From a virus, in the IMG/VR virus record IMGVR_UViG_3300025128_006599, positions 1 to 64,000 of that record: 64,000 nucleotides of DNA; one strand, written 5' to 3'. Every line of letters begins with the position of its first letter. Positions within the stretch are counted from its first letter, which is position 1. The position numbers and the translations under genes are program-made. The notes under the pieces were generated by a model that did no database searches, was not told the origin of the DNA, and saw nothing but the letters and a program-made list of their open reading frames with translations. This document shows positions 1-64,000 of this stretch, one piece after another.

Positions 1-7
1 TATTATT

Positions 8-343
8 ATGAAAACACGTTCCGCCAAGAATAAAGGTAAAAGGTTACAAAATAACGTACGAGATATTCTTCTCGAAGCATTTAAAGACACGTTAGAAGAA
101 GATGATGTTAAATCCACCACGATGGGTGAGAGTGGTGAAGACATTCAATTATCACCTGCCGCACGTAAACTTATACCATATGCATTCGAATGTAAAAATC
201 AAGAAAAACTAAATATATGGAGTGCATTAGAACAGGCAGAATCCAATAGTGAAAAGGGTAAACCTGTATTAGTGTTTAAACGAAATAGAAGTAAGACATA
301 TGCTGTATTACAATTAGAGGATTTTGTAGAGTTGATTAAATGA
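8..343 (+). CDS. Holliday junction resolvase-like PD-(D/E)xK nuclease (Hjc-like phage type)
   Basis: N-terminal KGKRLQ helix, GESGEDI (PD-like) and FECKN (ExK) motifs; 111 aa; next to primase and recombination genes. Confidence 0.75.
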   Translation: MKTRSAKNKGKRLQNNVRDILLEAFKDTLEEDDVKSTTMGESGEDIQLSPAARKLIPYAFECKNQEKLNIWSALEQAESNSEKGKPVLVFKRNRSKTYAVLQLEDFVELIK

Positions 344-1125
344 AACAATATGATTACTTTGTACTTGGTGCATGTAGTTTTGGTGTGAAACCCTTTGATT
401 ATGATAATCCAAATAGAGTTACTTTTAAACAACTACCGGGTGAAGTCGAGAATGAGTATAGATTTTCTAAGTTATTGTCTGATAAGTTAGGTTGTGAAGA
501 AGTTAATTTATCTTTGGGTGGTGTATCTAATAATTACATACTGAGAGTATTGTATAATTGGATTTCAGAAAATAAACCAATTGATAAAAAAGTCCTAATG
601 ATGGTTGGTTTAACAGAATTGTCAAGATTTGAGGTATTCAGTACTTTGGCTCAACAATACGTAATGACAATTAATCCAAATAGTTTAAGTGCTAGAGTAC
701 CAAATATAATAAAACGTTTTTTAGAACTTACTAATTTAACAAAATGGGTTAGAGAAAGAGATATATCATCTTACTTTGAAATATTTTACAAATATTTTTA
801 TGATGAGGTAGAAGAAATAAAACAATTAAATAGAAAACTTGATATGTTTCAAAGTTATTGTGAAAAACATAATATTGATGTGTTTTTCTGTTCCACTATG
901 TTGAGTGATGTTAAGTTATATAACAGAAATGGTGAAGTTTATAAGAATCCTAATTTTAAAGATTTCAATACAAAAGATATTAATTATTTTAAATTCCCAA
1001 ATGATATTGTGAGTTGGAAAGAATACATACAAACCTATGATAGAAATTATCGTATGGAGCATCCAAACATATATGACCACGAAGTTATCACACCTTTATT
1101 GTTTGAATATATAGAGAAGTTATGA
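340..1125 (+). CDS. SGNH/GDSL-like hydrolase-fold protein
   Basis: LGACSF block I, NLSLGGVSN block II, VGLTELSRFE, C-terminal EHPN His motif; paralogous to 34353, 42266 and 46616. Confidence 0.55.
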   Translation: MKQYDYFVLGACSFGVKPFDYDNPNRVTFKQLPGEVENEYRFSKLLSDKLGCEEVNLSLGGVSNNYILRVLYNWISENKPIDKKVLMMVGLTELSRFEVFSTLAQQYVMTINPNSLSARVPNIIKRFLELTNLTKWVRERDISSYFEIFYKYFYDEVEEIKQLNRKLDMFQSYCEKHNIDVFFCSTMLSDVKLYNRNGEVYKNPNFKDFNTKDINYFKFPNDIVSWKEYIQTYDRNYRMEHPNIYDHEVITPLLFEYIEKL

Positions 1126-2042
1126 GTCATTTAGTAATACCAATATTAGACAAAGCATTGAACTCCAAAGGTCAAAGTCTTCGAAAACAAAATGAATATA
1201 TGTATTGGAGTCCATTCGTCACACACCACAAACCAAAACTACAAGTCAATATCCAAACGGGTAAATGGCATTGTTGGGTAAGTAATCAAGGTGGACATAG
1301 TTTATTTCAATTATTGAAACAAGTAGGTGCGGATAGGTCGGTATTTAAAGAATTGAATGAAGTAGTTGGCGGTACATTTTATTCCTCAGAGAAAAAGACC
1401 AATACTACTCAGGTATTATCATTACCAAAGGAAATAAAATATTTTGATGAAAGTGAATCAGTATTTCAGTTACATGCATTAAGATTCTTATTCAATAGAG
1501 GTTTAACAGAACAAGATATACTCAGATATAATATAGGATATTGTACTGAGGGATTATATCAAAATAGAATCATAGTACCAAGTTATGATTCAGATGGTAT
1601 ATTGAATTATTTTGTAGGTAGAGATTTTTATAGTGGTGGTATGAAATACAAAAATCCACCCATATCAAAAGATATAATTGGTTTTGACCTATATGTGAAT
1701 TGGAATGAACCGATAATTCTTTGTGAGGGTGTGTTTGATGCTATGGCAATTAAAAATAACTCAATTCCATTATTTGGAAAAACCATACTTCCTAAACTTT
1801 ATAAAAAAATAATAGAAAAAAAGGTAAGTCATATAATTATATCCTTAGACGAAGACGCGTTTAACGACTCTTTGAAAATGGCCAATGACTTTATGAATAT
1901 GGGTATTGATGTACGTTTCGTAAAACTTAAAGGTAAGGATCCGAGTGAACTCGGGTACGAAAAAATGGTTTCCGAACTATTTAATTCTCAGAGAGTTAAT
2001 TTTAAAGAACTTATGAGGATGAAGTTATATGGGAATACATAA
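1122..2042 (+). CDS. DNA primase (DnaG/T4 gp61-like, TOPRIM) with degenerate Zn-binding domain
   Basis: RIIVP...YFVGR, KYKNP, TOPRIM LCEGVFDA and LDED, KDPSE; N-terminal SPFVTHH...HCWVS. Confidence 0.9.
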   Translation: MSHLVIPILDKALNSKGQSLRKQNEYMYWSPFVTHHKPKLQVNIQTGKWHCWVSNQGGHSLFQLLKQVGADRSVFKELNEVVGGTFYSSEKKTNTTQVLSLPKEIKYFDESESVFQLHALRFLFNRGLTEQDILRYNIGYCTEGLYQNRIIVPSYDSDGILNYFVGRDFYSGGMKYKNPPISKDIIGFDLYVNWNEPIILCEGVFDAMAIKNNSIPLFGKTILPKLYKKIIEKKVSHIIISLDEDAFNDSLKMANDFMNMGIDVRFVKLKGKDPSELGYEKMVSELFNSQRVNFKELMRMKLYGNT

Positions 2043-2241
2043 AAGAGATATATGGGAGTTCGGTGAGGGATACTATAAAGTACATATTACCGACTCTGAG
2101 GCATATCAAAAAATAAAAGACTTTTTGGGAATTGTCCAAGATAGTTATTATAAGAAAAATGGAGAAATTTTTGCTTGGGACGTTACGGTTGCAGAGAAAA
2201 AGTTACCCAAAGTGAAAAAAATACTCAAGGAGTATTCTTGA
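2029..2241 (+). CDS. small hypothetical protein
   Basis: 70-aa ORF overlapping both neighbours in operon fashion. Confidence 0.6.
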   Translation: MGIHKRDIWEFGEGYYKVHITDSEAYQKIKDFLGIVQDSYYKKNGEIFAWDVTVAEKKLPKVKKILKEYS

Positions 2242-5200
2242 TACAAGAAAAAATAAAGGTTCCGTTTAGGAAACTTAAACACATACACCACATATCAGAT
2301 ATACAAATTCGTAATCTGAAACGACATAGAGAATACGAAGAAGTATTCAATGGTTTATACGAAGAGGTAAAAAACAATCCAGATAATGCAGTTGCATATA
2401 TCGGTGGAGATATTGCACACAGTAAAACCGAAATGTCACCAGAGTTAATTGATCAATTGTCTCGATTATTCAAAAACTTATCTGATATTGTTCCTACAAT
2501 TATTATCGCTGGTAATCACGATTGTAATTTAAATAATCTAAACAGAATGGATTGTTTAACACCAATCGTAGAAAACCTAAATCACCCTAATCTACATTAT
2601 CTAAAACGAACAGGAATATATACTTGTGCTGATACAGATTTTATCGTATGGGATGTATGGGATAACGAAAAAGATTATATCAAAGCTAAAGATGTACCTG
2701 GTGATAGGAAGAAAGTTGTATTGTTTCATGGTACGGTAGATAGAAGTGAAACCGATTTAGGATTCAAGTTACCAAGTAAAGTAAAAATGAGTATGTTTAA
2801 GGGATATGATTTAGGATTACTTGGTGATATACATAAAAGACAACATTTAAATAAAGAAGAAACCATTTCTTATTGTGGTTCATTAGTTCAACAGAATCAT
2901 GGTGAGGATATCGGTAAGGGTTATTTACTATGGGATATGGAAACTCTTAAATCCGAATATAAAGAGATACATAATGATTTCGGATATTATACAATTGATA
3001 TTCAAGATGGAAAATTACCTGATTTAAGTGATTTACCAAATAAACCAAGAGTTCGTGTACGAGTAAGTAATACGAAACCTGCTCAATTGAAAAGGTTGAT
3101 GACTAAAGTTCAGAAAATGGCAAAAATTCAAGAATCAGTTATCACACGAGTAGATGGATTATCAAAAGAAAAGATTCGTGATAATAAAATAAACATTGGA
3201 GATGTTAACAATCCCGATTATCAGTATGATTTAATTAGTGAGTATTTGAAAAACAATTATATTGTTGATGATGATACTATGATTAAGATTAAAGATATTT
3301 TAACAGACCTAAATAGTGTTATACCAGAAGCAGATATTCAAAGAAATGTACATTGGAAGTTAAAGAGATTTGAATTTGATAATATGTTTAGTTATGGAGA
3401 AAACAATGTAGTTGATTTTACTAAACTAAATGGTATTATTGGATTATTTGCACCAAATGCTACAGGTAAATCAGCATTATTAGATGCTTTGAGTTTTTGT
3501 TTATTTGATACTTGTAGTCGGGCATATAAAGCAGATAACATTATTAATAATTCAAAATCTACTTTATATTGTAAAGTAAACTTTGAAATTGATGGAGTAA
3601 ATTATTTTATTGAGAGAAGAGGTAAAAAGAATCTTAGAACTGGTCACGTTAAGGTAGATGTAGACTTTTGGTTAATTGATGATAGTGGTGATAAAATATC
3701 ATTGAATGGAGACCAAAGAAGAACTACACAAGTTAATATAAGAAAAGTGATTGGTGGATATGACGATTTCATATTAACTTCAATGAGTAGTCAGAACAAT
3801 TCTACCGTGTTTATTGATAAAACACAAAAAGAACGTAAAGAATTATTATCTCAGTTTATGGGATTGAAGATATTTGATACACTATATACTCAGGCAGCTG
3901 ATGATATTAAAGAAGTAAATACACTTTTGAATGATTTTAAAAAATCTGATTACGATAGTGAGTTGGCACAAATAACTAATGATTTAATTTTACTTGAAGG
4001 TAAGAAAAAAGATTTTAAAAAGGACGAAAGAGGATTAAAAAAGGAAATAAAGTCTGTACAATCTGAGATAAAGGAACAGACTAAACGATTGAAACACGTA
4101 GACGATAGTTTACAATCAATTGAAACTCTTGAAACAGAACATAAGAAGTTACAACAATTATATGAACAAGTCAAGAATAAACTTTCAGAATATGAAATGG
4201 AACAATTTGATTTTGATAGAGCATCAAAGGAAATAGAAAGTAAGATTGAAGTTTATAAAAAGGATAATATAGAAGAAAAGTATTATGAATTAGAAAAGCT
4301 TGAAGAAGAACGAGATTTGTTTCAAGTAGAAATTGATAAGTTAAAGATAGAAGTTCGTAGTAAATTAGATAAGATTGAAAAACTTGGTAATTTAACTTAT
4401 GATGAGGATTGTAATGATTGTATGACAAATCCGTTTACTTTAGATGCAATTGAAACTCAAAAAAACCTTGATAAAGATAAATCACTTGCACAGAGATATG
4501 TTCAAAAGAAACAGAAGATGGAAGAACGAATACAAAAACAATTTAAAGTTCGTGCGTTCAAAAAAGATTTAGATGATTTGGAAAATAAATTAAATGACAA
4601 ACAACGTTATCAAGATAATATAACATCTAACATACAATTAAATAAAGAAAAACAAAAAAATATAACTACACAATTAAATTTAATTACGACTAACATAGAA
4701 AAATCAAAATCACAAGAACAAAATGTTATATTTAATCAACAAGTAGAAGTTGAGATTGATAAATTACAAAATAATAGTGATGATTTAGATTATCAATTAG
4801 ATGTTGTTAGTGATAAATTAACTACACTTCACGGCGACATTCAAGTATTAAAAACAAAAGAAAATCAAATCAATGACAATATTACTAAAGTAGAAGAACT
4901 TGAAGATTCACATCAGGCATATCAATACTTACTTGAGGCAATCAAACGAGATGGTGTACCATATGATTTAATCAGTAAATCATTACCGACTGTAGAGGGT
5001 GCTGTAAATGATATCTTGGCACAGATAGTTGATTTTAATGTATTGTTTAACATGGATGGTAAGGTAATTGATACTCATATCGTGTATGATGATGATAGAG
5101 TATGGCCTTTAGAATTAAGTAGTGGTATGGAGAGATTCATATCATCACTTGCTATTCGTGTAGGATTAATGAATGTAAGTAATCTACCGAGAAGTAACTT

Positions 5201-5399
5201 TCTTGCTATAGATGAGGGTTGGGGAACTATGGATAATGAGAACCTAAACTCGGTTGCACAATTATTTCAATATTTAAAAAGTCAGTTTCAATTTACTTTT
5301 GTGGTTTCTCATATAGAATCAATGAGAGATTTTGTAGATACGTTATTAGAGATTAAGAAAGTATCTGGTAGTAGTTCAGTCAAATTTAGTAGGGACTGA
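2238..5399 (+). CDS. Mre11/SbcD nuclease fused to Rad50/SbcC ABC ATPase (T4 gp47+gp46 equivalent)
   Basis: Metallophosphoesterase motifs SDIQ, GGDIAH, GNHD, FHG, GDIH; Walker A APNATGKS, coiled coil with CNDC hook, signature SSGME, Walker B AIDEG, VSH. Start reassigned to TTG 2238 (AAGGAG upstream, TTGA overlap with previous stop). Confidence 0.93.
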   Translation: MIQEKIKVPFRKLKHIHHISDIQIRNLKRHREYEEVFNGLYEEVKNNPDNAVAYIGGDIAHSKTEMSPELIDQLSRLFKNLSDIVPTIIIAGNHDCNLNNLNRMDCLTPIVENLNHPNLHYLKRTGIYTCADTDFIVWDVWDNEKDYIKAKDVPGDRKKVVLFHGTVDRSETDLGFKLPSKVKMSMFKGYDLGLLGDIHKRQHLNKEETISYCGSLVQQNHGEDIGKGYLLWDMETLKSEYKEIHNDFGYYTIDIQDGKLPDLSDLPNKPRVRVRVSNTKPAQLKRLMTKVQKMAKIQESVITRVDGLSKEKIRDNKINIGDVNNPDYQYDLISEYLKNNYIVDDDTMIKIKDILTDLNSVIPEADIQRNVHWKLKRFEFDNMFSYGENNVVDFTKLNGIIGLFAPNATGKSALLDALSFCLFDTCSRAYKADNIINNSKSTLYCKVNFEIDGVNYFIERRGKKNLRTGHVKVDVDFWLIDDSGDKISLNGDQRRTTQVNIRKVIGGYDDFILTSMSSQNNSTVFIDKTQKERKELLSQFMGLKIFDTLYTQAADDIKEVNTLLNDFKKSDYDSELAQITNDLILLEGKKKDFKKDERGLKKEIKSVQSEIKEQTKRLKHVDDSLQSIETLETEHKKLQQLYEQVKNKLSEYEMEQFDFDRASKEIESKIEVYKKDNIEEKYYELEKLEEERDLFQVEIDKLKIEVRSKLDKIEKLGNLTYDEDCNDCMTNPFTLDAIETQKNLDKDKSLAQRYVQKKQKMEERIQKQFKVRAFKKDLDDLENKLNDKQRYQDNITSNIQLNKEKQKNITTQLNLITTNIEKSKSQEQNVIFNQQVEVEIDKLQNNSDDLDYQLDVVSDKLTTLHGDIQVLKTKENQINDNITKVEELEDSHQAYQYLLEAIKRDGVPYDLISKSLPTVEGAVNDILAQIVDFNVLFNMDGKVIDTHIVYDDDRVWPLELSSGMERFISSLAIRVGLMNVSNLPRSNFLAIDEGWGTMDNENLNSVAQLFQYLKSQFQFTFVVSHIESMRDFVDTLLEIKKVSGSSSVKFSRD

Positions 5400-5555
5400 T
5401 GTAATTACATTTCTCGGTTTTTTATTATTTTCCGTAAATAATTTATATAAGTGTTGATTAAGAATAGCAGAACATTTTGTTCTGTTTTTCTTTGCATGCC
5501 CTTTGAACCAATCCATCAAATCCTCATCTAAAGTGAAATTATATCTTTTTTTCAT
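5376..5555 (-). CDS. ribbon-helix-helix (CopG/BrnA-like) DNA-binding protein
   Basis: MKKRYNFTLDEDLMDWFKGHAKKNRTKCSAILNQHL: alternating beta strand followed by two helices; likely start ATG at 5555. Confidence 0.6.
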   Translation of the reverse strand: MKKRYNFTLDEDLMDWFKGHAKKNRTKCSAILNQHLYKLFTENNKKPRNVITSVPTKFD

Positions 5556-5584
5556 TTTACACCCTTTATACACATTTCATATAC

Positions 5585-5631
5585 ATAAATAACTATTGAA
5601 TTTTTATATTTTCAATATTTATATTCAATAG
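5585..5631. promoter_or_regulatory. divergent promoter region with TATTTAT motifs on both strands and a 9-bp inverted repeat
   Basis: ATATTTATA 5615-5623 (+), TATTTAT 5585-5591 (-), CTATTGAAT 5593-5601 / ATTCAATAG 5623-5631. Confidence 0.5.
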
Positions 5632-5654
5632 ATATATTTTATTTGGAGCAATAG

Positions 5655-8600
5655 ATGCCAATCACAAAAAGGTTTAATGAACTACAAGGTTTAGCCGATA
5701 TAGATGTATATTTTGAAGAAGAGGGTTTAAATTCTAATTTTTTCAATATCACAGAATTTCCTGATCCATTACAAGTAGGTAAAAATTCATTCCTTATCGC
5801 GGGTTCAGAAAAATTATTAAATTTTACAGAATTACAAATTGATATAGTTGATTCTGCTGGAAACTCTATATATCATGAACCCGTTCGAGAATATCTTGAA
5901 GGTAATATGAGAAGAATCTCAATTGAGGTATACGATACTAATGCACCTGGTAGTGGATTTTTACATATTGTTGGTGAGGCACATACAGAACGAGTTGATG
6001 TTCCAAATGAATGGCACGGTGTCTATAATGTAAGATACTCAAGACCGATTTCAATTAACACTACTCAAGTAAACACTCAACCAATATTTTTTTACAAACA
6101 GCCTAAAATTCGTGCCAGAGAAATAACTAAAGCATTTATAGACGAACTACCAGCATCTGCATCATATTTTATAACAGGTAGTGTAACCGTTACTGCAACC
6201 ACACCAGGTACTCCGATTAATCCAAAAGAATTTGATGATGACTTAGATGATAAAAATCCAGCTGTTACTTTTACAGGAGAGGACAGACCTGGTAAATTTT
6301 TAGATACGTTCAAAAACAAACGAGAAAACAAACGAATAAGTATTAACCAACCTACTGTTTTAGCTTTAGGTCGTGTATCAAGACGTGCTTCTCCAGAAAC
6401 ACCCACACATACAATTACAATACAAGGATTAGAATCTTCTCCAGAGAATGTACAAGATAAATTAACGAGTGCTTTTGTTGGTGGTAAATTAAAGATAGAG
6501 TCACCTCAAGTAGATGAGTCTACATACTTTATTGGTAGTAATTCACGAATAACAGTAGATTCCACCTACGTAACAAGAATTCAAGAAGTATTAAATTCTA
6601 CCACGATAATACCTGAAACACCTTTTGTTGCAGAGGTACACTCATCTCCACAAAGTGACAATAAAACTGGTTTTAAAGATCCAAACTTTACCGATTGGGA
6701 AGTATGGCCAAACCTTCAACCTACTGGTAAAACAATAGAGTCTTTGGAACCGAAAGATGTACAACCTCCACAACCAGATACACCACATATAGATGAAACA
6801 GGAGCGACTTGGTTATGGGGAGAGGTGACAGACCCATCGAGAATACCAAAAGAAGAAGAAGCGGGTGGAAACGCTAATATAAAATATTATGGTTGGAATG
6901 AATCAGGAAGTATAAGTCAGGAAGTAGCAAATTCTACGATTCGTAGAGAAACCGTTAGTATGTTACCAAATAATAATGTTACAATGTCAATTGTACCGAC
7001 ACCTGAGAAAAAATTAACCTCAACTTATCTTAGAAGTTATGCTGATTTCTCGATTATAAATATGAGAACATTTAGTGGTGATATTTTTAGAGTAAAGATA
7101 TATGGAAAGATAAGAGGTGGTTTAACTGATTTTGAATTGTTATATGATTCACCTATAGAATCACCAGAAATTTTAATTGATCCATTTAGTGTTGATGGAT
7201 TTACAAATGTTGGATATTTTTATACTGGTTCTGTTATATCTGATTATTGGGCATCTTCTTCAAATAGTGTCATAAATCAAAATGATGATTATTTAGTTGA
7301 TGGTGTATTGATGAGTGGTTCTAACTACGAAGTAGATGAAGAAGTTGAGTTTTTCACTACAGCATCTTACCAACTCGAACGAAACATTTCTTATGCAGTA
7401 GGGTTTGATTCCTATTATATAAAACAACCAAAGAAAGTTACGGTTACAACGGGTGGTTCCGAATCAACAAAAATAATAGATAGAGCAGAACTAAAGGTAT
7501 TTTTAAGTGGTTCTCGAGCAAAAGACGGAACAGGAGATATAGGTGAAGACATTTATCTTGGAAAGGTTAGTATTCCTGATGGCCCTGCAACAGATGAGGG
7601 TGAACAAAAGGGAGTTTATCAAATTTTCAAAAGTGCTCCTAAACACTTCCCAAGTGCTCAGTTAAAATTTGTTGCAACTGCAGGTCAATGGGTTATAAAA
7701 GATGTTAGTATAAAACCTACTGAGGAAACAAATTTTAGTCCTGATTATTTTAGAACTATAGTTCCACTACCCTTTATGCACAAACGTCCTGCAAAAATGG
7801 ACTTTTTGGTTGAGTTTTATGACGTGGATGGAAAGATTGCGGATTCATTTGGATTTTTAGAAAACTTTAGAATTGTAGGAGCACCACAAGTTATACAAGG
7901 TGATAATAACTTATTGAGTGGTTCTATGTATCTTGGAAACTTACAAGGTCAAGGTATCGAAATACACGGTGGTTCAGCCTATTTACGTTCTATTGGATAT
8001 GAAGGATTTGAAGCTACGATATCAAGTGGTAGTGGTGGATTTATGATATTTAGTGGTTCATTAAGTGGAAGTCGTGCCGATGGAACTCAACTTTTACATA
8101 CAACCGAAAGTTATGAGGGTGTTGGATTAGAGATGGTGGATGCACATGGTTCAGTTGATAGATATTTGAGATTTAGAACTAGTCCAAGTATTTTTGAAGT
8201 TGTAACTGATACATTCTTTTTAGGTAGTTCAACACAATTCCTTAGTGGTAGTAATCAACAGATAGAGATTAGTTCAAGTAATTTCCATTTACAACCCGAT
8301 GGTGATGTGGTGATGCAAGGTACTATTACAGCAGAAGCTGGTGGTACTATTGGTGGATTTACTATCAATTCTGATAATTTGGCTGCAACTGATTTTGTAT
8401 TGAATACAACTGATAAATCTCTTTCTATGGGTAGTGGTAATTCAATATTTCTTGCAGACGCTGATACAGGTATACAATTAGGACATGCAACATTTGCAAG
8501 TGCACCATTTAGTGTAACATCAGAAGGAGCTATTAAAGCAACATCTGGTGAAATAGGTGGATTCGGATTAGGTGGTTCTACTATTAGTAGTTCAAACAAT

Positions 8601-11600
8601 AATTTAATATTAAAAGATAGTGGACAAATCACAGGTTCAGATGTATTATTTACTGGTGGTAGAGTTGCAAATTGGGATATAACAGGTGATACACTTTCAA
8701 GTGTTAACGCTTCCAATAAAGGTATTATACTTGATGCGGATAATTCAACACCAATTATTGAAATTAGAGAAGATGATAATAATCGTGTACAAATATATCA
8801 CACCACTTCTACTAATTGGGGACTTAAAGGAATTTCAAATGGTGATACTATATTCCGATTAGGAGATACAAATCGGATTGCAGGATTTACTTTTACCAAT
8901 AATATTATGTCAAGTAGTAATTTACTTATAAACGCAGATGATGGAGAAATCAGAACTTCTAATTTTGTAACAGGTACAACAGGTTGGAGAATAAGTGCTG
9001 GAACGTTTAGTGGAGTAAATGCAAACGGAACTGCTGAATTTGAAAATGCTAGGATACGAGGTACACTAAGAACTGCTGTATTTGAAAAAGAAACTGTAAA
9101 TGCAGTCGGTGGTCAGTTATGGGTTGCGAACTCTACGGTTTTATCTGGTTCGGCATCTGCAACTGATACTGAATTATTTTGTGATAATGTTAGTGGATTT
9201 GTAAAAGATGAAATTATATTTGCGAAGAAAGTAGATGGTACTGGATTCACTAAAGAATTTATGAAAGTATTTTCACAAAGTCGTAGTGATGTTGATTCTG
9301 ATAATGACTTTTCTGGTATCTTACACGTTACTCGTAGTTTTGGTGGAACGGCTACAGGTTCTGCATTCTCAGTCGTAACCACAATCACAGAACCCATCAC
9401 AACAAAATCTGAAACTGAATTAACAGTTCAAGATGAAAGTCCATCGGGATTAGATTTAGTACACTCAACTATTCGTATCGATAGTGAAATAATGCAAGTT
9501 ACAGGTAGTGTAACAAATAAACTTCAAGTTGTTCGAGGAACGAATGGTACAGCTAAAGCGACACACTCAGATAATTCAAATATAGAGAAAGTGGATCCTG
9601 ATGTTGCATTTTTAATGGGATTGGTTTCACCAGCAGAAGCATATAAAGCAGGACAGGTATTGGTAAGTACTGGTAGATATCTTAGTGGAACGGGAGCTAC
9701 TTCTGCAGGAACTGGTTATATGTTGTTAAATGCAAATCCTGGTGATGCTACAACACCCTATATGGATTTCCATGAAAGAACTGGTAGTGGAATTTATGAT
9801 ACAAAATTAAAAACAAGAATAGGTGATTTGGGCGGCCTTGTTAATACTCGAATAGGTGATGAATTATTTAAAGGAAATAAAACTCCTGGTTTTGGAATGG
9901 TTAGTGAGAATATCTTCCTCAAAGGTGCGATAACTGCAACAAGTGGTTCTATCGGTGGATTAGAAATGACACCTGATAAAATATTTGTAGGTGGAATAGG
10001 AACTTATAATAACTCTGCTACCGCCTTCTTTGTTAGTTCAAGTGGACATTTCAGCTTAAAAGATAAAATCAGTTGGGATGGTAGTAGTACATTAACCATG
10101 AATCCTACTGAATTAAGTATAACCACTACAGGTACTAATAAAATTAAAATTGATTCTACGGGCACACCAAAGATAGCTATGGGTGCAACATTACCAACTG
10201 CATATAATAGTGGAACGGGTTTCTTCGTAGATGGTACAGGTAAATTTTTAGTAGGTAATTCAGGTGGTAATAAACTACAATGGGATGGTAGTTCAGTAAC
10301 GGTTACTGGTACTATCAATATAAGTAATCCAAGTGATATTGATATATCAGATATAAATAACGATAGTGGTTTTACAGATGATTCTACAGCTAATTCTGTA
10401 AATTCTAATTTGGCAGCTCATTCAGCATCTGTGAACGCAAGAACAGGTTCATTAGATACCTTAGAAACACGAGTTGTAATTGATTCTGATGGTATGTCAT
10501 TGAGAGATAGTGGTAATACTGTACTGGCTGATTACGGAACATCAATTCAATTAGGAAGAAATGGACAGGCAAGAACCGAAATTAGCGATACTGCTATTGA
10601 TATGTATGATGGAGCAGTTTCACCAGCAAAACGAGTAAACATTAATAGTAGCGGTGTTGTTACTCTTGGTGGTGATAATGGTGCTACCGATGATGCAATT
10701 GTATTGAGTCCAACTAATGGAGTAACAATTTATGACAGTAACACAAATAAAGCAACTATAACCTCTGATGGACTTAAAATATATGCTGGTCATGCAAGTA
10801 ACACCACTGCAGAGTTTGGTTCGGATGTTTACGTAGGATTACAGGCAAGTGAACACGTAAAAATAACAAATGCATCTATGGAATTTATAGATGGTGGTAC
10901 AACTCATGGTTCTATGACTGCTGGTGTTTGGACAATTGGACAAACTGCAAATAATTTAACAAGATTACAAATGGCAACTGGTTCACTTGATTTTATCCAT
11001 AGAGATGGTAGTGGACAAGATACACATACGTTATCAATGAAACCCGATGGAACGATTCAGGGTACTGATTATTTAATTGAAAAAACAAGATTATTTGGAA
11101 CTGGAGAATTTGGTAGTATATCTATAAGTGGAACAGGTACAGCAACTGCAACAACAGGCCCCAATGGAATAACAGGAGTTGTTAATAGTGGTGGTCTCAC
11201 TACCGATTTAAATGGTGGTCATATTTTTGATAGATTGGGTCTGACTGATATTGATGGTGCTGTTTACCGTGCAAGTAATGGTAGATTTTGGATGATAAAG
11301 GATTGTTATTTTAATGACTTAACACTAATAGGTAATTCAATTTTTTATACAAATGGATTTAGATTATTTGTCAGCGGAACACTAACACTCGGAGACGGAA
11401 CGGGATATGGAGTTATTTACAATCTTGGTGGCACTGGTACGAATGGTGGTGATGCTAGTGGTGGATCAGGTGGTTCTGCTGGTGCGAAAGGCACTGGTGG
11501 AATGGGAGCAGGTAGTGGATATGGTACTTTTGGAAATTATGTTTCAACACCATTTACCGAAGCAAATCATAAACCAACATTAAGAGGTGGTGGTGCTGGT

Positions 11601-11783
11601 GGTAATGGTGGTTTAGGTGGGGCTTCTTCCCTATCGGGTGGCGGCGGAGGCGGCGGAGGCGGTGCAGGTGGCATTAATTTTATCGCAGCTAGAAATATTG
11701 TAATTGGTCACGCTAGTAGTAGAATAGGTGCATGGGGTGGTAATGGTGGTGCTGGTGGTGACGGCGTAGACGGTGGAGGTTAA
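5655..11783 (+). CDS. large virion structural protein (tail fibre/baseplate-associated) with Gly-rich C-terminus
   Basis: 2042 aa, S/G/T-rich; GxIGGF-type tail repeats (GGTIGGFTI, SGEIGGFGL, SGSIGGLEM); polyglycine tracts at the C-terminus. Confidence 0.7.
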   Translation: MPITKRFNELQGLADIDVYFEEEGLNSNFFNITEFPDPLQVGKNSFLIAGSEKLLNFTELQIDIVDSAGNSIYHEPVREYLEGNMRRISIEVYDTNAPGSGFLHIVGEAHTERVDVPNEWHGVYNVRYSRPISINTTQVNTQPIFFYKQPKIRAREITKAFIDELPASASYFITGSVTVTATTPGTPINPKEFDDDLDDKNPAVTFTGEDRPGKFLDTFKNKRENKRISINQPTVLALGRVSRRASPETPTHTITIQGLESSPENVQDKLTSAFVGGKLKIESPQVDESTYFIGSNSRITVDSTYVTRIQEVLNSTTIIPETPFVAEVHSSPQSDNKTGFKDPNFTDWEVWPNLQPTGKTIESLEPKDVQPPQPDTPHIDETGATWLWGEVTDPSRIPKEEEAGGNANIKYYGWNESGSISQEVANSTIRRETVSMLPNNNVTMSIVPTPEKKLTSTYLRSYADFSIINMRTFSGDIFRVKIYGKIRGGLTDFELLYDSPIESPEILIDPFSVDGFTNVGYFYTGSVISDYWASSSNSVINQNDDYLVDGVLMSGSNYEVDEEVEFFTTASYQLERNISYAVGFDSYYIKQPKKVTVTTGGSESTKIIDRAELKVFLSGSRAKDGTGDIGEDIYLGKVSIPDGPATDEGEQKGVYQIFKSAPKHFPSAQLKFVATAGQWVIKDVSIKPTEETNFSPDYFRTIVPLPFMHKRPAKMDFLVEFYDVDGKIADSFGFLENFRIVGAPQVIQGDNNLLSGSMYLGNLQGQGIEIHGGSAYLRSIGYEGFEATISSGSGGFMIFSGSLSGSRADGTQLLHTTESYEGVGLEMVDAHGSVDRYLRFRTSPSIFEVVTDTFFLGSSTQFLSGSNQQIEISSSNFHLQPDGDVVMQGTITAEAGGTIGGFTINSDNLAATDFVLNTTDKSLSMGSGNSIFLADADTGIQLGHATFASAPFSVTSEGAIKATSGEIGGFGLGGSTISSSNNNLILKDSGQITGSDVLFTGGRVANWDITGDTLSSVNASNKGIILDADNSTPIIEIREDDNNRVQIYHTTSTNWGLKGISNGDTIFRLGDTNRIAGFTFTNNIMSSSNLLINADDGEIRTSNFVTGTTGWRISAGTFSGVNANGTAEFENARIRGTLRTAVFEKETVNAVGGQLWVANSTVLSGSASATDTELFCDNVSGFVKDEIIFAKKVDGTGFTKEFMKVFSQSRSDVDSDNDFSGILHVTRSFGGTATGSAFSVVTTITEPITTKSETELTVQDESPSGLDLVHSTIRIDSEIMQVTGSVTNKLQVVRGTNGTAKATHSDNSNIEKVDPDVAFLMGLVSPAEAYKAGQVLVSTGRYLSGTGATSAGTGYMLLNANPGDATTPYMDFHERTGSGIYDTKLKTRIGDLGGLVNTRIGDELFKGNKTPGFGMVSENIFLKGAITATSGSIGGLEMTPDKIFVGGIGTYNNSATAFFVSSSGHFSLKDKISWDGSSTLTMNPTELSITTTGTNKIKIDSTGTPKIAMGATLPTAYNSGTGFFVDGTGKFLVGNSGGNKLQWDGSSVTVTGTINISNPSDIDISDINNDSGFTDDSTANSVNSNLAAHSASVNARTGSLDTLETRVVIDSDGMSLRDSGNTVLADYGTSIQLGRNGQARTEISDTAIDMYDGAVSPAKRVNINSSGVVTLGGDNGATDDAIVLSPTNGVTIYDSNTNKATITSDGLKIYAGHASNTTAEFGSDVYVGLQASEHVKITNASMEFIDGGTTHGSMTAGVWTIGQTANNLTRLQMATGSLDFIHRDGSGQDTHTLSMKPDGTIQGTDYLIEKTRLFGTGEFGSISISGTGTATATTGPNGITGVVNSGGLTTDLNGGHIFDRLGLTDIDGAVYRASNGRFWMIKDCYFNDLTLIGNSIFYTNGFRLFVSGTLTLGDGTGYGVIYNLGGTGTNGGDASGGSGGSAGAKGTGGMGAGSGYGTFGNYVSTPFTEANHKPTLRGGGAGGNGGLGGASSLSGGGGGGGGGAGGINFIAARNIVIGHASSRIGAWGGNGGAGGDGVDGGG

Positions 11784-11819
11784 TACATTATGAAATTTAT
11801 AACAATTAGGAGAATTTAA

Positions 11820-12374
11820 ATGGCAGTAGGAACAGCAGGAACTAACTATGGAGGAACTGGTGGTACTGCGGTTGCATCAATCTCAACAACAAGATTAGAT
11901 GTTATTGATCCACACTTAGTACAAACGTTGAGGGATACAATGGCTGGAGAAGATTTTGCAGCTAGATTAGGTGGTGGTCAAGGTGCCGCTGGTGGAGCTG
12001 GTGGTGGAGCTGGTGGAGATATAACCTCTCCTGCAGGTGTAGCTGGTACTTCGGCAACTGCTCACGGAAGGGCAATACCAAGAGGAACTCAGGCAATAGG
12101 AGCTGCTGGCGGTTCAGGTGGTGCTGGTAGTTATGGTGCTACTGGTGGAAACTCCGACCACGGCGGTGGAGGTGGAGGCGGTGGTGCTGGAAATGGTGGT
12201 GTTGTGGTTTTAATAACCACTACGGCTAGTAATGCCACAACTAAACTTGATACCAGTGTTGATGTAACTGCTGGTACTAAGGGAACCAAAGGTAGTAAAG
12301 GTGGTGGTAATGCAGCTAACGGGGCTGATGGTGGAACTGGAAACGTTGGAACTTATATACATATTCAAGTTTAA
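11820..12374 (+). CDS. glycine-rich putative fibre tip/adhesin
   Basis: GGGGGGGGAGNGG and other Gly tracts; AGGAG RBS at 11808; follows the fibre gene. Confidence 0.6.
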   Translation: MAVGTAGTNYGGTGGTAVASISTTRLDVIDPHLVQTLRDTMAGEDFAARLGGGQGAAGGAGGGAGGDITSPAGVAGTSATAHGRAIPRGTQAIGAAGGSGGAGSYGATGGNSDHGGGGGGGGAGNGGVVVLITTTASNATTKLDTSVDVTAGTKGTKGSKGGGNAANGADGGTGNVGTYIHIQV

Positions 12375-12403
12375 AAAATACTATATTTTGGTATTGAAAA
12401 AAT

Positions 12404-12412
12404 ATACTTATA
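12404..12412 (+). promoter_or_regulatory. putative late-promoter motif variant ATACTTATA
   Basis: One mismatch to the ATATTTATA motif found in other intergenic gaps. Confidence 0.3.
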
Positions 12413-12425
12413 TATAAGGTTTTAA

Positions 12426-13598
12426 ATGGAAATCATAACAAACATTATTTATATAAATGGGCCTGAAGTTCAAGTTTGGTTTAATGAAGAGGAAAAAGAA
12501 GAAAAAATCACAGTAGAATTTTGGGATAAAGATACTCCAAAGGTATTATACACACACGAAGATATATCAGAATCAGGTGGTTGGTGTTCACCGAATGCAA
12601 AGTATTTTGTGAATTGGAAAATAAAAATCTTTTATGGTGATGATTTAATTAAAGTTGAGGATTTTGATTTAAAAGATAAAAAGGTCATAATAGTTAATCA
12701 ATCAGAATGTCTTGGTGATTCATTGGCTTGGGTTCCATATATAGACGAATTTAGAAAAAAATACAAATGTGATGTTACATACTCAACGATACATAGACAA
12801 TTATTTTCTAATCAGTATAAAAAAATAAAATTTGTAACCTATACTGATAAAAATATTTCTGATGGAGATTTGGTTAAATTCGGATATGATGTGAAGTATG
12901 TTTTGGGTTGGTGGTTAGAGGAAGATGATTGTTTAAAACACATGAAAATAACTCGACCATTTGAATATCCTTTACAACAGGCACCGTGTCATATTTTAAA
13001 TTTACCATATAAGGAAATCAAACCTAAGATAAAACTTGGATACAAAAGACCAATTAAAGAAAAGTATGTTTGTATATCTACACAGGCAACAGGTAAATCA
13101 AAACTATGGAATAATCCTAATGGGTGGGAAGAGGTTGTGGATTATTTAACTCAACAAGGATATAAAGTTGTTGATATTGATAAAGAGAAAGAATATGGAG
13201 TACCTGATGATTTCAAACACATTGATAAAGATATAAATGTTATACCCAAAAACGCAATAGACGATACGGGTAATAAACCATTATCACGAAGAGTTAAATA
13301 TTTAGAACATTGTGAATTCTTTATTGGATTACCATCAGGATTGAGTTGGTTGGCTTGGGCATCTAATTGTAAGACAATTATGATTTCTGGTTTCTCAATG
13401 GATTATACCGAATTTAAACCTGATGTTAGAATACAAAATACTGATGTTTGTCACGGATGTTGGAACAAATACCCATTCGGTAGAGATGTTTGGGATTGGT
13501 GTCCTGAGTTTAAATTAACACCAAGAGAATTTGAATGTACTAAAAAAATTACATCAACTATGGTGATTGATGGAATTAAAAAATTATTAGAGAGTTAA
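12426..13598 (+). CDS. autotransporter-type protein O-heptosyltransferase (Aah/TibC, BAHT family, GT9-like)
   Basis: LGDSLAWVPY, FFIGLPSGLSWLAWA, ISGFS, four-Cys iron finger CHGCW...WCP...FECTKKIT. Confidence 0.85.
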   Translation: MEIITNIIYINGPEVQVWFNEEEKEEKITVEFWDKDTPKVLYTHEDISESGGWCSPNAKYFVNWKIKIFYGDDLIKVEDFDLKDKKVIIVNQSECLGDSLAWVPYIDEFRKKYKCDVTYSTIHRQLFSNQYKKIKFVTYTDKNISDGDLVKFGYDVKYVLGWWLEEDDCLKHMKITRPFEYPLQQAPCHILNLPYKEIKPKIKLGYKRPIKEKYVCISTQATGKSKLWNNPNGWEEVVDYLTQQGYKVVDIDKEKEYGVPDDFKHIDKDINVIPKNAIDDTGNKPLSRRVKYLEHCEFFIGLPSGLSWLAWASNCKTIMISGFSMDYTEFKPDVRIQNTDVCHGCWNKYPFGRDVWDWCPEFKLTPREFECTKKITSTMVIDGIKKLLES

Positions 13599-13600
13599 AT

Positions 13601-14473
13601 ATGAAATTTGATACTGAATTGACTATGAGTAAACCTTTTGGGCCGTGGATGTTAAAAGGAAAATTACCGAAAGAAATTTTGGATAAAATGATAAGAATCA
13701 CGGATAAGATAACTGATGATGTTAAAAAAATAAGTGCAGGCCCAGGACTTGTAGGAATCATAGATGATGAGCCATGGATTCCACCAGAGATATTGAAGGA
13801 TGAGGGAGTATTTGAATTTTTTACTGACTTGGGTAGTTACTTCATAAGAGAAAGTATGGATAGGATTAAACTTCAAGACGATAGAGCAGAGGTCATTTTT
13901 AGTGGTGGATATGGCACACCCTCAACTAAAAAAACACCTGTTCAAGGAGATGAATCTACTGAGGTACGTCCGAACTTAAAAATAGAACTTGACTCAATGT
14001 GGATTGTGAATCAAAAACAACACGAATATAATCCAGCCCATCTACATACTAATGCAACAGTTTCTTCGGTTATGTATTTAAAGATACCTGAAGTGATGAG
14101 AAAAAGAAACATAGTTGGTAAACAAGAAACGGATGGTCGGATAGAATTCATATATGGTGCAAGTGGTGAGGTGTGGAAAACTTTTGATCCGGGTACAATG
14201 TCTGTTTTACCTGAAGTTGGGGATATATTTATGTGGCCTTCTGATTTGTTACATACGGTTTATCCATTTATTGGTGAGGGTATACGGAGGTCAGTTTCAT
14301 ATAATTTAAGACATGAATTTTTACCACCAAATGGTACTCATCATATAAAACCTGGTGAGGAGACTATAACTCACCAGAAAGAGGAAAAAATAATTTCATT
14401 GGAACAGGCCAGATTACAAACCAAAGTTGAGTTGTTGGAGGATAAGTTAAACAAATTACAGGATAAAAAATAA
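13601..14473 (+). CDS. 2OG-Fe(II) oxygenase-like (cupin fold) protein
   Basis: WIVNQ...EYNPAHLH, SSVMYL, PEVGDIFMWPSDLLHTVYPF...RRSVSYN. Confidence 0.75.
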   Translation: MKFDTELTMSKPFGPWMLKGKLPKEILDKMIRITDKITDDVKKISAGPGLVGIIDDEPWIPPEILKDEGVFEFFTDLGSYFIRESMDRIKLQDDRAEVIFSGGYGTPSTKKTPVQGDESTEVRPNLKIELDSMWIVNQKQHEYNPAHLHTNATVSSVMYLKIPEVMRKRNIVGKQETDGRIEFIYGASGEVWKTFDPGTMSVLPEVGDIFMWPSDLLHTVYPFIGEGIRRSVSYNLRHEFLPPNGTHHIKPGEETITHQKEEKIISLEQARLQTKVELLEDKLNKLQDKK

Positions 14474-15537
14474 TGAGGGTAATCAACAATAGAATTGATG
14501 GTAAGATTTATGATGCGTATTATTCCACTGGTGGTGGAACATTAGTTGGTGGTGGAAGTGATGTTTGGGTGAATCATTGGATAAAAGAAATTTCACCACA
14601 TTTAGAAGTACAACCGGTATTATTGATTCATCGTGTCAGACCAACCGATACAACTATTGAAGAACAAGATAAATTATTTAAAGAACTTAATCCTAATTTA
14701 AAGGTTCTTTGGCAAGGTGATGATATACATTATTTTGGTAGTGTGTTGAAGAGTGCTCGTAGAATAAATATTCTACATGGATATTATGCACCACATAAAT
14801 ATATTACTGATAACAAGGATAAGATACATAGTACTGCTGTTCATTGTAATGTGAATAAAAATCTAAAAGCTAACGTAAAATTAGGACTTGAACATTCAAG
14901 ACATTTTTACATGGATCCTCGTTGGGAAGATGAAATTGTAAAATTATCAAAATATCCTTTTTGGATTGGTATTGATTCACCCGATTTAGAAAATCATCAT
15001 GACCATTTATTACACATTCCAAATTTTTATGAATTTAAACATAATTTAGATGTAACCGATAATAATAAAGTTGGATTTGCCTCAAGAATGGAGACACGAA
15101 AATGTCCACATTATTTACAACGAATACCAAGTGTTTTATGTACCGAATCTAAGGATGTACATTGGTGGGTAAAAAATTTAAATTGTGATATTAGAGGTTG
15201 GAAAATTTATAAATTTAATTACAAGATGTTGGATAAGTTTTATAGATTAGATTGGGGAATATCACATTCAGCTCATATCTACGAACCATTTGGTTATAGT
15301 ATATTTCAGGCATTAGATTATGGTAAAATGCCAATTTTATCAAGAGATTGGTATACAGATATTGATTATCCTTATAGAGCTTTTGGAATGCATGAATTTT
15401 ATCATGAGTGGAAAAGGGTATGTGAATTGTCTGTAGAGGCACGTAGAGAATGGGTTTTCTTATTAAGGGAATATTTTAAAAAGTATGATGATAAAAAAAG
15501 ATGGACAGAACAATTGTTAGAAATATACAATAAGTGA
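14473..15537 (+). CDS. GT-B fold glycosyltransferase-like protein
   Basis: GGGSD N-terminal loop, GFASR..RK, YEPFGYSIFQALDYG (GT4-like). Confidence 0.6.
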   Translation: MRVINNRIDGKIYDAYYSTGGGTLVGGGSDVWVNHWIKEISPHLEVQPVLLIHRVRPTDTTIEEQDKLFKELNPNLKVLWQGDDIHYFGSVLKSARRINILHGYYAPHKYITDNKDKIHSTAVHCNVNKNLKANVKLGLEHSRHFYMDPRWEDEIVKLSKYPFWIGIDSPDLENHHDHLLHIPNFYEFKHNLDVTDNNKVGFASRMETRKCPHYLQRIPSVLCTESKDVHWWVKNLNCDIRGWKIYKFNYKMLDKFYRLDWGISHSAHIYEPFGYSIFQALDYGKMPILSRDWYTDIDYPYRAFGMHEFYHEWKRVCELSVEARREWVFLLREYFKKYDDKKRWTEQLLEIYNK

Positions 15538-15545
15538 TATTTATT
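15537..15545 (+). promoter_or_regulatory. putative late-promoter motif ATATTTAT
   Basis: About 24 nt upstream of the 15569 start. Confidence 0.45.
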
Positions 15546-15568
15546 ATTGAAATATAACGGAGAAAAAA

Positions 15569-16633
15569 TTGGCAACAACAGCAAATCAAAATTTAAGTTT
15601 GGGAAAGTTACAAAGAGCAATTAGTTCATCTCATGGAGATTATACAAGTGAATATAAATTATCACTTGCTAATGCTGGTGCTGAAGTACAAATGAGTGAT
15701 TTTTCAATTAGTAGTTGTGGAAGTGCTTTGGGTGGATATGAATATCTGTGGGAACAAACTAAAGAGGGATACTTTATTGATATTCAAAATGCAGGAGACC
15801 TTTGGATTTCCGCGATTGGTTCCAATAATGACCATTTTACTTGGGACAATGGTTTAGCAGCAAACTCAGTATTATCTGCACCAGACCTACACGGATATTC
15901 TGCATCATTCTCATCATCTGCAATTTCAAATGCACGTACGGGTGATGGTAGTGAAAACCCATTTCCTGCTGGTTCAAATAATTTTTTAGCTGTGATTACT
16001 GGATCTTATGCTGATGATAAACAATCAGATGGATATAATGACCACGCAACAAACTATAATACTGATCTTTTCAAAAGTATTACGATTGTAGATAGTTATG
16101 GTGGTTCACCAACTTGTTTATTAGAGGGAACACCTATTGATATGGCAGATGGAACTACAAAAAATGTAGAGGATTTACAAATTGGTGATTGGATATTATC
16201 AATGAACATGCCAGGTCAGTTAGATGAAGATGAACGAAATTGGCAAAAATGTAGATTTCCTGACTCTGATGATTTCACACAACATTCAGCAAGTGTTCAA
16301 GATATTAACTTCGATTTTTCTTATAATTATTGGAATATAAATAACGGACAAGAGTTAATTACTGGTGAACATGAAATGTTATATAGACCACCACTAGCCT
16401 CAGGTGATTATGCATATGAACAACAATGGGGATGGTTGTACGTACCCAATATGTTGGTTGGTGGTAGTTTAATGGATAAAAATGGAAATGCTGTAGAAAT
16501 AACCTCGTTAGAAAATATAGTAGACCAAGATGAGGGATTTGAAGTAGTGCAAATTGATGTTGAACCATTGGATGTGTATTTTGGTAAAACATTCTTAGTA
16601 CATAACAAAGGAAGTGACGACGATCCATTCTAA
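15569..16633 (+). CDS. structural-type protein with C-terminal Hint (BIL-like) autoprocessing domain
   Basis: C183-LLEGTPIDMADG block A, ITGEH block B, terminal LVHN followed by KGSDDDPF; TTG start with GGAG RBS. Confidence 0.85.
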   Translation: MATTANQNLSLGKLQRAISSSHGDYTSEYKLSLANAGAEVQMSDFSISSCGSALGGYEYLWEQTKEGYFIDIQNAGDLWISAIGSNNDHFTWDNGLAANSVLSAPDLHGYSASFSSSAISNARTGDGSENPFPAGSNNFLAVITGSYADDKQSDGYNDHATNYNTDLFKSITIVDSYGGSPTCLLEGTPIDMADGTTKNVEDLQIGDWILSMNMPGQLDEDERNWQKCRFPDSDDFTQHSASVQDINFDFSYNYWNINNGQELITGEHEMLYRPPLASGDYAYEQQWGWLYVPNMLVGGSLMDKNGNAVEITSLENIVDQDEGFEVVQIDVEPLDVYFGKTFLVHNKGSDDDPF

Positions 16634-16684
16634 TAAAAATAATTTTAAAGGTTTTAAATATCTTTTACTTAAAGGACAAACAGT

Positions 16685-17404
16685 ATGATTTGGTTATCAC
16701 GTGTTCATAAACATACAGAATTAAAAGAATATATATTAGATTATATAGAAACTACTGAAAATAAAGATATAGATTTTGAAAAAGTTTCCGTATCTGATTA
16801 TCATTCACAAAATCCTTATGATCAAGAACAAAAAGCATTAGAAAAGAAGGCTTGGTTAAGTCAAAAAAACGAACCTTCTTGTGAAAATGATCCTGATAAG
16901 TGGGAACCAGATTGGGGTAGATTATCTCAAAGATATGCAAATATAAATGATGAGGAAAATAATCTACATCTTGGGCCAATCCCATTTAAAAATCCACCAC
17001 CATATCAAGATAAAGTTGTTAAAGCTATACACGAAAATCTTTATATTGCATTAGAGGGTATGAAATGTTTTGAATATAAGATTAGTAATATGTGGTTTCA
17101 TCAATATAATAAAGAAAGTTTTTTTGATTGGCACACACATCCACAATCAAATTATTCTGCAGTTTATTTTGTTGAATTACCATCAGATGAACTTGCTACT
17201 GAGATATATGGTGTAAAAAAATTAAAACCACGTGAGGGTGATTTATTAGTTTTTCCTGGTTTTTTACCTCATAGGTCACCAGTCAATAATACTGATTCTC
17301 GTAAAACCATAATATCTATGAATTTTGATGTTAATTGTTCTCCTACTGATTTTCCTGATTGGAAAGAGAGAAAAAATAAAATGATAGAAGAACGTTTAAA
17401 ATAA
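16685..17404 (+). CDS. 2OG-Fe(II) oxygenase-like protein
   Basis: WFHQY...WHTH, YSAVYF, EGDLLVFPGFLPHRS...KTIISMN. Confidence 0.75.
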   Translation: MIWLSRVHKHTELKEYILDYIETTENKDIDFEKVSVSDYHSQNPYDQEQKALEKKAWLSQKNEPSCENDPDKWEPDWGRLSQRYANINDEENNLHLGPIPFKNPPPYQDKVVKAIHENLYIALEGMKCFEYKISNMWFHQYNKESFFDWHTHPQSNYSAVYFVELPSDELATEIYGVKKLKPREGDLLVFPGFLPHRSPVNNTDSRKTIISMNFDVNCSPTDFPDWKERKNKMIEERLK

Positions 17405-17407
17405 AAA

Positions 17408-18124
17408 ATGAGTATTTTAAATTATGATTATATAAAAACTCACATAACTACGAATAATGGAGAAGAAGTTCCTTATCGATGGTCTCATGGTGCAAGTGAT
17501 ATGCATCTTGGTGATGGATTAATAATCTACACACTAATAAATTTCTTTAGATTCAAATCATTAGTATGTTTAGGAAGTGGTGGTGGATTCATACCAAGAA
17601 TAATGACACAAGCTCGATATGATTTATCTGAACAAGGATTTTATAGTGATGTATGTATGGAGTGGGGAGATAATGGAAGTACTTATCTTGTAGATGCTGT
17701 AAATGGTTTTAATGGTGAGGTAGATTGGGAAGATAAAGAAAGTTTACTTCGTAGACATTTTCATCCAAAGTTTATAAAAGATACTACAGAAAATGCTTAC
17801 TACAATTTTTTTGTTAAACAAGATATAAAAATAGATTTACTACATATAGATGCAGACCATACTTTTGAGGGTGTAAAAAAAGACTTTGATTTGTATTCAA
17901 AGATTATGAACAAAGGTGGTATTATCACTATACACGATACAGATAAAAATTATGTGGATAATTTTGTAGAAATAGACGGACACGAGGGAGATGATTTAAC
18001 TGGCCCGAGTGAATTTATTAAAACAATAGATAAAAGAAAGTTTGAAGTTTTGAACTTCTTTAATCATGGGATTAGAAAAGATAAACCAAGTTCAACAGGC
18101 TTAACAATTATAAGAAAAAAATGA
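17408..18124 (+). CDS. class I SAM-dependent methyltransferase (Methyltransf_24-like)
   Basis: VCLGSGGG motif I, IDLLHIDADHTFEGVKKDF, GGIITIHD. Confidence 0.8.
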   Translation: MSILNYDYIKTHITTNNGEEVPYRWSHGASDMHLGDGLIIYTLINFFRFKSLVCLGSGGGFIPRIMTQARYDLSEQGFYSDVCMEWGDNGSTYLVDAVNGFNGEVDWEDKESLLRRHFHPKFIKDTTENAYYNFFVKQDIKIDLLHIDADHTFEGVKKDFDLYSKIMNKGGIITIHDTDKNYVDNFVEIDGHEGDDLTGPSEFIKTIDKRKFEVLNFFNHGIRKDKPSSTGLTIIRKK

Positions 18125-18960
18125 ATTTAGTTACGGTATGTGGTCACAATACCACAATGTTATACCATATGTTACGACATTATTATCCATATGTCAAGGA
18201 TTTTTTTGTAATAATTTATGCACACCATAAAAATGATCCTGTTATAGAGGAGGCAACTTCTATATTGGATAAACTTAATTTAAAACCACATAAGATTGCA
18301 ATAGAAGAACCATTTAATTGGAATCGTGTAACAGAACTTTACAATGAAACTAAAAGATTAAAACCAGATGAATGGTGGATAGTGGCGGATGATGATGAAT
18401 TACAATTATATTTAAAACCAATTCAAGATATAGTTTATGAGTGTGAGGATAGTGGTTGGGAATTTGTAACAGGAGGTTTTATAGATAGAATAGGTGAAAA
18501 TGGAACATTTCCCAAGATAAATGATGATAGTGATATTTGGAAAGAGATGCCAAATGCTGGGTTTTTTCGATATCCATTAAGTTTAGCAAATCCAAATAAA
18601 GTTACTTTAATGAAAGGTAGTGTAGATGTTGTATCTGGTCAACATTATGTAGATTTTGGTGATGGAAAAAACTCTTGGGGAACATCCCATCCAAAAAGAT
18701 ATCCGATTGAAAAGAACTTTACACAAGTTCATCACTTTAAATGGGACTATTCGGTATTACAAAGACTTAAAGAGGTTAGTAAGTCTAACTTGATAGAGTC
18801 ATTTTCAGAAGAATATAAAAAAATGTTGTCTGCAATTGAATACTTGGACTATAAAATGGATTTGGGTGAAAGGGAATATATGTTTCAAAGAGTAGATAAA
18901 CCAAACTATAATTCTTATAGGTATTGGGATAGATTAAGAAAGATAATAACGGAAATTTGA
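18121..18960 (+). CDS. GT-A/GT2-like glycosyltransferase
   Basis: WWIVADDDE DxD motif, GQH and VHHFKW motifs. Confidence 0.65.
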   Translation: MNLVTVCGHNTTMLYHMLRHYYPYVKDFFVIIYAHHKNDPVIEEATSILDKLNLKPHKIAIEEPFNWNRVTELYNETKRLKPDEWWIVADDDELQLYLKPIQDIVYECEDSGWEFVTGGFIDRIGENGTFPKINDDSDIWKEMPNAGFFRYPLSLANPNKVTLMKGSVDVVSGQHYVDFGDGKNSWGTSHPKRYPIEKNFTQVHHFKWDYSVLQRLKEVSKSNLIESFSEEYKKMLSAIEYLDYKMDLGEREYMFQRVDKPNYNSYRYWDRLRKIITEI

Positions 18961-18961
18961 T

Positions 18962-19933
18962 ATGAGATTTGAAAGTGTGGGTACAGAATCAGTTCGTATT
19001 GGTATGAACAATAAAATGGGTTCAACATCTATTAAGTCATTAGATGGTTTAAAAACTTTTGAAACTTTTGACAAGGATAAAATTACGATAGTTTTATTGA
19101 GAAACACATACGACAAGTTTAAAAGTGGTTATTTACAAGAATTAAATGGATTCTTTACCTTTGAACCACCACCATTAACTAATTATTTATTAAATTCAGA
19201 ATCAATAGATGATAAAATATCTACTTCGGATAAATCTGTTGAAGAGATACTAAAAAATTTATATGGTGGTAATGCATCATACGAAAATTTACAAATGTTT
19301 GGATTTACAACAAACCCTAATATGACAAAATTTTGGAATAAATTTTCTAAAGGATATTATAAAACATTTATACATGATGATGATGTTACTCGTGATGGTA
19401 TAGATATTATTGCTAACCTACATGATATTAATAAAAACATCGGTTGGATGTATTATAATCATGGGATATTTTGGAAGTGGAATAACTTTAATGATATTTC
19501 GTTGTTTGAATTAGGACAGCTTCCAAACGTGTATTTTTTAGAATTAAAAGATTTAAGTAATCCAAAGTTTTTAGAGTGGTTAAAAAGTAAAGACGGTGAT
19601 TGGGAAATAGTACAGGAAATTCCACATAAAAATGTAAAGTCAAATACTATTTTAGAAAAACAATTAAATGTATTTTGGAAAGAATATTATAGTGATGATA
19701 TCTTACCAGGTAGAAAATTATTTAACCCATTGAGTGAATCCAACTTTTCTTTTAATACATTTACAAATCCTAAACGAGTTTTAGGTGGTGATATTGATGC
19801 ACATTCATTTCTTTTACATACCATACCAGTAAAAAACTTTACACCAATCAATATGTTAAAGTTTATATTGAACTCACAACAAAAAGAAGTGGATTACATA
19901 CGAAAATTTAATAAAAGATATATAACATTATGA
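18962..19933 (+). CDS. divergent sulfotransferase-like protein
   Basis: NKMGSTSI (5'-PSB-like) and LRNTYDKFKSG (3'-PB-like); paralogue of 40727. Confidence 0.45.
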   Translation: MRFESVGTESVRIGMNNKMGSTSIKSLDGLKTFETFDKDKITIVLLRNTYDKFKSGYLQELNGFFTFEPPPLTNYLLNSESIDDKISTSDKSVEEILKNLYGGNASYENLQMFGFTTNPNMTKFWNKFSKGYYKTFIHDDDVTRDGIDIIANLHDINKNIGWMYYNHGIFWKWNNFNDISLFELGQLPNVYFLELKDLSNPKFLEWLKSKDGDWEIVQEIPHKNVKSNTILEKQLNVFWKEYYSDDILPGRKLFNPLSESNFSFNTFTNPKRVLGGDIDAHSFLLHTIPVKNFTPINMLKFILNSQQKEVDYIRKFNKRYITL

Positions 19934-20739
19934 TTAAAGAACAATTTGAAGAACAAAAATATTTACAACTTAAAGATTTTCTTAATGAAGACGAAAAAAA
20001 TAAACTAACACAAGTAATTGAAGAATTAGAGAATCATAAATTTTGTAACAAAACAACTTCAGCAAACAATCACTATGTTGAAAATACAGGAAGAAGACAG
20101 GCCATATTATTTTCTGAAAATTTTAATACACAAGATGTTAATCTTGTAGAGGAGATTCGTGATTGGTTCAAAATTTCGGTTGATAAATTGTTTCCAATAG
20201 TTTTACCTAAAGTGGATTCAGTTTTCAGAGAGTTGGGATATGATAATTTAAGATTATTGAGAACAACTATACATTATATTCCACCTGAAGAACAGGCTCA
20301 AAATATTCATCATGATGGTGATGCATTAGAAAAAACATTTTTTGTAAGTATTCCATTACACGATACTAATCCTGAACAAGGCACTACTGAATTATATAAT
20401 GATAAATATGTTGGACATATAAGAGATAATTATGGAATTTATTCTTGGAGTAAATTAAAAATAATGTGGTCGGATGCTAAAACTAAAGAATTATTAAAAA
20501 AGGCAAAAAACAATAATGTTTACAATTATGGTGATGCCATTCTCTATAGGGATATAACATTTCACAGAGGGGGTACGAATAACAGTAATATAGTTAGAAA
20601 ATTTTTACATTTATTTCTAACTTATTCTGATACAAAGTGGGTTGATTATTATGATTTTACGAATACCGGTGGACTTAAAATGATACGGTCAGACAGTTAT
20701 TTTGGAGATAGGTCTAAGATATCAAGTGGATATAATTAA
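19930..20739 (+). CDS. PhyH-like 2OG-Fe(II) dioxygenase
   Basis: QNIHHDG (HxD), IPLHDTNPEQGTT, GDAILY...FHRGGTN...R. Confidence 0.8.
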   Translation: MIKEQFEEQKYLQLKDFLNEDEKNKLTQVIEELENHKFCNKTTSANNHYVENTGRRQAILFSENFNTQDVNLVEEIRDWFKISVDKLFPIVLPKVDSVFRELGYDNLRLLRTTIHYIPPEEQAQNIHHDGDALEKTFFVSIPLHDTNPEQGTTELYNDKYVGHIRDNYGIYSWSKLKIMWSDAKTKELLKKAKNNNVYNYGDAILYRDITFHRGGTNNSNIVRKFLHLFLTYSDTKWVDYYDFTNTGGLKMIRSDSYFGDRSKISSGYN

Positions 20740-21281
20740 TGTATATTGACCATGATAATAAACGAGTTTTCATTCACATACCTCGTACTGGTGGTACAAG
20801 TATAAAGTCTGTACTAAATCTACATGATAAAATTTATAAAAAAGACGTTTATCATATGTCTGCAAATGAAATACCTAAAGAGTGTAAAGATTATTTTAAA
20901 TTTGCATTTGTAAGAAATCCATTTGATAGGTTTGTTTCTTTGTATTTTTATAATAAATCTGATTATTATAAGGAGTTATTTCCAAAAAATGAAACAACTT
21001 TGGTTGCAAAGAAGTATAATTTTAAAGAATGGTTAGATAATTTCCCATACAGACATATTCAACAAGTTGATTTTGGTTTAGAAAAATTAGATTATATTGG
21101 AAGATATGAAAATTTAGATTATGAGTTGGATGTAGTTTTCAACACTAAAGTAAATAAAGAAAATACTACTAAACACAACCATTATAGTTTTTACTATGAT
21201 GATGAAAGTATTGAAAAAGTACGAGAATTATCATCAAAAGATATAGAAGTATATAATTATAGTTATAATGAAGATAAATGA
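20739..21281 (+). CDS. sulfotransferase family 2 protein
   Basis: FIHIPRTGGTS, FVRNPFDRFVSLY, YIGRYENL. Confidence 0.85.
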   Translation: MYIDHDNKRVFIHIPRTGGTSIKSVLNLHDKIYKKDVYHMSANEIPKECKDYFKFAFVRNPFDRFVSLYFYNKSDYYKELFPKNETTLVAKKYNFKEWLDNFPYRHIQQVDFGLEKLDYIGRYENLDYELDVVFNTKVNKENTTKHNHYSFYYDDESIEKVRELSSKDIEVYNYSYNEDK

Positions 21282-21290
21282 TGGTTATTG

Positions 21291-21298
21291 ATATTTAT
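21291..21298 (+). promoter_or_regulatory. putative late-promoter motif ATATTTAT
   Basis: In the intergenic gap about 39 nt upstream of 21337. Confidence 0.45.
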
Positions 21299-21336
21299 CA
21301 ATATATAATGTTTTCGAAAATTAAGGCGCAAAATTT

Positions 21337-23484
21337 ATGAATAAATACACTATGTTTGATTCGTTACTTAACGAAATAACCTCAAGTAATTCCAAATGGC
21401 CATCACAAAATGTCGGTGTTATGGTTAGTTTTGATTATGTACCGATGACTATGGGTTCTTATGGATATGCAGATCCTATTGCAGGAACTATATTTGAGAG
21501 TGGTAGTGGAGAATCTCAAACAGTAAAGACACCTGCAGTTAGAGGTTGGGATGAACACGAGTATAAGATTTACGAAATGAATACAAATCCATATCATTGG
21601 ATTAATTCATCTTCTCTTTATGGTCTTTATGATAGAATTACAACTTATGTTAGTGAGAGTAATTATGATAATGTTGTGTTATTAAAACACGTACAACCTA
21701 AAGGTCAAAATCCAAAAGAAGAAACCGTAACATTGTTTAGTCAAAGTCTTGCAACAAAAGATATTAGTTTAGAAGAGGTAGATTATTTATATTTTTCAGA
21801 TACTCATTTACAGGCAAGTAACTCATCAAGTTTTTATCTATTTCAAGAATCACCTTACCAAACTAATACTGGATTAAAACATATAGTTAGTGGTAGTTTT
21901 GAAAAAACAGAATTCCGTAGGATTTTAGGGAACTCTTCAGTTTCTTCATCATTAATACCACTTTGGGATTCAGATAATCCCACGACAAGTGTTTGGGGTC
22001 CTGATTATGTTATTAAAAATAATTCCGTTGATAATTCATTGGCAATTGGTGGTCAGATAATTAAAAGCTATAGACATACTGGTAGTAACGCAGTCGTAGA
22101 TACTTACGCTAGTTATACAGGAAGTCAGTATGTTGTAGAACAATTTATTCTACCTGAGTTCGTATCAGCAAGTTTAGCTTCTGCATCTTCTGATGCATTT
22201 GTGGATAAAATTGATTACCCATATGGAACAACAACATATTTAACAACACCACAAAAAAACATTTTACTACGAGATGATTGGGCTAGTGGACTTGGAAATA
22301 AAAGAACAAATAGAGTTAAAATGACTTCTGATGGTAGTACTTGGAAACAAATCTCAACACACCATTCAAAAGTAGTTCCTTCAGGTTCATTAGTTAAAAC
22401 ACCAACTGGAGCAACTGCGATATCTGAATTGAACATTGGTGATACTGTTTCCTCTTATTTACCAGTTTCAATGTCTACAGAGGATTATGGTTATTTGGAT
22501 TATAGTACAAATACCTTAGTTGGTTCTACTTCAGATACTTCGGAAGTTGTGAATATCACATATGGTAAAGAATTTACCTATACACATATCTACTATGAAG
22601 TAGGTGGAGAGGAAGTTCGAATTAGTGTATCTACTGAACATGCAAATCTTTTCATAAAAGATGTCGATACTAATATATGGGGATGGAAAACACCACCATT
22701 TTTAAAGGCTGGTGATAAGATGTTAAATACAAATGAACAAGAAATTGAAATCACCAGAATGATGGAGAACGTTACGGTAAATGAAGACTATTATGCGTTA
22801 GATGTTGAGGATACGGACACGTATTTTGTTGATGGTATATTGATTCACAATGGTAATAAAAAAGGTACACCATCGGATGGAGCATATCAATTAGATTATT
22901 ATGGAACTGGATGGTCTGGTACACTTCAACATAGAGTTTACGCTCGTGATGCAAGTTGGGGAGCAAGACAAGTATACTCTGATGCTGGTGGTAGTTGGTG
23001 GAACGTTCCGTCAAGTACTTGGAGGTCTTGGAAAACAACATATACTGCAACACAAGATGGAAGTGGTTTTGCATCTACAGTCGATGGTGGTAGTTATGAT
23101 AATATTGCGATGTATAATTATCACGGAAATGGATACTCATTTAGTTCGTTTACTTGGACAGGTGTGGTAAGTGCTCAGAACAATTGGGGCCCTTCAAGTT
23201 ACACTGCATTCTTTGCACATTATACAGGTCAAGGTACTTCAACTTTAGTGGTGGCACTAAGTGATTACAGAACAAAAACGAATGTGGATTGGATTGGAAA
23301 ATCCGAATCTGGTCTTAATATTTATGAGTTCTCATATAATTGGGATAAAGATACTCGTTATCAAGGAGTTGTTGCACAAGAACTTTTAAATACTAAATAT
23401 GAAGATAGTGTAGTTCAAATTAATAGTGGATATTTAGGTGTAGATTATAGTAAATTGGATGTAGATTTCAAACAGGTTAATTAA
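21337..23484 (+). CDS. multidomain protein: ATP-grasp-like N-terminus + Hint domain + ~136-aa beta-rich segment + peptidase S74 (intramolecular chaperone)
   Basis: SFD..YEMNT, PDYVIK, YVVEQFI (ATP-grasp-like, tentative); VVPSGSLV...LNIGD...STEH...YFVDGILIHN (Hint, 22372-22851); SDYRTK...YQGVVAQEL...VDYSKL (S74, from 23260). Confidence 0.75.
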   Translation: MNKYTMFDSLLNEITSSNSKWPSQNVGVMVSFDYVPMTMGSYGYADPIAGTIFESGSGESQTVKTPAVRGWDEHEYKIYEMNTNPYHWINSSSLYGLYDRITTYVSESNYDNVVLLKHVQPKGQNPKEETVTLFSQSLATKDISLEEVDYLYFSDTHLQASNSSSFYLFQESPYQTNTGLKHIVSGSFEKTEFRRILGNSSVSSSLIPLWDSDNPTTSVWGPDYVIKNNSVDNSLAIGGQIIKSYRHTGSNAVVDTYASYTGSQYVVEQFILPEFVSASLASASSDAFVDKIDYPYGTTTYLTTPQKNILLRDDWASGLGNKRTNRVKMTSDGSTWKQISTHHSKVVPSGSLVKTPTGATAISELNIGDTVSSYLPVSMSTEDYGYLDYSTNTLVGSTSDTSEVVNITYGKEFTYTHIYYEVGGEEVRISVSTEHANLFIKDVDTNIWGWKTPPFLKAGDKMLNTNEQEIEITRMMENVTVNEDYYALDVEDTDTYFVDGILIHNGNKKGTPSDGAYQLDYYGTGWSGTLQHRVYARDASWGARQVYSDAGGSWWNVPSSTWRSWKTTYTATQDGSGFASTVDGGSYDNIAMYNYHGNGYSFSSFTWTGVVSAQNNWGPSSYTAFFAHYTGQGTSTLVVALSDYRTKTNVDWIGKSESGLNIYEFSYNWDKDTRYQGVVAQELLNTKYEDSVVQINSGYLGVDYSKLDVDFKQVN

Positions 23485-23954
23485 TGGAAACAAAATGGTG
23501 TAAAATGCATTGTGATATGCAATTATACAAAAAACAATCAGTTATAACCAACAATGTATATTGTGTAAGTGATATTAATAACCTTCCAAAAGAACAAATA
23601 CAAATTGCATTAGATAATTTTGAAAAAAAATACAATTGGACACAATGGACGATTGAAGATGCAAAAAAGAGATTTAGAGAGAAATGGAATTTATATTTAA
23701 TTGAAACTAACGATTCATCTATTATTGGATGGGTTTGGGTTTCTTTTGAGGGAGAAGTTTTAAATGCATATTCCAATCATGATTTCAAAGAGTATTTTAG
23801 CGACAAAGAAGATATTACAGATATTATGGGTGCTTTTATGATGAATTACTCGAAGGACTTAGGTTATAAAAAATTATTTGCAAAAATAGAAGAGTGGAAT
23901 AGACCAAGTTTAGAATGGGCAATTAGACATACTTGGGTTTATGATGAGGAATAA
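23484..23954 (+). CDS. GNAT-like acetyltransferase
   Basis: IIGWVW strand, GYKKLFAKIEEWNRPS C-terminal GNAT motif. Confidence 0.5.
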   Translation: METKWCKMHCDMQLYKKQSVITNNVYCVSDINNLPKEQIQIALDNFEKKYNWTQWTIEDAKKRFREKWNLYLIETNDSSIIGWVWVSFEGEVLNAYSNHDFKEYFSDKEDITDIMGAFMMNYSKDLGYKKLFAKIEEWNRPSLEWAIRHTWVYDEE

Positions 23955-23982
23955 ATAAAGTTTAATTTGGAAATCTTAACGT

Positions 23983-23991
23983 CTATTTATA
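23983..23991 (+). promoter_or_regulatory. putative late-promoter motif CTATTTATA
   Basis: About 33 nt upstream of ATG 24024. Confidence 0.4.
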
Positions 23992-24023
23992 TTAGACAAG
24001 TTATATAAAATATAAGGGTTATT

Positions 24024-24203
24024 ATGAATGATAATACAGAACAATTAATAATGTTAGAAGAACGAAAAGTAAAAGCATTAGAAAAAATTGCTAATGTTTT
24101 GGATGCATTAACACTTTGGTTTGAAGATGTTGATAAAGATGAGTGGAGTGATAGATTACAATTTTATTTATCTGCTTTTTATGAAAAAGAGTCTGGGAAA
24201 TAA
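24024..24203 (+). CDS. small hypothetical protein (59 aa, not in ORF track)
   Basis: MNDNTEQLIMLEERKVKALEKIANVLDALTLWFEDVDKDEWSDRLQFYLSAFYEKESGK; its TAA overlaps the next ATG. Confidence 0.7.
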   Translation: MNDNTEQLIMLEERKVKALEKIANVLDALTLWFEDVDKDEWSDRLQFYLSAFYEKESGK

Positions 24204-25690
24204 TGAAGTTAGGACTTATCGTTCCTTATAGAAATCGTCCTACTCACTTACAAAAATTTCGTGATTCAATTCACAAGTATTTTAAAAATCAAGACTATGA
24301 ATTGATAGTAGTGGAACAGGCAGATGATTTACCATTCAACCGTGGTAAGTTATTAAATATAGGTTTTAAAACCGCACTGAGAAAACAATGTGATTATGTT
24401 GTGTTTCATGATATTGATATGCTGCCAATTGATGTGGATTATTCTTATTCGGAAGTTCCAATACATCTATCTACTAATTTTATAAATTCTAAAGAAGAGA
24501 TATTCAAAACTTATTTTGGTGGAGTAACTATGTTTCCCATTTCTTTGTTTGAAAGAGTAAATGGATATTCAAATGATTATTGGGGTTGGGGATTTGAAGA
24601 TGATGATTTGTTAATGCGATTAACTGAGGCAAATGTCTTTACTGATTTTGAATATTATGAAGTACCAAAACATTTGACATCTGGCATTTATCTACACGGA
24701 GATAGAAGTTATGTTGAATGTCCAAATATTATAAATGTAAGAAAAGATTTTACCATACAAATCACATTTAAACCAGATGAGATAATTTGTGATTATGAAA
24801 AACCTTATGACGATTATTCTGTATTTTCTATACCAGGATACAATACTTCAATAAGTTTTAATTCTTTTAATCGTTACAAATTTGAATGTTGGAATGAAAA
24901 GGGTAATTTATATCATATTGATTCTCAGTACGATTACTCACGATTAACACAAATCACAATAACTTATGAAAAAGAGGCTGGTCTTATCATAATGTACCAA
25001 GATGGAAAAGAAATCGGTAGTAAAGTTGTAAAAGAATTGTTAGATACGAGTCCACCTAATTTTTTCATCGGTACGGGAATAGATGAAATGGAAGGTGTTG
25101 ATATCCGTAGTTTTCGTGGATTTGTAAAAGATTTTTGTTATTGGGATACTTCTCTTGCTGCAAACGAAATTGAGGAATTTTCTAAAAATCCAGGTATGGG
25201 ATATATGTGTGATAGTGGACAATATAGTTCTTCACGTAAACTAAAAATATATTTTGATTTTAAACATTTAAAGTTGAATAATCAATTTCAATATGAAAAA
25301 GGTAAAGTGATGAATTTAGTAAATCCAAGATATCAGGCAGTAACATATAATTGTATTCCTAAATCTCAACTTGAACTTGATAGGAAAAAAATTGCAATAC
25401 CTGCAAGAAGAAAATCCACTTTTAAGTTGTTAAAACATAAACCACAAGGATATACAGATGGTAGTTGGAAATCAAGAGTTACAAGATTAAATCAAATTCG
25501 ATTTTATGATGTAGTGTTGAATAATAAAACAAATTATAAAAAAGAAGGATTGAGTAGTATACGATTTAAAAAAATATCTGAAACTTCAGTTGATAATTAC
25601 ACAATGTTGTCAGTAGACTTGACAGGTGGCCCACGTGATGTTGGGATAATAAAAAACTATATGGATGAGATAAGTAAGGAAGACAAATGA
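24203..25690 (+). CDS. GT7 (beta-1,4-galactosyltransferase-like) glycosyltransferase with internal LamG/ConA domain
   Basis: IVPYRNR, PFNRGKLLN, FHDIDM, YFGGV, NGYSNDYWGWGFEDDDL, then LamG-like strands, then FKLLKH. Confidence 0.85.
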   Translation: MKLGLIVPYRNRPTHLQKFRDSIHKYFKNQDYELIVVEQADDLPFNRGKLLNIGFKTALRKQCDYVVFHDIDMLPIDVDYSYSEVPIHLSTNFINSKEEIFKTYFGGVTMFPISLFERVNGYSNDYWGWGFEDDDLLMRLTEANVFTDFEYYEVPKHLTSGIYLHGDRSYVECPNIINVRKDFTIQITFKPDEIICDYEKPYDDYSVFSIPGYNTSISFNSFNRYKFECWNEKGNLYHIDSQYDYSRLTQITITYEKEAGLIIMYQDGKEIGSKVVKELLDTSPPNFFIGTGIDEMEGVDIRSFRGFVKDFCYWDTSLAANEIEEFSKNPGMGYMCDSGQYSSSRKLKIYFDFKHLKLNNQFQYEKGKVMNLVNPRYQAVTYNCIPKSQLELDRKKIAIPARRKSTFKLLKHKPQGYTDGSWKSRVTRLNQIRFYDVVLNNKTNYKKEGLSSIRFKKISETSVDNYTMLSVDLTGGPRDVGIIKNYMDEISKEDK

Positions 25691-27105
25691 AGTTAGGAGT
25701 TTGTATACCATACAGAGATAATGGTGATGGTGTTAGAAAGAAACATTTGGATACATTGGTTCCACATTTAGAAAAGTTTTTTGGTGAACGAGATATAGAA
25801 TTTAGATGTTATGTTGGACACCAAGTAGATGATAAAAAGTTTAATCGTAGTGGAACTAAAAATGTAGCCTTTCTTGCTGCCAAAGAAGATGGTTGTGATT
25901 ATGTGGCGTTTCATGATGTGGATATGTTACCACAAGATGATTGTGATTACTCACATCCAGGTGATACACCAAAACATATAGCAACTTATCTTTCACAATG
26001 GAATTACACTTTACGAGATATCCATTACTTTGGTGGTGTGGTGATATTCACGATAGAACAATTTGAAGAAGTGAATGGATACCATACCAACTATTGGGGT
26101 TGGGGTATGGAAGATGACGACTTATTTTGGAGATGTATTCAGAAAGGATATTTTAAACCAAGTTATATTGAAGGCCCTGGTATATCAAAGGTATTAGAAT
26201 TTGATGGAAAGTCCACTTATATAAAAATACCACCAAGTAATACACTACTTCACATTCCGAATAAATCTTTTGAAATAGAGATGATTGTTTATGGTGAGAT
26301 AGGAGACGAAAGTAAAGAGTATATGATTGGTCAAGAAATTCCATACATAAAATATCCGATTGTCTCTAAAAAGGGTTGGGACTTTGACATATGTTATAAT
26401 AATTCTAAGGCATATTCCTATACACTTTGGAATTTTAGAAATGAATTACATTATGGTTGGATGATGAGATATCCTAATCAATGGAGTAAAGTAAATGTAA
26501 AGGTTGATACTGACAAGAAACTCAGAACCATTACTGTAAATGATGTGGTTTATGATGAAAAGTTTGGTGAACAAGAATCAAATCTATCAATTGACCAGAC
26601 ACTTAAACGTTACGGAAATATACCATTTTGGATTGGTCGGAATTCACCAGGTTCACATCAAACCAATATCTTCAAAGGAAAACTTCAATCTTTGAAAATG
26701 TATAATTTTAAAGGTGAAAATGTACTACATTATGATATGAATAAATCATATAGAATGGAAAAGATATTAGATTTAAGTGGTAATGAAAATCATGGTGAAT
26801 TAGTAATTGGTAAGGGAAGAGTCACTAAAGATGATGTTTCTAAAATTCCACATACGATTGTACCTGATAGAAGATATGGAACTATGGAGTGTATGTATCA
26901 CGATGATGAGGGAATAGTCGATAAAAAGTTTGCTGGTGATCCTGAGGCTACTGCAAAAAATGAAGTAATATATAAAAAGAAAATGCAAAAAAATCAAATA
27001 GATATAGATGGTGATGAATATGGGTTGAGAGAAATGAAATATCAAATAGATAGCACTGATACTATTTATAACGGACACAAAATAATAAATGTGAGGTTTT
27101 TGTGA
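25687..27105 (+). CDS. second GT7 glycosyltransferase with internal LamG/ConA domain
   Basis: IPYRD, FNRSGTKN, FHDVDM, YFGGV, YWGWGMEDDDL; LEFDG...IGR...FKGKL...DLSGNENHG; CMYH. Confidence 0.85.
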   Translation: MKLGVCIPYRDNGDGVRKKHLDTLVPHLEKFFGERDIEFRCYVGHQVDDKKFNRSGTKNVAFLAAKEDGCDYVAFHDVDMLPQDDCDYSHPGDTPKHIATYLSQWNYTLRDIHYFGGVVIFTIEQFEEVNGYHTNYWGWGMEDDDLFWRCIQKGYFKPSYIEGPGISKVLEFDGKSTYIKIPPSNTLLHIPNKSFEIEMIVYGEIGDESKEYMIGQEIPYIKYPIVSKKGWDFDICYNNSKAYSYTLWNFRNELHYGWMMRYPNQWSKVNVKVDTDKKLRTITVNDVVYDEKFGEQESNLSIDQTLKRYGNIPFWIGRNSPGSHQTNIFKGKLQSLKMYNFKGENVLHYDMNKSYRMEKILDLSGNENHGELVIGKGRVTKDDVSKIPHTIVPDRRYGTMECMYHDDEGIVDKKFAGDPEATAKNEVIYKKKMQKNQIDIDGDEYGLREMKYQIDSTDTIYNGHKIINVRFL

Positions 27106-28382
27106 AAATAAAACACGTTAATTTAGTTGAGAACATATTTGAGCAAAATGATATAGAATTACTACAAAATATTCATATACCGACAAAAAATAATTCACTT
27201 TTTTTAAGTGATCATTTTGTACATCAGAATCCACAATTTACAAAACTTGTTAGATATTTAAATGATATTGAGTTATGGTCAAAAAGAATACCTGAGGTTA
27301 TAAACTTAGAATCTTTTCACTCTTTAAGAATGGAATTAATTGAAGATTTTGAAAAATACAAAACTACAAATAAGAAGAAGGATATTCAACATAAATTTCT
27401 TATTGATATTGATAATAATGTTGGATATTATAAAAACTTCAAGGTGGAAATCTCATCAAGAGTGTTATTGGTTGAGGGTATAACACAAAAACATATCAAT
27501 AAATGGAGGTTGAAATCCTCTTTTTGGTATGAAATTTATGCGAACTACAGAAATCGACCTGAATTATTTGAACCCGAAAAATGGAATAAATTAGATTGGA
27601 TGGAGAGAGATGAAGCGTATGATAACTATATTGATTGGTGTGGGGGTTTATATGAGATAAGACATAGAAAAGGTAATTATATAATTCAATTTGATAATGT
27701 TGATATTCTTAATGTAAGTGATGAAGATAATCTGTATAAAAAAATAAAGGCATATATATTGATAAGTAGGAGATGGACTTCCAGAGGAAATCCGAAAATG
27801 GGAACCGTATTTGGTTTTAGTATATATGATTCCACTTGGACTGAAAAACGACTTAGAAAAGAAATGAATGATTTTAAGGAGTTAATTTTAGATAATATTG
27901 AGGAGTTAATTTCAAATTTAAGTGGTAGATGGTTGTTTGCAGGTATTTTATTATGTTTTATCGATAATGGTACTGATGAAGAAAAATTTATTGCTTTAAG
28001 TTTACTTATACTAATGTTAATCAATAGAGTAAACTTTAAGGCTAGTAGTAGTCTTGCTCCAAGAGGTATAAGGGATATATGGTCTCAACAAAATTATATG
28101 ATGGAAGAAGAAAAAGAATTTTTAATTAATAAAGTTTTACCATTAACAAAGAAAAAAGATTTTGAATCTTTTGTAAAAGAATTTATAGATGTTATTGTAG
28201 TAGGTGGTGTTCAAGATGAGAATGAAGTTATTATAACACCTCACACAAAGCCAATACCAATCGGGCAAGAAGATTTAGAACGACATCAATTATTTCCAAC
28301 TTTAGCTCTTCTATGGAATAAAGAAGAAACTTCTAAATTTAAAAACTTATTTTTAAAAACACTAAATGAGAAACTTTCATGA
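27102..28382 (+). CDS. hypothetical protein
   Basis: 426-aa ORF overlapping both neighbours; no motif recognised. Confidence 0.6.
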   Translation: MKIKHVNLVENIFEQNDIELLQNIHIPTKNNSLFLSDHFVHQNPQFTKLVRYLNDIELWSKRIPEVINLESFHSLRMELIEDFEKYKTTNKKKDIQHKFLIDIDNNVGYYKNFKVEISSRVLLVEGITQKHINKWRLKSSFWYEIYANYRNRPELFEPEKWNKLDWMERDEAYDNYIDWCGGLYEIRHRKGNYIIQFDNVDILNVSDEDNLYKKIKAYILISRRWTSRGNPKMGTVFGFSIYDSTWTEKRLRKEMNDFKELILDNIEELISNLSGRWLFAGILLCFIDNGTDEEKFIALSLLILMLINRVNFKASSSLAPRGIRDIWSQQNYMMEEEKEFLINKVLPLTKKKDFESFVKEFIDVIVVGGVQDENEVIITPHTKPIPIGQEDLERHQLFPTLALLWNKEETSKFKNLFLKTLNEKLS

Positions 28383-29794
28383 CAGATGTAACCAAAGATA
28401 ATCCTTTTTATATAAAGAATAAAGAAAAACTCGATGAAGTAGGTTCAGGTATGTGTTTGGCAAAATGGACACAAGTAACACTTCAATTGCAATCTGGACA
28501 TAATCATAGTTGTCACCATCCAAGAACACATAAAATCAATTTAAAAGAAATTGAAAGAAATCCAAGTGCTCTACACAATACACGATACAAAAAAACACGA
28601 AGACATGAAATGTTAACGGGTAAACGACCAGTCGAGTGTGATTATTGTTGGAATGTAGAAGATAATTCAGATAGATTTTCAGATAGAGTTTTTAAGTCTT
28701 CTGAGAGTTGGTCATTACCACATTTTGATGAAATAACTCAATCAAATTGGAGAGAGGATTTCAATCCAAGATATGTGGAGGTGGCATTCTCAAATGCCTG
28801 TAACTTTAAATGTAGTTATTGTGGGCCTGCATATTCTTCTACTTGGATGGAAGAAATTAATAAACATGGTGGCTATCCCACTACAGATAAATTCAATGAT
28901 AATGATTGGTTAAAACGAGAGGATAAAATGCCCATACCACATAGAGATTATAATCCATATGTTGAGGCATTTTGGAAGTGGTGGCCAAAACTATATCGAG
29001 ATTTACATACTTTTAGAATCACAGGTGGTGAACCATTACTATCAAAGGATACTTGGGGTGTGATGGACTATATTATTGATGAACCTAATCCAAATAAAGA
29101 TTTACAATTGGCAATTAATAGTAATTTGGGAGTACCTGATGGGTTAATTAATAGATTTATAGAAAAGATACAAAAAATTGAGGACAAAGAAAAGGTAAAA
29201 GAATTTATTGTTTTTACTTCAGCTGATACTTGGGGAGAACAATCAGAATATATAAGAAATGGATTGGAATTTAATCGTTTTTGGGACAATATGAACAAAA
29301 TATTAGAAAAGTGTCCACGAGTAAATCTAACCATTATGTCAACATATAATGCACTTTCCGTTCCTAATTATCATAAGTTAATAAATGGTGTTTATGATTT
29401 AAAACAAAAATATGGTTCTCAAGATAGATATTGGAAGTCTGCAGTATTTTTGGATTCAAGTTATTTACGACATCCAGAACATCAAACCGTACAAGTTTTG
29501 CCAGATAAATGGACAACCAATATTTTTAAACAAGCACAATTAACAGATTATCTTGCAGTTCCTTCGTTTGAACATAAGTATGTTGGATATTCAGATATTG
29601 AGGTACAAAAAATTAAAAGAATATGGGATTGGAGAGTTGCAACTTGGCCAGAAAAGGATAGTCAAGTAATGAATCATAGATATAACTTTGGTAAATATTT
29701 CCAAGAACATGATAAAAGAAGAGGTACAGATTTTTGTAAAACATTTCCTGAATTAGAGGAATTTTATCAAGATTGTTTGGAGATTAAACTATGA
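28379..29794 (+). CDS. radical SAM protein with N-terminal twitch/SPASM-like Cys cluster
   Basis: CLAKW...SCHH...ECDYCW N-terminal cluster; CNFKCSYC; ITGGEP. Confidence 0.9.
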   Translation: MTDVTKDNPFYIKNKEKLDEVGSGMCLAKWTQVTLQLQSGHNHSCHHPRTHKINLKEIERNPSALHNTRYKKTRRHEMLTGKRPVECDYCWNVEDNSDRFSDRVFKSSESWSLPHFDEITQSNWREDFNPRYVEVAFSNACNFKCSYCGPAYSSTWMEEINKHGGYPTTDKFNDNDWLKREDKMPIPHRDYNPYVEAFWKWWPKLYRDLHTFRITGGEPLLSKDTWGVMDYIIDEPNPNKDLQLAINSNLGVPDGLINRFIEKIQKIEDKEKVKEFIVFTSADTWGEQSEYIRNGLEFNRFWDNMNKILEKCPRVNLTIMSTYNALSVPNYHKLINGVYDLKQKYGSQDRYWKSAVFLDSSYLRHPEHQTVQVLPDKWTTNIFKQAQLTDYLAVPSFEHKYVGYSDIEVQKIKRIWDWRVATWPEKDSQVMNHRYNFGKYFQEHDKRRGTDFCKTFPELEEFYQDCLEIKL

Positions 29795-30384
29795 GATTAG
29801 ACAAAAATAATATTTATTTCTTACCACCAGATAACAAGAACGGATTAAGTACCTTACCACCAAATAATTTGTATTTATCTGATACGTTTGAATTTAGAGT
29901 TAGATTCACTATAGATATAAAAGAATGTAAAGACAAGGATTGTGGAGTAATTATGATGAACGGAAAACATTTGGGTATTCGTGTTTATAATGATTATTTA
30001 TCTGCGTCGGTTTGGACACAAAATGGAATATATGAAAAACAATTTCCTTTAGATATTGAAAATATTTGGTGTCGTTTTATATGTGATAATAAAAACAAAC
30101 AAATTAGTTTAATTACAGATACTCAATCATCAACAATTGATTTTGATGGAGATTTAGTAGATGATTATAAATACTCTTATTTGTGGGTTGGGTGTGGTAA
30201 TGGTTTTAATGAACCAGACGATGAGTTTAGAAATAATTTTTTTGGTGATATTTCTTATTTAGAAATAAAAAAAGATGATAAAACACTATTTAAATCTAAT
30301 TTTGAAAAGAAAACAAATTTTAAAGTATTTGATGAAAGTGGTAATGGTAATCATTTGTTAAAATATAAAAAAGAGTGGTATTAG
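29791..30384 (+). CDS. stand-alone LamG/ConA-like domain protein
   Basis: LWVGCGN...FFGDISYL...DESGNGNH, resembling the inserts in the GT7 genes. Confidence 0.55.
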   Translation: MRLDKNNIYFLPPDNKNGLSTLPPNNLYLSDTFEFRVRFTIDIKECKDKDCGVIMMNGKHLGIRVYNDYLSASVWTQNGIYEKQFPLDIENIWCRFICDNKNKQISLITDTQSSTIDFDGDLVDDYKYSYLWVGCGNGFNEPDDEFRNNFFGDISYLEIKKDDKTLFKSNFEKKTNFKVFDESGNGNHLLKYKKEWY

Positions 30385-31424
30385 TGAAATACGTTATAGA
30401 TATAGATGGTACTATCTGTAAAGAAATTGGTGATGTAATTGATAGGAAACCATACACAAATAGAATAGATAAGATAAACTCATTATATGATAAAGGACAT
30501 ACGATTGTTTATATGACAGCTCGTGGATTAAAGAGTGGTAGAGGAGAAGAGTATTATCGTCCAATTACAGAACAACAATTAAAAAAATGGGGTTGTAAAT
30601 ATCATGAGTTACAATTTAAACTACATGATGCAGATTTATTTATAGATGACAAGTCAGTAAATTCAAATGATTTTTTTGAATCTAATATTGAGGATAAAAC
30701 CGTATCGGTTGTGATTCCAGCAAGATATAAATCAACACGATTTCCAGGTAAACCAATAGTTGAAATTGATGGGATACCAATGGTAATTAGAGTTGCACAA
30801 CAAGCAACAAAGGCTGTTGGGAAAGAAAATGTTTATATAGCAACAGAAAGTGGAATAGTCTCTGACTTGATTTATAATTATGATTATAACGTTATATTAA
30901 CTTCAAGTAGTTGTCTTACTGGAACAGATAGAGTGGCGGAAGCATCTTTACAATTGGATAGTGATATAATTGTAAACGTTCAAGGTGATGAACCTATGGT
31001 AAATCCTGATACTATTTTAAAAGTTATAGAGGAGAAGAAAAAGTTTCCAAATTCTATGATTACCGCTGTTAGTAGAGTTGATTCAAGAGAAGTGTTTGAT
31101 GATAAAAATATTGTTAAATTTGTTTTTGATGAAAAAAACAATTTATTATACACTTCACGGAGTGGAATTCCTGGTAACAAAAATGATGAATTTATGTATG
31201 GGTATAGTCATGTAGCAGTTTATGCATTCAACAAAGAAGATTTGACCAAATTTTATCACTATGGGATAAAAAATGGAAAGAGTAAATTAGAGTGGATAGA
31301 GGATGTTGAGATTTTAAGATTTTTAGAAATTGGTCATAATGTTAAAATAGTAGAAGTATCCGATGTTGGGTGGTCTGTAGATATACCAAGTGATGTTAAA
31401 AAAGTAGAAAGATTATTGAAATGA
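30384..31424 (+). CDS. kdsB: HAD phosphatase fused to CMP-Kdo synthetase (KdsB-like cytidylyltransferase)
   Basis: DIDGT...MTARG...FIDDK (HAD); IPARYKSTRFPGKP, TGTDRV, VNVQGDEP, SVDIPSD (KdsB). Start probably GTG 30384. Confidence 0.85.
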   Translation: MKYVIDIDGTICKEIGDVIDRKPYTNRIDKINSLYDKGHTIVYMTARGLKSGRGEEYYRPITEQQLKKWGCKYHELQFKLHDADLFIDDKSVNSNDFFESNIEDKTVSVVIPARYKSTRFPGKPIVEIDGIPMVIRVAQQATKAVGKENVYIATESGIVSDLIYNYDYNVILTSSSCLTGTDRVAEASLQLDSDIIVNVQGDEPMVNPDTILKVIEEKKKFPNSMITAVSRVDSREVFDDKNIVKFVFDEKNNLLYTSRSGIPGNKNDEFMYGYSHVAVYAFNKEDLTKFYHYGIKNGKSKLEWIEDVEILRFLEIGHNVKIVEVSDVGWSVDIPSDVKKVERLLK

Positions 31425-31816
31425 GTACGGTTGAAGAATGGTCAAAACAGGCAAAAAAAGATGAAGTTGGAGTAATAGCAATGGATTTTGACAATGTAAT
31501 CCATAATAATTCTTTGGGTTTTCACGATGGAACTTGTTATGGAGAACCTATTGAGGGTGTTATTGAATCTATAAAAAAAATATCGAAGAGATTTAGAGTT
31601 GTTATTTATAGTTATAAAGGACACCCTAATAGACCACTAATTAATGGTAAGAGTGGTATTGAATTGGTTTGGGATTGGTTAAAGAAATACGAAATTGATT
31701 CTTATATAGAAGATATAGTGTGGGGAAAACCCAATGCATTACTTTATATTGATGATAAGGGATATAGATTTGAAAATTGGAAAGATACTATGAAATTTTT
31801 AGAGAACTTGGAGTAA
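31421..31816 (+). CDS. HAD-superfamily phosphatase-like protein
   Basis: MDFDNVIH, GKPNALLYIDDK. Confidence 0.75.
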   Translation: MSTVEEWSKQAKKDEVGVIAMDFDNVIHNNSLGFHDGTCYGEPIEGVIESIKKISKRFRVVIYSYKGHPNRPLINGKSGIELVWDWLKKYEIDSYIEDIVWGKPNALLYIDDKGYRFENWKDTMKFLENLE

Positions 31817-31818
31817 AA

Positions 31819-33213
31819 ATGAGAATATTATTAGTAACAATAGACCATTTGGCACATTTGAACATTTTTCCTATGGGAGTTGCATATATAGCTGCCGTTG
31901 CAAGACAAGATGGACATGAAGTTGAAATTTGGAATCAAGAATTATATCATTTTGAAGATTCTGAAATTGAAACATTTTTAAATGAAAATGAACCATATGA
32001 TGTAATAGGTGTGGGTATTTATGGATATCAAATGTTTAAAAAATCAATCGAAGTTTGTAAATATATACAGAAATCTAAAAATAAACCAACTGTAGTTTTA
32101 GGTTCAAATGGCCCAAGTGCATGTCCTGAATATTTTTTAGAACAAACTAATGCGGATTATATTGTTCATGGTGAAGGAGAATCCTCTTGGAGAGAGTTAT
32201 TAAGAAGATTAGAAAACAATTTAGATACTACAGATTCGCCCGGAATATCATTTATGAAACACGATGGGACACTATATAAAAATCCTGATTCACCATTGAT
32301 TCGACCTGTAGATGATTTACCATTTCCTGCTTGGGATTTATTTCCAATGGATGCATATATTCTTTATAAACACGAATCGGCAAAACACACAGCAAGATGT
32401 TTTCCAGTTTTATATTCAAGAGGTTGTCCACAAAATTGTAATTTTTGTTTTAGACTTTATGACAGTTACAGATTACGGAGTTTTGAAAATGTTTTTGAAG
32501 AAATTACGATATTGAGAGATAAGTATAAAGTAGACCATATTGATTTTGTTGATGAAAATATTGGAATCAATGAAAAGGCATTAATTAGATTTTCAAAGGC
32601 AATGAAAAAGGCAGATTTAGGAGTAACTTGGAATTGTCATGGTACTACACCAGCCTGTACCGTAGAGGCATTAACTACAGCAATAGATGCTGGAATGACT
32701 GCCATAAATCTTGGAATAGAAGCTTTAGACCAAACTGTTATTGATAATATTACAAAAAAACAAACGGTGCAAGATGCATATGATGCAGTTGATGCGTGTA
32801 AAGAAGTTGGTATATTTCCTGGTTTAAATATTATTTGGGGTAATATAGGTGATACATTAGAATCACTTGAAAAGGGTGTAGAGTTTCTTATGAAGTATAA
32901 TAGTACTCATCATTTACGGTCAATTAAACCAGTAACACCTTATCCAGGTACACCACTATACCATCACGCGGTTGAAAAGGGATTATTAAAAGGCCCAGCA
33001 GACTTTTATGAAAAATATCAAAATTCCGATAGAATGACTTGTAATTTTACAGAGTTATCGGATGAAGAATTTTATAAAGCACTTTATGATGCCAACAAAA
33101 GAATAGTAGAGGATTGGCACAAAAGAGTTGCAAAGGCAACAACTGATGGGTATAAAGAGGCATATTTTAATTATGATCCTGAAGTTGGTTTTAGAGGCCC
33201 ACGACACGTGTAG
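31819..33213 (+). CDS. B12-binding radical SAM enzyme (class B methyltransferase-like)
   Basis: PMGVAYIAA and HGEGE cobalamin-binding region; SRGCPQNCNFC; TPYPGTPLY. Start ATG 31819. Confidence 0.9.
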   Translation: MRILLVTIDHLAHLNIFPMGVAYIAAVARQDGHEVEIWNQELYHFEDSEIETFLNENEPYDVIGVGIYGYQMFKKSIEVCKYIQKSKNKPTVVLGSNGPSACPEYFLEQTNADYIVHGEGESSWRELLRRLENNLDTTDSPGISFMKHDGTLYKNPDSPLIRPVDDLPFPAWDLFPMDAYILYKHESAKHTARCFPVLYSRGCPQNCNFCFRLYDSYRLRSFENVFEEITILRDKYKVDHIDFVDENIGINEKALIRFSKAMKKADLGVTWNCHGTTPACTVEALTTAIDAGMTAINLGIEALDQTVIDNITKKQTVQDAYDAVDACKEVGIFPGLNIIWGNIGDTLESLEKGVEFLMKYNSTHHLRSIKPVTPYPGTPLYHHAVEKGLLKGPADFYEKYQNSDRMTCNFTELSDEEFYKALYDANKRIVEDWHKRVAKATTDGYKEAYFNYDPEVGFRGPRHV

Positions 33214-33218
33214 GAGTT

Positions 33219-33653
33219 ATGATATTAATATCACATAGAGGAAATTTAAATGGCACATCTCCTTTTGAAAATCATCCCGAATACATTCAAAAGGCATTAC
33301 TAAAGGGATTTGATGTAGAGATTGATGTTTGGTGTTTTGGAGATGGTGGTTATTGGTTAGGACATGATAAACCACAATATCATGTTGAGGAAGATTACTT
33401 AGAAAATCCAAAGCTTTGGTGTCATGCAAAAAATATACATGCACTCGATAATATGATTCACAATAAAAACATACATTGTTTTTGGCACCAAGAGGATGAC
33501 GTTACACTAACATCTAAGGGTTATTTATGGACATATCCAGGTAAAGAATTAACTAAGAACTCTATATCTGTTTTACCAGATAAAAAACCTGATGTGGAAG
33601 TTGCGGGGATTTGTACTGATGAGGTTATAAAATATAAAAATATTTATGATTGA
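33219..33653 (+). CDS. short GDPD/PLC-like phosphodiesterase
   Basis: ISHRGN, EN, DVEIDV, LGHD, WCHAKN, GICTD. Confidence 0.7.
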   Translation: MILISHRGNLNGTSPFENHPEYIQKALLKGFDVEIDVWCFGDGGYWLGHDKPQYHVEEDYLENPKLWCHAKNIHALDNMIHNKNIHCFWHQEDDVTLTSKGYLWTYPGKELTKNSISVLPDKKPDVEVAGICTDEVIKYKNIYD

Positions 33654-34356
33654 TACAGAATTATTTAAAAAAAGTTTACTACAAGGCCCAATACCAAGTC
33701 TTGTAGAAGAAGACAATTATGTTACAAGACGATTTGATAAGTTTTATATTCACGACTATGAAAATATAATACAAAATCCAACTGAAGATTTGGAAAATCT
33801 GTTACATGCATATCCTATTGATTGGAAAGTGTTTGAGTCTGAACAACCAAAAAATATATCTGGTAGGTGTAATTTTATGTGGTTGACAGATGATGGAAGA
33901 GCGGTTGCAACTAATTCTGATAATGTTTCTCACTTTACAATTTTAAATTGGTCTATTTATAATATGATTAATACTTATAATCAGAGGGTAGACTCCATGT
34001 ATTGGAATCCACTTGAACTAAAAAAAAGTAATATACATTTACCAGTTATATTAAATAAATCTACTCAAACTCAAAAAAAGACTTTAGATGGTTATATGAA
34101 AAAACTAATGATTAATACCTCAACAGTTAGATTATCAGGCCCGTATCGTGGAAAGGCATTTGGTGGTTCACAATATGGACATGCAAATAAATTATTAGAG
34201 ACACCTGATTTTACCATAGAATCATTTACTAATTTAACAAAACAACAAATTGAATTTATAAAAATTGTTATCAAGAAATATAATTTAACTCGTAGTGAAA
34301 TTTTTATTAATGATTTTTCAAAAGGTCAAAACATAAAAGAGGATATATTTAAATGA
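33646..34356 (+). CDS. hypothetical protein
   Basis: 236-aa coupled ORF; no motif recognised. Confidence 0.55.
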   Translation: MIDTELFKKSLLQGPIPSLVEEDNYVTRRFDKFYIHDYENIIQNPTEDLENLLHAYPIDWKVFESEQPKNISGRCNFMWLTDDGRAVATNSDNVSHFTILNWSIYNMINTYNQRVDSMYWNPLELKKSNIHLPVILNKSTQTQKKTLDGYMKKLMINTSTVRLSGPYRGKAFGGSQYGHANKLLETPDFTIESFTNLTKQQIEFIKIVIKKYNLTRSEIFINDFSKGQNIKEDIFK

Positions 34357-35294
34357 CAAAATTAATTTTATGTGATGGGGATAGTTGGACTGCTGGTGAT
34401 TTGATGGATCCTAAACTTGAAAGGCTTGGTATTACTAATATTCAAGAAAAAGATAATGATTCATATAGGTTACCAAAAGTTTGGCCATATAAACTTGGTA
34501 AAGAGTTAGGTGTAGACGTAATTAATTCAGCACACGCTGGTAGTTCTAATGATTCAATTGTGAAACGTGTTTGTGAAAATGTCTTAAAATTACTAAAAAC
34601 CCACAAACCAAGTGAAGTTTTTGTAATTGTAGGATGGTCTTCACCAGAGAGAAAAGACTTTTATGTAGGAGATGGTGATCCTGAAAAACTACGTGGGGGT
34701 TTTGGTACATGGGAAACATTCGCTCCAGCTCAAGGAGAACAGTATTTTGATGACATTGCTCCAAAACACGCTGCAAAATTACTTGAACAGTTTTATAAAA
34801 CTTATGTATTATATTTTTGGAATGATATTGAATATATTACGAGATATATACACCATAATTTATACTTACATAGCTTTCTAAAGAATTTAAAAGTCAATCA
34901 TTTATTTTTTGATGCATTTTATCATCAAACACCAAAAGAACATCAACTAAAACAAAACACCTTTGGAGATTATTTTAGTAAGGACTTATACAAAAAATTA
35001 GAAAAACAAAATAAATATTTACATTACGATTTAGATACAAATATGAAAGAAACAACTAAAAAATATTTTGAGATAAGAGATACAAATTTTTACAATATTT
35101 CTTTTAAAAACTTTTTATTTGGTAGAATCTCTCCTGTTGAAAATATTGGAACAAATATATCTTCTGATTACGATGAACTATCAGGAACTAAAAAAAATTT
35201 ATTTCAAGATAGAGGTGGACATCCAAGTGAATTAGGACACGAACTTTGGGCCAAAGAAATGAGTAAGGTGTTGGAGAATAGATTAAATGGCTAG
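34353..35294 (+). CDS. SGNH/GDSL-like hydrolase-fold protein
   Basis: DGDSWT, AGSSN, VGWSSPERKD, GHPSELGH. Confidence 0.65.
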   Translation: MTKLILCDGDSWTAGDLMDPKLERLGITNIQEKDNDSYRLPKVWPYKLGKELGVDVINSAHAGSSNDSIVKRVCENVLKLLKTHKPSEVFVIVGWSSPERKDFYVGDGDPEKLRGGFGTWETFAPAQGEQYFDDIAPKHAAKLLEQFYKTYVLYFWNDIEYITRYIHHNLYLHSFLKNLKVNHLFFDAFYHQTPKEHQLKQNTFGDYFSKDLYKKLEKQNKYLHYDLDTNMKETTKKYFEIRDTNFYNISFKNFLFGRISPVENIGTNISSDYDELSGTKKNLFQDRGGHPSELGHELWAKEMSKVLENRLNG

Positions 35295-36717
35295 AATTTT
35301 TTACGATAGGATGATAGACAATAACTTTGTTTGTAATGGAATATCTGAAGATTGGATAGAATATTTTTATCCAGAATTTAATCCAACTGGATTTAGAAGT
35401 CGGTTTGGGTTTGAACCTCCAGTTTATCCAAGTGATATTAATACACCTGTTGATAATGTTGAACGATATAGTATTGATGAAATACCAATCAAGTTTAAAG
35501 ATACTAAAGGTTGTTTGGGAATATTTCCAATAGAAGGATTTGGTAATCCAGATAGGTCACTCGGTACAGATGTAGTGTGGAATAAATCTTATGGTAGTTC
35601 AATGTCTTATTTTAGTGATACTGCAGTCAAGTACATACGTGAGGGAAGATTAAAACTTTTTTATGGTTTAATACAAGAGGCATTTTTAACTGATGACGAA
35701 ATGATTGGACTACATAAAGAGATGGTTCGTTTTGATTTTTATAACGGACTTGTTGCTGTTAATGATTTTTTACTGAAACAACGATATGAACAATGGTGTA
35801 TAGATAATGACGAAGTTTCTCGTTATGATGTCATAGTGTATAATCATTCTTTATTTGAAAAGGCACATGAAGTTTTTTGTATATTAAATGGAATGGATAG
35901 TGGTGTGTTTGGTATTGGTGCACAATATAGTGAACATAAAAATTCTGCTATGACACTATCAGATTTTAAAGATTCAAAACGTAAAGAAAGAAAAAGTAAT
36001 TTTTTGAGTTTGAATAGAAGAATGAGGTCTTATCGACAGGCTGTATTATGTGTATTACAATATAATAATTTAATAGAAAATAATTTAGTCAGTTTCACTT
36101 TTAAGTTAGATCCATCATTTTATGAGTTAAATAAATTGGTTTCTAAAGAAAAATACAAAATGTATAGGCCTTCATTTCAAGAATTAAAAGATATGAAAAC
36201 TAAAATTGTAGATTATCCACTTGCAATGGATAGTAGAGACGGGTTAAATCATGGATATGGTTTTGAAAATTGTAAACCTTATATGGATAGTTATTGTAGT
36301 ATTGTTACGGAAACAAGGTTTGAGGCACCTACTGGTTATGTTTCAGAAAAATCTTGGAAACCAATTGCATATTTTCAACCATTTATTTTAGTTGGGAGTG
36401 CAAATTCTTTACAATATATGAGAGAATTTGGATTTAAAACATTTCATCCCTTTATAGATGAAAGTTATGATAATCACAAAAATCCAAAAAAACGATTTAG
36501 TTTAATTGAAAATGAAATTATTAGAATTGGTAAAATGACGAAGAAAGAAATACATGAGTGGTATTGGTCTATGGAGGACATATTAGTTCACAATCATAAA
36601 TTATTTTTAGAATATGCAAAGGAACATAATAATAGAAGTTTTATTACTGAATTATTTGATTCAGTTGATTCAAATGAATTAGGAACATTAATTCCAAATT
36701 TTAGGAAAGAAAAATGA
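35287..36717 (+). CDS. glycosyltransferase-like protein (GT-B-like C-terminus)
   Basis: FLSLNRR, IVTET, VSEKSWKPIAYFQPFI, GFKTF...DESYD. Confidence 0.5.
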   Translation: MARIFYDRMIDNNFVCNGISEDWIEYFYPEFNPTGFRSRFGFEPPVYPSDINTPVDNVERYSIDEIPIKFKDTKGCLGIFPIEGFGNPDRSLGTDVVWNKSYGSSMSYFSDTAVKYIREGRLKLFYGLIQEAFLTDDEMIGLHKEMVRFDFYNGLVAVNDFLLKQRYEQWCIDNDEVSRYDVIVYNHSLFEKAHEVFCILNGMDSGVFGIGAQYSEHKNSAMTLSDFKDSKRKERKSNFLSLNRRMRSYRQAVLCVLQYNNLIENNLVSFTFKLDPSFYELNKLVSKEKYKMYRPSFQELKDMKTKIVDYPLAMDSRDGLNHGYGFENCKPYMDSYCSIVTETRFEAPTGYVSEKSWKPIAYFQPFILVGSANSLQYMREFGFKTFHPFIDESYDNHKNPKKRFSLIENEIIRIGKMTKKEIHEWYWSMEDILVHNHKLFLEYAKEHNNRSFITELFDSVDSNELGTLIPNFRKEK

Positions 36718-37676
36718 ATATTTTAATTACAGGTGGTGCAGGATATTTGGGTTCTGTCATTGTCAGAAGATTATTAAAAAATCACAATGTAACGGTTGTG
36801 GATAATTTAATGTATAATCAAACCTCGTTACTTGACGTGTGTGGAGATAAAAGATTTAATTTTATATATGGAGATGTACGAGATTACAAACTATTAGTTC
36901 AACAAGTTAGTAGACACGATGTGATTATACCATTGGCCGCATTAGTTGGGTTCCCTAGCTGTGAAAATGATAAAAAGTTGGCAACAGATGTAAATTATCA
37001 TCAAATTAAGGATGTGGTGGATAATATTTCTAATAACCAAATGATACTATTTCCAAATACGAATAGTGGTTATGGAAGTAGAGTAGATGGTATGGTAGAT
37101 GAAACAAATTCATTAACACCAATTACACATTATGGAGTAACTAAATGTGATGCAGAGGATTATATTAAACGTCATACGAATGGAATTATATTTAGACTGG
37201 CTACGGTGTTTGGAGTATCAAGTCGTATGAGATTAGACTTATTGGTAAATGAATTTGTATATAAATTATTAACCGATAGATACATTACATTATTTGAACA
37301 TGAATTTGTTAGAAATTTTATTCACATTCAAGATGTTAGTTCTGTATTTGAATTTATGATTGAAAATTATGATAAACATCAAGGTGAGATATTTAATGTT
37401 GGTTTATCAGATACGAATATAAATAAACAAGAATTAGTTGAAAGAATACAAAAACATATACCAAATATATCTATAACTCATTCAGATTATTTTGTTGATC
37501 CAGATAAAAGAAATTATGTTGTAAGTAATAAAAAAGTAGAGTCAACTGGTTGGAAACCAAATTATAGTTTGGATTATGGTGTAAGAGAATTAATACAGGC
37601 ATATAAAATGATTGTACCACAAGAAAGTTCAAGGTATAGAAATGCATTTCCATTAAGTTACGGAATAGATACATAA
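36714..37676 (+). CDS. NAD-dependent NDP-sugar epimerase/dehydratase (SDR)
   Basis: ITGGAGYLG, YGVTK (YxxxK), RLATVFG. Confidence 0.9.
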   Translation: MNILITGGAGYLGSVIVRRLLKNHNVTVVDNLMYNQTSLLDVCGDKRFNFIYGDVRDYKLLVQQVSRHDVIIPLAALVGFPSCENDKKLATDVNYHQIKDVVDNISNNQMILFPNTNSGYGSRVDGMVDETNSLTPITHYGVTKCDAEDYIKRHTNGIIFRLATVFGVSSRMRLDLLVNEFVYKLLTDRYITLFEHEFVRNFIHIQDVSSVFEFMIENYDKHQGEIFNVGLSDTNINKQELVERIQKHIPNISITHSDYFVDPDKRNYVVSNKKVESTGWKPNYSLDYGVRELIQAYKMIVPQESSRYRNAFPLSYGIDT

Positions 37677-38206
37677 TGAAGTTTGATTTAGATAAAATAC
37701 AATCTGAAAAGTTTAATGAAATAAAAATATTTCAATCAAAACCATTTACTGATTATCGTGGTGATATTTGGACTATTTGGGAAAAGGAAAATGTTTTACC
37801 AAAAGATATGGAGTTTAGATTATCTAAGTTTGCCAAATCAACAAAGAATGTTTTAAGGGGATTACATGGTGATACAAAAACTTGGAAGTATCTTAGTTGT
37901 CCTTATGGTGAAGTTTATTTTGTTATTGCAGATGTAAGAGAAGATTCTAAAACATATTTACAGACTGAAACTTATTTATTAAATGATAAAAATCATTTCG
38001 GTGTTTTAGTACCACCTGGTTTTGTCAATGGTCATTTGTGTTTAACTGATGAATGTTTATTTCATTACATGATGGCCTATGATGGTAAGTATGTAGAACC
38101 ACATGAACAAATTGTTTTACATTGGGATGATGATAGATTAAATATTGATTGGCCAGTAAAAAATCCAATCTTAGCAAAAAGGGATACAAATGAAACACGC
38201 AGTTGA
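37676..38206 (+). CDS. rmlC: dTDP-4-dehydrorhamnose 3,5-epimerase family
   Basis: DYRG, VLRGLH, VPPGFVNGH, WDDDRLNIDWP. Confidence 0.85.
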   Translation: MKFDLDKIQSEKFNEIKIFQSKPFTDYRGDIWTIWEKENVLPKDMEFRLSKFAKSTKNVLRGLHGDTKTWKYLSCPYGEVYFVIADVREDSKTYLQTETYLLNDKNHFGVLVPPGFVNGHLCLTDECLFHYMMAYDGKYVEPHEQIVLHWDDDRLNIDWPVKNPILAKRDTNETRS

Positions 38207-38570
38207 ATTAGAACCAAGAATTTATGAAGATACTTTAAAAGATGGGCGTGGTGGTATTTTTAATTGGGTGCCTGAACATACATTAAAGGAATTTAATTTT
38301 ATGTTTTATAATAAAGGTATTAAAAGAGGAAATCACTATCATCCTCATTTTCATGAGTATATGTTATTGACATCTGGAGAGGGAGTATCAGTATCAGGTA
38401 CTCAAGATGATAAAAAGAGTATTTATATGGCCAAAGGAACGTGTATTTATGTACCACAAGGAGTTTCGCATGTATTTCATGCAATAACAGATTGTACAGG
38501 AGTAAGTTTTTTAAGTGAATTGTGGGATGAAAGTGTTCCACCAATTATACATGAGGAATTATTAAAGTGA
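38190..38570 (+). CDS. cupin (FdtA/WxcM-like sugar isomerase)
   Basis: DGRG, RGNHYH..FHE, SHVF. Confidence 0.65.
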   Translation: MKHAVELEPRIYEDTLKDGRGGIFNWVPEHTLKEFNFMFYNKGIKRGNHYHPHFHEYMLLTSGEGVSVSGTQDDKKSIYMAKGTCIYVPQGVSHVFHAITDCTGVSFLSELWDESVPPIIHEELLK

Positions 38571-39253
38571 AAATTGCTATAATTGGTTCAAACGGTTTTG
38601 TTGGAAAGGCACTTTGTAGAAATTTTAAAAATTATGACTATGAAGTGTTTGAGGTTACAAGAGAAAATTATGATAAATACAAATCATTAGAATATGATGT
38701 TTTGATAAATACTGCAATGCCATCTAAAAGGTTTTGGGCTTTTAATAATCCTGTCGATGATGTAAAAGAAACAATTACCAAAACTGCGAAATTATTATAT
38801 GAATGGAATTATAAAAAATTTATTCATATTAGTTCTTTGTCTGCAAAAATTCAATTGGATATTCCATATGGTGTACATAAAAGAGCTTCTGAAGTTTTAG
38901 TTGAAAATAAAGATAATACTTTGATAGTGAGGTTGGGTGCTTTATATGGTGATGGATTAGATAAAAGTGCTTTATTTGATTTAATTAATCATAATAAAAT
39001 ATATGTAGATATTAATAGTGAATATAATTATATAGATATTGATGTGGCTACAGAATGGATTGTAAATAATATGAATGAAGTAGGTACAAAAGAAATAGGG
39101 GCATGTGATACTATTTCACTTTTAGATATTTCAAAAAATACTTGGGATAACCCTATTTATACGGGAAAAAAAGAAATTGTATATTCTGAAGATATTGAAA
39201 AGGGAATGCCGAGTTCACGTGAAGTTTTAAAATACGTAAGGAGATTTTTATGA
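38567..39253 (+). CDS. NAD-dependent sugar epimerase/reductase (SDR)
   Basis: IGSNGFVG, YGVHK, RLGALYG. Confidence 0.8.
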   Translation: MKIAIIGSNGFVGKALCRNFKNYDYEVFEVTRENYDKYKSLEYDVLINTAMPSKRFWAFNNPVDDVKETITKTAKLLYEWNYKKFIHISSLSAKIQLDIPYGVHKRASEVLVENKDNTLIVRLGALYGDGLDKSALFDLINHNKIYVDINSEYNYIDIDVATEWIVNNMNEVGTKEIGACDTISLLDISKNTWDNPIYTGKKEIVYSEDIEKGMPSSREVLKYVRRFL

Positions 39254-40734
39254 ATTATATTGATATGACAAAAAAAATAATTGATGAGTGTTGTTTTACA
39301 ACCTACACAAGAGATTTTTCTAACGAGGGTGGAGAACGACATGATGGTGGTAAATTATCAGGTGATCCTGCACACGTTTGTCATAGAGGTAATTTCTTTT
39401 CTTCACAATTGTTAAATTCTCAATTTTATAAAATACAAGGTGTACGGAGTAGGAGAAATTATTTTCATGATTTAGAGTTTATTAAATTTTTGAGGAATTA
39501 TAAAGAAGTCATACAAGTTCCATTTGAAGATGCAATGAAGAGTGATAAAAAGGTCATCCTTGAAATGGAGATGCATGCATGTACAGAGAGTCCTCGTCCA
39601 TTAGAGAGTATAAAAGAAAAGTTTTTTGATGATTTATTTCAAGATAAAAACATTTTAGAAAAAATGAGAAATGGTACTTTTTTTATATTTTTGTACTATG
39701 GATATGAAGCTGATGATTTTTCAAAAAGACTTTTCGAACACGATAAATTTAATTCTCATTATGAGATGTTTGAAACGGTTTTAACAGAATATGACTTACC
39801 AAGTAATTCTTTAATAATTTTAAGTAGTAATTTAAATGGATATTCATATTTAGAAAATTATTCTTTTAAAAATAAATTTGTAAATGTAATTTATGATAAT
39901 GCTACAGAATTTCAGGCATTTAAACACATACCTCGTGGTGGATTTCAAGATTATACTTTTGATGAATATATTGAAAATATAAAAAAGGCTGACAAAAAAT
40001 TATTACGTATAAGTAGAACAACACATCCATACAGAGATTGTATGTTGTATTTTTTGGCACAAAATAATTATATTGATGATTCGTTAATAGACCATACTTT
40101 TTTTCAAAGTGATTATATAAATGAATTTTATAGAGGTAAAACTGAATGGATTAAAAGTCAGGCCAGAATTAATAATAATGAGATTACAAATGGTTCTGAT
40201 ATATTGGAAATTGAAGGACTTAAAGATGATGAAATTATAGAAAATATTCAGAAACAAGTACCTTTTATTGCAAGTGAGTATGAAAGAAAGTATGGTGTAA
40301 GAGAGGGAGCACATCCACCAAATGAGGCTATTCCATTTGATGTATATAAGAAAACATTTTTCTCTTGGGTTTCTACATCAGCATCAGATCAAATAACCAA
40401 AACTTTTATAAATATGTCTACATTTAATCCTGTTTTACATTTTCATCCTCTTGTATGGTTTGGTGAACCAAAAACTATTCAGAGATTTAAAGAATATGGT
40501 TATAAATCGTATGATTGGTTAGTTGATGAGAGTTATGATGCAGAAACTCATATGCTAAAAAAATGGAATATGAATATTCAGCAAATTCATAAGATAATGA
40601 AAACACCAACGGAAACTTTAATAAATTTAATAATTGAAAATAGAGATGTATTAGAACATAATCAAAATCTTTTATACAAATGTGAGAGTATTAACAGGAT
40701 GTTAACTAAATTTTATGGAATTATCAATGAGTAA
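39250..40734 (+). CDS. glycosyltransferase-like paralogue of 35287
   Basis: TFNPVLHFHPLVWFG...YGYKSY..VDESYD...LEHNQ aligns with the C-terminus of 35287. Confidence 0.45.
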   Translation: MNYIDMTKKIIDECCFTTYTRDFSNEGGERHDGGKLSGDPAHVCHRGNFFSSQLLNSQFYKIQGVRSRRNYFHDLEFIKFLRNYKEVIQVPFEDAMKSDKKVILEMEMHACTESPRPLESIKEKFFDDLFQDKNILEKMRNGTFFIFLYYGYEADDFSKRLFEHDKFNSHYEMFETVLTEYDLPSNSLIILSSNLNGYSYLENYSFKNKFVNVIYDNATEFQAFKHIPRGGFQDYTFDEYIENIKKADKKLLRISRTTHPYRDCMLYFLAQNNYIDDSLIDHTFFQSDYINEFYRGKTEWIKSQARINNNEITNGSDILEIEGLKDDEIIENIQKQVPFIASEYERKYGVREGAHPPNEAIPFDVYKKTFFSWVSTSASDQITKTFINMSTFNPVLHFHPLVWFGEPKTIQRFKEYGYKSYDWLVDESYDAETHMLKKWNMNIQQIHKIMKTPTETLINLIIENRDVLEHNQNLLYKCESINRMLTKFYGIINE

Positions 40735-41539
40735 GAATAATAAATACGAAAAGTTAGATTTTAATATATCTACAAAAGTTCTTAGAAGTAAGGATTCTAA
40801 TATAGGAATAGTCTATGCAATGAAACAAGGAAGTTGTTCATTAAATACTATTATAGACAACCATCCTGAAACATTTGAAGTGGTTACACAAAATATTCTA
40901 AATACTGATTTTACATTTATCATCCCACTTAGGTCTCCTTATGAAAAGTGGGTGTCTGGAAATTTACAAGATTTAGAATCTTTGAAGTTAGATTCTAATA
41001 TATATGAACAAATGCACTATGAATCACCAGATAAGGTGATACATAAATATTTTGAAAGCTTTGATTTAAAACACATCAGCCGGCATGCACGTTTAAGTAG
41101 GTGGACATCTAATTTTACTTTTAATTTAGTTAAATTATATGAATTGGAAAATGTTTATTTTATAAATGTAAAAGATTTATCTAAACCTTCTCTCATTGAG
41201 TGGATGAGTAAAAGGGATAAAAATTGGTCTGTAGTGAAAGAGATTTATAAAACTAATGTTTCAAGTGAAAGTAATGAAAAGATAATGTATTCGGATTATA
41301 TCAAACAAATAAGTAGCAGAAGATTTGATGAAGTTGAAGGGGATGTTCGTTTGAATGCAAATGACGATGAAATCTTTAATATATTTTATGGAAAGTTCCA
41401 AAAATATCCTAATAATCCAAAACAATTTCATAGCAAAAAAGACTTTCAAGCAATTGAAAGTTTATTAGAATCATTTTTTGATTTAGAAACATCCGTAATA
41501 GAGATGATTAGAAAAAGTGATAAGTTTATAAAGTTATAA
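40727..41539 (+). CDS. divergent sulfotransferase-like protein
   Basis: MKQGSCSL, LRSPYEKWVSG; NVYFINVKDLSKP shared with 18962. Confidence 0.45.
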   Translation: MSKNNKYEKLDFNISTKVLRSKDSNIGIVYAMKQGSCSLNTIIDNHPETFEVVTQNILNTDFTFIIPLRSPYEKWVSGNLQDLESLKLDSNIYEQMHYESPDKVIHKYFESFDLKHISRHARLSRWTSNFTFNLVKLYELENVYFINVKDLSKPSLIEWMSKRDKNWSVVKEIYKTNVSSESNEKIMYSDYIKQISSRRFDEVEGDVRLNANDDEIFNIFYGKFQKYPNNPKQFHSKKDFQAIESLLESFFDLETSVIEMIRKSDKFIKL

Positions 41540-42273
41540 TGAAAAAGACAAGACAACAATTTAATATAGTGATTCCAATGGCAGGTCGTGGTTCACGATT
41601 TGAAGAACAAGGATATATAGACAAAAAACCATTTATTGATGTGAATGGAAAACCAATGGTACATAGAGTGATTGAGAACTTAGGTATAGAGTTTAATACA
41701 GATTATTTGTTTGTTTTGATTTGTTTACAAGAAGATTTTGATAAGTATGATTTTACAGAATTTGAAAACGTCATTGGTCATAGTGCATATGATGTTGTGA
41801 TATTAGATGATGTTACTGAGGGAGCAGCACAAACAATACTGACAGCAAAAGACTTAATCAATAACGATACACCAATGTTAAGTTTAAACACCGACCAAAT
41901 GATAGACTATAATTCAGAAAAAATGTGGGGATTGGCAAAACATTGTGATGGATTTATTCCTTGTTTTTATGGGGATAGTACAGATTGGAGTTACGCTAGA
42001 TGTGGTCAAGATGGCTATGTAGAAGAAGTTGCAGAAAAGAAAGTCATTTCAAACAACGCAACAGCAGGATATTACTATTGGAGTAAAGGTAGTGATTTCG
42101 TAAAATATGCAGAACAAATGATTGAACAGAATAGTAGAACTAACGGAGAGTTTTATGTGGCACCAGTTTACAATTGGGCAATCAAAGATGGAAAGAAAAT
42201 AGGTATCGGTATGGTTGATGAAATATATGAATTAGGAACACCAGAATATTTAGAGGAATATCTTAATGTATAG
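41539..42273 (+). CDS. NTP-transferase (LicC/glucose-1-phosphate nucleotidyltransferase-like)
   Basis: IPMAGRGSRF, KPFIDV, TEGAAQT, EKKVIS, EFYVAPVYN, LGTPE. Confidence 0.85.
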   Translation: MKKTRQQFNIVIPMAGRGSRFEEQGYIDKKPFIDVNGKPMVHRVIENLGIEFNTDYLFVLICLQEDFDKYDFTEFENVIGHSAYDVVILDDVTEGAAQTILTAKDLINNDTPMLSLNTDQMIDYNSEKMWGLAKHCDGFIPCFYGDSTDWSYARCGQDGYVEEVAEKKVISNNATAGYYYWSKGSDFVKYAEQMIEQNSRTNGEFYVAPVYNWAIKDGKKIGIGMVDEIYELGTPEYLEEYLNV

Positions 42274-42919
42274 TAAAGTTGTTAGCATTGGTTGTAGTTT
42301 TTCAAATGAAATGGAAGAATATAGTGGAGTTAAATTAACCTATGGTGATTTTATTGCAAAACATTATAATGTAGAACATATTAATCTTGCAGAAAATGGG
42401 TTTTCAAATTATGGGATTTATAGAAAATCAATACAATGGTGTTTAGATAACATTGAGAACAGAAAAGATGCTTTATTTATTGTTGGGTTAACCTCTCATC
42501 TTAGATTTGAAATGTGGACAAATAGATATGGGTTACTTACAAAGTTTAATTGGGGTCACTTAACCGAACATCCACACTTAAAAGAATTAGGGTGGAAGAA
42601 AAAAGAAATTGAAAAATTTCAATTTGATTTTTTTGATACTATAGGAGATCATCGGCAAGATCAATCCAAACTGTTGATAATAGGATTGAGTTCTTTTTTT
42701 AAAAGTATGAATATTGATTATTTGATGTTTCCGGCTTTGTATGCGCCAAGTGTAAAAAACATTGGTACTTTTCAAGAATGTAATATTCATTATTACAATG
42801 AACAATTTGAATCATTTATAATAGATAACAAATTAGCTTGTGATAAAGATAATTGGCACCCCAATCAAAAAGCACATAAACTATGGAGTAAAAAACTACT
42901 ACAATGTTTAAACCAATAA
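42266..42919 (+). CDS. SGNH/GDSL-like hydrolase-fold protein
   Basis: IGCSFS, NLAENGFSN, VGLTSHLRFE, WHPNQKAH. Confidence 0.65.
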   Translation: MYSKVVSIGCSFSNEMEEYSGVKLTYGDFIAKHYNVEHINLAENGFSNYGIYRKSIQWCLDNIENRKDALFIVGLTSHLRFEMWTNRYGLLTKFNWGHLTEHPHLKELGWKKKEIEKFQFDFFDTIGDHRQDQSKLLIIGLSSFFKSMNIDYLMFPALYAPSVKNIGTFQECNIHYYNEQFESFIIDNKLACDKDNWHPNQKAHKLWSKKLLQCLNQ

Positions 42920-43839
42920 CATACGCATATTTAGAAACCACTAACTATTGTAATTTAGATTGTAGTTTTTGCAACCGAATGGATGTAATCGGCCCACTTA
43001 AACACATGAGTTTAGAAGATTGGGGTAAGTTACTTGATGGTATAAAACATCATCCAATAGAAGAAGCAAAACTTATGGGGATGGGAGAACCAATGTTACA
43101 TCCACAATTCGATGAAGTGTGTAGAATATTTAAAGAAGTATTTCCAAATTGTAAATTAATTGTTGCAACAAATTGTCAATATAATATTAAAGAGGGGTTA
43201 GAGTTTAGAAGGAAGTTTCAAGAATGTTTGAAGTATATTGATGTGTTGTATTTCAGTATTGATGGTTGGGGTGAAAGTTATGAGAGAGACAGAGCACCAG
43301 CAAAATGGAAAAAACTAATTAAGTTTTTAAAAGATTTTGAAACAATAAATCGTTATGATTGTGATTGTGTTGTAAATTATGTTGTAAATGCTTATAATGT
43401 TGATGATATAGAAAAGGTAGATAACCTCAGAAAAGAAAATAATTTAGGAATGTTAAGATTAAACATTGCTCAGATTTGGGATGAAGATATAAAGATGAGC
43501 GATGATTTAGCAACATCAGGTTATACGACAGAACAATTAGATTATTTGAAAATTAATTGGAGTGATAACATTATGGGTAAATCCAAATGGGACTTTAAAG
43601 ATTGTTTTTGGGTAAATAATGGTATTTATACTACCGTAGAGGGTGATGTAAAAATGTGTTGTATGAATACAGGTGCTAAACCATTTGGTAATTTATTTGA
43701 AAACTCTATTGATGAAATAAGACTTATGGAAGATTATCAGAATGTTAAGAAAGGTTGTAACACAAACAATCCTACATTACATTGTAAAAATTGTTCATAT
43801 AAAGAATTAGTTCCAATATTGGATTACGTAGGAGTGTGA
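42904..43839 (+). CDS. radical SAM protein with SPASM/twitch domain
   Basis: CNLDCSFC, GMGEP, C-terminal CFW...GDVKMCC...CKNC. Confidence 0.9.
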   Translation: MFKPITYAYLETTNYCNLDCSFCNRMDVIGPLKHMSLEDWGKLLDGIKHHPIEEAKLMGMGEPMLHPQFDEVCRIFKEVFPNCKLIVATNCQYNIKEGLEFRRKFQECLKYIDVLYFSIDGWGESYERDRAPAKWKKLIKFLKDFETINRYDCDCVVNYVVNAYNVDDIEKVDNLRKENNLGMLRLNIAQIWDEDIKMSDDLATSGYTTEQLDYLKINWSDNIMGKSKWDFKDCFWVNNGIYTTVEGDVKMCCMNTGAKPFGNLFENSIDEIRLMEDYQNVKKGCNTNNPTLHCKNCSYKELVPILDYVGV

Positions 43840-44855
43840 TGAAGCACTATTTAAAAAATATAAAAAGAAAATTTGATACAGATGATAAATCTAAGTATGA
43901 TTTTGTATTGAATCAAAGTGAAAGAACACAACCGATACCCGATTTTGCAAAGTTTTTACAGACTATTACTCAAGAAGATTTTTTTTATTATCCAAATACT
44001 GAAGAATTTAAATTTAAACTGGGAATGTGGTATGGTGTACAAACTAATCAGATTTTTTTAAGTGCTGGTTCTGATATAGGAATAAAGTCTGTTTTTGAAA
44101 CGTTTACAGATGGTGGTAGAGTTGTAACTTCAAATCCATCATTTCCAATGTACAAAGTGTATAGTGAATTGTATCAATGTGAATACTTTGGAATACCACA
44201 CGAAAAGGATTACACGATATCTATGGAAAAGATATTGTCCAATATTACACACGATACAGATTTAGTTATTTTGGCAAATCCAAATAGTCCAATGGGAGAG
44301 TATAAATCTTTCGATGAAATACGAATATTATTAGAACAAGATGTACCTGTATTAATTGATGAGGCATACATAGAATTTACCGATAAAGATAGTGTGTTAA
44401 AATACATTCACGAATATCCTAATTTAATTGTTACAAGAACTTTCTCAAAAGGATTTGGAGCAGCAGGATGTAGAGTTGGTTGTGTGATTTCACATGAAAA
44501 TAATATTGAGTTGATAAGTAAATTTAGGCATATGTATGAGATTACAGGAGTGTCTATGAAGTATTGTGAATTTTTATTGAATAACCACAATTTGGTTGAT
44601 ATTTATATAGAGAGTGTAAAGAAAGAAAAGAAAAAATTAGTTTCAATGTTAAATGGTTATGATGTCATAGATTCTAATTGTAATTGGATACATTTTAATA
44701 CAAAAGATGATAATTTAAAAACTAAACAAATATTTGATAAACATAAAGTTTTGGTTAAGTATTGTAAACTTCCACACGATGATAGAAAAAATTGGTGCAG
44801 ATTAACAATACAACCAAATTTAACAAAAGAAAAATTTATAAAGGAATTGTTATGA
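43836..44855 (+). CDS. PLP-dependent class I/II aminotransferase (HisC/CobD-like)
   Basis: AGSD, ANPNSPMG, IDEAY, RTFSKGFGAAGCRVG. Confidence 0.85.
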   Translation: MMKHYLKNIKRKFDTDDKSKYDFVLNQSERTQPIPDFAKFLQTITQEDFFYYPNTEEFKFKLGMWYGVQTNQIFLSAGSDIGIKSVFETFTDGGRVVTSNPSFPMYKVYSELYQCEYFGIPHEKDYTISMEKILSNITHDTDLVILANPNSPMGEYKSFDEIRILLEQDVPVLIDEAYIEFTDKDSVLKYIHEYPNLIVTRTFSKGFGAAGCRVGCVISHENNIELISKFRHMYEITGVSMKYCEFLLNNHNLVDIYIESVKKEKKKLVSMLNGYDVIDSNCNWIHFNTKDDNLKTKQIFDKHKVLVKYCKLPHDDRKNWCRLTIQPNLTKEKFIKELL

Positions 44856-45685
44856 ATAAGAAATTTCTAAAGAAAAAACGAAATCAAATCATAGAAGATA
44901 TGTTTGAAATGTGTATTAAGGCAGGTGATGGTCACGTTACTTCGTGTCTTTCTTGTGCAGATATAATGACCTTATTGTTTTATGGTGGATATGTTAATCA
45001 TAATCCTAAAAATCCACAATGGAATAAAAGGGACAGATTTATATTGAGTAAGGCTCAGGCAAGTCCTATTTTTTATACTATTTTAGCAGACAGAGGTTAT
45101 TTTGATAAAAAAGAAATGGATAAGTTTGCACAACAAGATGGAATATTTGGAGTTCATTTACAAAGTGATGTACCAGGTGCAGAAATATCTGCAGGTTCAC
45201 TTGGACACGGATTTGGATTGGCCTCTGGTATTGCGTTAAGTGCAAAACTTAATACAGAATTGTATTTGACTTATTGTTTGTTGGGTGATGGGGAACTATA
45301 TGAGGGTTCTGTATGGGAAACTGCAATGTTTGCATCACATCATAGATTAAATAATTTAGTTGCTATTGTAGATAGGAACTCACAATGTACTCTTGACTTT
45401 ACAGAAAATATTGTTAAGTTGGAACCAATTGAAGATAAATGGAAATCATTTGGTTGGGAAGTTAAACGAGTTGATGGACACAATTTGAAAGAATTACAAC
45501 GTGTATTCAAGTATGTAAGGGCTAGAAGAAGTGATAAACCTTTAGTGATTATAGCAGATACTGTAAAAGGAAAAGGTATTGATTATTTATCATATAAACC
45601 ATTATGGCATGGTGGAACACCAATTAAAGATGAAGATGTGAACGCATCAAGAAAAGATTTACAAAGGAGTGTTCAAAATGGGTAA
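44852..45685 (+). CDS. transketolase-like, N-terminal ThDP-binding subunit
   Basis: RDRFILSK, GSLGHG, GDGELYEGSVWE, VDGH, TVKGKG. Start ATG 44852. Confidence 0.9.
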   Translation: MNKKFLKKKRNQIIEDMFEMCIKAGDGHVTSCLSCADIMTLLFYGGYVNHNPKNPQWNKRDRFILSKAQASPIFYTILADRGYFDKKEMDKFAQQDGIFGVHLQSDVPGAEISAGSLGHGFGLASGIALSAKLNTELYLTYCLLGDGELYEGSVWETAMFASHHRLNNLVAIVDRNSQCTLDFTENIVKLEPIEDKWKSFGWEVKRVDGHNLKELQRVFKYVRARRSDKPLVIIADTVKGKGIDYLSYKPLWHGGTPIKDEDVNASRKDLQRSVQNG

Positions 45686-46619
45686 AAATACCAAAAGTAC
45701 TATTTTAAATCAAAAATATAGTCAAAGAGATGCATTTTTTACAAAAGTGTATGAAATGATGAAAGACGATAGTGATATTGTTATAGTTGTAGCAGATCAA
45801 GGAGCACCAATATTTGATAAGGTAAGACGAGATTTTCCTCATAGATTTTTTAATGTAGGAATTGCAGAACAACAAGCCGTTCTACTTGCATCTGGATTGG
45901 CCAAAGAAGGTAAAAAAGTTTTTGTTTATGCAATTTCAACATTTATGATAATGAGATGTTATGAACAAATAAGAGTTTCTCAAGGTGTGATGAAATTACC
46001 AATCACGATAGTTGGAGTTGGTAGTGGATATAGTTATGATGATTCAGGCCCAACACATCATATGTTAGAGGATATTTCTATTATGAGAGTTTTACCACAT
46101 ATGACAATTAATAGTATTACAGATAATGTAATGGCAAAAATGATAGCAGAAGAATCTGTAAATATGAATACACCAAATTATGTTAGATTGGATAGACATA
46201 TAAGACCAGATATTTATAAAGATGATGACGATCTTTCATTTGGTTATAATGTTTTAGAAGAAGGTACAGATGGTTATTTTATTTCAACGGGCATAATGAC
46301 TGATGTGGCAATACAACATTATGATGGAAAATTAGGTATAATTGATTTACATACCATTCCTTGTCACGAAAGTTCCCTTTCAGAAATTATACAGGATAAA
46401 AAAGTAATTACACTTGAAGAACACTTTTTGCCTGGTGGTTTAGGAAGTTATGTTTTAGAGATTATTTCAGATAACGATTTAAATACAAGAGTAAGACGAA
46501 TAGGATTAAAACAGGCATACATTTATCGTTATGGTGGTAGACAAGATAATTGGGATTATCATGGATTAAAATCCTCAAATATTATTAAAATAAAGGATGA
46601 GTTTCTTGAGAGAATATGA
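45678..46619 (+). CDS. transketolase-like, C-terminal subunit
   Basis: NVGIAEQ, GPTHH, EEHFLPGGLG. Confidence 0.9.
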   Translation: MGKNTKSTILNQKYSQRDAFFTKVYEMMKDDSDIVIVVADQGAPIFDKVRRDFPHRFFNVGIAEQQAVLLASGLAKEGKKVFVYAISTFMIMRCYEQIRVSQGVMKLPITIVGVGSGYSYDDSGPTHHMLEDISIMRVLPHMTINSITDNVMAKMIAEESVNMNTPNYVRLDRHIRPDIYKDDDDLSFGYNVLEEGTDGYFISTGIMTDVAIQHYDGKLGIIDLHTIPCHESSLSEIIQDKKVITLEEHFLPGGLGSYVLEIISDNDLNTRVRRIGLKQAYIYRYGGRQDNWDYHGLKSSNIIKIKDEFLERI

Positions 46620-47554
46620 ATAAGCAAAAAACGTTAATTGGGGTTGGTTGCTCACATACACAAGGAAGTGCGTTTATAGTTGGGCCAGAAACTCCAGATG
46701 AAAATGGTATGTATGAATTGGCCTCATCACAATTAAAGGAAAAATATAAAACAGATAAGGTTGATGAAAAGTTTATAACTAATCTGTCTTGGGTTGGTAA
46801 GTTAAATAAATATTTAAAGTATGACAGAGTTCTAAACTTTGGACTTGGTGGTAGAGGATTAGAGCCAAATATCAGAAGTCTAAGAAGTTATGCATATAAA
46901 GTTAAAGATTTATCAAATCATTTAATTGTAATTATGCCGGCACCCGCGACAAGAAAAGAAGTTTTACATTTAAATCCTAAAAAAGAATATACAGGTGACT
47001 TTTTTAATGATACAAGTGACCATGAAACTATACAAAGACAGAGTAATTATGTATTAGATGGACATTTAACAAATGGGATTGAAGATATACATCCAAACGC
47101 TAATTTAAAGAAAAGTTATTTTGAAAACTATTATCATGAAGAATATTTTGAGTATATATCTATAATGGACTTGTATTATTTACAAGACTATTTAGAATTA
47201 AAGGGTGCAAAAGTTTTCATTTGTGTGACTCTTGCTGGATATGGGGCTCCAGAAATATCCGTTGAATATTATTATGAGAAATTAATTAGTAATTCAAATA
47301 AATGGTATGAGTTTTTTACACCAGAACATTCATTTCATACAGAATTACAAACTCCACCTAATATTAAAGAGGTTATAAAAAAGATTAATTGGTTATTTTC
47401 AATCAGTACAGATGAATCTCTTTATTTATCAGCAAAAAAAGAGGGATTTAATTTACATGAAGCTGGATTAGTTCATGATGATAGACATTTAACAGAACTT
47501 GGTAATGAAATATTGGCTCAAGGGTTGTATAGTGAGTTGAAAAAATATGAATAA
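46616..47554 (+). CDS. SGNH/GDSL-like hydrolase-fold protein
   Basis: VGCSHTQG, NFGLGGRG, DRHLTELGN. Confidence 0.55.
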   Translation: MNKQKTLIGVGCSHTQGSAFIVGPETPDENGMYELASSQLKEKYKTDKVDEKFITNLSWVGKLNKYLKYDRVLNFGLGGRGLEPNIRSLRSYAYKVKDLSNHLIVIMPAPATRKEVLHLNPKKEYTGDFFNDTSDHETIQRQSNYVLDGHLTNGIEDIHPNANLKKSYFENYYHEEYFEYISIMDLYYLQDYLELKGAKVFICVTLAGYGAPEISVEYYYEKLISNSNKWYEFFTPEHSFHTELQTPPNIKEVIKKINWLFSISTDESLYLSAKKEGFNLHEAGLVHDDRHLTELGNEILAQGLYSELKKYE

Positions 47555-48302
47555 ATTACACTTTTCTGATGAAGATACAAATTTATTAAGAACCGAAAAA
47601 TATTTAAAAAAGTTTGATAGAAAAAAGACGTTACGATATTTAATTGATATTGATAATCCAACAATATTTGATTTAGGTGCAAATAACGGTAAAAGTACAG
47701 TTGATTTTAAAAATATTTGGTCTAATTCAGTAATTCATAGTTTTGAACCACAACAAGAATGTTGGAATGAATTTAATAAAAATTTGAAACATTGCAATGA
47801 TGATAGTGTTATTTTAAATAAGGTTGCGGTAGGTAATGTTTCTGACAATAGTAAAAGATTTTATACACACGATATAAGCACTGGTTTGGCTGGATTCAAT
47901 AAAATAAATACTAAAAGTGGTGATTCCATTGATATAAATAAATTGAAACAGGGTGGTGTCAATCACGAAAGAAATGTACAGGTTATCAGACTTGATAATT
48001 ATATGAATGATAATAATATTGAAATGGTAAATTTAGTTAAAATAGATTGTCAAGGATTTGAACCAGAAATACTTGAAGGATTTGGAAATAGATTATCAGA
48101 CGTTGAGGTGGTGGTTACCGAACTTATGTTATATGATTTATACGAACGTAGTTTATCCTTTAGTGAGATTGAAAAATTTTTAATACCAAATGGGTTTCAA
48201 CTATATGATATTACTCATATAGCTAAAAATCCAATGAATGGTAGAACTGATTGGGTTGATGTGTTATATTTAAATACTACAAGGAGAAAATATCATGATT
48301 AA
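47547..48302 (+). CDS. FkbM family methyltransferase
   Basis: FDLGANNG, HSFEP, KIDCQGFE. Confidence 0.85.
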   Translation: MNKLHFSDEDTNLLRTEKYLKKFDRKKTLRYLIDIDNPTIFDLGANNGKSTVDFKNIWSNSVIHSFEPQQECWNEFNKNLKHCNDDSVILNKVAVGNVSDNSKRFYTHDISTGLAGFNKINTKSGDSIDINKLKQGGVNHERNVQVIRLDNYMNDNNIEMVNLVKIDCQGFEPEILEGFGNRLSDVEVVVTELMLYDLYERSLSFSEIEKFLIPNGFQLYDITHIAKNPMNGRTDWVDVLYLNTTRRKYHD

Positions 48303-48399
48303 ATGGATTAAAAATTTTTATTTAAAAATAAAATTAAATTATCGGTATAAAAAGAAATTAAAAGAACTTAGAAAACGAGATCCGTTTATTTATAAATAG
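48295..48399 (+). CDS. small basic hypothetical protein (34 aa, not in ORF track)
   Basis: MIKWIKNFYLKIKLNYRYKKKLKELRKRDPFIYK; AAGGAG RBS upstream; fills the gap between neighbours. Confidence 0.65.
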   Translation: MIKWIKNFYLKIKLNYRYKKKLKELRKRDPFIYK

Positions 48400-48407
48400 G
48401 AGATATT

Positions 48408-48815
48408 ATGAAACGAAAATGGTTACCAACATTAGGTGAACTAATAGATAGACTTAGTATACATCAGTTAAAAGAAGTTTTCATACCAGAGAACAAGAAG
48501 AATTATGCTAAAGAGATGGGTGATATGGTTCATGATATTGATTTAATTATCAAAGAAAACGATGGAAAGATAGATGGTGAATTTATCAGAGCAGTCATTG
48601 TTCTTGCACAAATGAACGCACACATTTGGTATAATGAATCACAAGTTCGTAAAGGTGAAAAGGGTAGTGATAATCTTATGTTAACTCATGGATTAAATGG
48701 AATTAGAAATACTGCTATCAATAAAATTATGGAAGTGGTTGGTGGTAGAAAAGACTACAAAATAGATTGTATTGCAGCAGATTTTAAAGATTGGGAAGTC
48801 AGTTGGGAAGACTAA
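48408..48815 (+). CDS. helical hypothetical protein
   Basis: TLGELIDRLSI...NAHIW..E..R...N..R; AGGAG RBS. Confidence 0.6.
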   Translation: MKRKWLPTLGELIDRLSIHQLKEVFIPENKKNYAKEMGDMVHDIDLIIKENDGKIDGEFIRAVIVLAQMNAHIWYNESQVRKGEKGSDNLMLTHGLNGIRNTAINKIMEVVGGRKDYKIDCIAADFKDWEVSWED

Positions 48816-49378
48816 ACCTAATTAAAAACAACAAACTTACAAAATTATCTGGTAAATCATTAGAGGTTTTAAATCACGAAAAAAATAAACTTGAATTAAA
48901 AAACAATGAATTGTTTGATGTTTGTTACTTTAGTATTGATGATTATGATTTACAATTACCGACTACCTTTCAAAAAATTCCATCGAAAACTATTAAAGTA
49001 TTCAAGAAAAAAATAATCAAAGTTAGAAATGATGATGAACAATGGAATGATGTTCAAGGTATAAAAGATACGGGTGGTAATAAAGATAAAGATATGAGTA
49101 CAATTGTCTCAAGTTATGATGCACAAAAAACTAAGAAAATTATCAATAACAATTTGACATTTCAAACACTTACTATATTTACACCTAATTATTGGTATTG
49201 TAATTCAGTTGAATTTACTGCCATCTCACAATATTACAAAAGTGGATATGATACTTTTGCAAAAAAATATTGGGAACTTTGGTATGAATTACAAGGACAA
49301 TATTTGATTACACAAAAAGAAAAAAAATATTTACCATTTGTAAATTATATAAAAAGATTAGGATTTAATTATGAGTAA
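48791..49378 (+). CDS. hypothetical protein (start uncertain)
   Basis: ORF filling the gap between neighbours. Confidence 0.5.
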   Translation: MGSQLGRLNLIKNNKLTKLSGKSLEVLNHEKNKLELKNNELFDVCYFSIDDYDLQLPTTFQKIPSKTIKVFKKKIIKVRNDDEQWNDVQGIKDTGGNKDKDMSTIVSSYDAQKTKKIINNNLTFQTLTIFTPNYWYCNSVEFTAISQYYKSGYDTFAKKYWELWYELQGQYLITQKEKKYLPFVNYIKRLGFNYE

Positions 49379-50054
49379 AGTGGCGGTTTGTTTGGCAGGT
49401 GAAATGAGATATTGGGAAGTTATGAATCCCATTTACAAATCTTGGGATGTTGATTTTTTTGTATCTACTTGGGACACTACTAATCGTAAAGAAGACAATT
49501 ATCCATACAAGTTTCACGGAAATACAGATATAAATGATGATATATTAAAAACTTTGAGTCCAAAAGGATATGAATTTTTATCAAAAGAGGTAGAGAATAA
49601 ATTTGAATTTAATATGCCAAAATATTATTATTTAGTTTACAGAAGTAATTTATTAAAAACACAATATGAATTAGATAATAATTTTAAATACGATTGTGTA
49701 TTAATGACAAGGCCCGATGTTTATTATAGTAAAAATTTAATCAGACAACTCCAATCAAAAAAACTTGATGAATTAGTTTTATATTCTGGACCAGTAAATT
49801 ACCAAGAGGAATTTTTTGGAATAGGGATGAATGATCTTGCAGCATATGGAACATCGGCCACAATGGATATATTTTCATCACTCTACAAACATCAGTATTT
49901 AAGTGGTAATCACAATATGTTACCAATTGGACACTCAATAATTCCACACTATTTAAAATATGTTGGTTTGGATTTAGGTAGAAGAGAAGTATATCAAAAT
50001 GTCATCAATAAAATTAGAAGACCAGACGAGTATGAACGACTTAAACGAAATTGA
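49371..50054 (+). CDS. glycosyltransferase-like hypothetical protein
   Basis: VAVCLAGEMR, FFVSTW, YDCVLMTRPD. Confidence 0.45.
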   Translation: MSKVAVCLAGEMRYWEVMNPIYKSWDVDFFVSTWDTTNRKEDNYPYKFHGNTDINDDILKTLSPKGYEFLSKEVENKFEFNMPKYYYLVYRSNLLKTQYELDNNFKYDCVLMTRPDVYYSKNLIRQLQSKKLDELVLYSGPVNYQEEFFGIGMNDLAAYGTSATMDIFSSLYKHQYLSGNHNMLPIGHSIIPHYLKYVGLDLGRREVYQNVINKIRRPDEYERLKRN

Positions 50055-50448
50055 ATTTTTTCTAAAATTATTTCCACAAGACTATGATTTAATTAAAAAA
50101 GAAGATTTGGTAGATTTTGTCGGAAACCCATTTACTTTTATTAAGAGTTTAGAGGAACTAAATACACCAAGAACAGAAGATGAAGGACCAGTTTGTGAGT
50201 GTGTGGGTGAGAATACAAATAAATCATTAGTATTGTATTTTCAATCAATTATTACTCAAGGTATTGAAATACCTGTATATATAAACAATAAAAATCAAAT
50301 TATGGATGGTTACCATAGAGTTCAGGCATATCATTTACTTGGTAGAGAGAAAATACCATATTATCGTAATAAATTATGGAGAAATCATGGTTTTTGTTGG
50401 AAAAAAGGTATAGAAGGTAGAAGAAGATTACGTTTAAAATCTTGGTAA
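50032..50448 (+). CDS. ParB/Srx-like domain protein
   Basis: IPVYI...IMDGYHRVQAY. Confidence 0.6.
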   Translation: MNDLNEIEFFLKLFPQDYDLIKKEDLVDFVGNPFTFIKSLEELNTPRTEDEGPVCECVGENTNKSLVLYFQSIITQGIEIPVYINNKNQIMDGYHRVQAYHLLGREKIPYYRNKLWRNHGFCWKKGIEGRRRLRLKSW

Positions 50449-50461
50449 ATTTTATTATTAT

Positions 50462-50470
50462 ATATTTATA
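50462..50470 (+). promoter_or_regulatory. putative late-promoter motif ATATTTATA
   Basis: About 28 nt upstream of 50498. Confidence 0.5.
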
Positions 50471-50497
50471 ATTGTAACAATCTACTCGGAAAGTATT

Positions 50498-51355
50498 ATG
50501 ATTAAACTAAAAGATTTACTTGAAGCCAGTAAAACTGGTACAACATCCTCATCTGAATCACTTGGTGGGTATAAAGGATTTATAAAACCCGAAGATTTTG
50601 ACGCTTATAAAAAAGATTTAGCAAAAAAACTAAAACTAATATTAGCAGAGGGTGTTAATGATCCTGGTATATTCAAGGCCGTATTTCTTGCAGGTGGGCC
50701 TGGTAGTGGAAAAACCTATGTAGTGAAACAAATCTTTGGAATACCTGATAGATTTAATATCAGTATGAGTGGTATGAAGATGGTTAACTCAGATAAAGAG
50801 TTAAAATATTTGTTAAGAAAATACGGATTCGGTACAGATTTAGATAAGATGCCAGATGAGGTATTTGATGATTTGACTACACCTGGTAAGAGTGGATTAA
50901 GAAAGTTTTCAAAAGAACTTACTAAACAAAGAATGAAACTATATCAACAAGGTAAGTTGGGAATGATTATAGATGGTACAGGCCATGACTTTCGTAAGAT
51001 ACAAACCATGAAAAAAATGTTAGAAGATGATGGATACGACACTTACATGGTATTTGTAAATACATCATTAGAGGTGGCACAAAAAAGAAATCAAGAAAGA
51101 GATAGAATATTACCACCAAACTTATTAGAAAAGAGTTGGAAAGATGTTCAGAAGAATCTTGGAAGTTTCCAAGCATTATTTAATAATAATTTCGTGATAG
51201 TTGATAATTCAAAACATTTATCCGAAGAAGAAGCGGAGGCAAAATTTGTTCCATTGGTTACTAAAGTTATTAGAAAATTTGTGGCAAAACCCATCAAGAA
51301 CAAACTTGGAAAAATGTGGGTTACAAAACAAAAACGTCTTAATAGGAGAAAATAA
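50498..51355 (+). CDS. zeta-toxin/PNK-like P-loop kinase with putative capsid-targeting leader
   Basis: MIKLKDLLE leader; FLAGGPGSGKT, IIDGTG, RNQER. Confidence 0.8.
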   Translation: MIKLKDLLEASKTGTTSSSESLGGYKGFIKPEDFDAYKKDLAKKLKLILAEGVNDPGIFKAVFLAGGPGSGKTYVVKQIFGIPDRFNISMSGMKMVNSDKELKYLLRKYGFGTDLDKMPDEVFDDLTTPGKSGLRKFSKELTKQRMKLYQQGKLGMIIDGTGHDFRKIQTMKKMLEDDGYDTYMVFVNTSLEVAQKRNQERDRILPPNLLEKSWKDVQKNLGSFQALFNNNFVIVDNSKHLSEEEAEAKFVPLVTKVIRKFVAKPIKNKLGKMWVTKQKRLNRRK

Positions 51356-51356
51356 A

Positions 51357-51839
51357 ATGCTTACAACATTTGATGAAATAATAGAAGTTACTCTACACCA
51401 CGAAGGTGGATATGTTCACGATCCAAAAGATTTAGGTGGTGAAACTAATTTTGGTATAGCTAAAAGATTCTATCCTGATGTAGATATCAAGAATCTCACA
51501 AAAGAGGGTGCAAAAGAAATTTATAAAAAAGATTATTGGGATAGAAATAAAGTGGATGATTTATCTGAAGATTTAAAACACATCTTTTTTGATATGTGTG
51601 TGAATCAAGGTAGAGGTACAGCAGTAAAAATTTTACAACGAGCATGTAACGCAAAAGGTGCTGATTTAGCAGTTGATGGTGGATTCGGGCCAGGTACAAG
51701 AGCAGCAGTAGAAACTTACAAACCATCATTGGAAAGAGTTCGTTGTTATAGAATGAAACATTATTATGATTTAGTGAACAAGAAACCTGAACAAGAAAGA
51801 TTTTTGTTTGGGTGGTATCGTAGAGCTTTATCAGTTTAA
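51357..51839 (+). CDS. glycoside hydrolase family 108 endolysin
   Basis: HEGGYVHDPKDLGGETNFGI, FDMCVNQG, VDGGFGPGT, FLFGW. Start ATG 51357 with AGGAG RBS. Confidence 0.88.
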   Translation: MLTTFDEIIEVTLHHEGGYVHDPKDLGGETNFGIAKRFYPDVDIKNLTKEGAKEIYKKDYWDRNKVDDLSEDLKHIFFDMCVNQGRGTAVKILQRACNAKGADLAVDGGFGPGTRAAVETYKPSLERVRCYRMKHYYDLVNKKPEQERFLFGWYRRALSV

Positions 51840-51856
51840 TAAAATAGGAGAAAATA

Positions 51857-52135
51857 ATGGCAACAGCAACAGACGGTTCATTCGTTGGAAGAACACGAGC
51901 TACAGTAAGTAATGATGCTAAATTCACTAAAATAAAAACAACTACGGCAGAAGATTTTTATGCAACAAGTTCATTTATGGGTTCAAGTGGATTTATCATA
52001 CAATCTGCTGGTAATTCTGTAATTACACCTACGGAGGGTGATTCAGTTTCAGCTTCAAATTTGACCGCAAAAACACTATATGAAATAGGTGTACGAAGAG
52101 TAAGTGGTAGCGGTGTAGTTCACGTGGTATTCTAA
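51857..52135 (+). CDS. small S/G-rich putative structural protein
   Basis: 92 aa, beta-rich, AGGAG RBS. Confidence 0.55.
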   Translation: MATATDGSFVGRTRATVSNDAKFTKIKTTTAEDFYATSSFMGSSGFIIQSAGNSVITPTEGDSVSASNLTAKTLYEIGVRRVSGSGVVHVVF

Positions 52136-52139
52136 ACGA

Positions 52140-55100
52140 ATGAATAAATTAACAGAATGGTTAATTAAAGATTTAATTGATGAGGGAGTTGAATTACCAA
52201 TTAAAGTGGGTGATACCGTTTTGATGGGTAGATTCAAAAATAAACGAGTCAAAATAAAATCAATTAATTTTAATGAAAAGGGTGATTTGTTAATCAACAA
52301 TCGTCCTGCCTTAAAATTCAGAGTGGTTAGTTCCCAAACTACAGAGGCTGCTAGAATACCTCGTAAAAAAGGACAACATAGAGGTTCTTCATCTCATTCA
52401 GATTTATACACCGATGAGAATCCAAAGGGTACAATCAAAGGATTAAAGTTTGCAACCGTAAAGGATGCACAGGCCTCTGTATCTAAAATAAAAGGTAGTG
52501 GTAAGAAACACGCTCATAAAATACAGGCGGCGGTTGCTATGGAACAACGAGCAAAAGAAATGGGTAAAAAATCCGCTGCAGCTGTTTATAGAAAATTCAT
52601 CAACCAAATGAAAAAGAAAACCAAAGCAAAGAATGAAGTAGGGTTAGGTTCAACTAAAAAAGTTGTAGGTAGTAATGTTTATACCTTTGGGCCAGATTGG
52701 ATACCAACAAGTTTAGCTCAAAGAAAGAAAATGAAAAGACTACACAATAAATTAAATAAGTCTATACGAGAAGATGTTAATTATTTGGTAAATGAATTTG
52801 ATTGTGGTTGTCAAGAACTCTACGAGATAGAAAAAATTAATGAAAAGTGGAGTGCAAAATACAAAAAAAGTATTAATTGTAACAACCCTAAAGGATTCAG
52901 TCAACGAGCACATTGTCAAGGTAGAAAGAAAAATGAAGAGTTTGGTGCACCAGCAGGTGTAATTCCATCACCAAGTCGTAAGATGGTTAAAAAAATGAAG
53001 AAAAAGGGAAATACTTCAGTTCCTTATGGTAGTGGATATGAAAAGATTGAAGAACGATTTGCAGTCAGAGGTAATAAAGTAGAAAAGTTTATCACTGGTA
53101 AAAATCTTACACATAAAGGTAAGAAATATAAAGAGATAGATTTTGAATTAGTAAAAGTAGATAATCCTAAAAAATTAGTTACACTTAGAATCTTAGCACC
53201 AAAAAAATTATTTGGTCAAGAAGTACCTGTGAGATTCCAAACACTTAGAAGAGGCCCTTTTCTCAAAACCGATACAAGTAAAGTTCGTGAGGGACTACCA
53301 ACTAAAACAACTGATAAATTTAAAAAATTAAAAAATAAACCAGAAACAGATGCTGGAAAGGATTTTTCTGTACATCATGGTTATTCTATGAGTGCTCCTA
53401 TGGGTAGTCTTTCTGAACCAGACACTTATGATTGGGATGATGATGACAGAGAAATCGGTGGAACTCAAAAAGAAAAAGATAAAAGGAAAAAAGGTTACGA
53501 ACCAGTAAAAGAAGACAGAACAAAAATCAAAAAAGTAGTTGGTATTTATGGTGGTAGATTTCAACCATTTGGCCCACATCACAAAAAAACATATGATTGG
53601 TTAAAATCAAGAGTTGATGATGCATATATCACAACATCTGATATCAAGAAACCACCAAGACACCCAATGAACTTCAATGAAAAAGTTCGTCATATGGTCA
53701 AGATGGGTATTCCTAAAAATCGAATTGTGAAAGAAAAATCACCATATATCGCTAAAAACGTATTAAAAAAGTATGATGAGAAAACAACTGCTGTTATTTA
53801 TATTTTTGGTAAAAAAGACGCTGGTAGATTATCAGGTGGAAAGTATTTTAAAGATTATGACAAGAACAGAGGTAACATTTTAGGATATGGTGAACATGGT
53901 TATATTCTCACAGCACCTCACGTATCAATCAAAGTCGGTGGTAAAGAAGTAAGTGGAACTGTAATGAGAGATTTACTCGGTTCACCAGAAAATGAAAAGG
54001 GTAGAGAAAAATTATTCAAGCAGGCATTTGGATACTTTGATAAGGGTATCTATAATATGATGACAAATAAATTTAAAAAATTATACGAATTTTATCAACA
54101 AGATTCTGTAAAAGAAATAATCAAAGAAGTTAGTGCTTTAGGGGCTACGATAACTGCAGGTGATTTAGATGATGAGGGATTGTATGATTTCTTTAATTCA
54201 TTCGCTGATTACAAAAGAGTATCACCAAAACATGCACAAATTTTAGGTTGGGACGTAATAGATGATATTATTGATTTTGAGAATGCAACAGATCCTGGTC
54301 TTGATTATTCAACCTCAACCGTAGATAGAATATCAACCGTAACATATGGTAGAACTATAAATCAAAACACAAAGAATACAGATAGTGTGGATAATCCATT
54401 TCCTAAATATAAACAACATATGAATCAAATGATTGATAAACTTGGTTGGGAAATCGTAAAATTCTTTGGTGAAAAGGAAATAAAGGCAAAGAAAATTAAA
54501 GATTCTGATACACACGATATGGGAACTGCAACTGCAGGTAGTGGTAATACAAATAAACCAGCAACTCCAGATAAACTTAAAAAGATACAAGAGAATTTTC
54601 AAAGAGATGTGGGGTTACTGATTGAGGGTGGTGCTTATGGACATATGTCACATCCATTTGATGATAATAATCTGACGTTTTCAGATTTGAAACAGATAAT
54701 TATTAATGGTATAGGTGGAAAGTTAGACAGAGAAGATGGGGTTACAGAGAAACTCGATGGACAAAATCTAATGGTAAGTTGGGTTGATGGTAAATTAAAG
54801 GCAGCTAGAAACAAAGGTCATCTCAAAAATCGTGGTAAAACAGCTCCAACCACAAGTGGAGTAAAGAGTATGTTTAGTGGTAGAGGTGATATACAAAAGG
54901 CCTTTGTAGGTGCGATGAAAGATTTAGAAAAGGCAATTGGTAAATTATCAGATAAACAAAAAGAAAAAGTATTTGGTAATGGAACCAAGTGGATGAATTT
55001 AGAGGTTATGTATCCAGCAACAGCAAATGTAGTAGATTATGATGTGGCAGAAATAGTGTTTCACGGCACGATAGAATATGATGATAGTGGAAGGGCAGTA

Positions 55101-55853
55101 GGTCAACCTAAAGATAGTGCTCGTATGTTAGCTGGTATGATAAAACAAGTAAACCAAAGCGTTCAAAAAATGTTTAGGATTGGAAAACCAAACTTTTTAC
55201 AAGTTCCCAAATCTCAAAACTTTGGTAAATTAAAAGGTAAATTTTTACAACAAATAAATAAATTACAATCTACATATTCATTAAAAGATACAGATAAGTT
55301 GGGTGAATATCATCAGGCATATTGGAGAGAGTATGTATTTAATGCATCTAAACAATTTAAAGTTAGTTTGAAACCAAATCAATTTGTTAGTTTGGTTAAT
55401 CGTTGGGCATATTTTGATAAGTCATATAAGATAGCGGATATTAAAAAAGATTATAAAGATAGTCCAAAATTTTTAGATTGGATATTATCTACAGATAAGA
55501 ATGATGTTCAAAAGATTTTTAAAGATAATATAAAACCATTTGAAGTTTTATTCTTTTCAGTTGGTGCTGAAATATTGAAAAATATAAGTGGGTATATGGC
55601 AGCCTCACCAAATAAAACGGTACAAAAAATGAGAAAAGAAGTCATTCAGGCATTAAGGGATTTGAAAAGTGGTGGTAAGGTTGATAAATTAAAAAAGTTA
55701 AAAATACAAATTGAAAAATTAGAAGCAATTGGTGGATTAGATGCAATTGTTCCAAGTGAGGGAGTGGTGTTTAAGTATAAGGGTAAGACTTATAAGTTTA
55801 CAGGAGCATTTGCACCAATCAATCAGATACTTGGTAGTTTGAAATTTGGATAG
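52140..55853 (+). CDS. modular polyprotein: short basic modules + HIGH-type nucleotidyltransferase + ATP-dependent ligase-like domain
   Basis: YGGRFQPFGPHH...VSGT (53514-54089); TEKLDG, NLEV, FHG, SEGVVF, YKFTG (54627-55853); modules bounded by xxE sites. Confidence 0.8.
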   Translation: MNKLTEWLIKDLIDEGVELPIKVGDTVLMGRFKNKRVKIKSINFNEKGDLLINNRPALKFRVVSSQTTEAARIPRKKGQHRGSSSHSDLYTDENPKGTIKGLKFATVKDAQASVSKIKGSGKKHAHKIQAAVAMEQRAKEMGKKSAAAVYRKFINQMKKKTKAKNEVGLGSTKKVVGSNVYTFGPDWIPTSLAQRKKMKRLHNKLNKSIREDVNYLVNEFDCGCQELYEIEKINEKWSAKYKKSINCNNPKGFSQRAHCQGRKKNEEFGAPAGVIPSPSRKMVKKMKKKGNTSVPYGSGYEKIEERFAVRGNKVEKFITGKNLTHKGKKYKEIDFELVKVDNPKKLVTLRILAPKKLFGQEVPVRFQTLRRGPFLKTDTSKVREGLPTKTTDKFKKLKNKPETDAGKDFSVHHGYSMSAPMGSLSEPDTYDWDDDDREIGGTQKEKDKRKKGYEPVKEDRTKIKKVVGIYGGRFQPFGPHHKKTYDWLKSRVDDAYITTSDIKKPPRHPMNFNEKVRHMVKMGIPKNRIVKEKSPYIAKNVLKKYDEKTTAVIYIFGKKDAGRLSGGKYFKDYDKNRGNILGYGEHGYILTAPHVSIKVGGKEVSGTVMRDLLGSPENEKGREKLFKQAFGYFDKGIYNMMTNKFKKLYEFYQQDSVKEIIKEVSALGATITAGDLDDEGLYDFFNSFADYKRVSPKHAQILGWDVIDDIIDFENATDPGLDYSTSTVDRISTVTYGRTINQNTKNTDSVDNPFPKYKQHMNQMIDKLGWEIVKFFGEKEIKAKKIKDSDTHDMGTATAGSGNTNKPATPDKLKKIQENFQRDVGLLIEGGAYGHMSHPFDDNNLTFSDLKQIIINGIGGKLDREDGVTEKLDGQNLMVSWVDGKLKAARNKGHLKNRGKTAPTTSGVKSMFSGRGDIQKAFVGAMKDLEKAIGKLSDKQKEKVFGNGTKWMNLEVMYPATANVVDYDVAEIVFHGTIEYDDSGRAVGQPKDSARMLAGMIKQVNQSVQKMFRIGKPNFLQVPKSQNFGKLKGKFLQQINKLQSTYSLKDTDKLGEYHQAYWREYVFNASKQFKVSLKPNQFVSLVNRWAYFDKSYKIADIKKDYKDSPKFLDWILSTDKNDVQKIFKDNIKPFEVLFFSVGAEILKNISGYMAASPNKTVQKMRKEVIQALRDLKSGGKVDKLKKLKIQIEKLEAIGGLDAIVPSEGVVFKYKGKTYKFTGAFAPINQILGSLKFG
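53027..53047 (+). repeat. 21-nt direct repeat, copy 1 (TGGTAGTGGATATGAAAAGAT)
   Basis: Identical to 63257-63277; encodes GSGYEKI. Confidence 0.8.
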
Positions 55854-55863
55854 GAATAAATAG

Positions 55864-57195
55864 ATGCCCTCTATAGAAGAAATAAAATTAGCATTAGGTA
55901 CAATGGATAAATCATCCAATGCATCGAGTATTAATGAAAATGTAAATCCAACTTCATTTTCTCAAGAATTATTTGCTCCTATTGAAAAATTAGAAGATCA
56001 CATTCACGATAGAGATGGTATTATTGAAAATTTAGAGGAAGAAATATTTGAATTAAAAAATCAAATTTCTATATTAGAAAAAGAGAAATCTAATATTTTA
56101 GAAGAATTAAAGAAATCGGGTTGGTTAGAAAATAAAGTTACATTTTCATCAAAATATAAAGGTAACATGAAAACAATTCTTGGTGAAGTAAAGGTTGTAG
56201 ATACAAAGATAATATCTCTGTTAACAACCGTTGGAAGAAAAAAACAAGGTAATGAAAAATTAACTTGGAAAGGTTGGTTAACCATACCAGAGAATAGATA
56301 TCTATATGAAATAAATGAAAGTATAGCTAAAGATGTTTACAACGCCACTACTGAATATATACGAAAAAATTGGGAAGATAGAAAAATATCACGAGGTGGT
56401 GGAAAAAAAGAACAAGAATCTGTAAATTACTCATTAACATTTAGTGGGAATGCTGGTGCTGGTAGTCTAAATAATCATGTAACAACTGATTTTAACCCCG
56501 ATACTTATAACCTTAATTTAGGATTTACTGTTTCTTATTGGGTTAGACCAGATGAAGTAGGAAATACTATGTTTGCATTCGGTAGAAAGCATGCCAATAA
56601 CCAACGATTTACATTTGGTATTAATAGAAAACGTCAATCATTCTTCGGCATTGGAGCAAATACAGGAATAAAAGCATGGGTTAACATGGATACACCAGTA
56701 GAAGAATCATTGTTAGTTCAGGATGGTAGTTACTTTAATCTAAAAACAGATGGTACTTGGTATCATTTTGCAGTAACGTATGATGACCGCTCAGATACAT
56801 CTTCTGGTACTGACCGTAAGGTATATGTAAACGGAGTACTTCGTCAGACAGATAGTTTCAATTGGAGTAACACAGGCGGTGATACTGGTGGTATGATTTT
56901 TGGGGGGCGCAGAACATCAGGCAACCAATATGACAACGGATGGGCTTGTGGTCTTGACGAAGTGGCTATATATGACACAGCAAAAGATTCTGATTGGGTT
57001 GCAAGTGTATATAATAATAAAACTGATTACAATCATAAAGAGTCAGGTGGAAGTAGTCTTGTAGGATATTGGAGATTTAATGAAGGTGGTGGAACACGTG
57101 TAGAAGATTTATCAGGAAATGGTAATCACGGAACTTTGACCGCTGCATCTGGAGATATTACAGATTATCCAACTTGGTCAACAGATAAACCATAA
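55864..57195 (+). CDS. coiled-coil + LamG/ConA domain protein
   Basis: Heptad region LEEEIFELKNQISILEKEK; FTVSYW, WYHFAVTYD, VYVNG, LDEVAIY, LVGYWRFNEG, DLSGNGNHG. Confidence 0.8.
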   Translation: MPSIEEIKLALGTMDKSSNASSINENVNPTSFSQELFAPIEKLEDHIHDRDGIIENLEEEIFELKNQISILEKEKSNILEELKKSGWLENKVTFSSKYKGNMKTILGEVKVVDTKIISLLTTVGRKKQGNEKLTWKGWLTIPENRYLYEINESIAKDVYNATTEYIRKNWEDRKISRGGGKKEQESVNYSLTFSGNAGAGSLNNHVTTDFNPDTYNLNLGFTVSYWVRPDEVGNTMFAFGRKHANNQRFTFGINRKRQSFFGIGANTGIKAWVNMDTPVEESLLVQDGSYFNLKTDGTWYHFAVTYDDRSDTSSGTDRKVYVNGVLRQTDSFNWSNTGGDTGGMIFGGRRTSGNQYDNGWACGLDEVAIYDTAKDSDWVASVYNNKTDYNHKESGGSSLVGYWRFNEGGGTRVEDLSGNGNHGTLTAASGDITDYPTWSTDKP

Positions 57196-57213
57196 TATAA
57201 TATAGGAGTAATT

Positions 57214-57762
57214 ATGGCAAGTTATAGTAAAGAAGCAGAACGACAAAATAAAGTTTTAGGTGACCTTTTAGCGGGCAGAGAACCTGAAAAACGAATAATG
57301 GTCGGATACGATAGTGGAAACGAACCACAAAAACATGGTGATAAAATAGATAGACTCTCAGATATAATGAAAGAAGTAAGGATGCCTTACTTTTGTCCAT
57401 CTTGTGAAAAGGTAATGAAGAAAAGACTTGATGATAAGTTTTGGAGAATAATGGGACATTGTTTTGATTGTCAAATTAAAATAGAAAATAAACTTCGTAT
57501 TGAGGGTAAGTGGGAAGAATATGAAAAGAAAAAAATATTAGAAAATAAAAGAGCGTATTTAAAAGATTTAAAACAAAGTATTGATGAGTTCGAAGCTTCA
57601 GGAGGTAAGACTACGTTTTTTAATGAAGTTGGAGTTGATGAGAAAAGTGTGGAAAAAGAGGAATGGTCAATGGGACAAGAGAATTTTGATAAACTTGTCA
57701 CGGAGGCTAGAGAATATATTGAAAAACTTGAGTTGGAGTTAGAAAATGAAATCATCGAATAA
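57214..57762 (+). CDS. hypothetical Zn-finger protein
   Basis: CPSC...HCFDC. Confidence 0.6.
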   Translation: MASYSKEAERQNKVLGDLLAGREPEKRIMVGYDSGNEPQKHGDKIDRLSDIMKEVRMPYFCPSCEKVMKKRLDDKFWRIMGHCFDCQIKIENKLRIEGKWEEYEKKKILENKRAYLKDLKQSIDEFEASGGKTTFFNEVGVDEKSVEKEEWSMGQENFDKLVTEAREYIEKLELELENEIIE

Positions 57763-58021
57763 AAGAAAACTAATACTACCTGAGGATATTATATTTGAAT
57801 TAATGGATATGACTGCAACTCTTGGAGAAGTTGCAGAAGAGTATCATCGTAAGATTGGACACGATGAGGAAATTGAAAACATTTTAGAAGTTTATCATAG
57901 AATCATAGATAAGTTAATGAATTTAAACAAATATGAATCAATTGATGAAAATGGTAGTAAAACAGTTAATCTTGAAGAACTTGTTCATGGAGCAGGGCTT
58001 TCATTTTTAGGAGAAAATTAA
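57746..58021 (+). CDS. hypothetical protein
   Basis: 91-aa coupled ORF with GGAG upstream. Confidence 0.55.
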   Translation: MKSSNKRKLILPEDIIFELMDMTATLGEVAEEYHRKIGHDEEIENILEVYHRIIDKLMNLNKYESIDENGSKTVNLEELVHGAGLSFLGEN

Positions 58022-58342
58022 ATGAAAAAGGTGTGGAAAGTATTATTAGGTATTATTGGTGGTCTTTTAGCCATTTTAGGACTTGGTGCAAAAGCTTCTG
58101 GTAAGAAGAAAGAAGAAATCAAAAAACTTGATAACGCAATCAAACAAAAGGACAAAGAAGTTAAACAAACCGAGAAAAAGGTTAAAGAACTTGAGTCAAA
58201 AAAACGAGTAAACAAAAAACAAGTTGAAAAACTGAAAAAAGAAGTTAAATCTACAAAGGCAGAGATAAAAAAGGCTCAAAAGGCAGTTGAAATTGATGAT
58301 GTAGATGAAGCAGTAAACTTTTTGAAGAAGTTTTCCAAATAA
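58022..58342 (+). CDS. membrane-anchored coiled-coil protein (i-spanin-like)
   Basis: N-terminal hydrophobic VLLGIIGGLLAILGLG followed by a Lys-rich coiled coil. Confidence 0.5.
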   Translation: MKKVWKVLLGIIGGLLAILGLGAKASGKKKEEIKKLDNAIKQKDKEVKQTEKKVKELESKKRVNKKQVEKLKKEVKSTKAEIKKAQKAVEIDDVDEAVNFLKKFSK

Positions 58343-58360
58343 ACTGATATATATGTATAT

Positions 58361-58738
58361 ATGAAGAATTTAATTAAAATATTATTATTCACGGGAATAG
58401 TTTTTTCACAAGAAAAGACGTATACTTTTACTGAATCTGAAATTTTGGGTTTTACCAAACAGATTACTGATTTACAGGTAAAAGATAGTTTAAACACTAA
58501 AACTATTAAAGACTTGGAATCGATTATCAAATTGTTGGAACAAAATGCACAAACAGATTCACTAATAATTACGAATAAAGACCTTTCGATTGAAGTATTG
58601 AAAGAACGTTCAGAAATATTAGAAAAAAAGGTAAAACTTGTGAAACCGAGTTGGTATGAGAATAAATGGTTATATTTCACTTATGGAGTGATTATGACCG
58701 CGACTTCTGTAAAGCTTGCTGGTGAGATAGTACAATAA
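58361..58738 (+). CDS. secreted coiled-coil protein with C-terminal hydrophobic segment (spanin-like partner)
   Basis: Signal peptide MKNLIKILLFTGIVFS|Q; WYENKWLYFTYGVIMTA tail. Confidence 0.45.
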   Translation: MKNLIKILLFTGIVFSQEKTYTFTESEILGFTKQITDLQVKDSLNTKTIKDLESIIKLLEQNAQTDSLIITNKDLSIEVLKERSEILEKKVKLVKPSWYENKWLYFTYGVIMTATSVKLAGEIVQ

Positions 58739-60315
58739 TGTCTACTAATCCAACACCACTAAAAGAAGTAATCAAAACTGAATATGTGAAGTGTGCAAAA
58801 GATCCTGCATATTTTATGAAAAAGTATTGTATGATTCAACATCCAATTAAAGGTAAAATACCATTTAGTCTATATGATTTCCAAGAATCTACTGTAAATG
58901 AATTTCAAGATAATCGTTTTAATATAATATTAAAGGCAAGACAACTTGGTATATCGACTGTTACTGCTGGATATAGTTTGTGGATGATGACATTCTATCA
59001 AGATAAAAATGTTCTTGTGATTGCCACAAAACAAGATGTTGCAAAGAATTTAGTAACAAAAATTCGTGTGATGCATGCAAACTTACCGAGTTGGTTGAAA
59101 CAAAAATGTGTTGAGGATAATAAGTTGAATCTTCGGTATGTTAATGGTTCTCAAGTTAAGGCAGTATCATCAGGACCAGAAGCAGCTCGTTCAGAAGCTC
59201 TATCATTGTTGATATTGGATGAGGCAGCATTTATTGATAAGATTGATGATATATGGACTGCAGCTCAACAAACATTAACGACTGGTGGTAGTTGTATTGC
59301 ACTTTCTACACCAAATGGTGTTGGTAATTGGTTTCACAAAACTTGGGTAGAGGCCGAAGAAGGACGAGGATTATTTAACTTTATCAAACTTCATTGGACG
59401 GTTCATCCTGAAAGAGACCAAACTTGGAGAGACGAACAAGATAACTTATTGGGTATGCAGAGTGCAGCACAAGAATGTGATTGTGACTTTATCACTTCTG
59501 GTACTTCAGTTATTGATGCACAAATTTTAGAAGAATGTAAAACCAAAACGGTTAAGGATCCTGTAGAAAAACGAGGAGTGGATAGTAACTTGTGGATTTG
59601 GAAACCACCAAACTATACTAAAAATTATGTGGTATGTGCTGATGTTGGACGTGGTGACTCAGCAGACTATTCTGCATTCCATGTAATTGATGTAGAGAAT
59701 GTAGAACAAGTTGCAGAATATAAAGGTAGAATACCTACAAAAGATTTTGGTAATATGTTAGTGAGTATTTCAACAGAATATAATGATGCCTTACTAATTA
59801 TAGAAAACAATAATATTGGTTGGGCAACGATACAACAAGTAATAGATAGGGAATATCCTAATCTATTTTATACAAGTAAAGATTTACAATATGTCGATAT
59901 TGCTCATCAGATGACAAATCGATATAGAAGTAGTGATAAAAGTATGGTGGCTGGATTCAGTACAACGATGAAAACCAGGCCATTAATTATTGCTAAACTT
60001 GAAGAATATTTTAGAGATGAATCTGTAGTGGTTCGTTCAAATAGATTGGTGGACGAATTATTCACATTCATTTATTTAAATAATAGAGCAGAAGCGATGA
60101 GGGGATACAATGATGACCTCGTGATGTCTTTTGCAATTGGACTTTGGGTTCGTGATACTGCATTAAGATTACGAACTGAGGGAATTGAATTAACAAAAAA
60201 GACTCTTGATAGGATGATGGATGTTGATGGTGTTTATAAACCTGAAGAAAATAAATCTGATTATTGGGATATGGAAGTTAACAAAGAAAGAGAGTCCTTA
60301 GAGTGGCTCTTATAA
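58738..60315 (+). CDS. terL: terminase large subunit (T4 gp17-like)
   Basis: LYDFQ, ILKARQLGIST, LILDEAAF, LSTPNG, CADVGRG..DYS, NDDLVMS. Confidence 0.95.
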   Translation: MSTNPTPLKEVIKTEYVKCAKDPAYFMKKYCMIQHPIKGKIPFSLYDFQESTVNEFQDNRFNIILKARQLGISTVTAGYSLWMMTFYQDKNVLVIATKQDVAKNLVTKIRVMHANLPSWLKQKCVEDNKLNLRYVNGSQVKAVSSGPEAARSEALSLLILDEAAFIDKIDDIWTAAQQTLTTGGSCIALSTPNGVGNWFHKTWVEAEEGRGLFNFIKLHWTVHPERDQTWRDEQDNLLGMQSAAQECDCDFITSGTSVIDAQILEECKTKTVKDPVEKRGVDSNLWIWKPPNYTKNYVVCADVGRGDSADYSAFHVIDVENVEQVAEYKGRIPTKDFGNMLVSISTEYNDALLIIENNNIGWATIQQVIDREYPNLFYTSKDLQYVDIAHQMTNRYRSSDKSMVAGFSTTMKTRPLIIAKLEEYFRDESVVVRSNRLVDELFTFIYLNNRAEAMRGYNDDLVMSFAIGLWVRDTALRLRTEGIELTKKTLDRMMDVDGVYKPEENKSDYWDMEVNKERESLEWLL

Positions 60316-60327
60316 GTGAGGTAAAAA

Positions 60328-62145
60328 ATGGCTGATAAAACATTATTTGGTCGGTTAAGTCGATTGTTTAGTACTAACGTTATAGTTAGAAACGTTGGTG
60401 GTAAAAAATTAAAAATTGCTGATACAGATAAATTACAACATGGTGTGAGAAGTCACCTTGTGGATAGATATTCAAAAATGCATAGTGGATTGGACTTAAT
60501 AAGTTCAGGATATTCTACTGTACATCAAGTTATGGCTGCAAGACTTGGGTTATTTAAGGATTACGAAACAATGGATTCTGATTCTATTATATCAAGTGCT
60601 CTTGACATTTATTCAGATGAATCTACTATGAAAAATCCATACGGACAAGTTTTGGAAATTCAAAGTGATAATGATAACATCAAATCAATATTACATAATT
60701 TATTTTATGATATTATGAATATTGAATTCAATCTCTGGCCTTGGGTAAGGAATTTAACTAAGTATGGTGATTTCTTTTTACATTTAGATATAAGTGATAA
60801 GTATGGAGTTACAAACGTCATACCTCTTTCTCCATACGAAGTCATTCGAGCTGAGGGAGAAGATCCTGAAAATCCATACTATACTAAATTTTATTTAGAA
60901 ACGATGGAATCAACACATCCATATTTACATAAGGCTCAATCTGGTGTAGGTAAAGTTGAGTTTGAAAACTTTCAAATTGCACATTTTAGATTATCGAGTG
61001 ACAGTAATCTTTTACCTTATGGTAAATCAATGTTAGAGGGAGCTAGAAAAGTTTGGAAACAAGTTACATTGATGGAAGACGCTATGTTAATACATCGTGT
61101 AATGAGAGCACCAGAAAAGAGAGTGTTTAAAGTTGATATTGGAAACATACCACCAAACGAAGTTGATAATTACATGCAAAGAATCATCAACAAGATGAAG
61201 AAGACACCATTCATTGATGATAAAACAGGTGACTATAACTTGAAGTTCAACATACAGAACTTAACAGAAGATTTCTTTATGCCAGTTCGAGGTGGAGATA
61301 GTGGAACGTCAGTTGAGTCATTACCAGGAATGCAATATGAAACTACAGATGACTTAGAGTATTTGAAAAATAGATTGTTGGCAGCACTTCGTGTCCCAAA
61401 GGCATTTCTTGGATATGAAGAAAGTCTTGGTAGTAAAGCAACATTGGCAGCTGAAGATGTTAGATTCGCTCGTACCATTGAAAGAATACAGAGAATTATA
61501 ACAAGTGAATTAACAAAGATTGCAGTTGTTCATTTATATTCACAAGGATTTACTGATGAAGAGTTGGTCAATTTTGAATTAAATCTAACTAACCCATCTA
61601 CAATCTATGAACAAGAGAAGATTGAATTGTGGAGTAATAAGGTTAATTTAGCTCGTGATGTAAAAGATAATACTTTAATGTCTGCAGATTGGATTTATAA
61701 AAATGTTTTTAATTTTACAAACGACCAAGTTAAAGATATTGAAGATGGAATTATAAAAGACCAAAAACAAAAGTTTAGATATTCTCAGATTGAACAAGAG
61801 GGTAATGATCCTGTTAAGAGTGGGGATGTAGTTGGTACACCAAGTGATTTGGCAGCAATTGGTACTTCTGGTGACGAGGGGGCTCCTGATTCACCAGATG
61901 CAGTTGGTTCTGTATTCGACCAAGAGAATATGGGAAGACCTGAAGAAGTACCAAGTTATTCCAAAGATGGAAGTGCTAGAGGTAGAGATCCTTTAGGTAA
62001 GGTTAAACCACAACTAGCATTGTCTCACTATGATTCTTTGAAACAATCAGGATTAAAGTCTAATTCTGTCAAAGAGATACTTAAAGAAACAAATGAATCA
62101 GAAGAAATATCAAATGAATATGATGAATTTGTTAAAAAAGATTAA
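60328..62145 (+). CDS. portal vertex protein (T4 gp20-like)
   Basis: LMEDAMLIHRVMRAPEKRVFKVDIGNIP, EDFFMPVRGG, ALRVPKAFL. Confidence 0.95.
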   Translation: MADKTLFGRLSRLFSTNVIVRNVGGKKLKIADTDKLQHGVRSHLVDRYSKMHSGLDLISSGYSTVHQVMAARLGLFKDYETMDSDSIISSALDIYSDESTMKNPYGQVLEIQSDNDNIKSILHNLFYDIMNIEFNLWPWVRNLTKYGDFFLHLDISDKYGVTNVIPLSPYEVIRAEGEDPENPYYTKFYLETMESTHPYLHKAQSGVGKVEFENFQIAHFRLSSDSNLLPYGKSMLEGARKVWKQVTLMEDAMLIHRVMRAPEKRVFKVDIGNIPPNEVDNYMQRIINKMKKTPFIDDKTGDYNLKFNIQNLTEDFFMPVRGGDSGTSVESLPGMQYETTDDLEYLKNRLLAALRVPKAFLGYEESLGSKATLAAEDVRFARTIERIQRIITSELTKIAVVHLYSQGFTDEELVNFELNLTNPSTIYEQEKIELWSNKVNLARDVKDNTLMSADWIYKNVFNFTNDQVKDIEDGIIKDQKQKFRYSQIEQEGNDPVKSGDVVGTPSDLAAIGTSGDEGAPDSPDAVGSVFDQENMGRPEEVPSYSKDGSARGRDPLGKVKPQLALSHYDSLKQSGLKSNSVKEILKETNESEEISNEYDEFVKKD

Positions 62146-62176
62146 CATAATAAATGTATAATTATTTGAAGTTTTT

Positions 62177-62185
62177 ATATTTATA
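62177..62185 (+). promoter_or_regulatory. putative late-promoter motif ATATTTATA
   Basis: About 37 nt upstream of ATG 62222. Confidence 0.5.
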
Positions 62186-62221
62186 TATGTACGAAAAATA
62201 TACAGATTAATGGAGCGATTG

Positions 62222-63100
62222 ATGTCCTATAATAAAAAGCATAACAAAATAAAGAATACGGGTATTCTTTTTGAATTACTTACTCGACAAATCACCGTAG
62301 ATGTGTTGAACAACGAAAAAGATAGTTCTTCTATAAAAATTTTAAAAGAATTTTTCAATGCAAATACAGAATTGGGTAAGGAAAATGAACTTTATAAGAT
62401 TTTAACAGAAAAGAAATATAAAAGTGCTAAACACTCAGAGATATTGATTGAAGCTGTCATTAAAAATCGTAGAAAATTATCAAATCGTAGACTAAGAAAC
62501 GAAAAATATAATTTAATCAAAGAAATTAAACGTAGTTACGATACAAAAGATTTTTTCAATACTAAATTACCAAACTATAAAGTCTTGGCATCAATTTATA
62601 ATATATTTGAAGGTGAATCTGCACGTGAAAGTTACGGGCCAGTAATTGAGACCGATAGTAAAGTAGTTGTAATGGAAAATATCACAAATCAATCGTCAAA
62701 CAAGTCAAAAAATCTATCAGAAAAGTCTTACAAATCGTACGAAACACAAGAGGAAGACATTAGACTTTTGACATATCAACTATTAGTTGATAAATTCAAT
62801 AAAAAATATAGTAATCTAAGTGAATCACAAAGAAATTTGTTAAGAGAATACATTAACAATTTATCAAACACTAATTCTTTGAGAGAATTCATAGATGCTG
62901 AAGTTATTAAAATTAGAAAAGTTTTATCACAACACTTAAATAGAGTGGATGATAAAATAACGAAAATTAAACTGACCGAAGCAATTGCTCATACAGATAA
63001 TGCTACGAGTGGGAAACGTGTAAAAGATTCTCACGTTGTATCTTTAATGAGATATTATGAATTAGTGAAGGAATTAGAAAATGTCCACGAAAATAAGTAA
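62222..63100 (+). CDS. putative prohead core/scaffold-associated protein
   Basis: Helical, lies between portal and prohead protease; KHNKIKNTGILFELL start; GGAG RBS supports ATG 62222. Confidence 0.55.
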   Translation: MSYNKKHNKIKNTGILFELLTRQITVDVLNNEKDSSSIKILKEFFNANTELGKENELYKILTEKKYKSAKHSEILIEAVIKNRRKLSNRRLRNEKYNLIKEIKRSYDTKDFFNTKLPNYKVLASIYNIFEGESARESYGPVIETDSKVVVMENITNQSSNKSKNLSEKSYKSYETQEEDIRLLTYQLLVDKFNKKYSNLSESQRNLLREYINNLSNTNSLREFIDAEVIKIRKVLSQHLNRVDDKITKIKLTEAIAHTDNATSGKRVKDSHVVSLMRYYELVKELENVHENK

Positions 63101-63734
63101 AAAAACATTTAAAGAGTTATTACGAAAACTCATCCAGCGTGAAATAGAGGAAGCATCAACCACTGCTAATGTACCTGGATACGATACACCGAGGGCATTT
63201 GCAGGTAAGGGTACTAAGATGGGTGTACCATTGGATAGAAGAGATTCTATTGCAAGTGGTAGTGGATATGAAAAGATAGATGAGGCAGATGATCACGAAG
63301 GAAAGATGGCAAAGGCTCAGTTAGAAAGAAGTATGGAATATGCTGGGATGATTTACAAAATGATTGGTAATGTTGACACCGATGGTGATGGTGAAGTTAA
63401 TTTTCCATCATGGGTACAATCATATTTGACAAAATCTCAAGATTATTTACAAAGTGTATATAATTACTTAGATGGTAAAGATGGATTAGATGATAAATTT
63501 CAAAAAGAAGAATCAGTAAATGAAGATGCTAAAGACGTAACTAAAGCAAAAAAAATTACACGTGATTTAGAAAAAATTGAAGGTAAATATCGTAAATCTA
63601 TGTATGATTTATCCGATAGATTACAGGCAGATCCTAAAAATCACAAGTTACAAGATGAATTAGTAAGATCATATACAAAGAATGTAACATCTTTCATGAG
63701 AGATATGATTAAAATAACTAAAAGGATGAAATAA
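63081..63734 (+). CDS. modular putative internal head protein
   Basis: Segments bounded by EIEE, KIDE and SVNE; includes DHEGKMAKAQL...PSWVQS module. Confidence 0.55.
   Translation: MSTKISKKTFKELLRKLIQREIEEASTTANVPGYDTPRAFAGKGTKMGVPLDRRDSIASGSGYEKIDEADDHEGKMAKAQLERSMEYAGMIYKMIGNVDTDGDGEVNFPSWVQSYLTKSQDYLQSVYNYLDGKDGLDDKFQKEESVNEDAKDVTKAKKITRDLEKIEGKYRKSMYDLSDRLQADPKNHKLQDELVRSYTKNVTSFMRDMIKITKRMK
63257..63277 (+). repeat. 21-nt direct repeat, copy 2
   Basis: Identical to 53027-53047. Confidence 0.8.
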
Positions 63735-64000
63735 TGAAAGAGCTTATAGTCGATTATATTCCATTTGAAGTATCACCACAACAAATAACCGAGGCCATGA
63801 AAGAAAACAATGGTAAGTTAGTTGTTAAGGGTGTATTACAAAGAGCAGATGCGAAGAATCAAAATGGAAGAGTATATCCAATGGAGATTCTACAAAGAGA
63901 AGCAAAGAATTATGATGAGGGATTCATCAAACAATCCCGTGCTATGGGTGAACTTGACCATCCAGATTCATCAGTTGTGAATTTACAAAATGTATCACAT
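63734..64000 (+). CDS. prohead protease (T4 gp21-like), truncated by the window end; not in ORF track
   Basis: KGVLQRADAKNQNGRVYP...RAMGELDHP...NLQNVSH. Confidence 0.92.
   Translation, partial: MKELIVDYIPFEVSPQQITEAMKENNGKLVVKGVLQRADAKNQNGRVYPMEILQREAKNYDEGFIKQSRAMGELDHPDSSVVNLQNVSH

Follow-up and report, generated by a model that had tools for sequence, protein, structure and literature searches.

A cysteine-free viral protein joins a permuted ATP-grasp-like ligase, a Hint domain, a beta-rich payload and an S74 chaperone, with possible release or attachment of a trimeric segment

In the 64,000-nucleotide window analysed here (positions 1 to 64,000 of the IMG/VR virus record IMGVR_UViG_3300025128_006599), one open reading frame (21337–23484, + strand; all positions are those of the window) encodes a 715-aa protein containing no cysteine at all, in which four modules follow one another: a circularly permuted ATP-grasp-like ligase (residues 1–345), a Hint domain (346–505), a beta payload (506–641) and an S74 chaperone (642–715). 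The initial annotation had proposed these modules, in this order, and its proposal agrees with the predicted structure, with the fold and profile searches and with conservation in the family. The best explanation, to which we assign a probability of about 45%, is a ligase-Hint core with a swappable tail, which would be self-cut by the S74 and Hint modules and would release a trimeric payload. Each of the four modules is individually known; the four-part layout appears to be undescribed, as our literature search found no paper on a ligase fused to a Hint able to cut only C-terminally and none in which a Hint and an S74 protease bracket one domain.

An AAGG ribosome-binding site lies ~12 nt 5′ of the gene, whose TAA stop shares letters with the ATG of the next gene (TAATG). 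The same architecture (715–718 aa, 80–94% identity) was recovered on several independent contigs (NCBI, ENA, JGI and Logan) and also in an IMG/VR locus, L002, and these full-length forms show that the fusion is not an assembly artefact. Compared with L002, dN/dS remained well below 1 in all four parts, indicating purifying selection, and dS reached only 0.10 in the S74 segment versus 0.37–0.74 elsewhere, which shows a history of recombination. Such uneven dS would also suit an assembly chimera, a two-gene read-through or a decaying gene; nevertheless, this reading is hardly credible given the open frame, the low dN/dS of every part and the recurrence of the architecture on independent contigs. 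Note that tblastn of the 715-aa protein against GenBank phages and megablast with 15 kb around the gene gave no match, nor did profiles of the whole protein and of its tail against PDB sequences.

For the N-terminal domain (residues 1–345, 21337–22371, + strand), the initial annotation had tentatively suggested a permuted ATP-grasp ligase and had pointed to structure prediction as the way to examine it. The AF2 model of this region (pTM 0.74, pLDDT 67.7) and the fold searches made with it do give an ATP-grasp fold. Foldseek placed glutathione synthetases, YgiC/YjfC and GspS on top (E 1e-5 to 1e-3), and in a VIA search, which is independent of Foldseek, the best 11 matches were all permuted ATP-grasp enzymes (Z 7.5–11.1, 221–258 residues aligned), the next one falling to Z 5.3; classical ATP-grasps reached Z 4–5, on residues 109–345. 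A weak match to CPSase_L_D2 was also obtained in 3 relatives. Conservation was followed over 28 family members, ~30–35% identical to the 715-aa protein, in which D33, E80, N82, K190, P222, D223 and E268 do not vary and K227 is kept in at least 90%. The motifs singled out at first sight (D...YEMNT, PDYVIK and VVEQFI) thus contain invariant or nearly invariant residues. Among them, Asp33 and Glu80-Met-Asn82 form a candidate Mg-binding D..ExN triad (21433–21582, + strand), invariant in the 28 sequences and split in this clade by a ~33-aa insertion (around residues 35–75) that is modelled with low confidence (pLDDT <50 at 40–69). The Tyr-Val-Ile-Lys227 strand (22006–22017, + strand) is a candidate for carrying the ATP-phosphate-binding lysine, and Val-Val-Glu268-Gln-Phe-Ile (22129–22146, + strand) is a candidate adenine hinge. 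They resemble YVVK302P and IVQQF of E. coli YgiC, respectively, in which the order D102..E115xN117, YVVK302P, VQQF is the same, and their residues are candidate equivalents.

Altogether, model, fold searches and conservation support a predicted circularly permuted ATP-grasp fold of the glutathione synthetase/GspS/YgiC type for residues 1–345. Over all 345 residues of the domain, the closest folds (Z 8.7–11.1) were those of GspS, the E. coli peptide-spermidine ligases YgiC/YjfC and eukaryotic glutathione synthetase, in which the D..ExN, V-K and hinge motifs come in the same order; each of these enzymes couples a short peptide, through its C-terminal carboxylate, to an amine. Unlike in that group, the viral domain is shorter and fused to a Hint, and similarity at the sequence level was not found: PF03738 (GSP_synth) matched nothing in the record with the E threshold set at 10, and hhalign of the family alignment against YgiC gave a probability of 0.1%. 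The ESM Atlas offered no usable match for residues 1–345.

The second module (residues 346–505, 22372–22851, + strand) could be anchored on a paralogous Hint protein of 354 aa encoded upstream (15569–16633, + strand), which consists of a 182-aa N-domain, a Hint with Cys183, GEH and HN346, and an 8-residue tail. BLASTP of the paralogue Hint against residues 346–512 (E 5e-8) paired Cys183 with Val346, GEH with TEH433–435 and HN with HN504–505. Within this frame, Val346 occupies Hint position 1, TEH433–435 block B, Ala487 F:4, while Asp494 replaces His F:13 and His504-Asn505 is the end. A valine at position 1, an STEH block B and a final HN followed by glycine without a +1 nucleophile, all read from the letters in the initial annotation, hold under this alignment, Asn505 being followed by Gly506 in a protein free of cysteine. 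A profile of 21 Hint copies matched solved structures, namely 6y75/6tmm (E 2e-8), 2lwy (‘bacterial intein-like domain’, E 4e-6) and 8w20 (E 2e-5), and PT-HINT gave E 0.0018 for the 715-aa protein and 2e-4 in relatives, both below the Pfam cut-off. These results support, at the level of sequence, a Hint of the bacterial-intein-like (BIL), type A BIL-like kind.

Which cut could such a Hint still make? The combination of a nucleophile at position 1 and a Thr-x-x-His block B, on which an N-terminal acyl shift relies, is absent from the 715-aa protein. Position 1 varies over 76 loci (Thr 54, Ser 15, Met 4, Val 2 and Phe 1), and TEH, present in this clade, is unconserved among relatives. Since the protein has valine at position 1 and no cysteine, and block B is unconserved in the family, the Hint has lost all that N-terminal cutting would need. 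The other end of the domain behaves in the opposite way: His504-Asn505 is invariant in the 14- and 21-sequence alignments as well as in motif-selected loci, the +1 residue after Asn505 is Gly506 here and Ile or Leu in relatives, instead of Cys, Ser or Thr, and Lys at +4 (K509) is at least 90% conserved across the family. Type A BILs end in His-Asn, have no +1 nucleophile and mostly cleave, and His F:13 is one residue proposed to catalyse Asn cyclisation, although dispensable in some inteins (PMC4031507). In the viral family an Asp is invariant at F:13. With His504, Asn505 and this Asp, the Hint would thus keep residues for C-terminal cutting by Asn cyclisation, and His504-Asn505/Gly506-Asn-Lys-Lys509 (22846–22863, + strand) is the predicted cleavage site followed by its short conserved tail. 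That His-Asn remains invariant while every N-terminal catalytic position drifts is the pattern that retained C-terminal cleavage would leave.

The likeness with type A BIL and pretoxin-HINT domains (2lwy, 6y75/6tmm and 8w20) includes the Hint fold, the C-terminal His-Asn, the missing +1 nucleophile and a position ahead of a variable C-terminal module, so that self-cleavage rather than splicing would be expected. Unlike in type A BILs, there is no position-1 Cys or Ser in this clade, the protein lacks cysteine throughout, block B is unconserved in the family, His F:13 has become an invariant Asp, and the Hint sits behind an enzyme domain instead of a toxin stalk. Hedgehog/Hog proteins also place a functional domain ahead of a Hint; their Hints cut at an N-terminal Cys and are without His-Asn, which is the opposite residue set to that of the viral protein.

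A different reading of the same residues limits processing to removal of the S74 chaperone: the Hint would be a structural connector that does not cleave, its His-Asn being kept for folding, and the mature product would be a trimeric ligase-Hint-beta protein. As an enzyme, this product could be held on the virion, or a lectin-like tip could direct it to a glycan or to a surface target. We regard this reading as possible, if rather doubtful. The absence of His F:13 argues for it, as does the short tail that relatives keep, with its Lys at +4, which suggests that the residues beyond His-Asn stay attached and matter; the PHROG label ‘virion structural protein’, carried by both the S74 part and the paralogous Hint, and the payload matches described below point the same way. 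It fits poorly with a His-Asn pair that is invariant among the relatives examined while the N-terminal positions drift, and, to our knowledge, Hint domains that do not cut C-terminally (e.g., Hedgehog) do not keep His-Asn.

Residues 506–641 (22852–23259, + strand) form a payload of ~136 aa that had been described from the letters as rich in W, Y, G and S. Its composition (W 5.9, Y 8.8, G 14.0, S 13.2 and T 11.0%) exceeds the window background (1.6, 4.9, 6.8, 6.9 and 5.8%, respectively), T being enriched as well, and it may adopt a beta, possibly jelly-roll, sandwich. Whether this piece varies among homologues, as the initial annotation had wondered, can be read from the comparison with L002, in which no other part of the protein evolves as fast (64% identity and dN/dS 0.40 for the payload). 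It was poorly modelled by AF2 (pLDDT 28–53); with this model, Foldseek returned only CBM35/CBM6-like rows (E 0.15–0.5) and VIA gave generic jelly rolls (EclA, BclA/C1q/TNF heads and the Bd2133 fibre tip) at Z 5–7.1, within background, while the ESM Atlas had no usable match for residues 506–641. The predicted likeness to jelly rolls, carbohydrate-binding modules and fibre tips is therefore a weak lead, and it is these matches that would suit removal of the S74 chaperone only. Stretches that seemed homologous to the payload, ahead of S74 in other proteins (P0112, P0144 and others), were rejected, being low-complexity G/S/N sequence that shares no domain with it.

The last 74 residues (642–715, 23260–23481, + strand) correspond to an S74-type intramolecular chaperone with the candidate dyad Ser642/Lys647. 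The SDYRTK motif (642–647), taken early on as a peptidase S74 site, is supported as such by the match to PHROG 6121 (E 5e-14), by homologues that pass Peptidase_S74 (PF13884) and by the conserved Ser and Lys; the predicted cut lies between Leu641 and Ser642. A profile of the region aligns with hundreds of protein C-termini (E ~1e-16), and 15 of 21 sampled aligned homologues pass PF13884 (best E 1.8e-8). In an alignment of 21 sequences, Lys647 does not vary and Ser642 is retained in at least 90%. As in S74 fibres and tailspikes (e.g., endosialidase and the phage T5 L-shaped fibre), a C-terminal domain of ~74 aa with Ser-x4-Lys follows a beta-rich domain, and the established behaviour of this family is trimerisation followed by self-removal. 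The protein differs from these fibres in its own Pfam score, which stays below cut-off (E 0.27), and in what stands upstream, i.e., a 136-aa domain, a Hint and an enzyme in place of a long fibre or spike.

This low score, together with the lack of any match to a solved S74 structure in the sequence and fold searches (the fold list being filled by payload matches), would leave room for a Hint that cuts ahead of an S74-like domain serving as a permanent trimerisation device or C-terminal cap, or for an uncut multi-domain enzyme in which neither module cuts. Both versions are unlikely in our view, since Ser642-x4-Lys647 is conserved across aligned homologues, 15 of these are bona fide PF13884 members, and AF2 modelled the domain at pLDDT 88–97.

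The ligase+Hint unit has 280 relatives in IMG/VR. In tblastn with one of them (P0008) against GenBank phages, the Hint parts alone were matched, and no confirmed relative emerged from GTDB genomes in a pattern-seeded scan for the N-domain. The family is apparently uncharacterised, virus-only and derived from uncultured marine T4-like phages; it is common in ocean viromes and absent from GenBank phage records. What follows the invariant His-Asn is modular, most relatives having either 4 residues (IPPK/IPKR) or 1, 2 or 3 tandem Cys-Hints, and the payload with S74 was found in this clade only among the relatives examined. The Hint would thus be followed by a swappable tail, and this clade probably took its tail, the aromatic-rich beta domain together with S74, from phage fibre proteins. 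We also considered that short relatives might end at a TGA standing where a subsequent Hint would have its Cys codon, with read-through or selenocysteine insertion; this was rejected, since they terminate with TAA or TAG and no Hint-like sequence comes after.

The ligase+Hint core is paired with a GNAT gene; neither this partner nor the large family with its exchangeable tails had been recognised in the initial annotation. In the window this GNAT-fold partner (156 aa, 23484–23954, + strand) directly follows the 715-aa gene, as its homologue does in L002; in 43 related loci, the homologue lies on the same strand and upstream of the family gene, at a distance of 10–42 bp or of one gene. Acetyltransf_1 was detected in 10 of 16 GNAT members (best E 1.6e-7). 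According to the alignment, the copy in the window lacks the RxxGxG acetyl-CoA motif, which relatives keep.

Under the preferred reading, in which the payload is released, both cleavages and the trimerisation would proceed as follows. The S74 domain would trimerise and fold the beta domain, then remove itself between Leu641 and Ser642 through the Ser642/Lys647 dyad, and the Hint would cut between Asn505 and Gly506, leaving a ligase-Hint piece of ~505 residues and a trimeric piece of ~136 residues that starts with Gly. Excision of a trimeric payload from both flanks, giving it Gly as its new N-terminus, is plausible. Several features count against this reading: Asp stands for His at F:13, the Asn-Gly junction is a classic deamidation-prone pair, the payload is poorly modelled, and the Hint and S74 parts of the protein itself score under the Pfam cut-offs. 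In most relatives the same cut would release a tetrapeptide ending in the conserved Lys, which hints that the tail may contribute to the function of the enzyme and not be a leaving group.

Action of the ligase on the payload is speculation, and it should not be taken as a general rule because most relatives carry 4-residue or Cys-Hint tails, with Ile or Leu rather than Gly at +1. In its fullest form, this idea describes a self-contained attachment device, in which Hint and S74 would trim the trimer and the ligase (possibly with the GNAT) would use ATP to join the new end to a target by an amide bond, linking either the amine of Gly506 or the tail with the conserved Lys to a virion protein, a glycan or a polyamine. 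We consider such a device improbable. A known arrangement with some likeness is found in the BUBL polyproteins of ciliates, where BIL domains flank ubiquitin-like domains; in both cases two self-processing modules enclose a payload, and the upstream module would cut at its own C-terminal end. In contrast to BUBL, the viral payload is not ubiquitin-like, a ligase is attached, and an S74 serine-lysine protease takes the place of the downstream Cys-Hint, so that no thioester-activated C-terminus would arise.

Altogether, the 715-aa protein may serve to free a trimeric segment or to attach one. If the cleavages occur, an enzyme precursor would yield a precisely trimmed trimeric domain, and intein-like, fibre-chaperone and ATP-dependent amide-ligation chemistry would be linked in one polypeptide, providing a tractable model for the roles of non-splicing viral Hints and for tail swapping behind a fixed cleavage site, and possibly a new protein-ligation tool. 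If no cleavage occurs, the protein would still be an unusual enzyme-fibre chimera. Finally, were the attachment device true, it would represent a new enzymatic route by which phages decorate their particles or host surfaces, and the tails of the relatives would then be different cargos.

The best-supported reading of the 715-aa protein encoded at 21337..23484 (+) is that of a modular self-processing protein, in which a conserved ligase-Hint core (residues 1-505), with a Hint able to cut only behind itself, would be joined here to a fibre-tip-like domain (the payload, 506-641), which the S74 chaperone (642-715) would fold and trimerise before freeing its C-terminal end. The ORF is preceded by an AAGG ribosome-binding site, and its TAA stop overlaps the ATG (TAATG) of an adjoining GNAT-fold gene (23484..23954, +). 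The source IMG/VR virus record spans 76 kb (completeness estimate 42%), and the genes of the window, which encode a terminase and a portal protein, lie on the + strand throughout. Our gene sits within a long island of genes for the tailoring of sugars and proteins, i.e., a GT9/TibC-like transferase, three 2OG-dependent oxygenases, a methyltransferase, a sulfotransferase, two GT7 enzymes with LamG inserts, a radical SAM enzyme and a CMP-sugar cytidylyltransferase. Upstream of the GT9/TibC-like glycosyltransferase, a 2042-aa ORF (5655-11783, +) with neither Pfam nor PHROG match and the next gene, encoding a 184-aa protein rich in Gly/Ala/Thr (11820-12374, +), are probable structural or fibre genes. 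In addition, a calcineurin-like phosphoesterase (Mre11-like) and an SMC/Rad50-like N-terminal ATPase segment share a single 1074-aa ORF (2175-5399, +), which resembles a fused nuclease of the SbcCD/gp46-gp47 type.

A deep search showed that relatives have residues 74-505 in common with the 715-aa protein. The AF2 model of residues 1-345, built with 28 relatives, was of moderate quality (pLDDT 67.7, pTM 0.74), and its ten Foldseek matches at E <= 0.001 comprised yeast and human glutathione synthetases, nematode GS-like effectors and E. coli YgiC, with YjfC, GspS and plant homoglutathione synthetase, of the same type, following at weaker E-values. VIA, which is independent of Foldseek, placed members of the GS/GspS/YgiC group in all of the first eleven ranks (Z 7.5-11.1, 221-258 residues aligned over 1-345) before a drop to Z 5.3, and the classical ATP-grasps ArgX, RimK, LysX, BacD and PurK appeared at Z 4-5 over residues 109-345 only. 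At the sequence level, CPSase_L_D2 matched three relatives weakly, and no membership of the domain in Pfam GSP_synth was found. The alignment of the 28 relatives displayed invariant polar residues (D33, E80, N82, K190, D223 and E268), with K227 and R194 conserved in at least 90%. The motifs follow the order D..ExN, YVIK and VVEQF, as in E. coli YgiC (D102..E115xN117, YVVK302P and VQQF); classical ATP-grasps have the D..ExN triad as the final motif. Since these invariant motifs keep a YgiC-like order, and given the model and both rankings, the guess of the initial annotation that this domain is a permuted ATP-grasp is supported. Residue conservation suggests an active enzyme, whose reaction, judging from the closest folds, may join a peptide carboxylate to an amine. 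Note that Asp33 and Glu80, both in the putative Mg-binding triad, are separated by a clade-specific insertion of ~33 aa (21439-21561), which no other family member has and for which the model confidence is low (pLDDT below 50).

For residues 346-505, Pfam returned a sub-threshold PT-HINT match and nothing else. Nevertheless, the identity and register of the Hint are fixed by three independent lines. First, a second Hint protein of the window (15569..16633, +) aligns with E 5e-8, placing its Cys183 on Val346, GEH on TEH433-435 and HN346 on HN504-505. Second, a profile of 21 Hint copies matches solved Hint structures (E 2e-8 to 2e-5), one of which was deposited as a 'bacterial intein-like domain'. 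Third, tblastn with a relative retrieved a phage gene annotated as 'large intein domain protein'. The paralogue has a Hedgehog-like layout, with a 182-aa N-domain, the Hint and only KGSDDDPF thereafter, and it possesses the N-terminal nucleophile missing from the 715-aa protein; its Hint part matches PHROG 38766 'virion structural protein', and the related loci showed no homologue of it close to the family gene.

The 715-aa protein contains no cysteine at all, and position 1 of its Hint is Val346. Across 76 loci this position is occupied by Thr (54), Ser (15), Met (4), Val (2) or Phe (1). In the family alignments the Thr-x-x-His of block B is not conserved, F:4 is Ser or Ala, and F:13 is an invariant Asp where His is usual. 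The family-invariant elements are SGS at positions 4-6, GD368-369, the block F string LDVEDxDTYF and His504-Asn505. Type A BILs, which end in His-Asn and have no +1 nucleophile, mainly undergo cleavage, and His F:13 and His G:6 assist Asn cyclisation, although some inteins do without them (PMC4031507). Against this background, an invariant His-Asn combined with a drifting position 1 and block B is the residue pattern of a Hint that would be retained solely for cleavage at the Hint's own C-terminus. The same pattern weighs against the alternative in which the Hint merely connects the parts and makes no cut, which we consider rather unlikely. Double processing, with the Hint cut at Asn505|Gly506 and the S74 cut at Leu641|Ser642, comes a little short of an even chance.

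On the C-terminal side of the self-processing protein, the last 74 residues match PHROG 6121 and hundreds of protein C-termini; of the 21 homologues aligned, 15 are bona fide Peptidase_S74 proteins, Ser642 and Lys647 are conserved in the alignment, and the domain is modelled with pLDDT 88-97. The payload has a raised content of W, Y, G, S and T, with beta strands predicted at low confidence (pLDDT 28-53) and fold matches to generic jelly rolls at background level. Compared to L002, the locus of the closest full-length relative, it evolves faster than the other parts (64% identity, dN 0.30), yet it is still under constraint (dN/dS 0.40). Conversely, the S74 segment (23260-23481, against L002:1724-2362) has a dS of 0.10 versus 0.37-0.74 in the rest of the gene, which suggests a recent exchange of the chaperone module between lineages.

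The IMG/VR scan confirmed 280 relatives with the ligase-Hint unit. Replication regions of T4-like type (PolB, clamp loader) are the setting of relatives; the N-domain was found neither in GenBank phages nor in a pattern-seeded scan of GTDB genomes, and literature searches returned no description of such fusions. A homologue of the GNAT-fold gene at 23484..23954 is conserved beside the ligase-Hint gene in 44 related loci. In 43 of the related loci it precedes the family gene on the same strand, at a distance of 10-42 bp or one gene; it is directly downstream in the window and L002, and the copy in the window no longer has the RxxGxG acetyl-CoA-binding motif kept by relatives. Tandem 2OG oxygenases occur downstream of relatives, as in two IMG/VR loci (L003:9331-10550 and L009:10257-11488) where two 2OG-Fe(II) oxygenases of a prolyl-hydroxylase-like Pfam family follow the ligase-Hint gene; their link to the Pro/Lys-rich IPPK tail is pure conjecture.

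In the fetched loci, tails after the invariant HN fall into discrete length classes: 4 residues (IPPK, IPKR or LPPK) with a true TAA stop, or about 140-158, 300 and 440-455 residues, corresponding to one, two and three Cys1 Hints. In L006, L008, L014, L024 and other loci, these one to three canonical Hints stand in tandem right behind HN-IPPK with linkers of 2-4 residues, and in two relative proteins (P0008 and P0016) the final Hint ends in ...VLVSDESD(T/E), without His-Asn. The payload and S74 tail is a family variant specific to the window's clade (the window, L002 and proteins 80-94% identical). Lys at +4 is nearly invariant in the family, including the GNKK of the 715-aa protein. This short conserved Lys-ending tail of most relatives argues against a new N-terminal Gly serving as ligase substrate, as previously proposed, being a family-wide rule, and it argues for a possible independent role of the residues behind HN.

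Follow-up and report, generated by a model that had tools for sequence, protein, structure and literature searches.

A candidate capsid-cargo polyprotein with prohead-protease-type Glu joints between its modules, encoded in a viral head and packaging cluster

In phage T4, a leader of only 10 residues is enough to get foreign proteins loaded, and its residues 8 and 10 govern processing (PMC9026906). The T4 head cargo proteins IPI, IPII, IPIII and Alt, small basic proteins plus an enzyme (PMC9026906, PMC3012670), are diverse and share only a short N-terminal propeptide ending in hydrophobic-x-Glu; the S77-family protease gp21 is encoded in the head cluster. The locus described here is alike in all these respects, as judged from sequence alone. 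However, the T4 cargo proteins are products of separate genes, each with its own leader, and lose only terminal propeptides, whereas proteins of the family described here carry up to ~10 modules behind one leader, with internal cut-site motifs at which the modules have been shuffled between phages. Other head proteins, namely gp22 and gp67 of T4 and those of phiKZ and SPN3US, are single chains that are cut several times after Glu inside the prohead (PMC10052503, PMC9026906), as we propose for the present protein; the SPN3US head propeptides span 111-254 residues (PMC10052503). The extra fragments of those proteins are propeptide or scaffold debris, whereas those of the present protein would be conserved, independently occurring modules and enzymes.

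The polyvalent proteins of Iyer et al. (2017; PMC5512222) resemble our protein in joining many unrelated domains (2 to 15) per chain, in their late or virion context and mosaicism, in their proposed delivery with the invading DNA and in the analogy drawn to RNA-virus polyproteins. For those proteins, an in-chain peptidase domain, zincin-like (MPTase) or other, was proposed to do the processing, whereas in our model the prohead protease would act in trans on a three-residue motif that recurs along the chain. The protease of an RNA-virus polyprotein likewise lies within the chain; here it is a separate downstream gene. None of the polyvalent signature domains (MuF, DarA-N, DdrB-ParB and others) was found in our protein, and a text search of that survey did not find the family or its modules. 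We found no paper in the literature describing such a protease-jointed capsid-cargo polyprotein. The system is a variation on the T4 capsid-targeting and gp21-processing scheme.

The window that we analyzed comprises 64,000 nt from an uncultured T4-type phage (positions 1 to 64,000 of IMG/VR record IMGVR_UViG_3300025128_006599), and all features given below lie on its + strand. The polyprotein gene, P0001 (52140..55853, stop codon included), lies in a head and packaging cluster, that is, a late/virion-type context, and translates without internal stops into 1237 aa containing ~10 modules. The ORF and its module boundaries are real. P0001 belongs to a family of >2000 proteins (the core alone is found in >2000 clusters at 90% identity) whose constants are a leader of ~15 residues ending in [L/I/F]-x-E and a C-terminal core made up of an NMNAT-like nucleotidyltransferase (NTase), a poorly modeled middle region and a ligase-like domain. 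In minimal forms the leader is joined straight to the core; otherwise the stretch between them is highly variable, and kinase or CCA-adding modules are inserted in the chains of some relatives. The original prediction had proposed that modules would occur free-standing and reshuffled with xxE flanks, and this is what we observed among the relatives, where module order is not fixed and is rearranged in some chains (107 architectures in 205 proteins). AF2 modeled P0001 as folded beads with low-confidence stretches at residues 14-16, 64-72, 168-187, 220-233, 262-304 and 379-463, which contain or border the proposed cut sites.

Since relatives swap, drop and reorder modules exactly at Glu joints that fit the cleavage rule of the head protease encoded by the present phage, the chain is probably packed and cut. 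We propose that P0001 is a capsid-cargo polyprotein that is loaded into the prohead and cut by the S77 protease, the pieces being carried with the DNA, and we consider this reading probable. The N-terminal amphipathic T4-type leader would direct the chain to the prohead's scaffolding core, where the S77 (gp21-family) protease would remove the leader and cut after Glu at [V/L/I/M/K]-x-E joints. Some 10 pieces would be released, mostly very basic modules of 4-11 kDa (pI ~10) together with the NMNAT-like NTase and the ligase-like enzyme, all of which would remain associated with the DNA and probably accompany it into the host. The same cargo reading had been put forward in the original prediction, and the sequence-level predictions that it offered as tests are borne out; prohead incorporation, cleavage at each joint, and the retention, ejection with the DNA and effector role of the pieces are steps that we infer. 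As every module brings a cut site of its own, recombination could insert, delete or rearrange some modules and leave the others unharmed.

The N-terminal modules differ widely in character. M1 (aa 16-69; 52185..52346) is a small beta domain of pI 10.4 that ends in TTE and has weak Foldseek matches (E 0.06 and above) to Spt5/NusG KOW and SH3/Tudor domains. M2 (aa 70-166; 52347..52637), a basic helical module (pI 10.5, AF2 pLDDT ~90) ending in KNE, is very widespread: a phmmer search with aa 1-463 returned 3679 matches (clusters at 50% identity), mostly to M2; the matched proteins are 101-2306 aa long and carry it at any position. Free-standing M2 genes start either as Met followed by AKRKPRKKGQ or with T4-like leaders of 9-10 aa that end in Glu just before M2. 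In a podophage for which a search revealed no S77 protease, M2 is encoded on its own as an ordinary gene, and thus it is not intrinsically a capsid protein. M3 (aa 167-235; 52638..52844) has few homologues, ends in INE and is possibly composite, with internal IRE211, VNE219 and LYE229; its internal boundaries at 209 and 219 are each backed by ~10 HSP ends. M4 (aa 236-267; 52845..52940), with the motif WSxKYKKSIxCxNPKGFSQxAHC and the end KKNEE, occurs in cyanophage small proteins, e.g., at the C-terminus of S-SM2 SSM2_108. M5 (aa 268-305; 52941..53054) is a disordered basic piece (AF2 pLDDT <50 over 262-304) ending in SGYEKIEE, and an M5-type tail, SGSGYEKIDE, is found in a syntenic 217-aa ORF (63081..63734) between the portal and protease genes. 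M6 (aa 306-384; 53055..53291) is a beta-sheet domain of pI 10.6 (AF2 pLDDT ~80-85 over 317-376) ending in KVRE. M7 (aa 385-458; 53292..53513), disordered (pLDDT <50), of mixed charge and ending in PVKE, is placed after the NTase rather than before it in one relative (P0146).

The character of these modules bears on an alternative in which cutting does take place, but the first 450 residues form a multiply cut propeptide or scaffold-like spacer whose fragments are expelled, so that at most the enzymes are cargo and the small modules are not effectors. Precedents are the long propeptides of giant-phage head proteins, which undergo repeated cleavage and for the most part exit from the head (PMC10052503), and the T4 core proteins gp22 and gp67, which are cut into exiting fragments (PMC9026906), and the predicted disorder of M5 and M7 would suit such a role. 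However, M1, M2 and M6 are folded and well conserved (pLDDT 75-90) and occur in thousands of proteins, and the existence of modules as free-standing, leader-bearing genes and as a stand-alone podophage gene is unexpected for disposable spacers. The module pI of ~10 also resembles that of the T4 internal proteins that are retained. We consider the spacer explanation unlikely.

Downstream of M7, the putative HIGH-type NTase domain (aa 459-650; 53514..54089) ends in KKLYE, an L-x-E end that is conserved regardless of what comes next. P0001 scored 18 bits against PF01467, under the cut-off of 21, and relatives scored 21.1-24.4 bits. Foldseek matched the domain to FAD synthetase and NMNAT (NadM) with E about 2e-3 (1.8e-3), and VIA gave Z 8.1 to NadM and 7.0-7.6 to PPAT/NadD; by eye, its motif GRFQPFGPHH is a partial fit to (H/T)xGH. 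The acidic middle region (aa 651-829; 54090..54626), a low-confidence fold bounded by IKE663 and LIE829, is absent from NT-LIG forms. The ligase-like (covalent nucleotidyltransferase) domain (aa 830-1237; 54627..55850) starts GGAYGHMSHPFDD. Its motif I (KxDG, which holds the catalytic Lys) reads EKLDGQN, with K871 conserved in at least 90% and D, G, Q and N invariant among 40 sequences. Further conserved candidates, for ligase motifs III, IIIa, IV and V, are NLEVMYP, VFHG, EGVVFK and KxK, and the C-terminal EGVVFK...K is nearly invariant; the last 40 residues were modeled with low confidence. No sequence-profile match of this domain to any ligase family was found, and VIA gave Z 6.0-6.8 over 104-117 residues to fungal Trl1, Naegleria RNA ligase (NgrRnl) and the ASFV ligase.

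This combination recalls the tRNA healing-and-sealing systems (T4 Pnkp plus Rnl1, fungal Trl1 ligase-kinase-CPD) in that a ligase-like NTase is accompanied by a P-loop kinase, adjacent or in-chain; the weak fold match to Trl1-LIG (Z 6.3-6.8) and the CCA-adding enzyme module of some relatives are further likenesses. Unlike in those systems, the candidate motifs IV and V of the P0001 ligase-like domain follow a long helical insert, and its activity is putative; no phosphatase or CPDase partner was found. The neighboring kinase gene (50498..51355; AAA_33 and Zeta_toxin matches) bears a separate leader (MIKLKDLLE) as well as a second joint, LILAE followed by GVNDPGIFK, and in relatives this kinase is an in-chain module (e.g., M1-KIN-NT-MID-LIG).

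We mapped homology breakpoints with BLAST and HMMER against 270 relatives and found recurrent breakpoints after residues 15, 69, 166, 219, 235, 267, 305, 384, 458 and 829. All 14 Glu sites listed in the original prediction are present in the sequence, and at least 10 of them match these breakpoints. At fixed-register module boundaries, Glu occupies 58-84% of unique contexts against a background of 5.7%: it precedes M2 in 90 of 134 contexts, M4 (WSxKYKKSI) in 37/44 and the core in 29/50, and it ends M2 in 82/119, M5 in 52/62 (P3 being V or I in 89%) and M6 in 17/27, while M7 ends in V-x-E in 6/6; since the module ends belong to each module's own conserved sequence, the counts there are not independent events. 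The sole test on unrelated sequences is that of the contexts upstream of M2, where 65 of 68 unrelated clusters end in Glu (52 at P1 and 13 one residue earlier); of the 52 clusters that place Glu precisely at P1, 39 have V, L, M or I at P3. The unbiased breakpoint profile also peaks at Glu (21%).

Within P0001 alone, [ILV]xE is only modestly enriched (19 occurrences vs. 11.9 ± 3.0 in shuffles, P = 0.018); it is the comparison across relatives that gives a strong signal. It is also found inside folded domains, as in VTE870 within the KxDG motif, and so the motif alone does not predict cutting. The claim that the joints conform to [ILV]xE held in part: Glu, mostly with a hydrophobic P3, is concentrated at breakpoints, but TTE69, KNE166 and NEE267 have a non-hydrophobic P3 (classical T4 sites have L or I), and the joint motif is better written [V/L/I/M/K]-x-E. 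Before the GGAYGHM of the ligase-like domain, all 74 contexts have L or I at P3, with Glu at P1 in 59 of them and Met in the other 15; 18 proteins start right at this joint as Met followed by GGAYGHM. Since Met replaces Glu there in ~20% of relatives, some phages may leave some joints uncut.

These joints might instead belong to an uncut, multidomain polyvalent protein, the Glu residues being recombination footprints (short shared KKNE or KESVNE) or reflecting a linker preference. Short identical nucleotide strings do occur at module ends, including 21 identical nt shared by the M5 tail and the tail of the ORF at 63081 (53027 vs. 63257), as do KESVNE repeats, and polyvalent phage proteins are sometimes delivered uncut, e.g., the N4 virion RNA polymerase (PMC5512222). 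However, both GAA and GAG are used for the joint Glu, indicating that the amino acid itself is what is conserved, and P2 and P4 vary freely. In addition, about 80% of the independent contexts have a hydrophobic P3, in agreement with the rule for the protease; the starts of free-standing genes coincide exactly with the joints (P1'), and the motif recurs at the leader ends and at the cut site of the capsid protein. An uncut chain thus seems to us quite unlikely.

The case for packaging draws on the leader, the protease and gene order. T4-type propeptides have ~10-19 residues and end in L/I-x-E (PMC9026906), as does the capsid-targeting-like leader of P0001, MNKLTEWLIKDLIDE (aa 1-15; 52140..52184), for which one helix is predicted (residues 2-14 in the AF2 model, followed by a pLDDT dip at 14-16). 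The leader resembles a T4 capsid-targeting propeptide, judging by its sequence. Across the family, its joint has Glu in 44 of 54 contexts, with L, I, F, V or M at P3 in 85%. Two observations count against the cargo reading: the P0001 leader has 15 residues, with Lys at position 10, and is not a 10-mer, and S-SM2 SSM2_109 has the same joint type without a leader. Five further ORFs carry M-x-K-L-x-x-h-h-x-E leaders, all in the head and packaging region at 50-68 kb (four of them, at 65.5-67 kb, were the sole hits of a strict pattern scan, and the leader of the kinase gene at 50498 was spotted by eye); no such leader turned up in the ORFs of 0-50 kb.

The LIDE that ends the P0001 leader is the same as at the site of the major capsid protein, where LIDE64-A65 aligns with LTE65-A66 of Tequatrovirus gp23, the known cut of a 65-residue propeptide (PMC9026906). 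As the original prediction had it, a gp21-type protease is encoded from 63734 (5' part, 63734..64000, running on to contig position 64354), with matches to Pfam Peptidase_S77 (PF03420; 8e-26) and PHROG 207, head maturation protease (4.5e-20); the Glu specificity of this S77 protease is presumed. This separate gene, 7.9 kb downstream of the polyprotein, is the only protease found: Pfam and PHROGs searches revealed no peptidase domain in P0001 or in six long relatives, although M3 and the middle region, to which no fold is assigned, could in principle conceal a cryptic one. The order [kinase]-polyprotein-TerS-like-TerL-portal-...-S77 protease is conserved in 80/80 loci, and the S77 protease is present in 26/26 related loci with at least 9 kb of downstream DNA.

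A cytoplasmic, non-packaged late protein, such as an enzyme that repairs RNA or nucleotides at the time of assembly, with an N-terminal helix serving another interaction and incidental cutting, would fit the position of the gene next to the terminase genes rather than between those for the protease and capsid protein, and enzyme domains need not work inside a capsid. Such a protein would leave the strict linkage to the S77 head module and the joint pattern unexplained, and its conserved leader ends in the protease motif and is of the same class as the leaders on small ORFs between the protease and capsid protein genes; we regard this as very improbable. Although the source is a metagenomic viral record that is 42% complete, we reject a chimeric assembly or frameshift-fused ORFs, as the exact protein is present on 4 contigs and the long single ORF, with variable content, is kept by close and distant relatives in 80 IMG/VR loci, with stop-bounded starts at the leader.

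Beyond the capsid-cargo reading of P0001 itself, we tentatively suggest a broader possibility, that of a plug-and-play cargo system widespread in aquatic T4-type phages, in which the protease site would be both recombination boundary and release signal. Loading, release and delivery would then be automatic for any module flanked by [V/L/I/M]-x-E joints in a chain with one leader, and the present lineage would use the system to pre-load nucleic-acid end-repair enzymes (ligase-like, kinase, CCA-adding and NMNAT-like) and basic DNA-binding proteins that act at injection, for example against tRNA- or NAD-targeting defenses. If the joints are cut, mature virion proteins could be predicted from sequence by rule, capsid-delivered repair enzymes may serve as counter-defense, and nature would supply a model for packing several foreign proteins into T4-type heads. 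This would also be a DNA phage with a true polyprotein strategy, processed in trans by the head-maturation protease, and the diversification of T4-type capsid cargo would be explained by one leader with many interchangeable modules. Many "hypothetical" marine phage proteins, including the g16-g17 intergene ORF of T4-like cyanophages, would then gain a common reading.

The gene for P0001, the candidate capsid-cargo polyprotein (52140-55853, plus strand; 1237 aa, 15% Lys), sits within a head and packaging cluster on a 76.5-kb IMG/VR viral contig with a G+C content of about 30%, the initial 64 kb of which make up the window. The cluster opens with a P-loop kinase gene (50498), followed by a 92-aa ORF (51857-52135) and P0001, and continues with a LamG-domain protein directly after P0001, a TerS-like ORF, TerL (58738), the portal (60328), two conserved ORFs, a protease gene (contig positions 63734-64354; Pfam Peptidase_S77, 8e-26), several small ORFs with an acidic scaffold-like protein and, at its end, a Gp23-family capsid protein. 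Portal comparison places Microcystis phage Mel-JY01 (56%) and Flavobacterium phages (50%) nearest among isolates. Gene order was invariant across 80 related loci, with TerL in 53/53, the portal in 46/46 and the S77 protease in all 26 of the loci whose downstream DNA spans 9 kb or more. The 92-aa ORF is conserved and shifts position among related loci, lying upstream of the polyprotein here and between the TerS-like ORF and TerL elsewhere. Positions 1-50000 hold a long same-strand gene run, including a 2042-aa ORF (5655-11783) and many ORFs of the size of sugar-metabolism genes.

P0001 falls into pieces of separate history. When phage genomes were searched by tblastn, residues 464-1236 matched a 639-aa "cytidylyltransferase-like" protein of Mel-JY01 and also an uncultured jumbo phage, residues 826-1236 on their own matched a second jumbo phage, and residues 72-159 together with 205-267 matched small or differently built proteins in T4-like cyanophages and pelagiphages. 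The C-terminal 774 residues have >2000 relatives among 5.8 billion proteins searched; these range from 722 to 1355 aa in total length, and the variable part of some holds a CCA-adding/poly(A) polymerase or an AAA_33/Zeta kinase. Residues 1-463 gave 3679 phmmer matches among 1.84 billion representatives, and the edges of module M2 (aa 70-166) stayed constant wherever it occurred along proteins 101-2306 aa long. Mapping of HSP ends placed sharp breakpoints in P0001 at residues 66-72, 166, 209/219, 262-267, 305-310, 381 and 452-462. An assembly artefact is rejected as the origin of the chain. The alternative that the original prediction had named as its own refutation, a single multidomain fold with modules in fixed order, is also rejected, since annotation with our module library found 107 architectures among 205 family members. 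These run from a leader joined to the nucleotidyltransferase (NT) and ligase-like (LIG) domains, with or without the middle region (MID), up to the ten-module chain of P0001, and they include reordered forms such as M2-M1-KIN-M6-M5-NT-MID-LIG, where KIN is a kinase module. Module order is also permuted in the small module-bearing proteins, whose MAFFT alignment was usable for M2 only. At the nucleotide level, 13 of 15 positions are identical between 52653-52667 and 53529-53543, such that ...TKKVVGS... after M2 echoes the core start ...IKKVVGIYGG; this echo may be the scar of an older direct joint between M2 and the core.

Several modules are also found as genes in their own right. Free-standing M2 genes begin Met-(A/S)-x-R-x-P-R-K-K, and other M2 genes carry a leader of 9-10 residues (MKLSEFFDE↓, MKLNEVLDE↓, MKTFRQFVE↓; arrows mark proposed cuts) directly before the same first residue. 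For the ligase-like domain there is a complete 407-aa gene that starts Met-G-A-A-Y-G-H-M. Mature N-termini would be identical if the stand-alone proteins lost their initiator Met and the chains were cut after Glu. The kinase at 50498-51355 (AAA_33/Zeta-like P-loop, with a weak PNK PHROG match) is free-standing here, where it begins with a MIKLKDLLE↓ leader of its own and has LILAE↓GVNDPGIFK as a second joint; in relatives the same kinase is an internal polyprotein module that follows a leader ending ILQE↓. Pelagibacter phage HTVC033P, a 53-kb podophage in which Peptidase_S77 was not detected, encodes a 96-aa M2 homologue (gp40; 2989-3279 of locus L086) that is free-standing and has neither a leader nor Glu flanks, which shows that M2 is an autonomous unit and not a capsid protein by nature.

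Glu joints of the same kind were seen in other genes. A 217-aa ORF between portal and protease (63081-63734) bears SGSGYEKIDE↓, the tail also seen in M5, and has 21 identical nt in common with the M5 tail (53027-53047 and 63257-63277). Directly after the protease, just past the window, a 393-aa ORF (contig positions 64356-65537; L004:2357-3538) has a DUF3008 N-terminal end (Pfam, 6.9e-8) and the joint K-E-S-V-N-E↓ twice, and looks like another string-of-modules head protein. In Synechococcus phage S-SM2, SSM2_108 and SSM2_109 (L001:3689-6240, between g16 and g17) are Glu-jointed mosaics of M4, M2, DUF192, DUF6321 and other modules; SSM2_108 starts MKTLKQFLKE↓, and SSM2_109 has such joints without a leader.

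The N-terminus of P0001 is MNKLTEWLIKDLIDE↓, a leader modelled by AF2 as a helix followed by a dip in confidence, and in minimal family members the leader is fused straight onto the core. In the 50-68 kb head/packaging region, five further ORFs have starts of the form M-(I/A)-K-L-(K/N)-x-h-h-x-E (four at 65.5-67 kb from a strict pattern scan, and that of the kinase at 50498 spotted by eye), a form that all ORFs of 0-50 kb lack. In T4, a 10-residue capsid targeting sequence brings internal proteins, and even foreign ones, into the core of the prohead and is taken off by gp21, with processing governed by residues 8 and 10 (PMC9026906). The capsid protein sequence LIDE64↓A65 aligns with LTE65↓A66 in the gp23 of a Tequatrovirus, where the known cut releases a propeptide of 65 residues, so that the T4 cutting rule very likely applies in this phage as well. 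The P0001 leader ends in the same four residues, P4-P1, as the capsid protein site.

The original prediction placed cuts at [ILV]xE sites, and its expectation of enrichment was borne out only mildly inside P0001 itself (19 vs. 11.9 ± 3.0 expected, P = 0.018) and clearly at homology breakpoints across relatives; it is this comparative evidence, not the motif count, that is decisive. Because HMM-projected boundaries were 1-3 residues off, the register of each joint was instead fixed by short conserved anchor motifs, and each distinct flanking context was counted once. Against a background frequency of 5.7%, Glu was found at the joint before M2 in 90/134 contexts, before M4 (aa 236-267) in 37/44, before the core (from aa 459) in 29/50 and at the end of the leader (aa 1-15) in 44/54, where P3 was L/I/F/V/M in 85%. 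It was also found at the ends of M2 (82/119), M5 (aa 268-305; 52/62, with V/I at P3 in 89%) and M6 (aa 306-384; 17/27), counts that are not independent because the Glu is part of the module's own conserved tail. Sequences upstream of M2 give a cleaner test, being unrelated to one another: of 68 context clusters, 52 had Glu at P1 (39 of these with V, L, M or I at P3) and 13 more had it one residue earlier, in an S/K-NPR start variant. An unbiased all-against-all breakpoint profile, noisy because Lys-rich tails lengthen HSPs, likewise peaked at Glu (21% of last aligned residues). Before the ligase-like domain, P3 was L or I in 74/74 contexts and P1 was either Glu (59) or Met (15, a fifth of the total); the NTase domain ends in K-L-x-E irrespective of what comes next. 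P3 is K, T or N at some joints. Conservation of a nucleotide-level repeat is rejected as the only explanation for the joints, since both GAA and GAG are used, indicating that the residue is kept and not the nucleotide string.

The AF2 model of residues 1-463 (mean pLDDT, 60) resembles beads on a string: M1 (aa 16-69) is a small beta domain, M2 is helical (pLDDT about 90), M3 (aa 167-235) is a helix and M6 forms a beta-sheet domain at a pLDDT of about 82, and M5 and M7 (aa 385-458) look disordered. The cuts proposed at 15, 69, 166, 235, 267, 305, 384 and 458 fall within or beside stretches with pLDDT <50 (14-16, 64-72, 168-187, 220-233, 262-304 and 379-463). Structure searches with this model gave weak matches to generic KOW/SH3/Tudor barrels and nothing else, and M2 returned unnamed viral clusters from the ESM Atlas. 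The predicted small pieces are of 4-11 kDa, with pI mostly about 10, and the larger ones are an NTase of 22 kDa, an acidic middle piece of 17 kDa and a ligase-like piece of 46 kDa. Whole P0001 had no match in PHROGs and, in Pfam, a sub-threshold match to PF01467 and nothing else; PDB sequence and profile searches with the core gave nothing significant. In the core model (mean pLDDT, 63), residues 459-650 match nucleotidyltransferases of the NMNAT, PPAT and FAD-synthetase types (Foldseek E, 2e-3; VIA Z, 7-8.1). Residues 867-1019 weakly match fungal Trl1 ligase and other ligases in a wide VIA search (Z, 6.0-6.8, where values of 6-7 can arise by chance), and Foldseek returned no ligase at E ≤ 0.001. 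In this domain (aa 830-1237), KxDG is nearly invariant, as is EGxVFK...K at the C-terminal end; we name the domain ligase-like only, as the call lacks sequence-profile support.

Among known systems, the nearest are the internal proteins of T4 and Alt, in which a leader is paired with gp21 processing. Next come the "polyvalent proteins" of Iyer et al., who likened them to RNA-virus polyproteins and proposed processing via embedded peptidases (PMC5512222); unlike these, P0001 has neither an embedded peptidase nor a signature domain of that class in Pfam or PHROGs. Prohead proteases make multiple cuts in scaffold and propeptide regions (PMC10052503), but such cutting is not known as a release route for independent, shuffled modules. 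We found no account of this arrangement in literature on prohead-protease-cut phage polyproteins, cyanophage internal proteins or Mel-JY01. T4-GC119 is named there solely as a hypothetical protein.

The joints with K, T or N at P3, the Met joint, the leaderless SSM2_109 and the podophage M2 set limits on the capsid-cargo reading. Taken with these caveats, the sequence comparisons suggest that the P0001 chain is probably loaded into the head and cut at most of its joints. Ejection of the released pieces and their action in the host are a more tentative proposal. Considered alongside the kinase and the CCA-adding modules found in relatives, the NTase and ligase-like enzymes suggest a possible role in nucleic-acid end repair.
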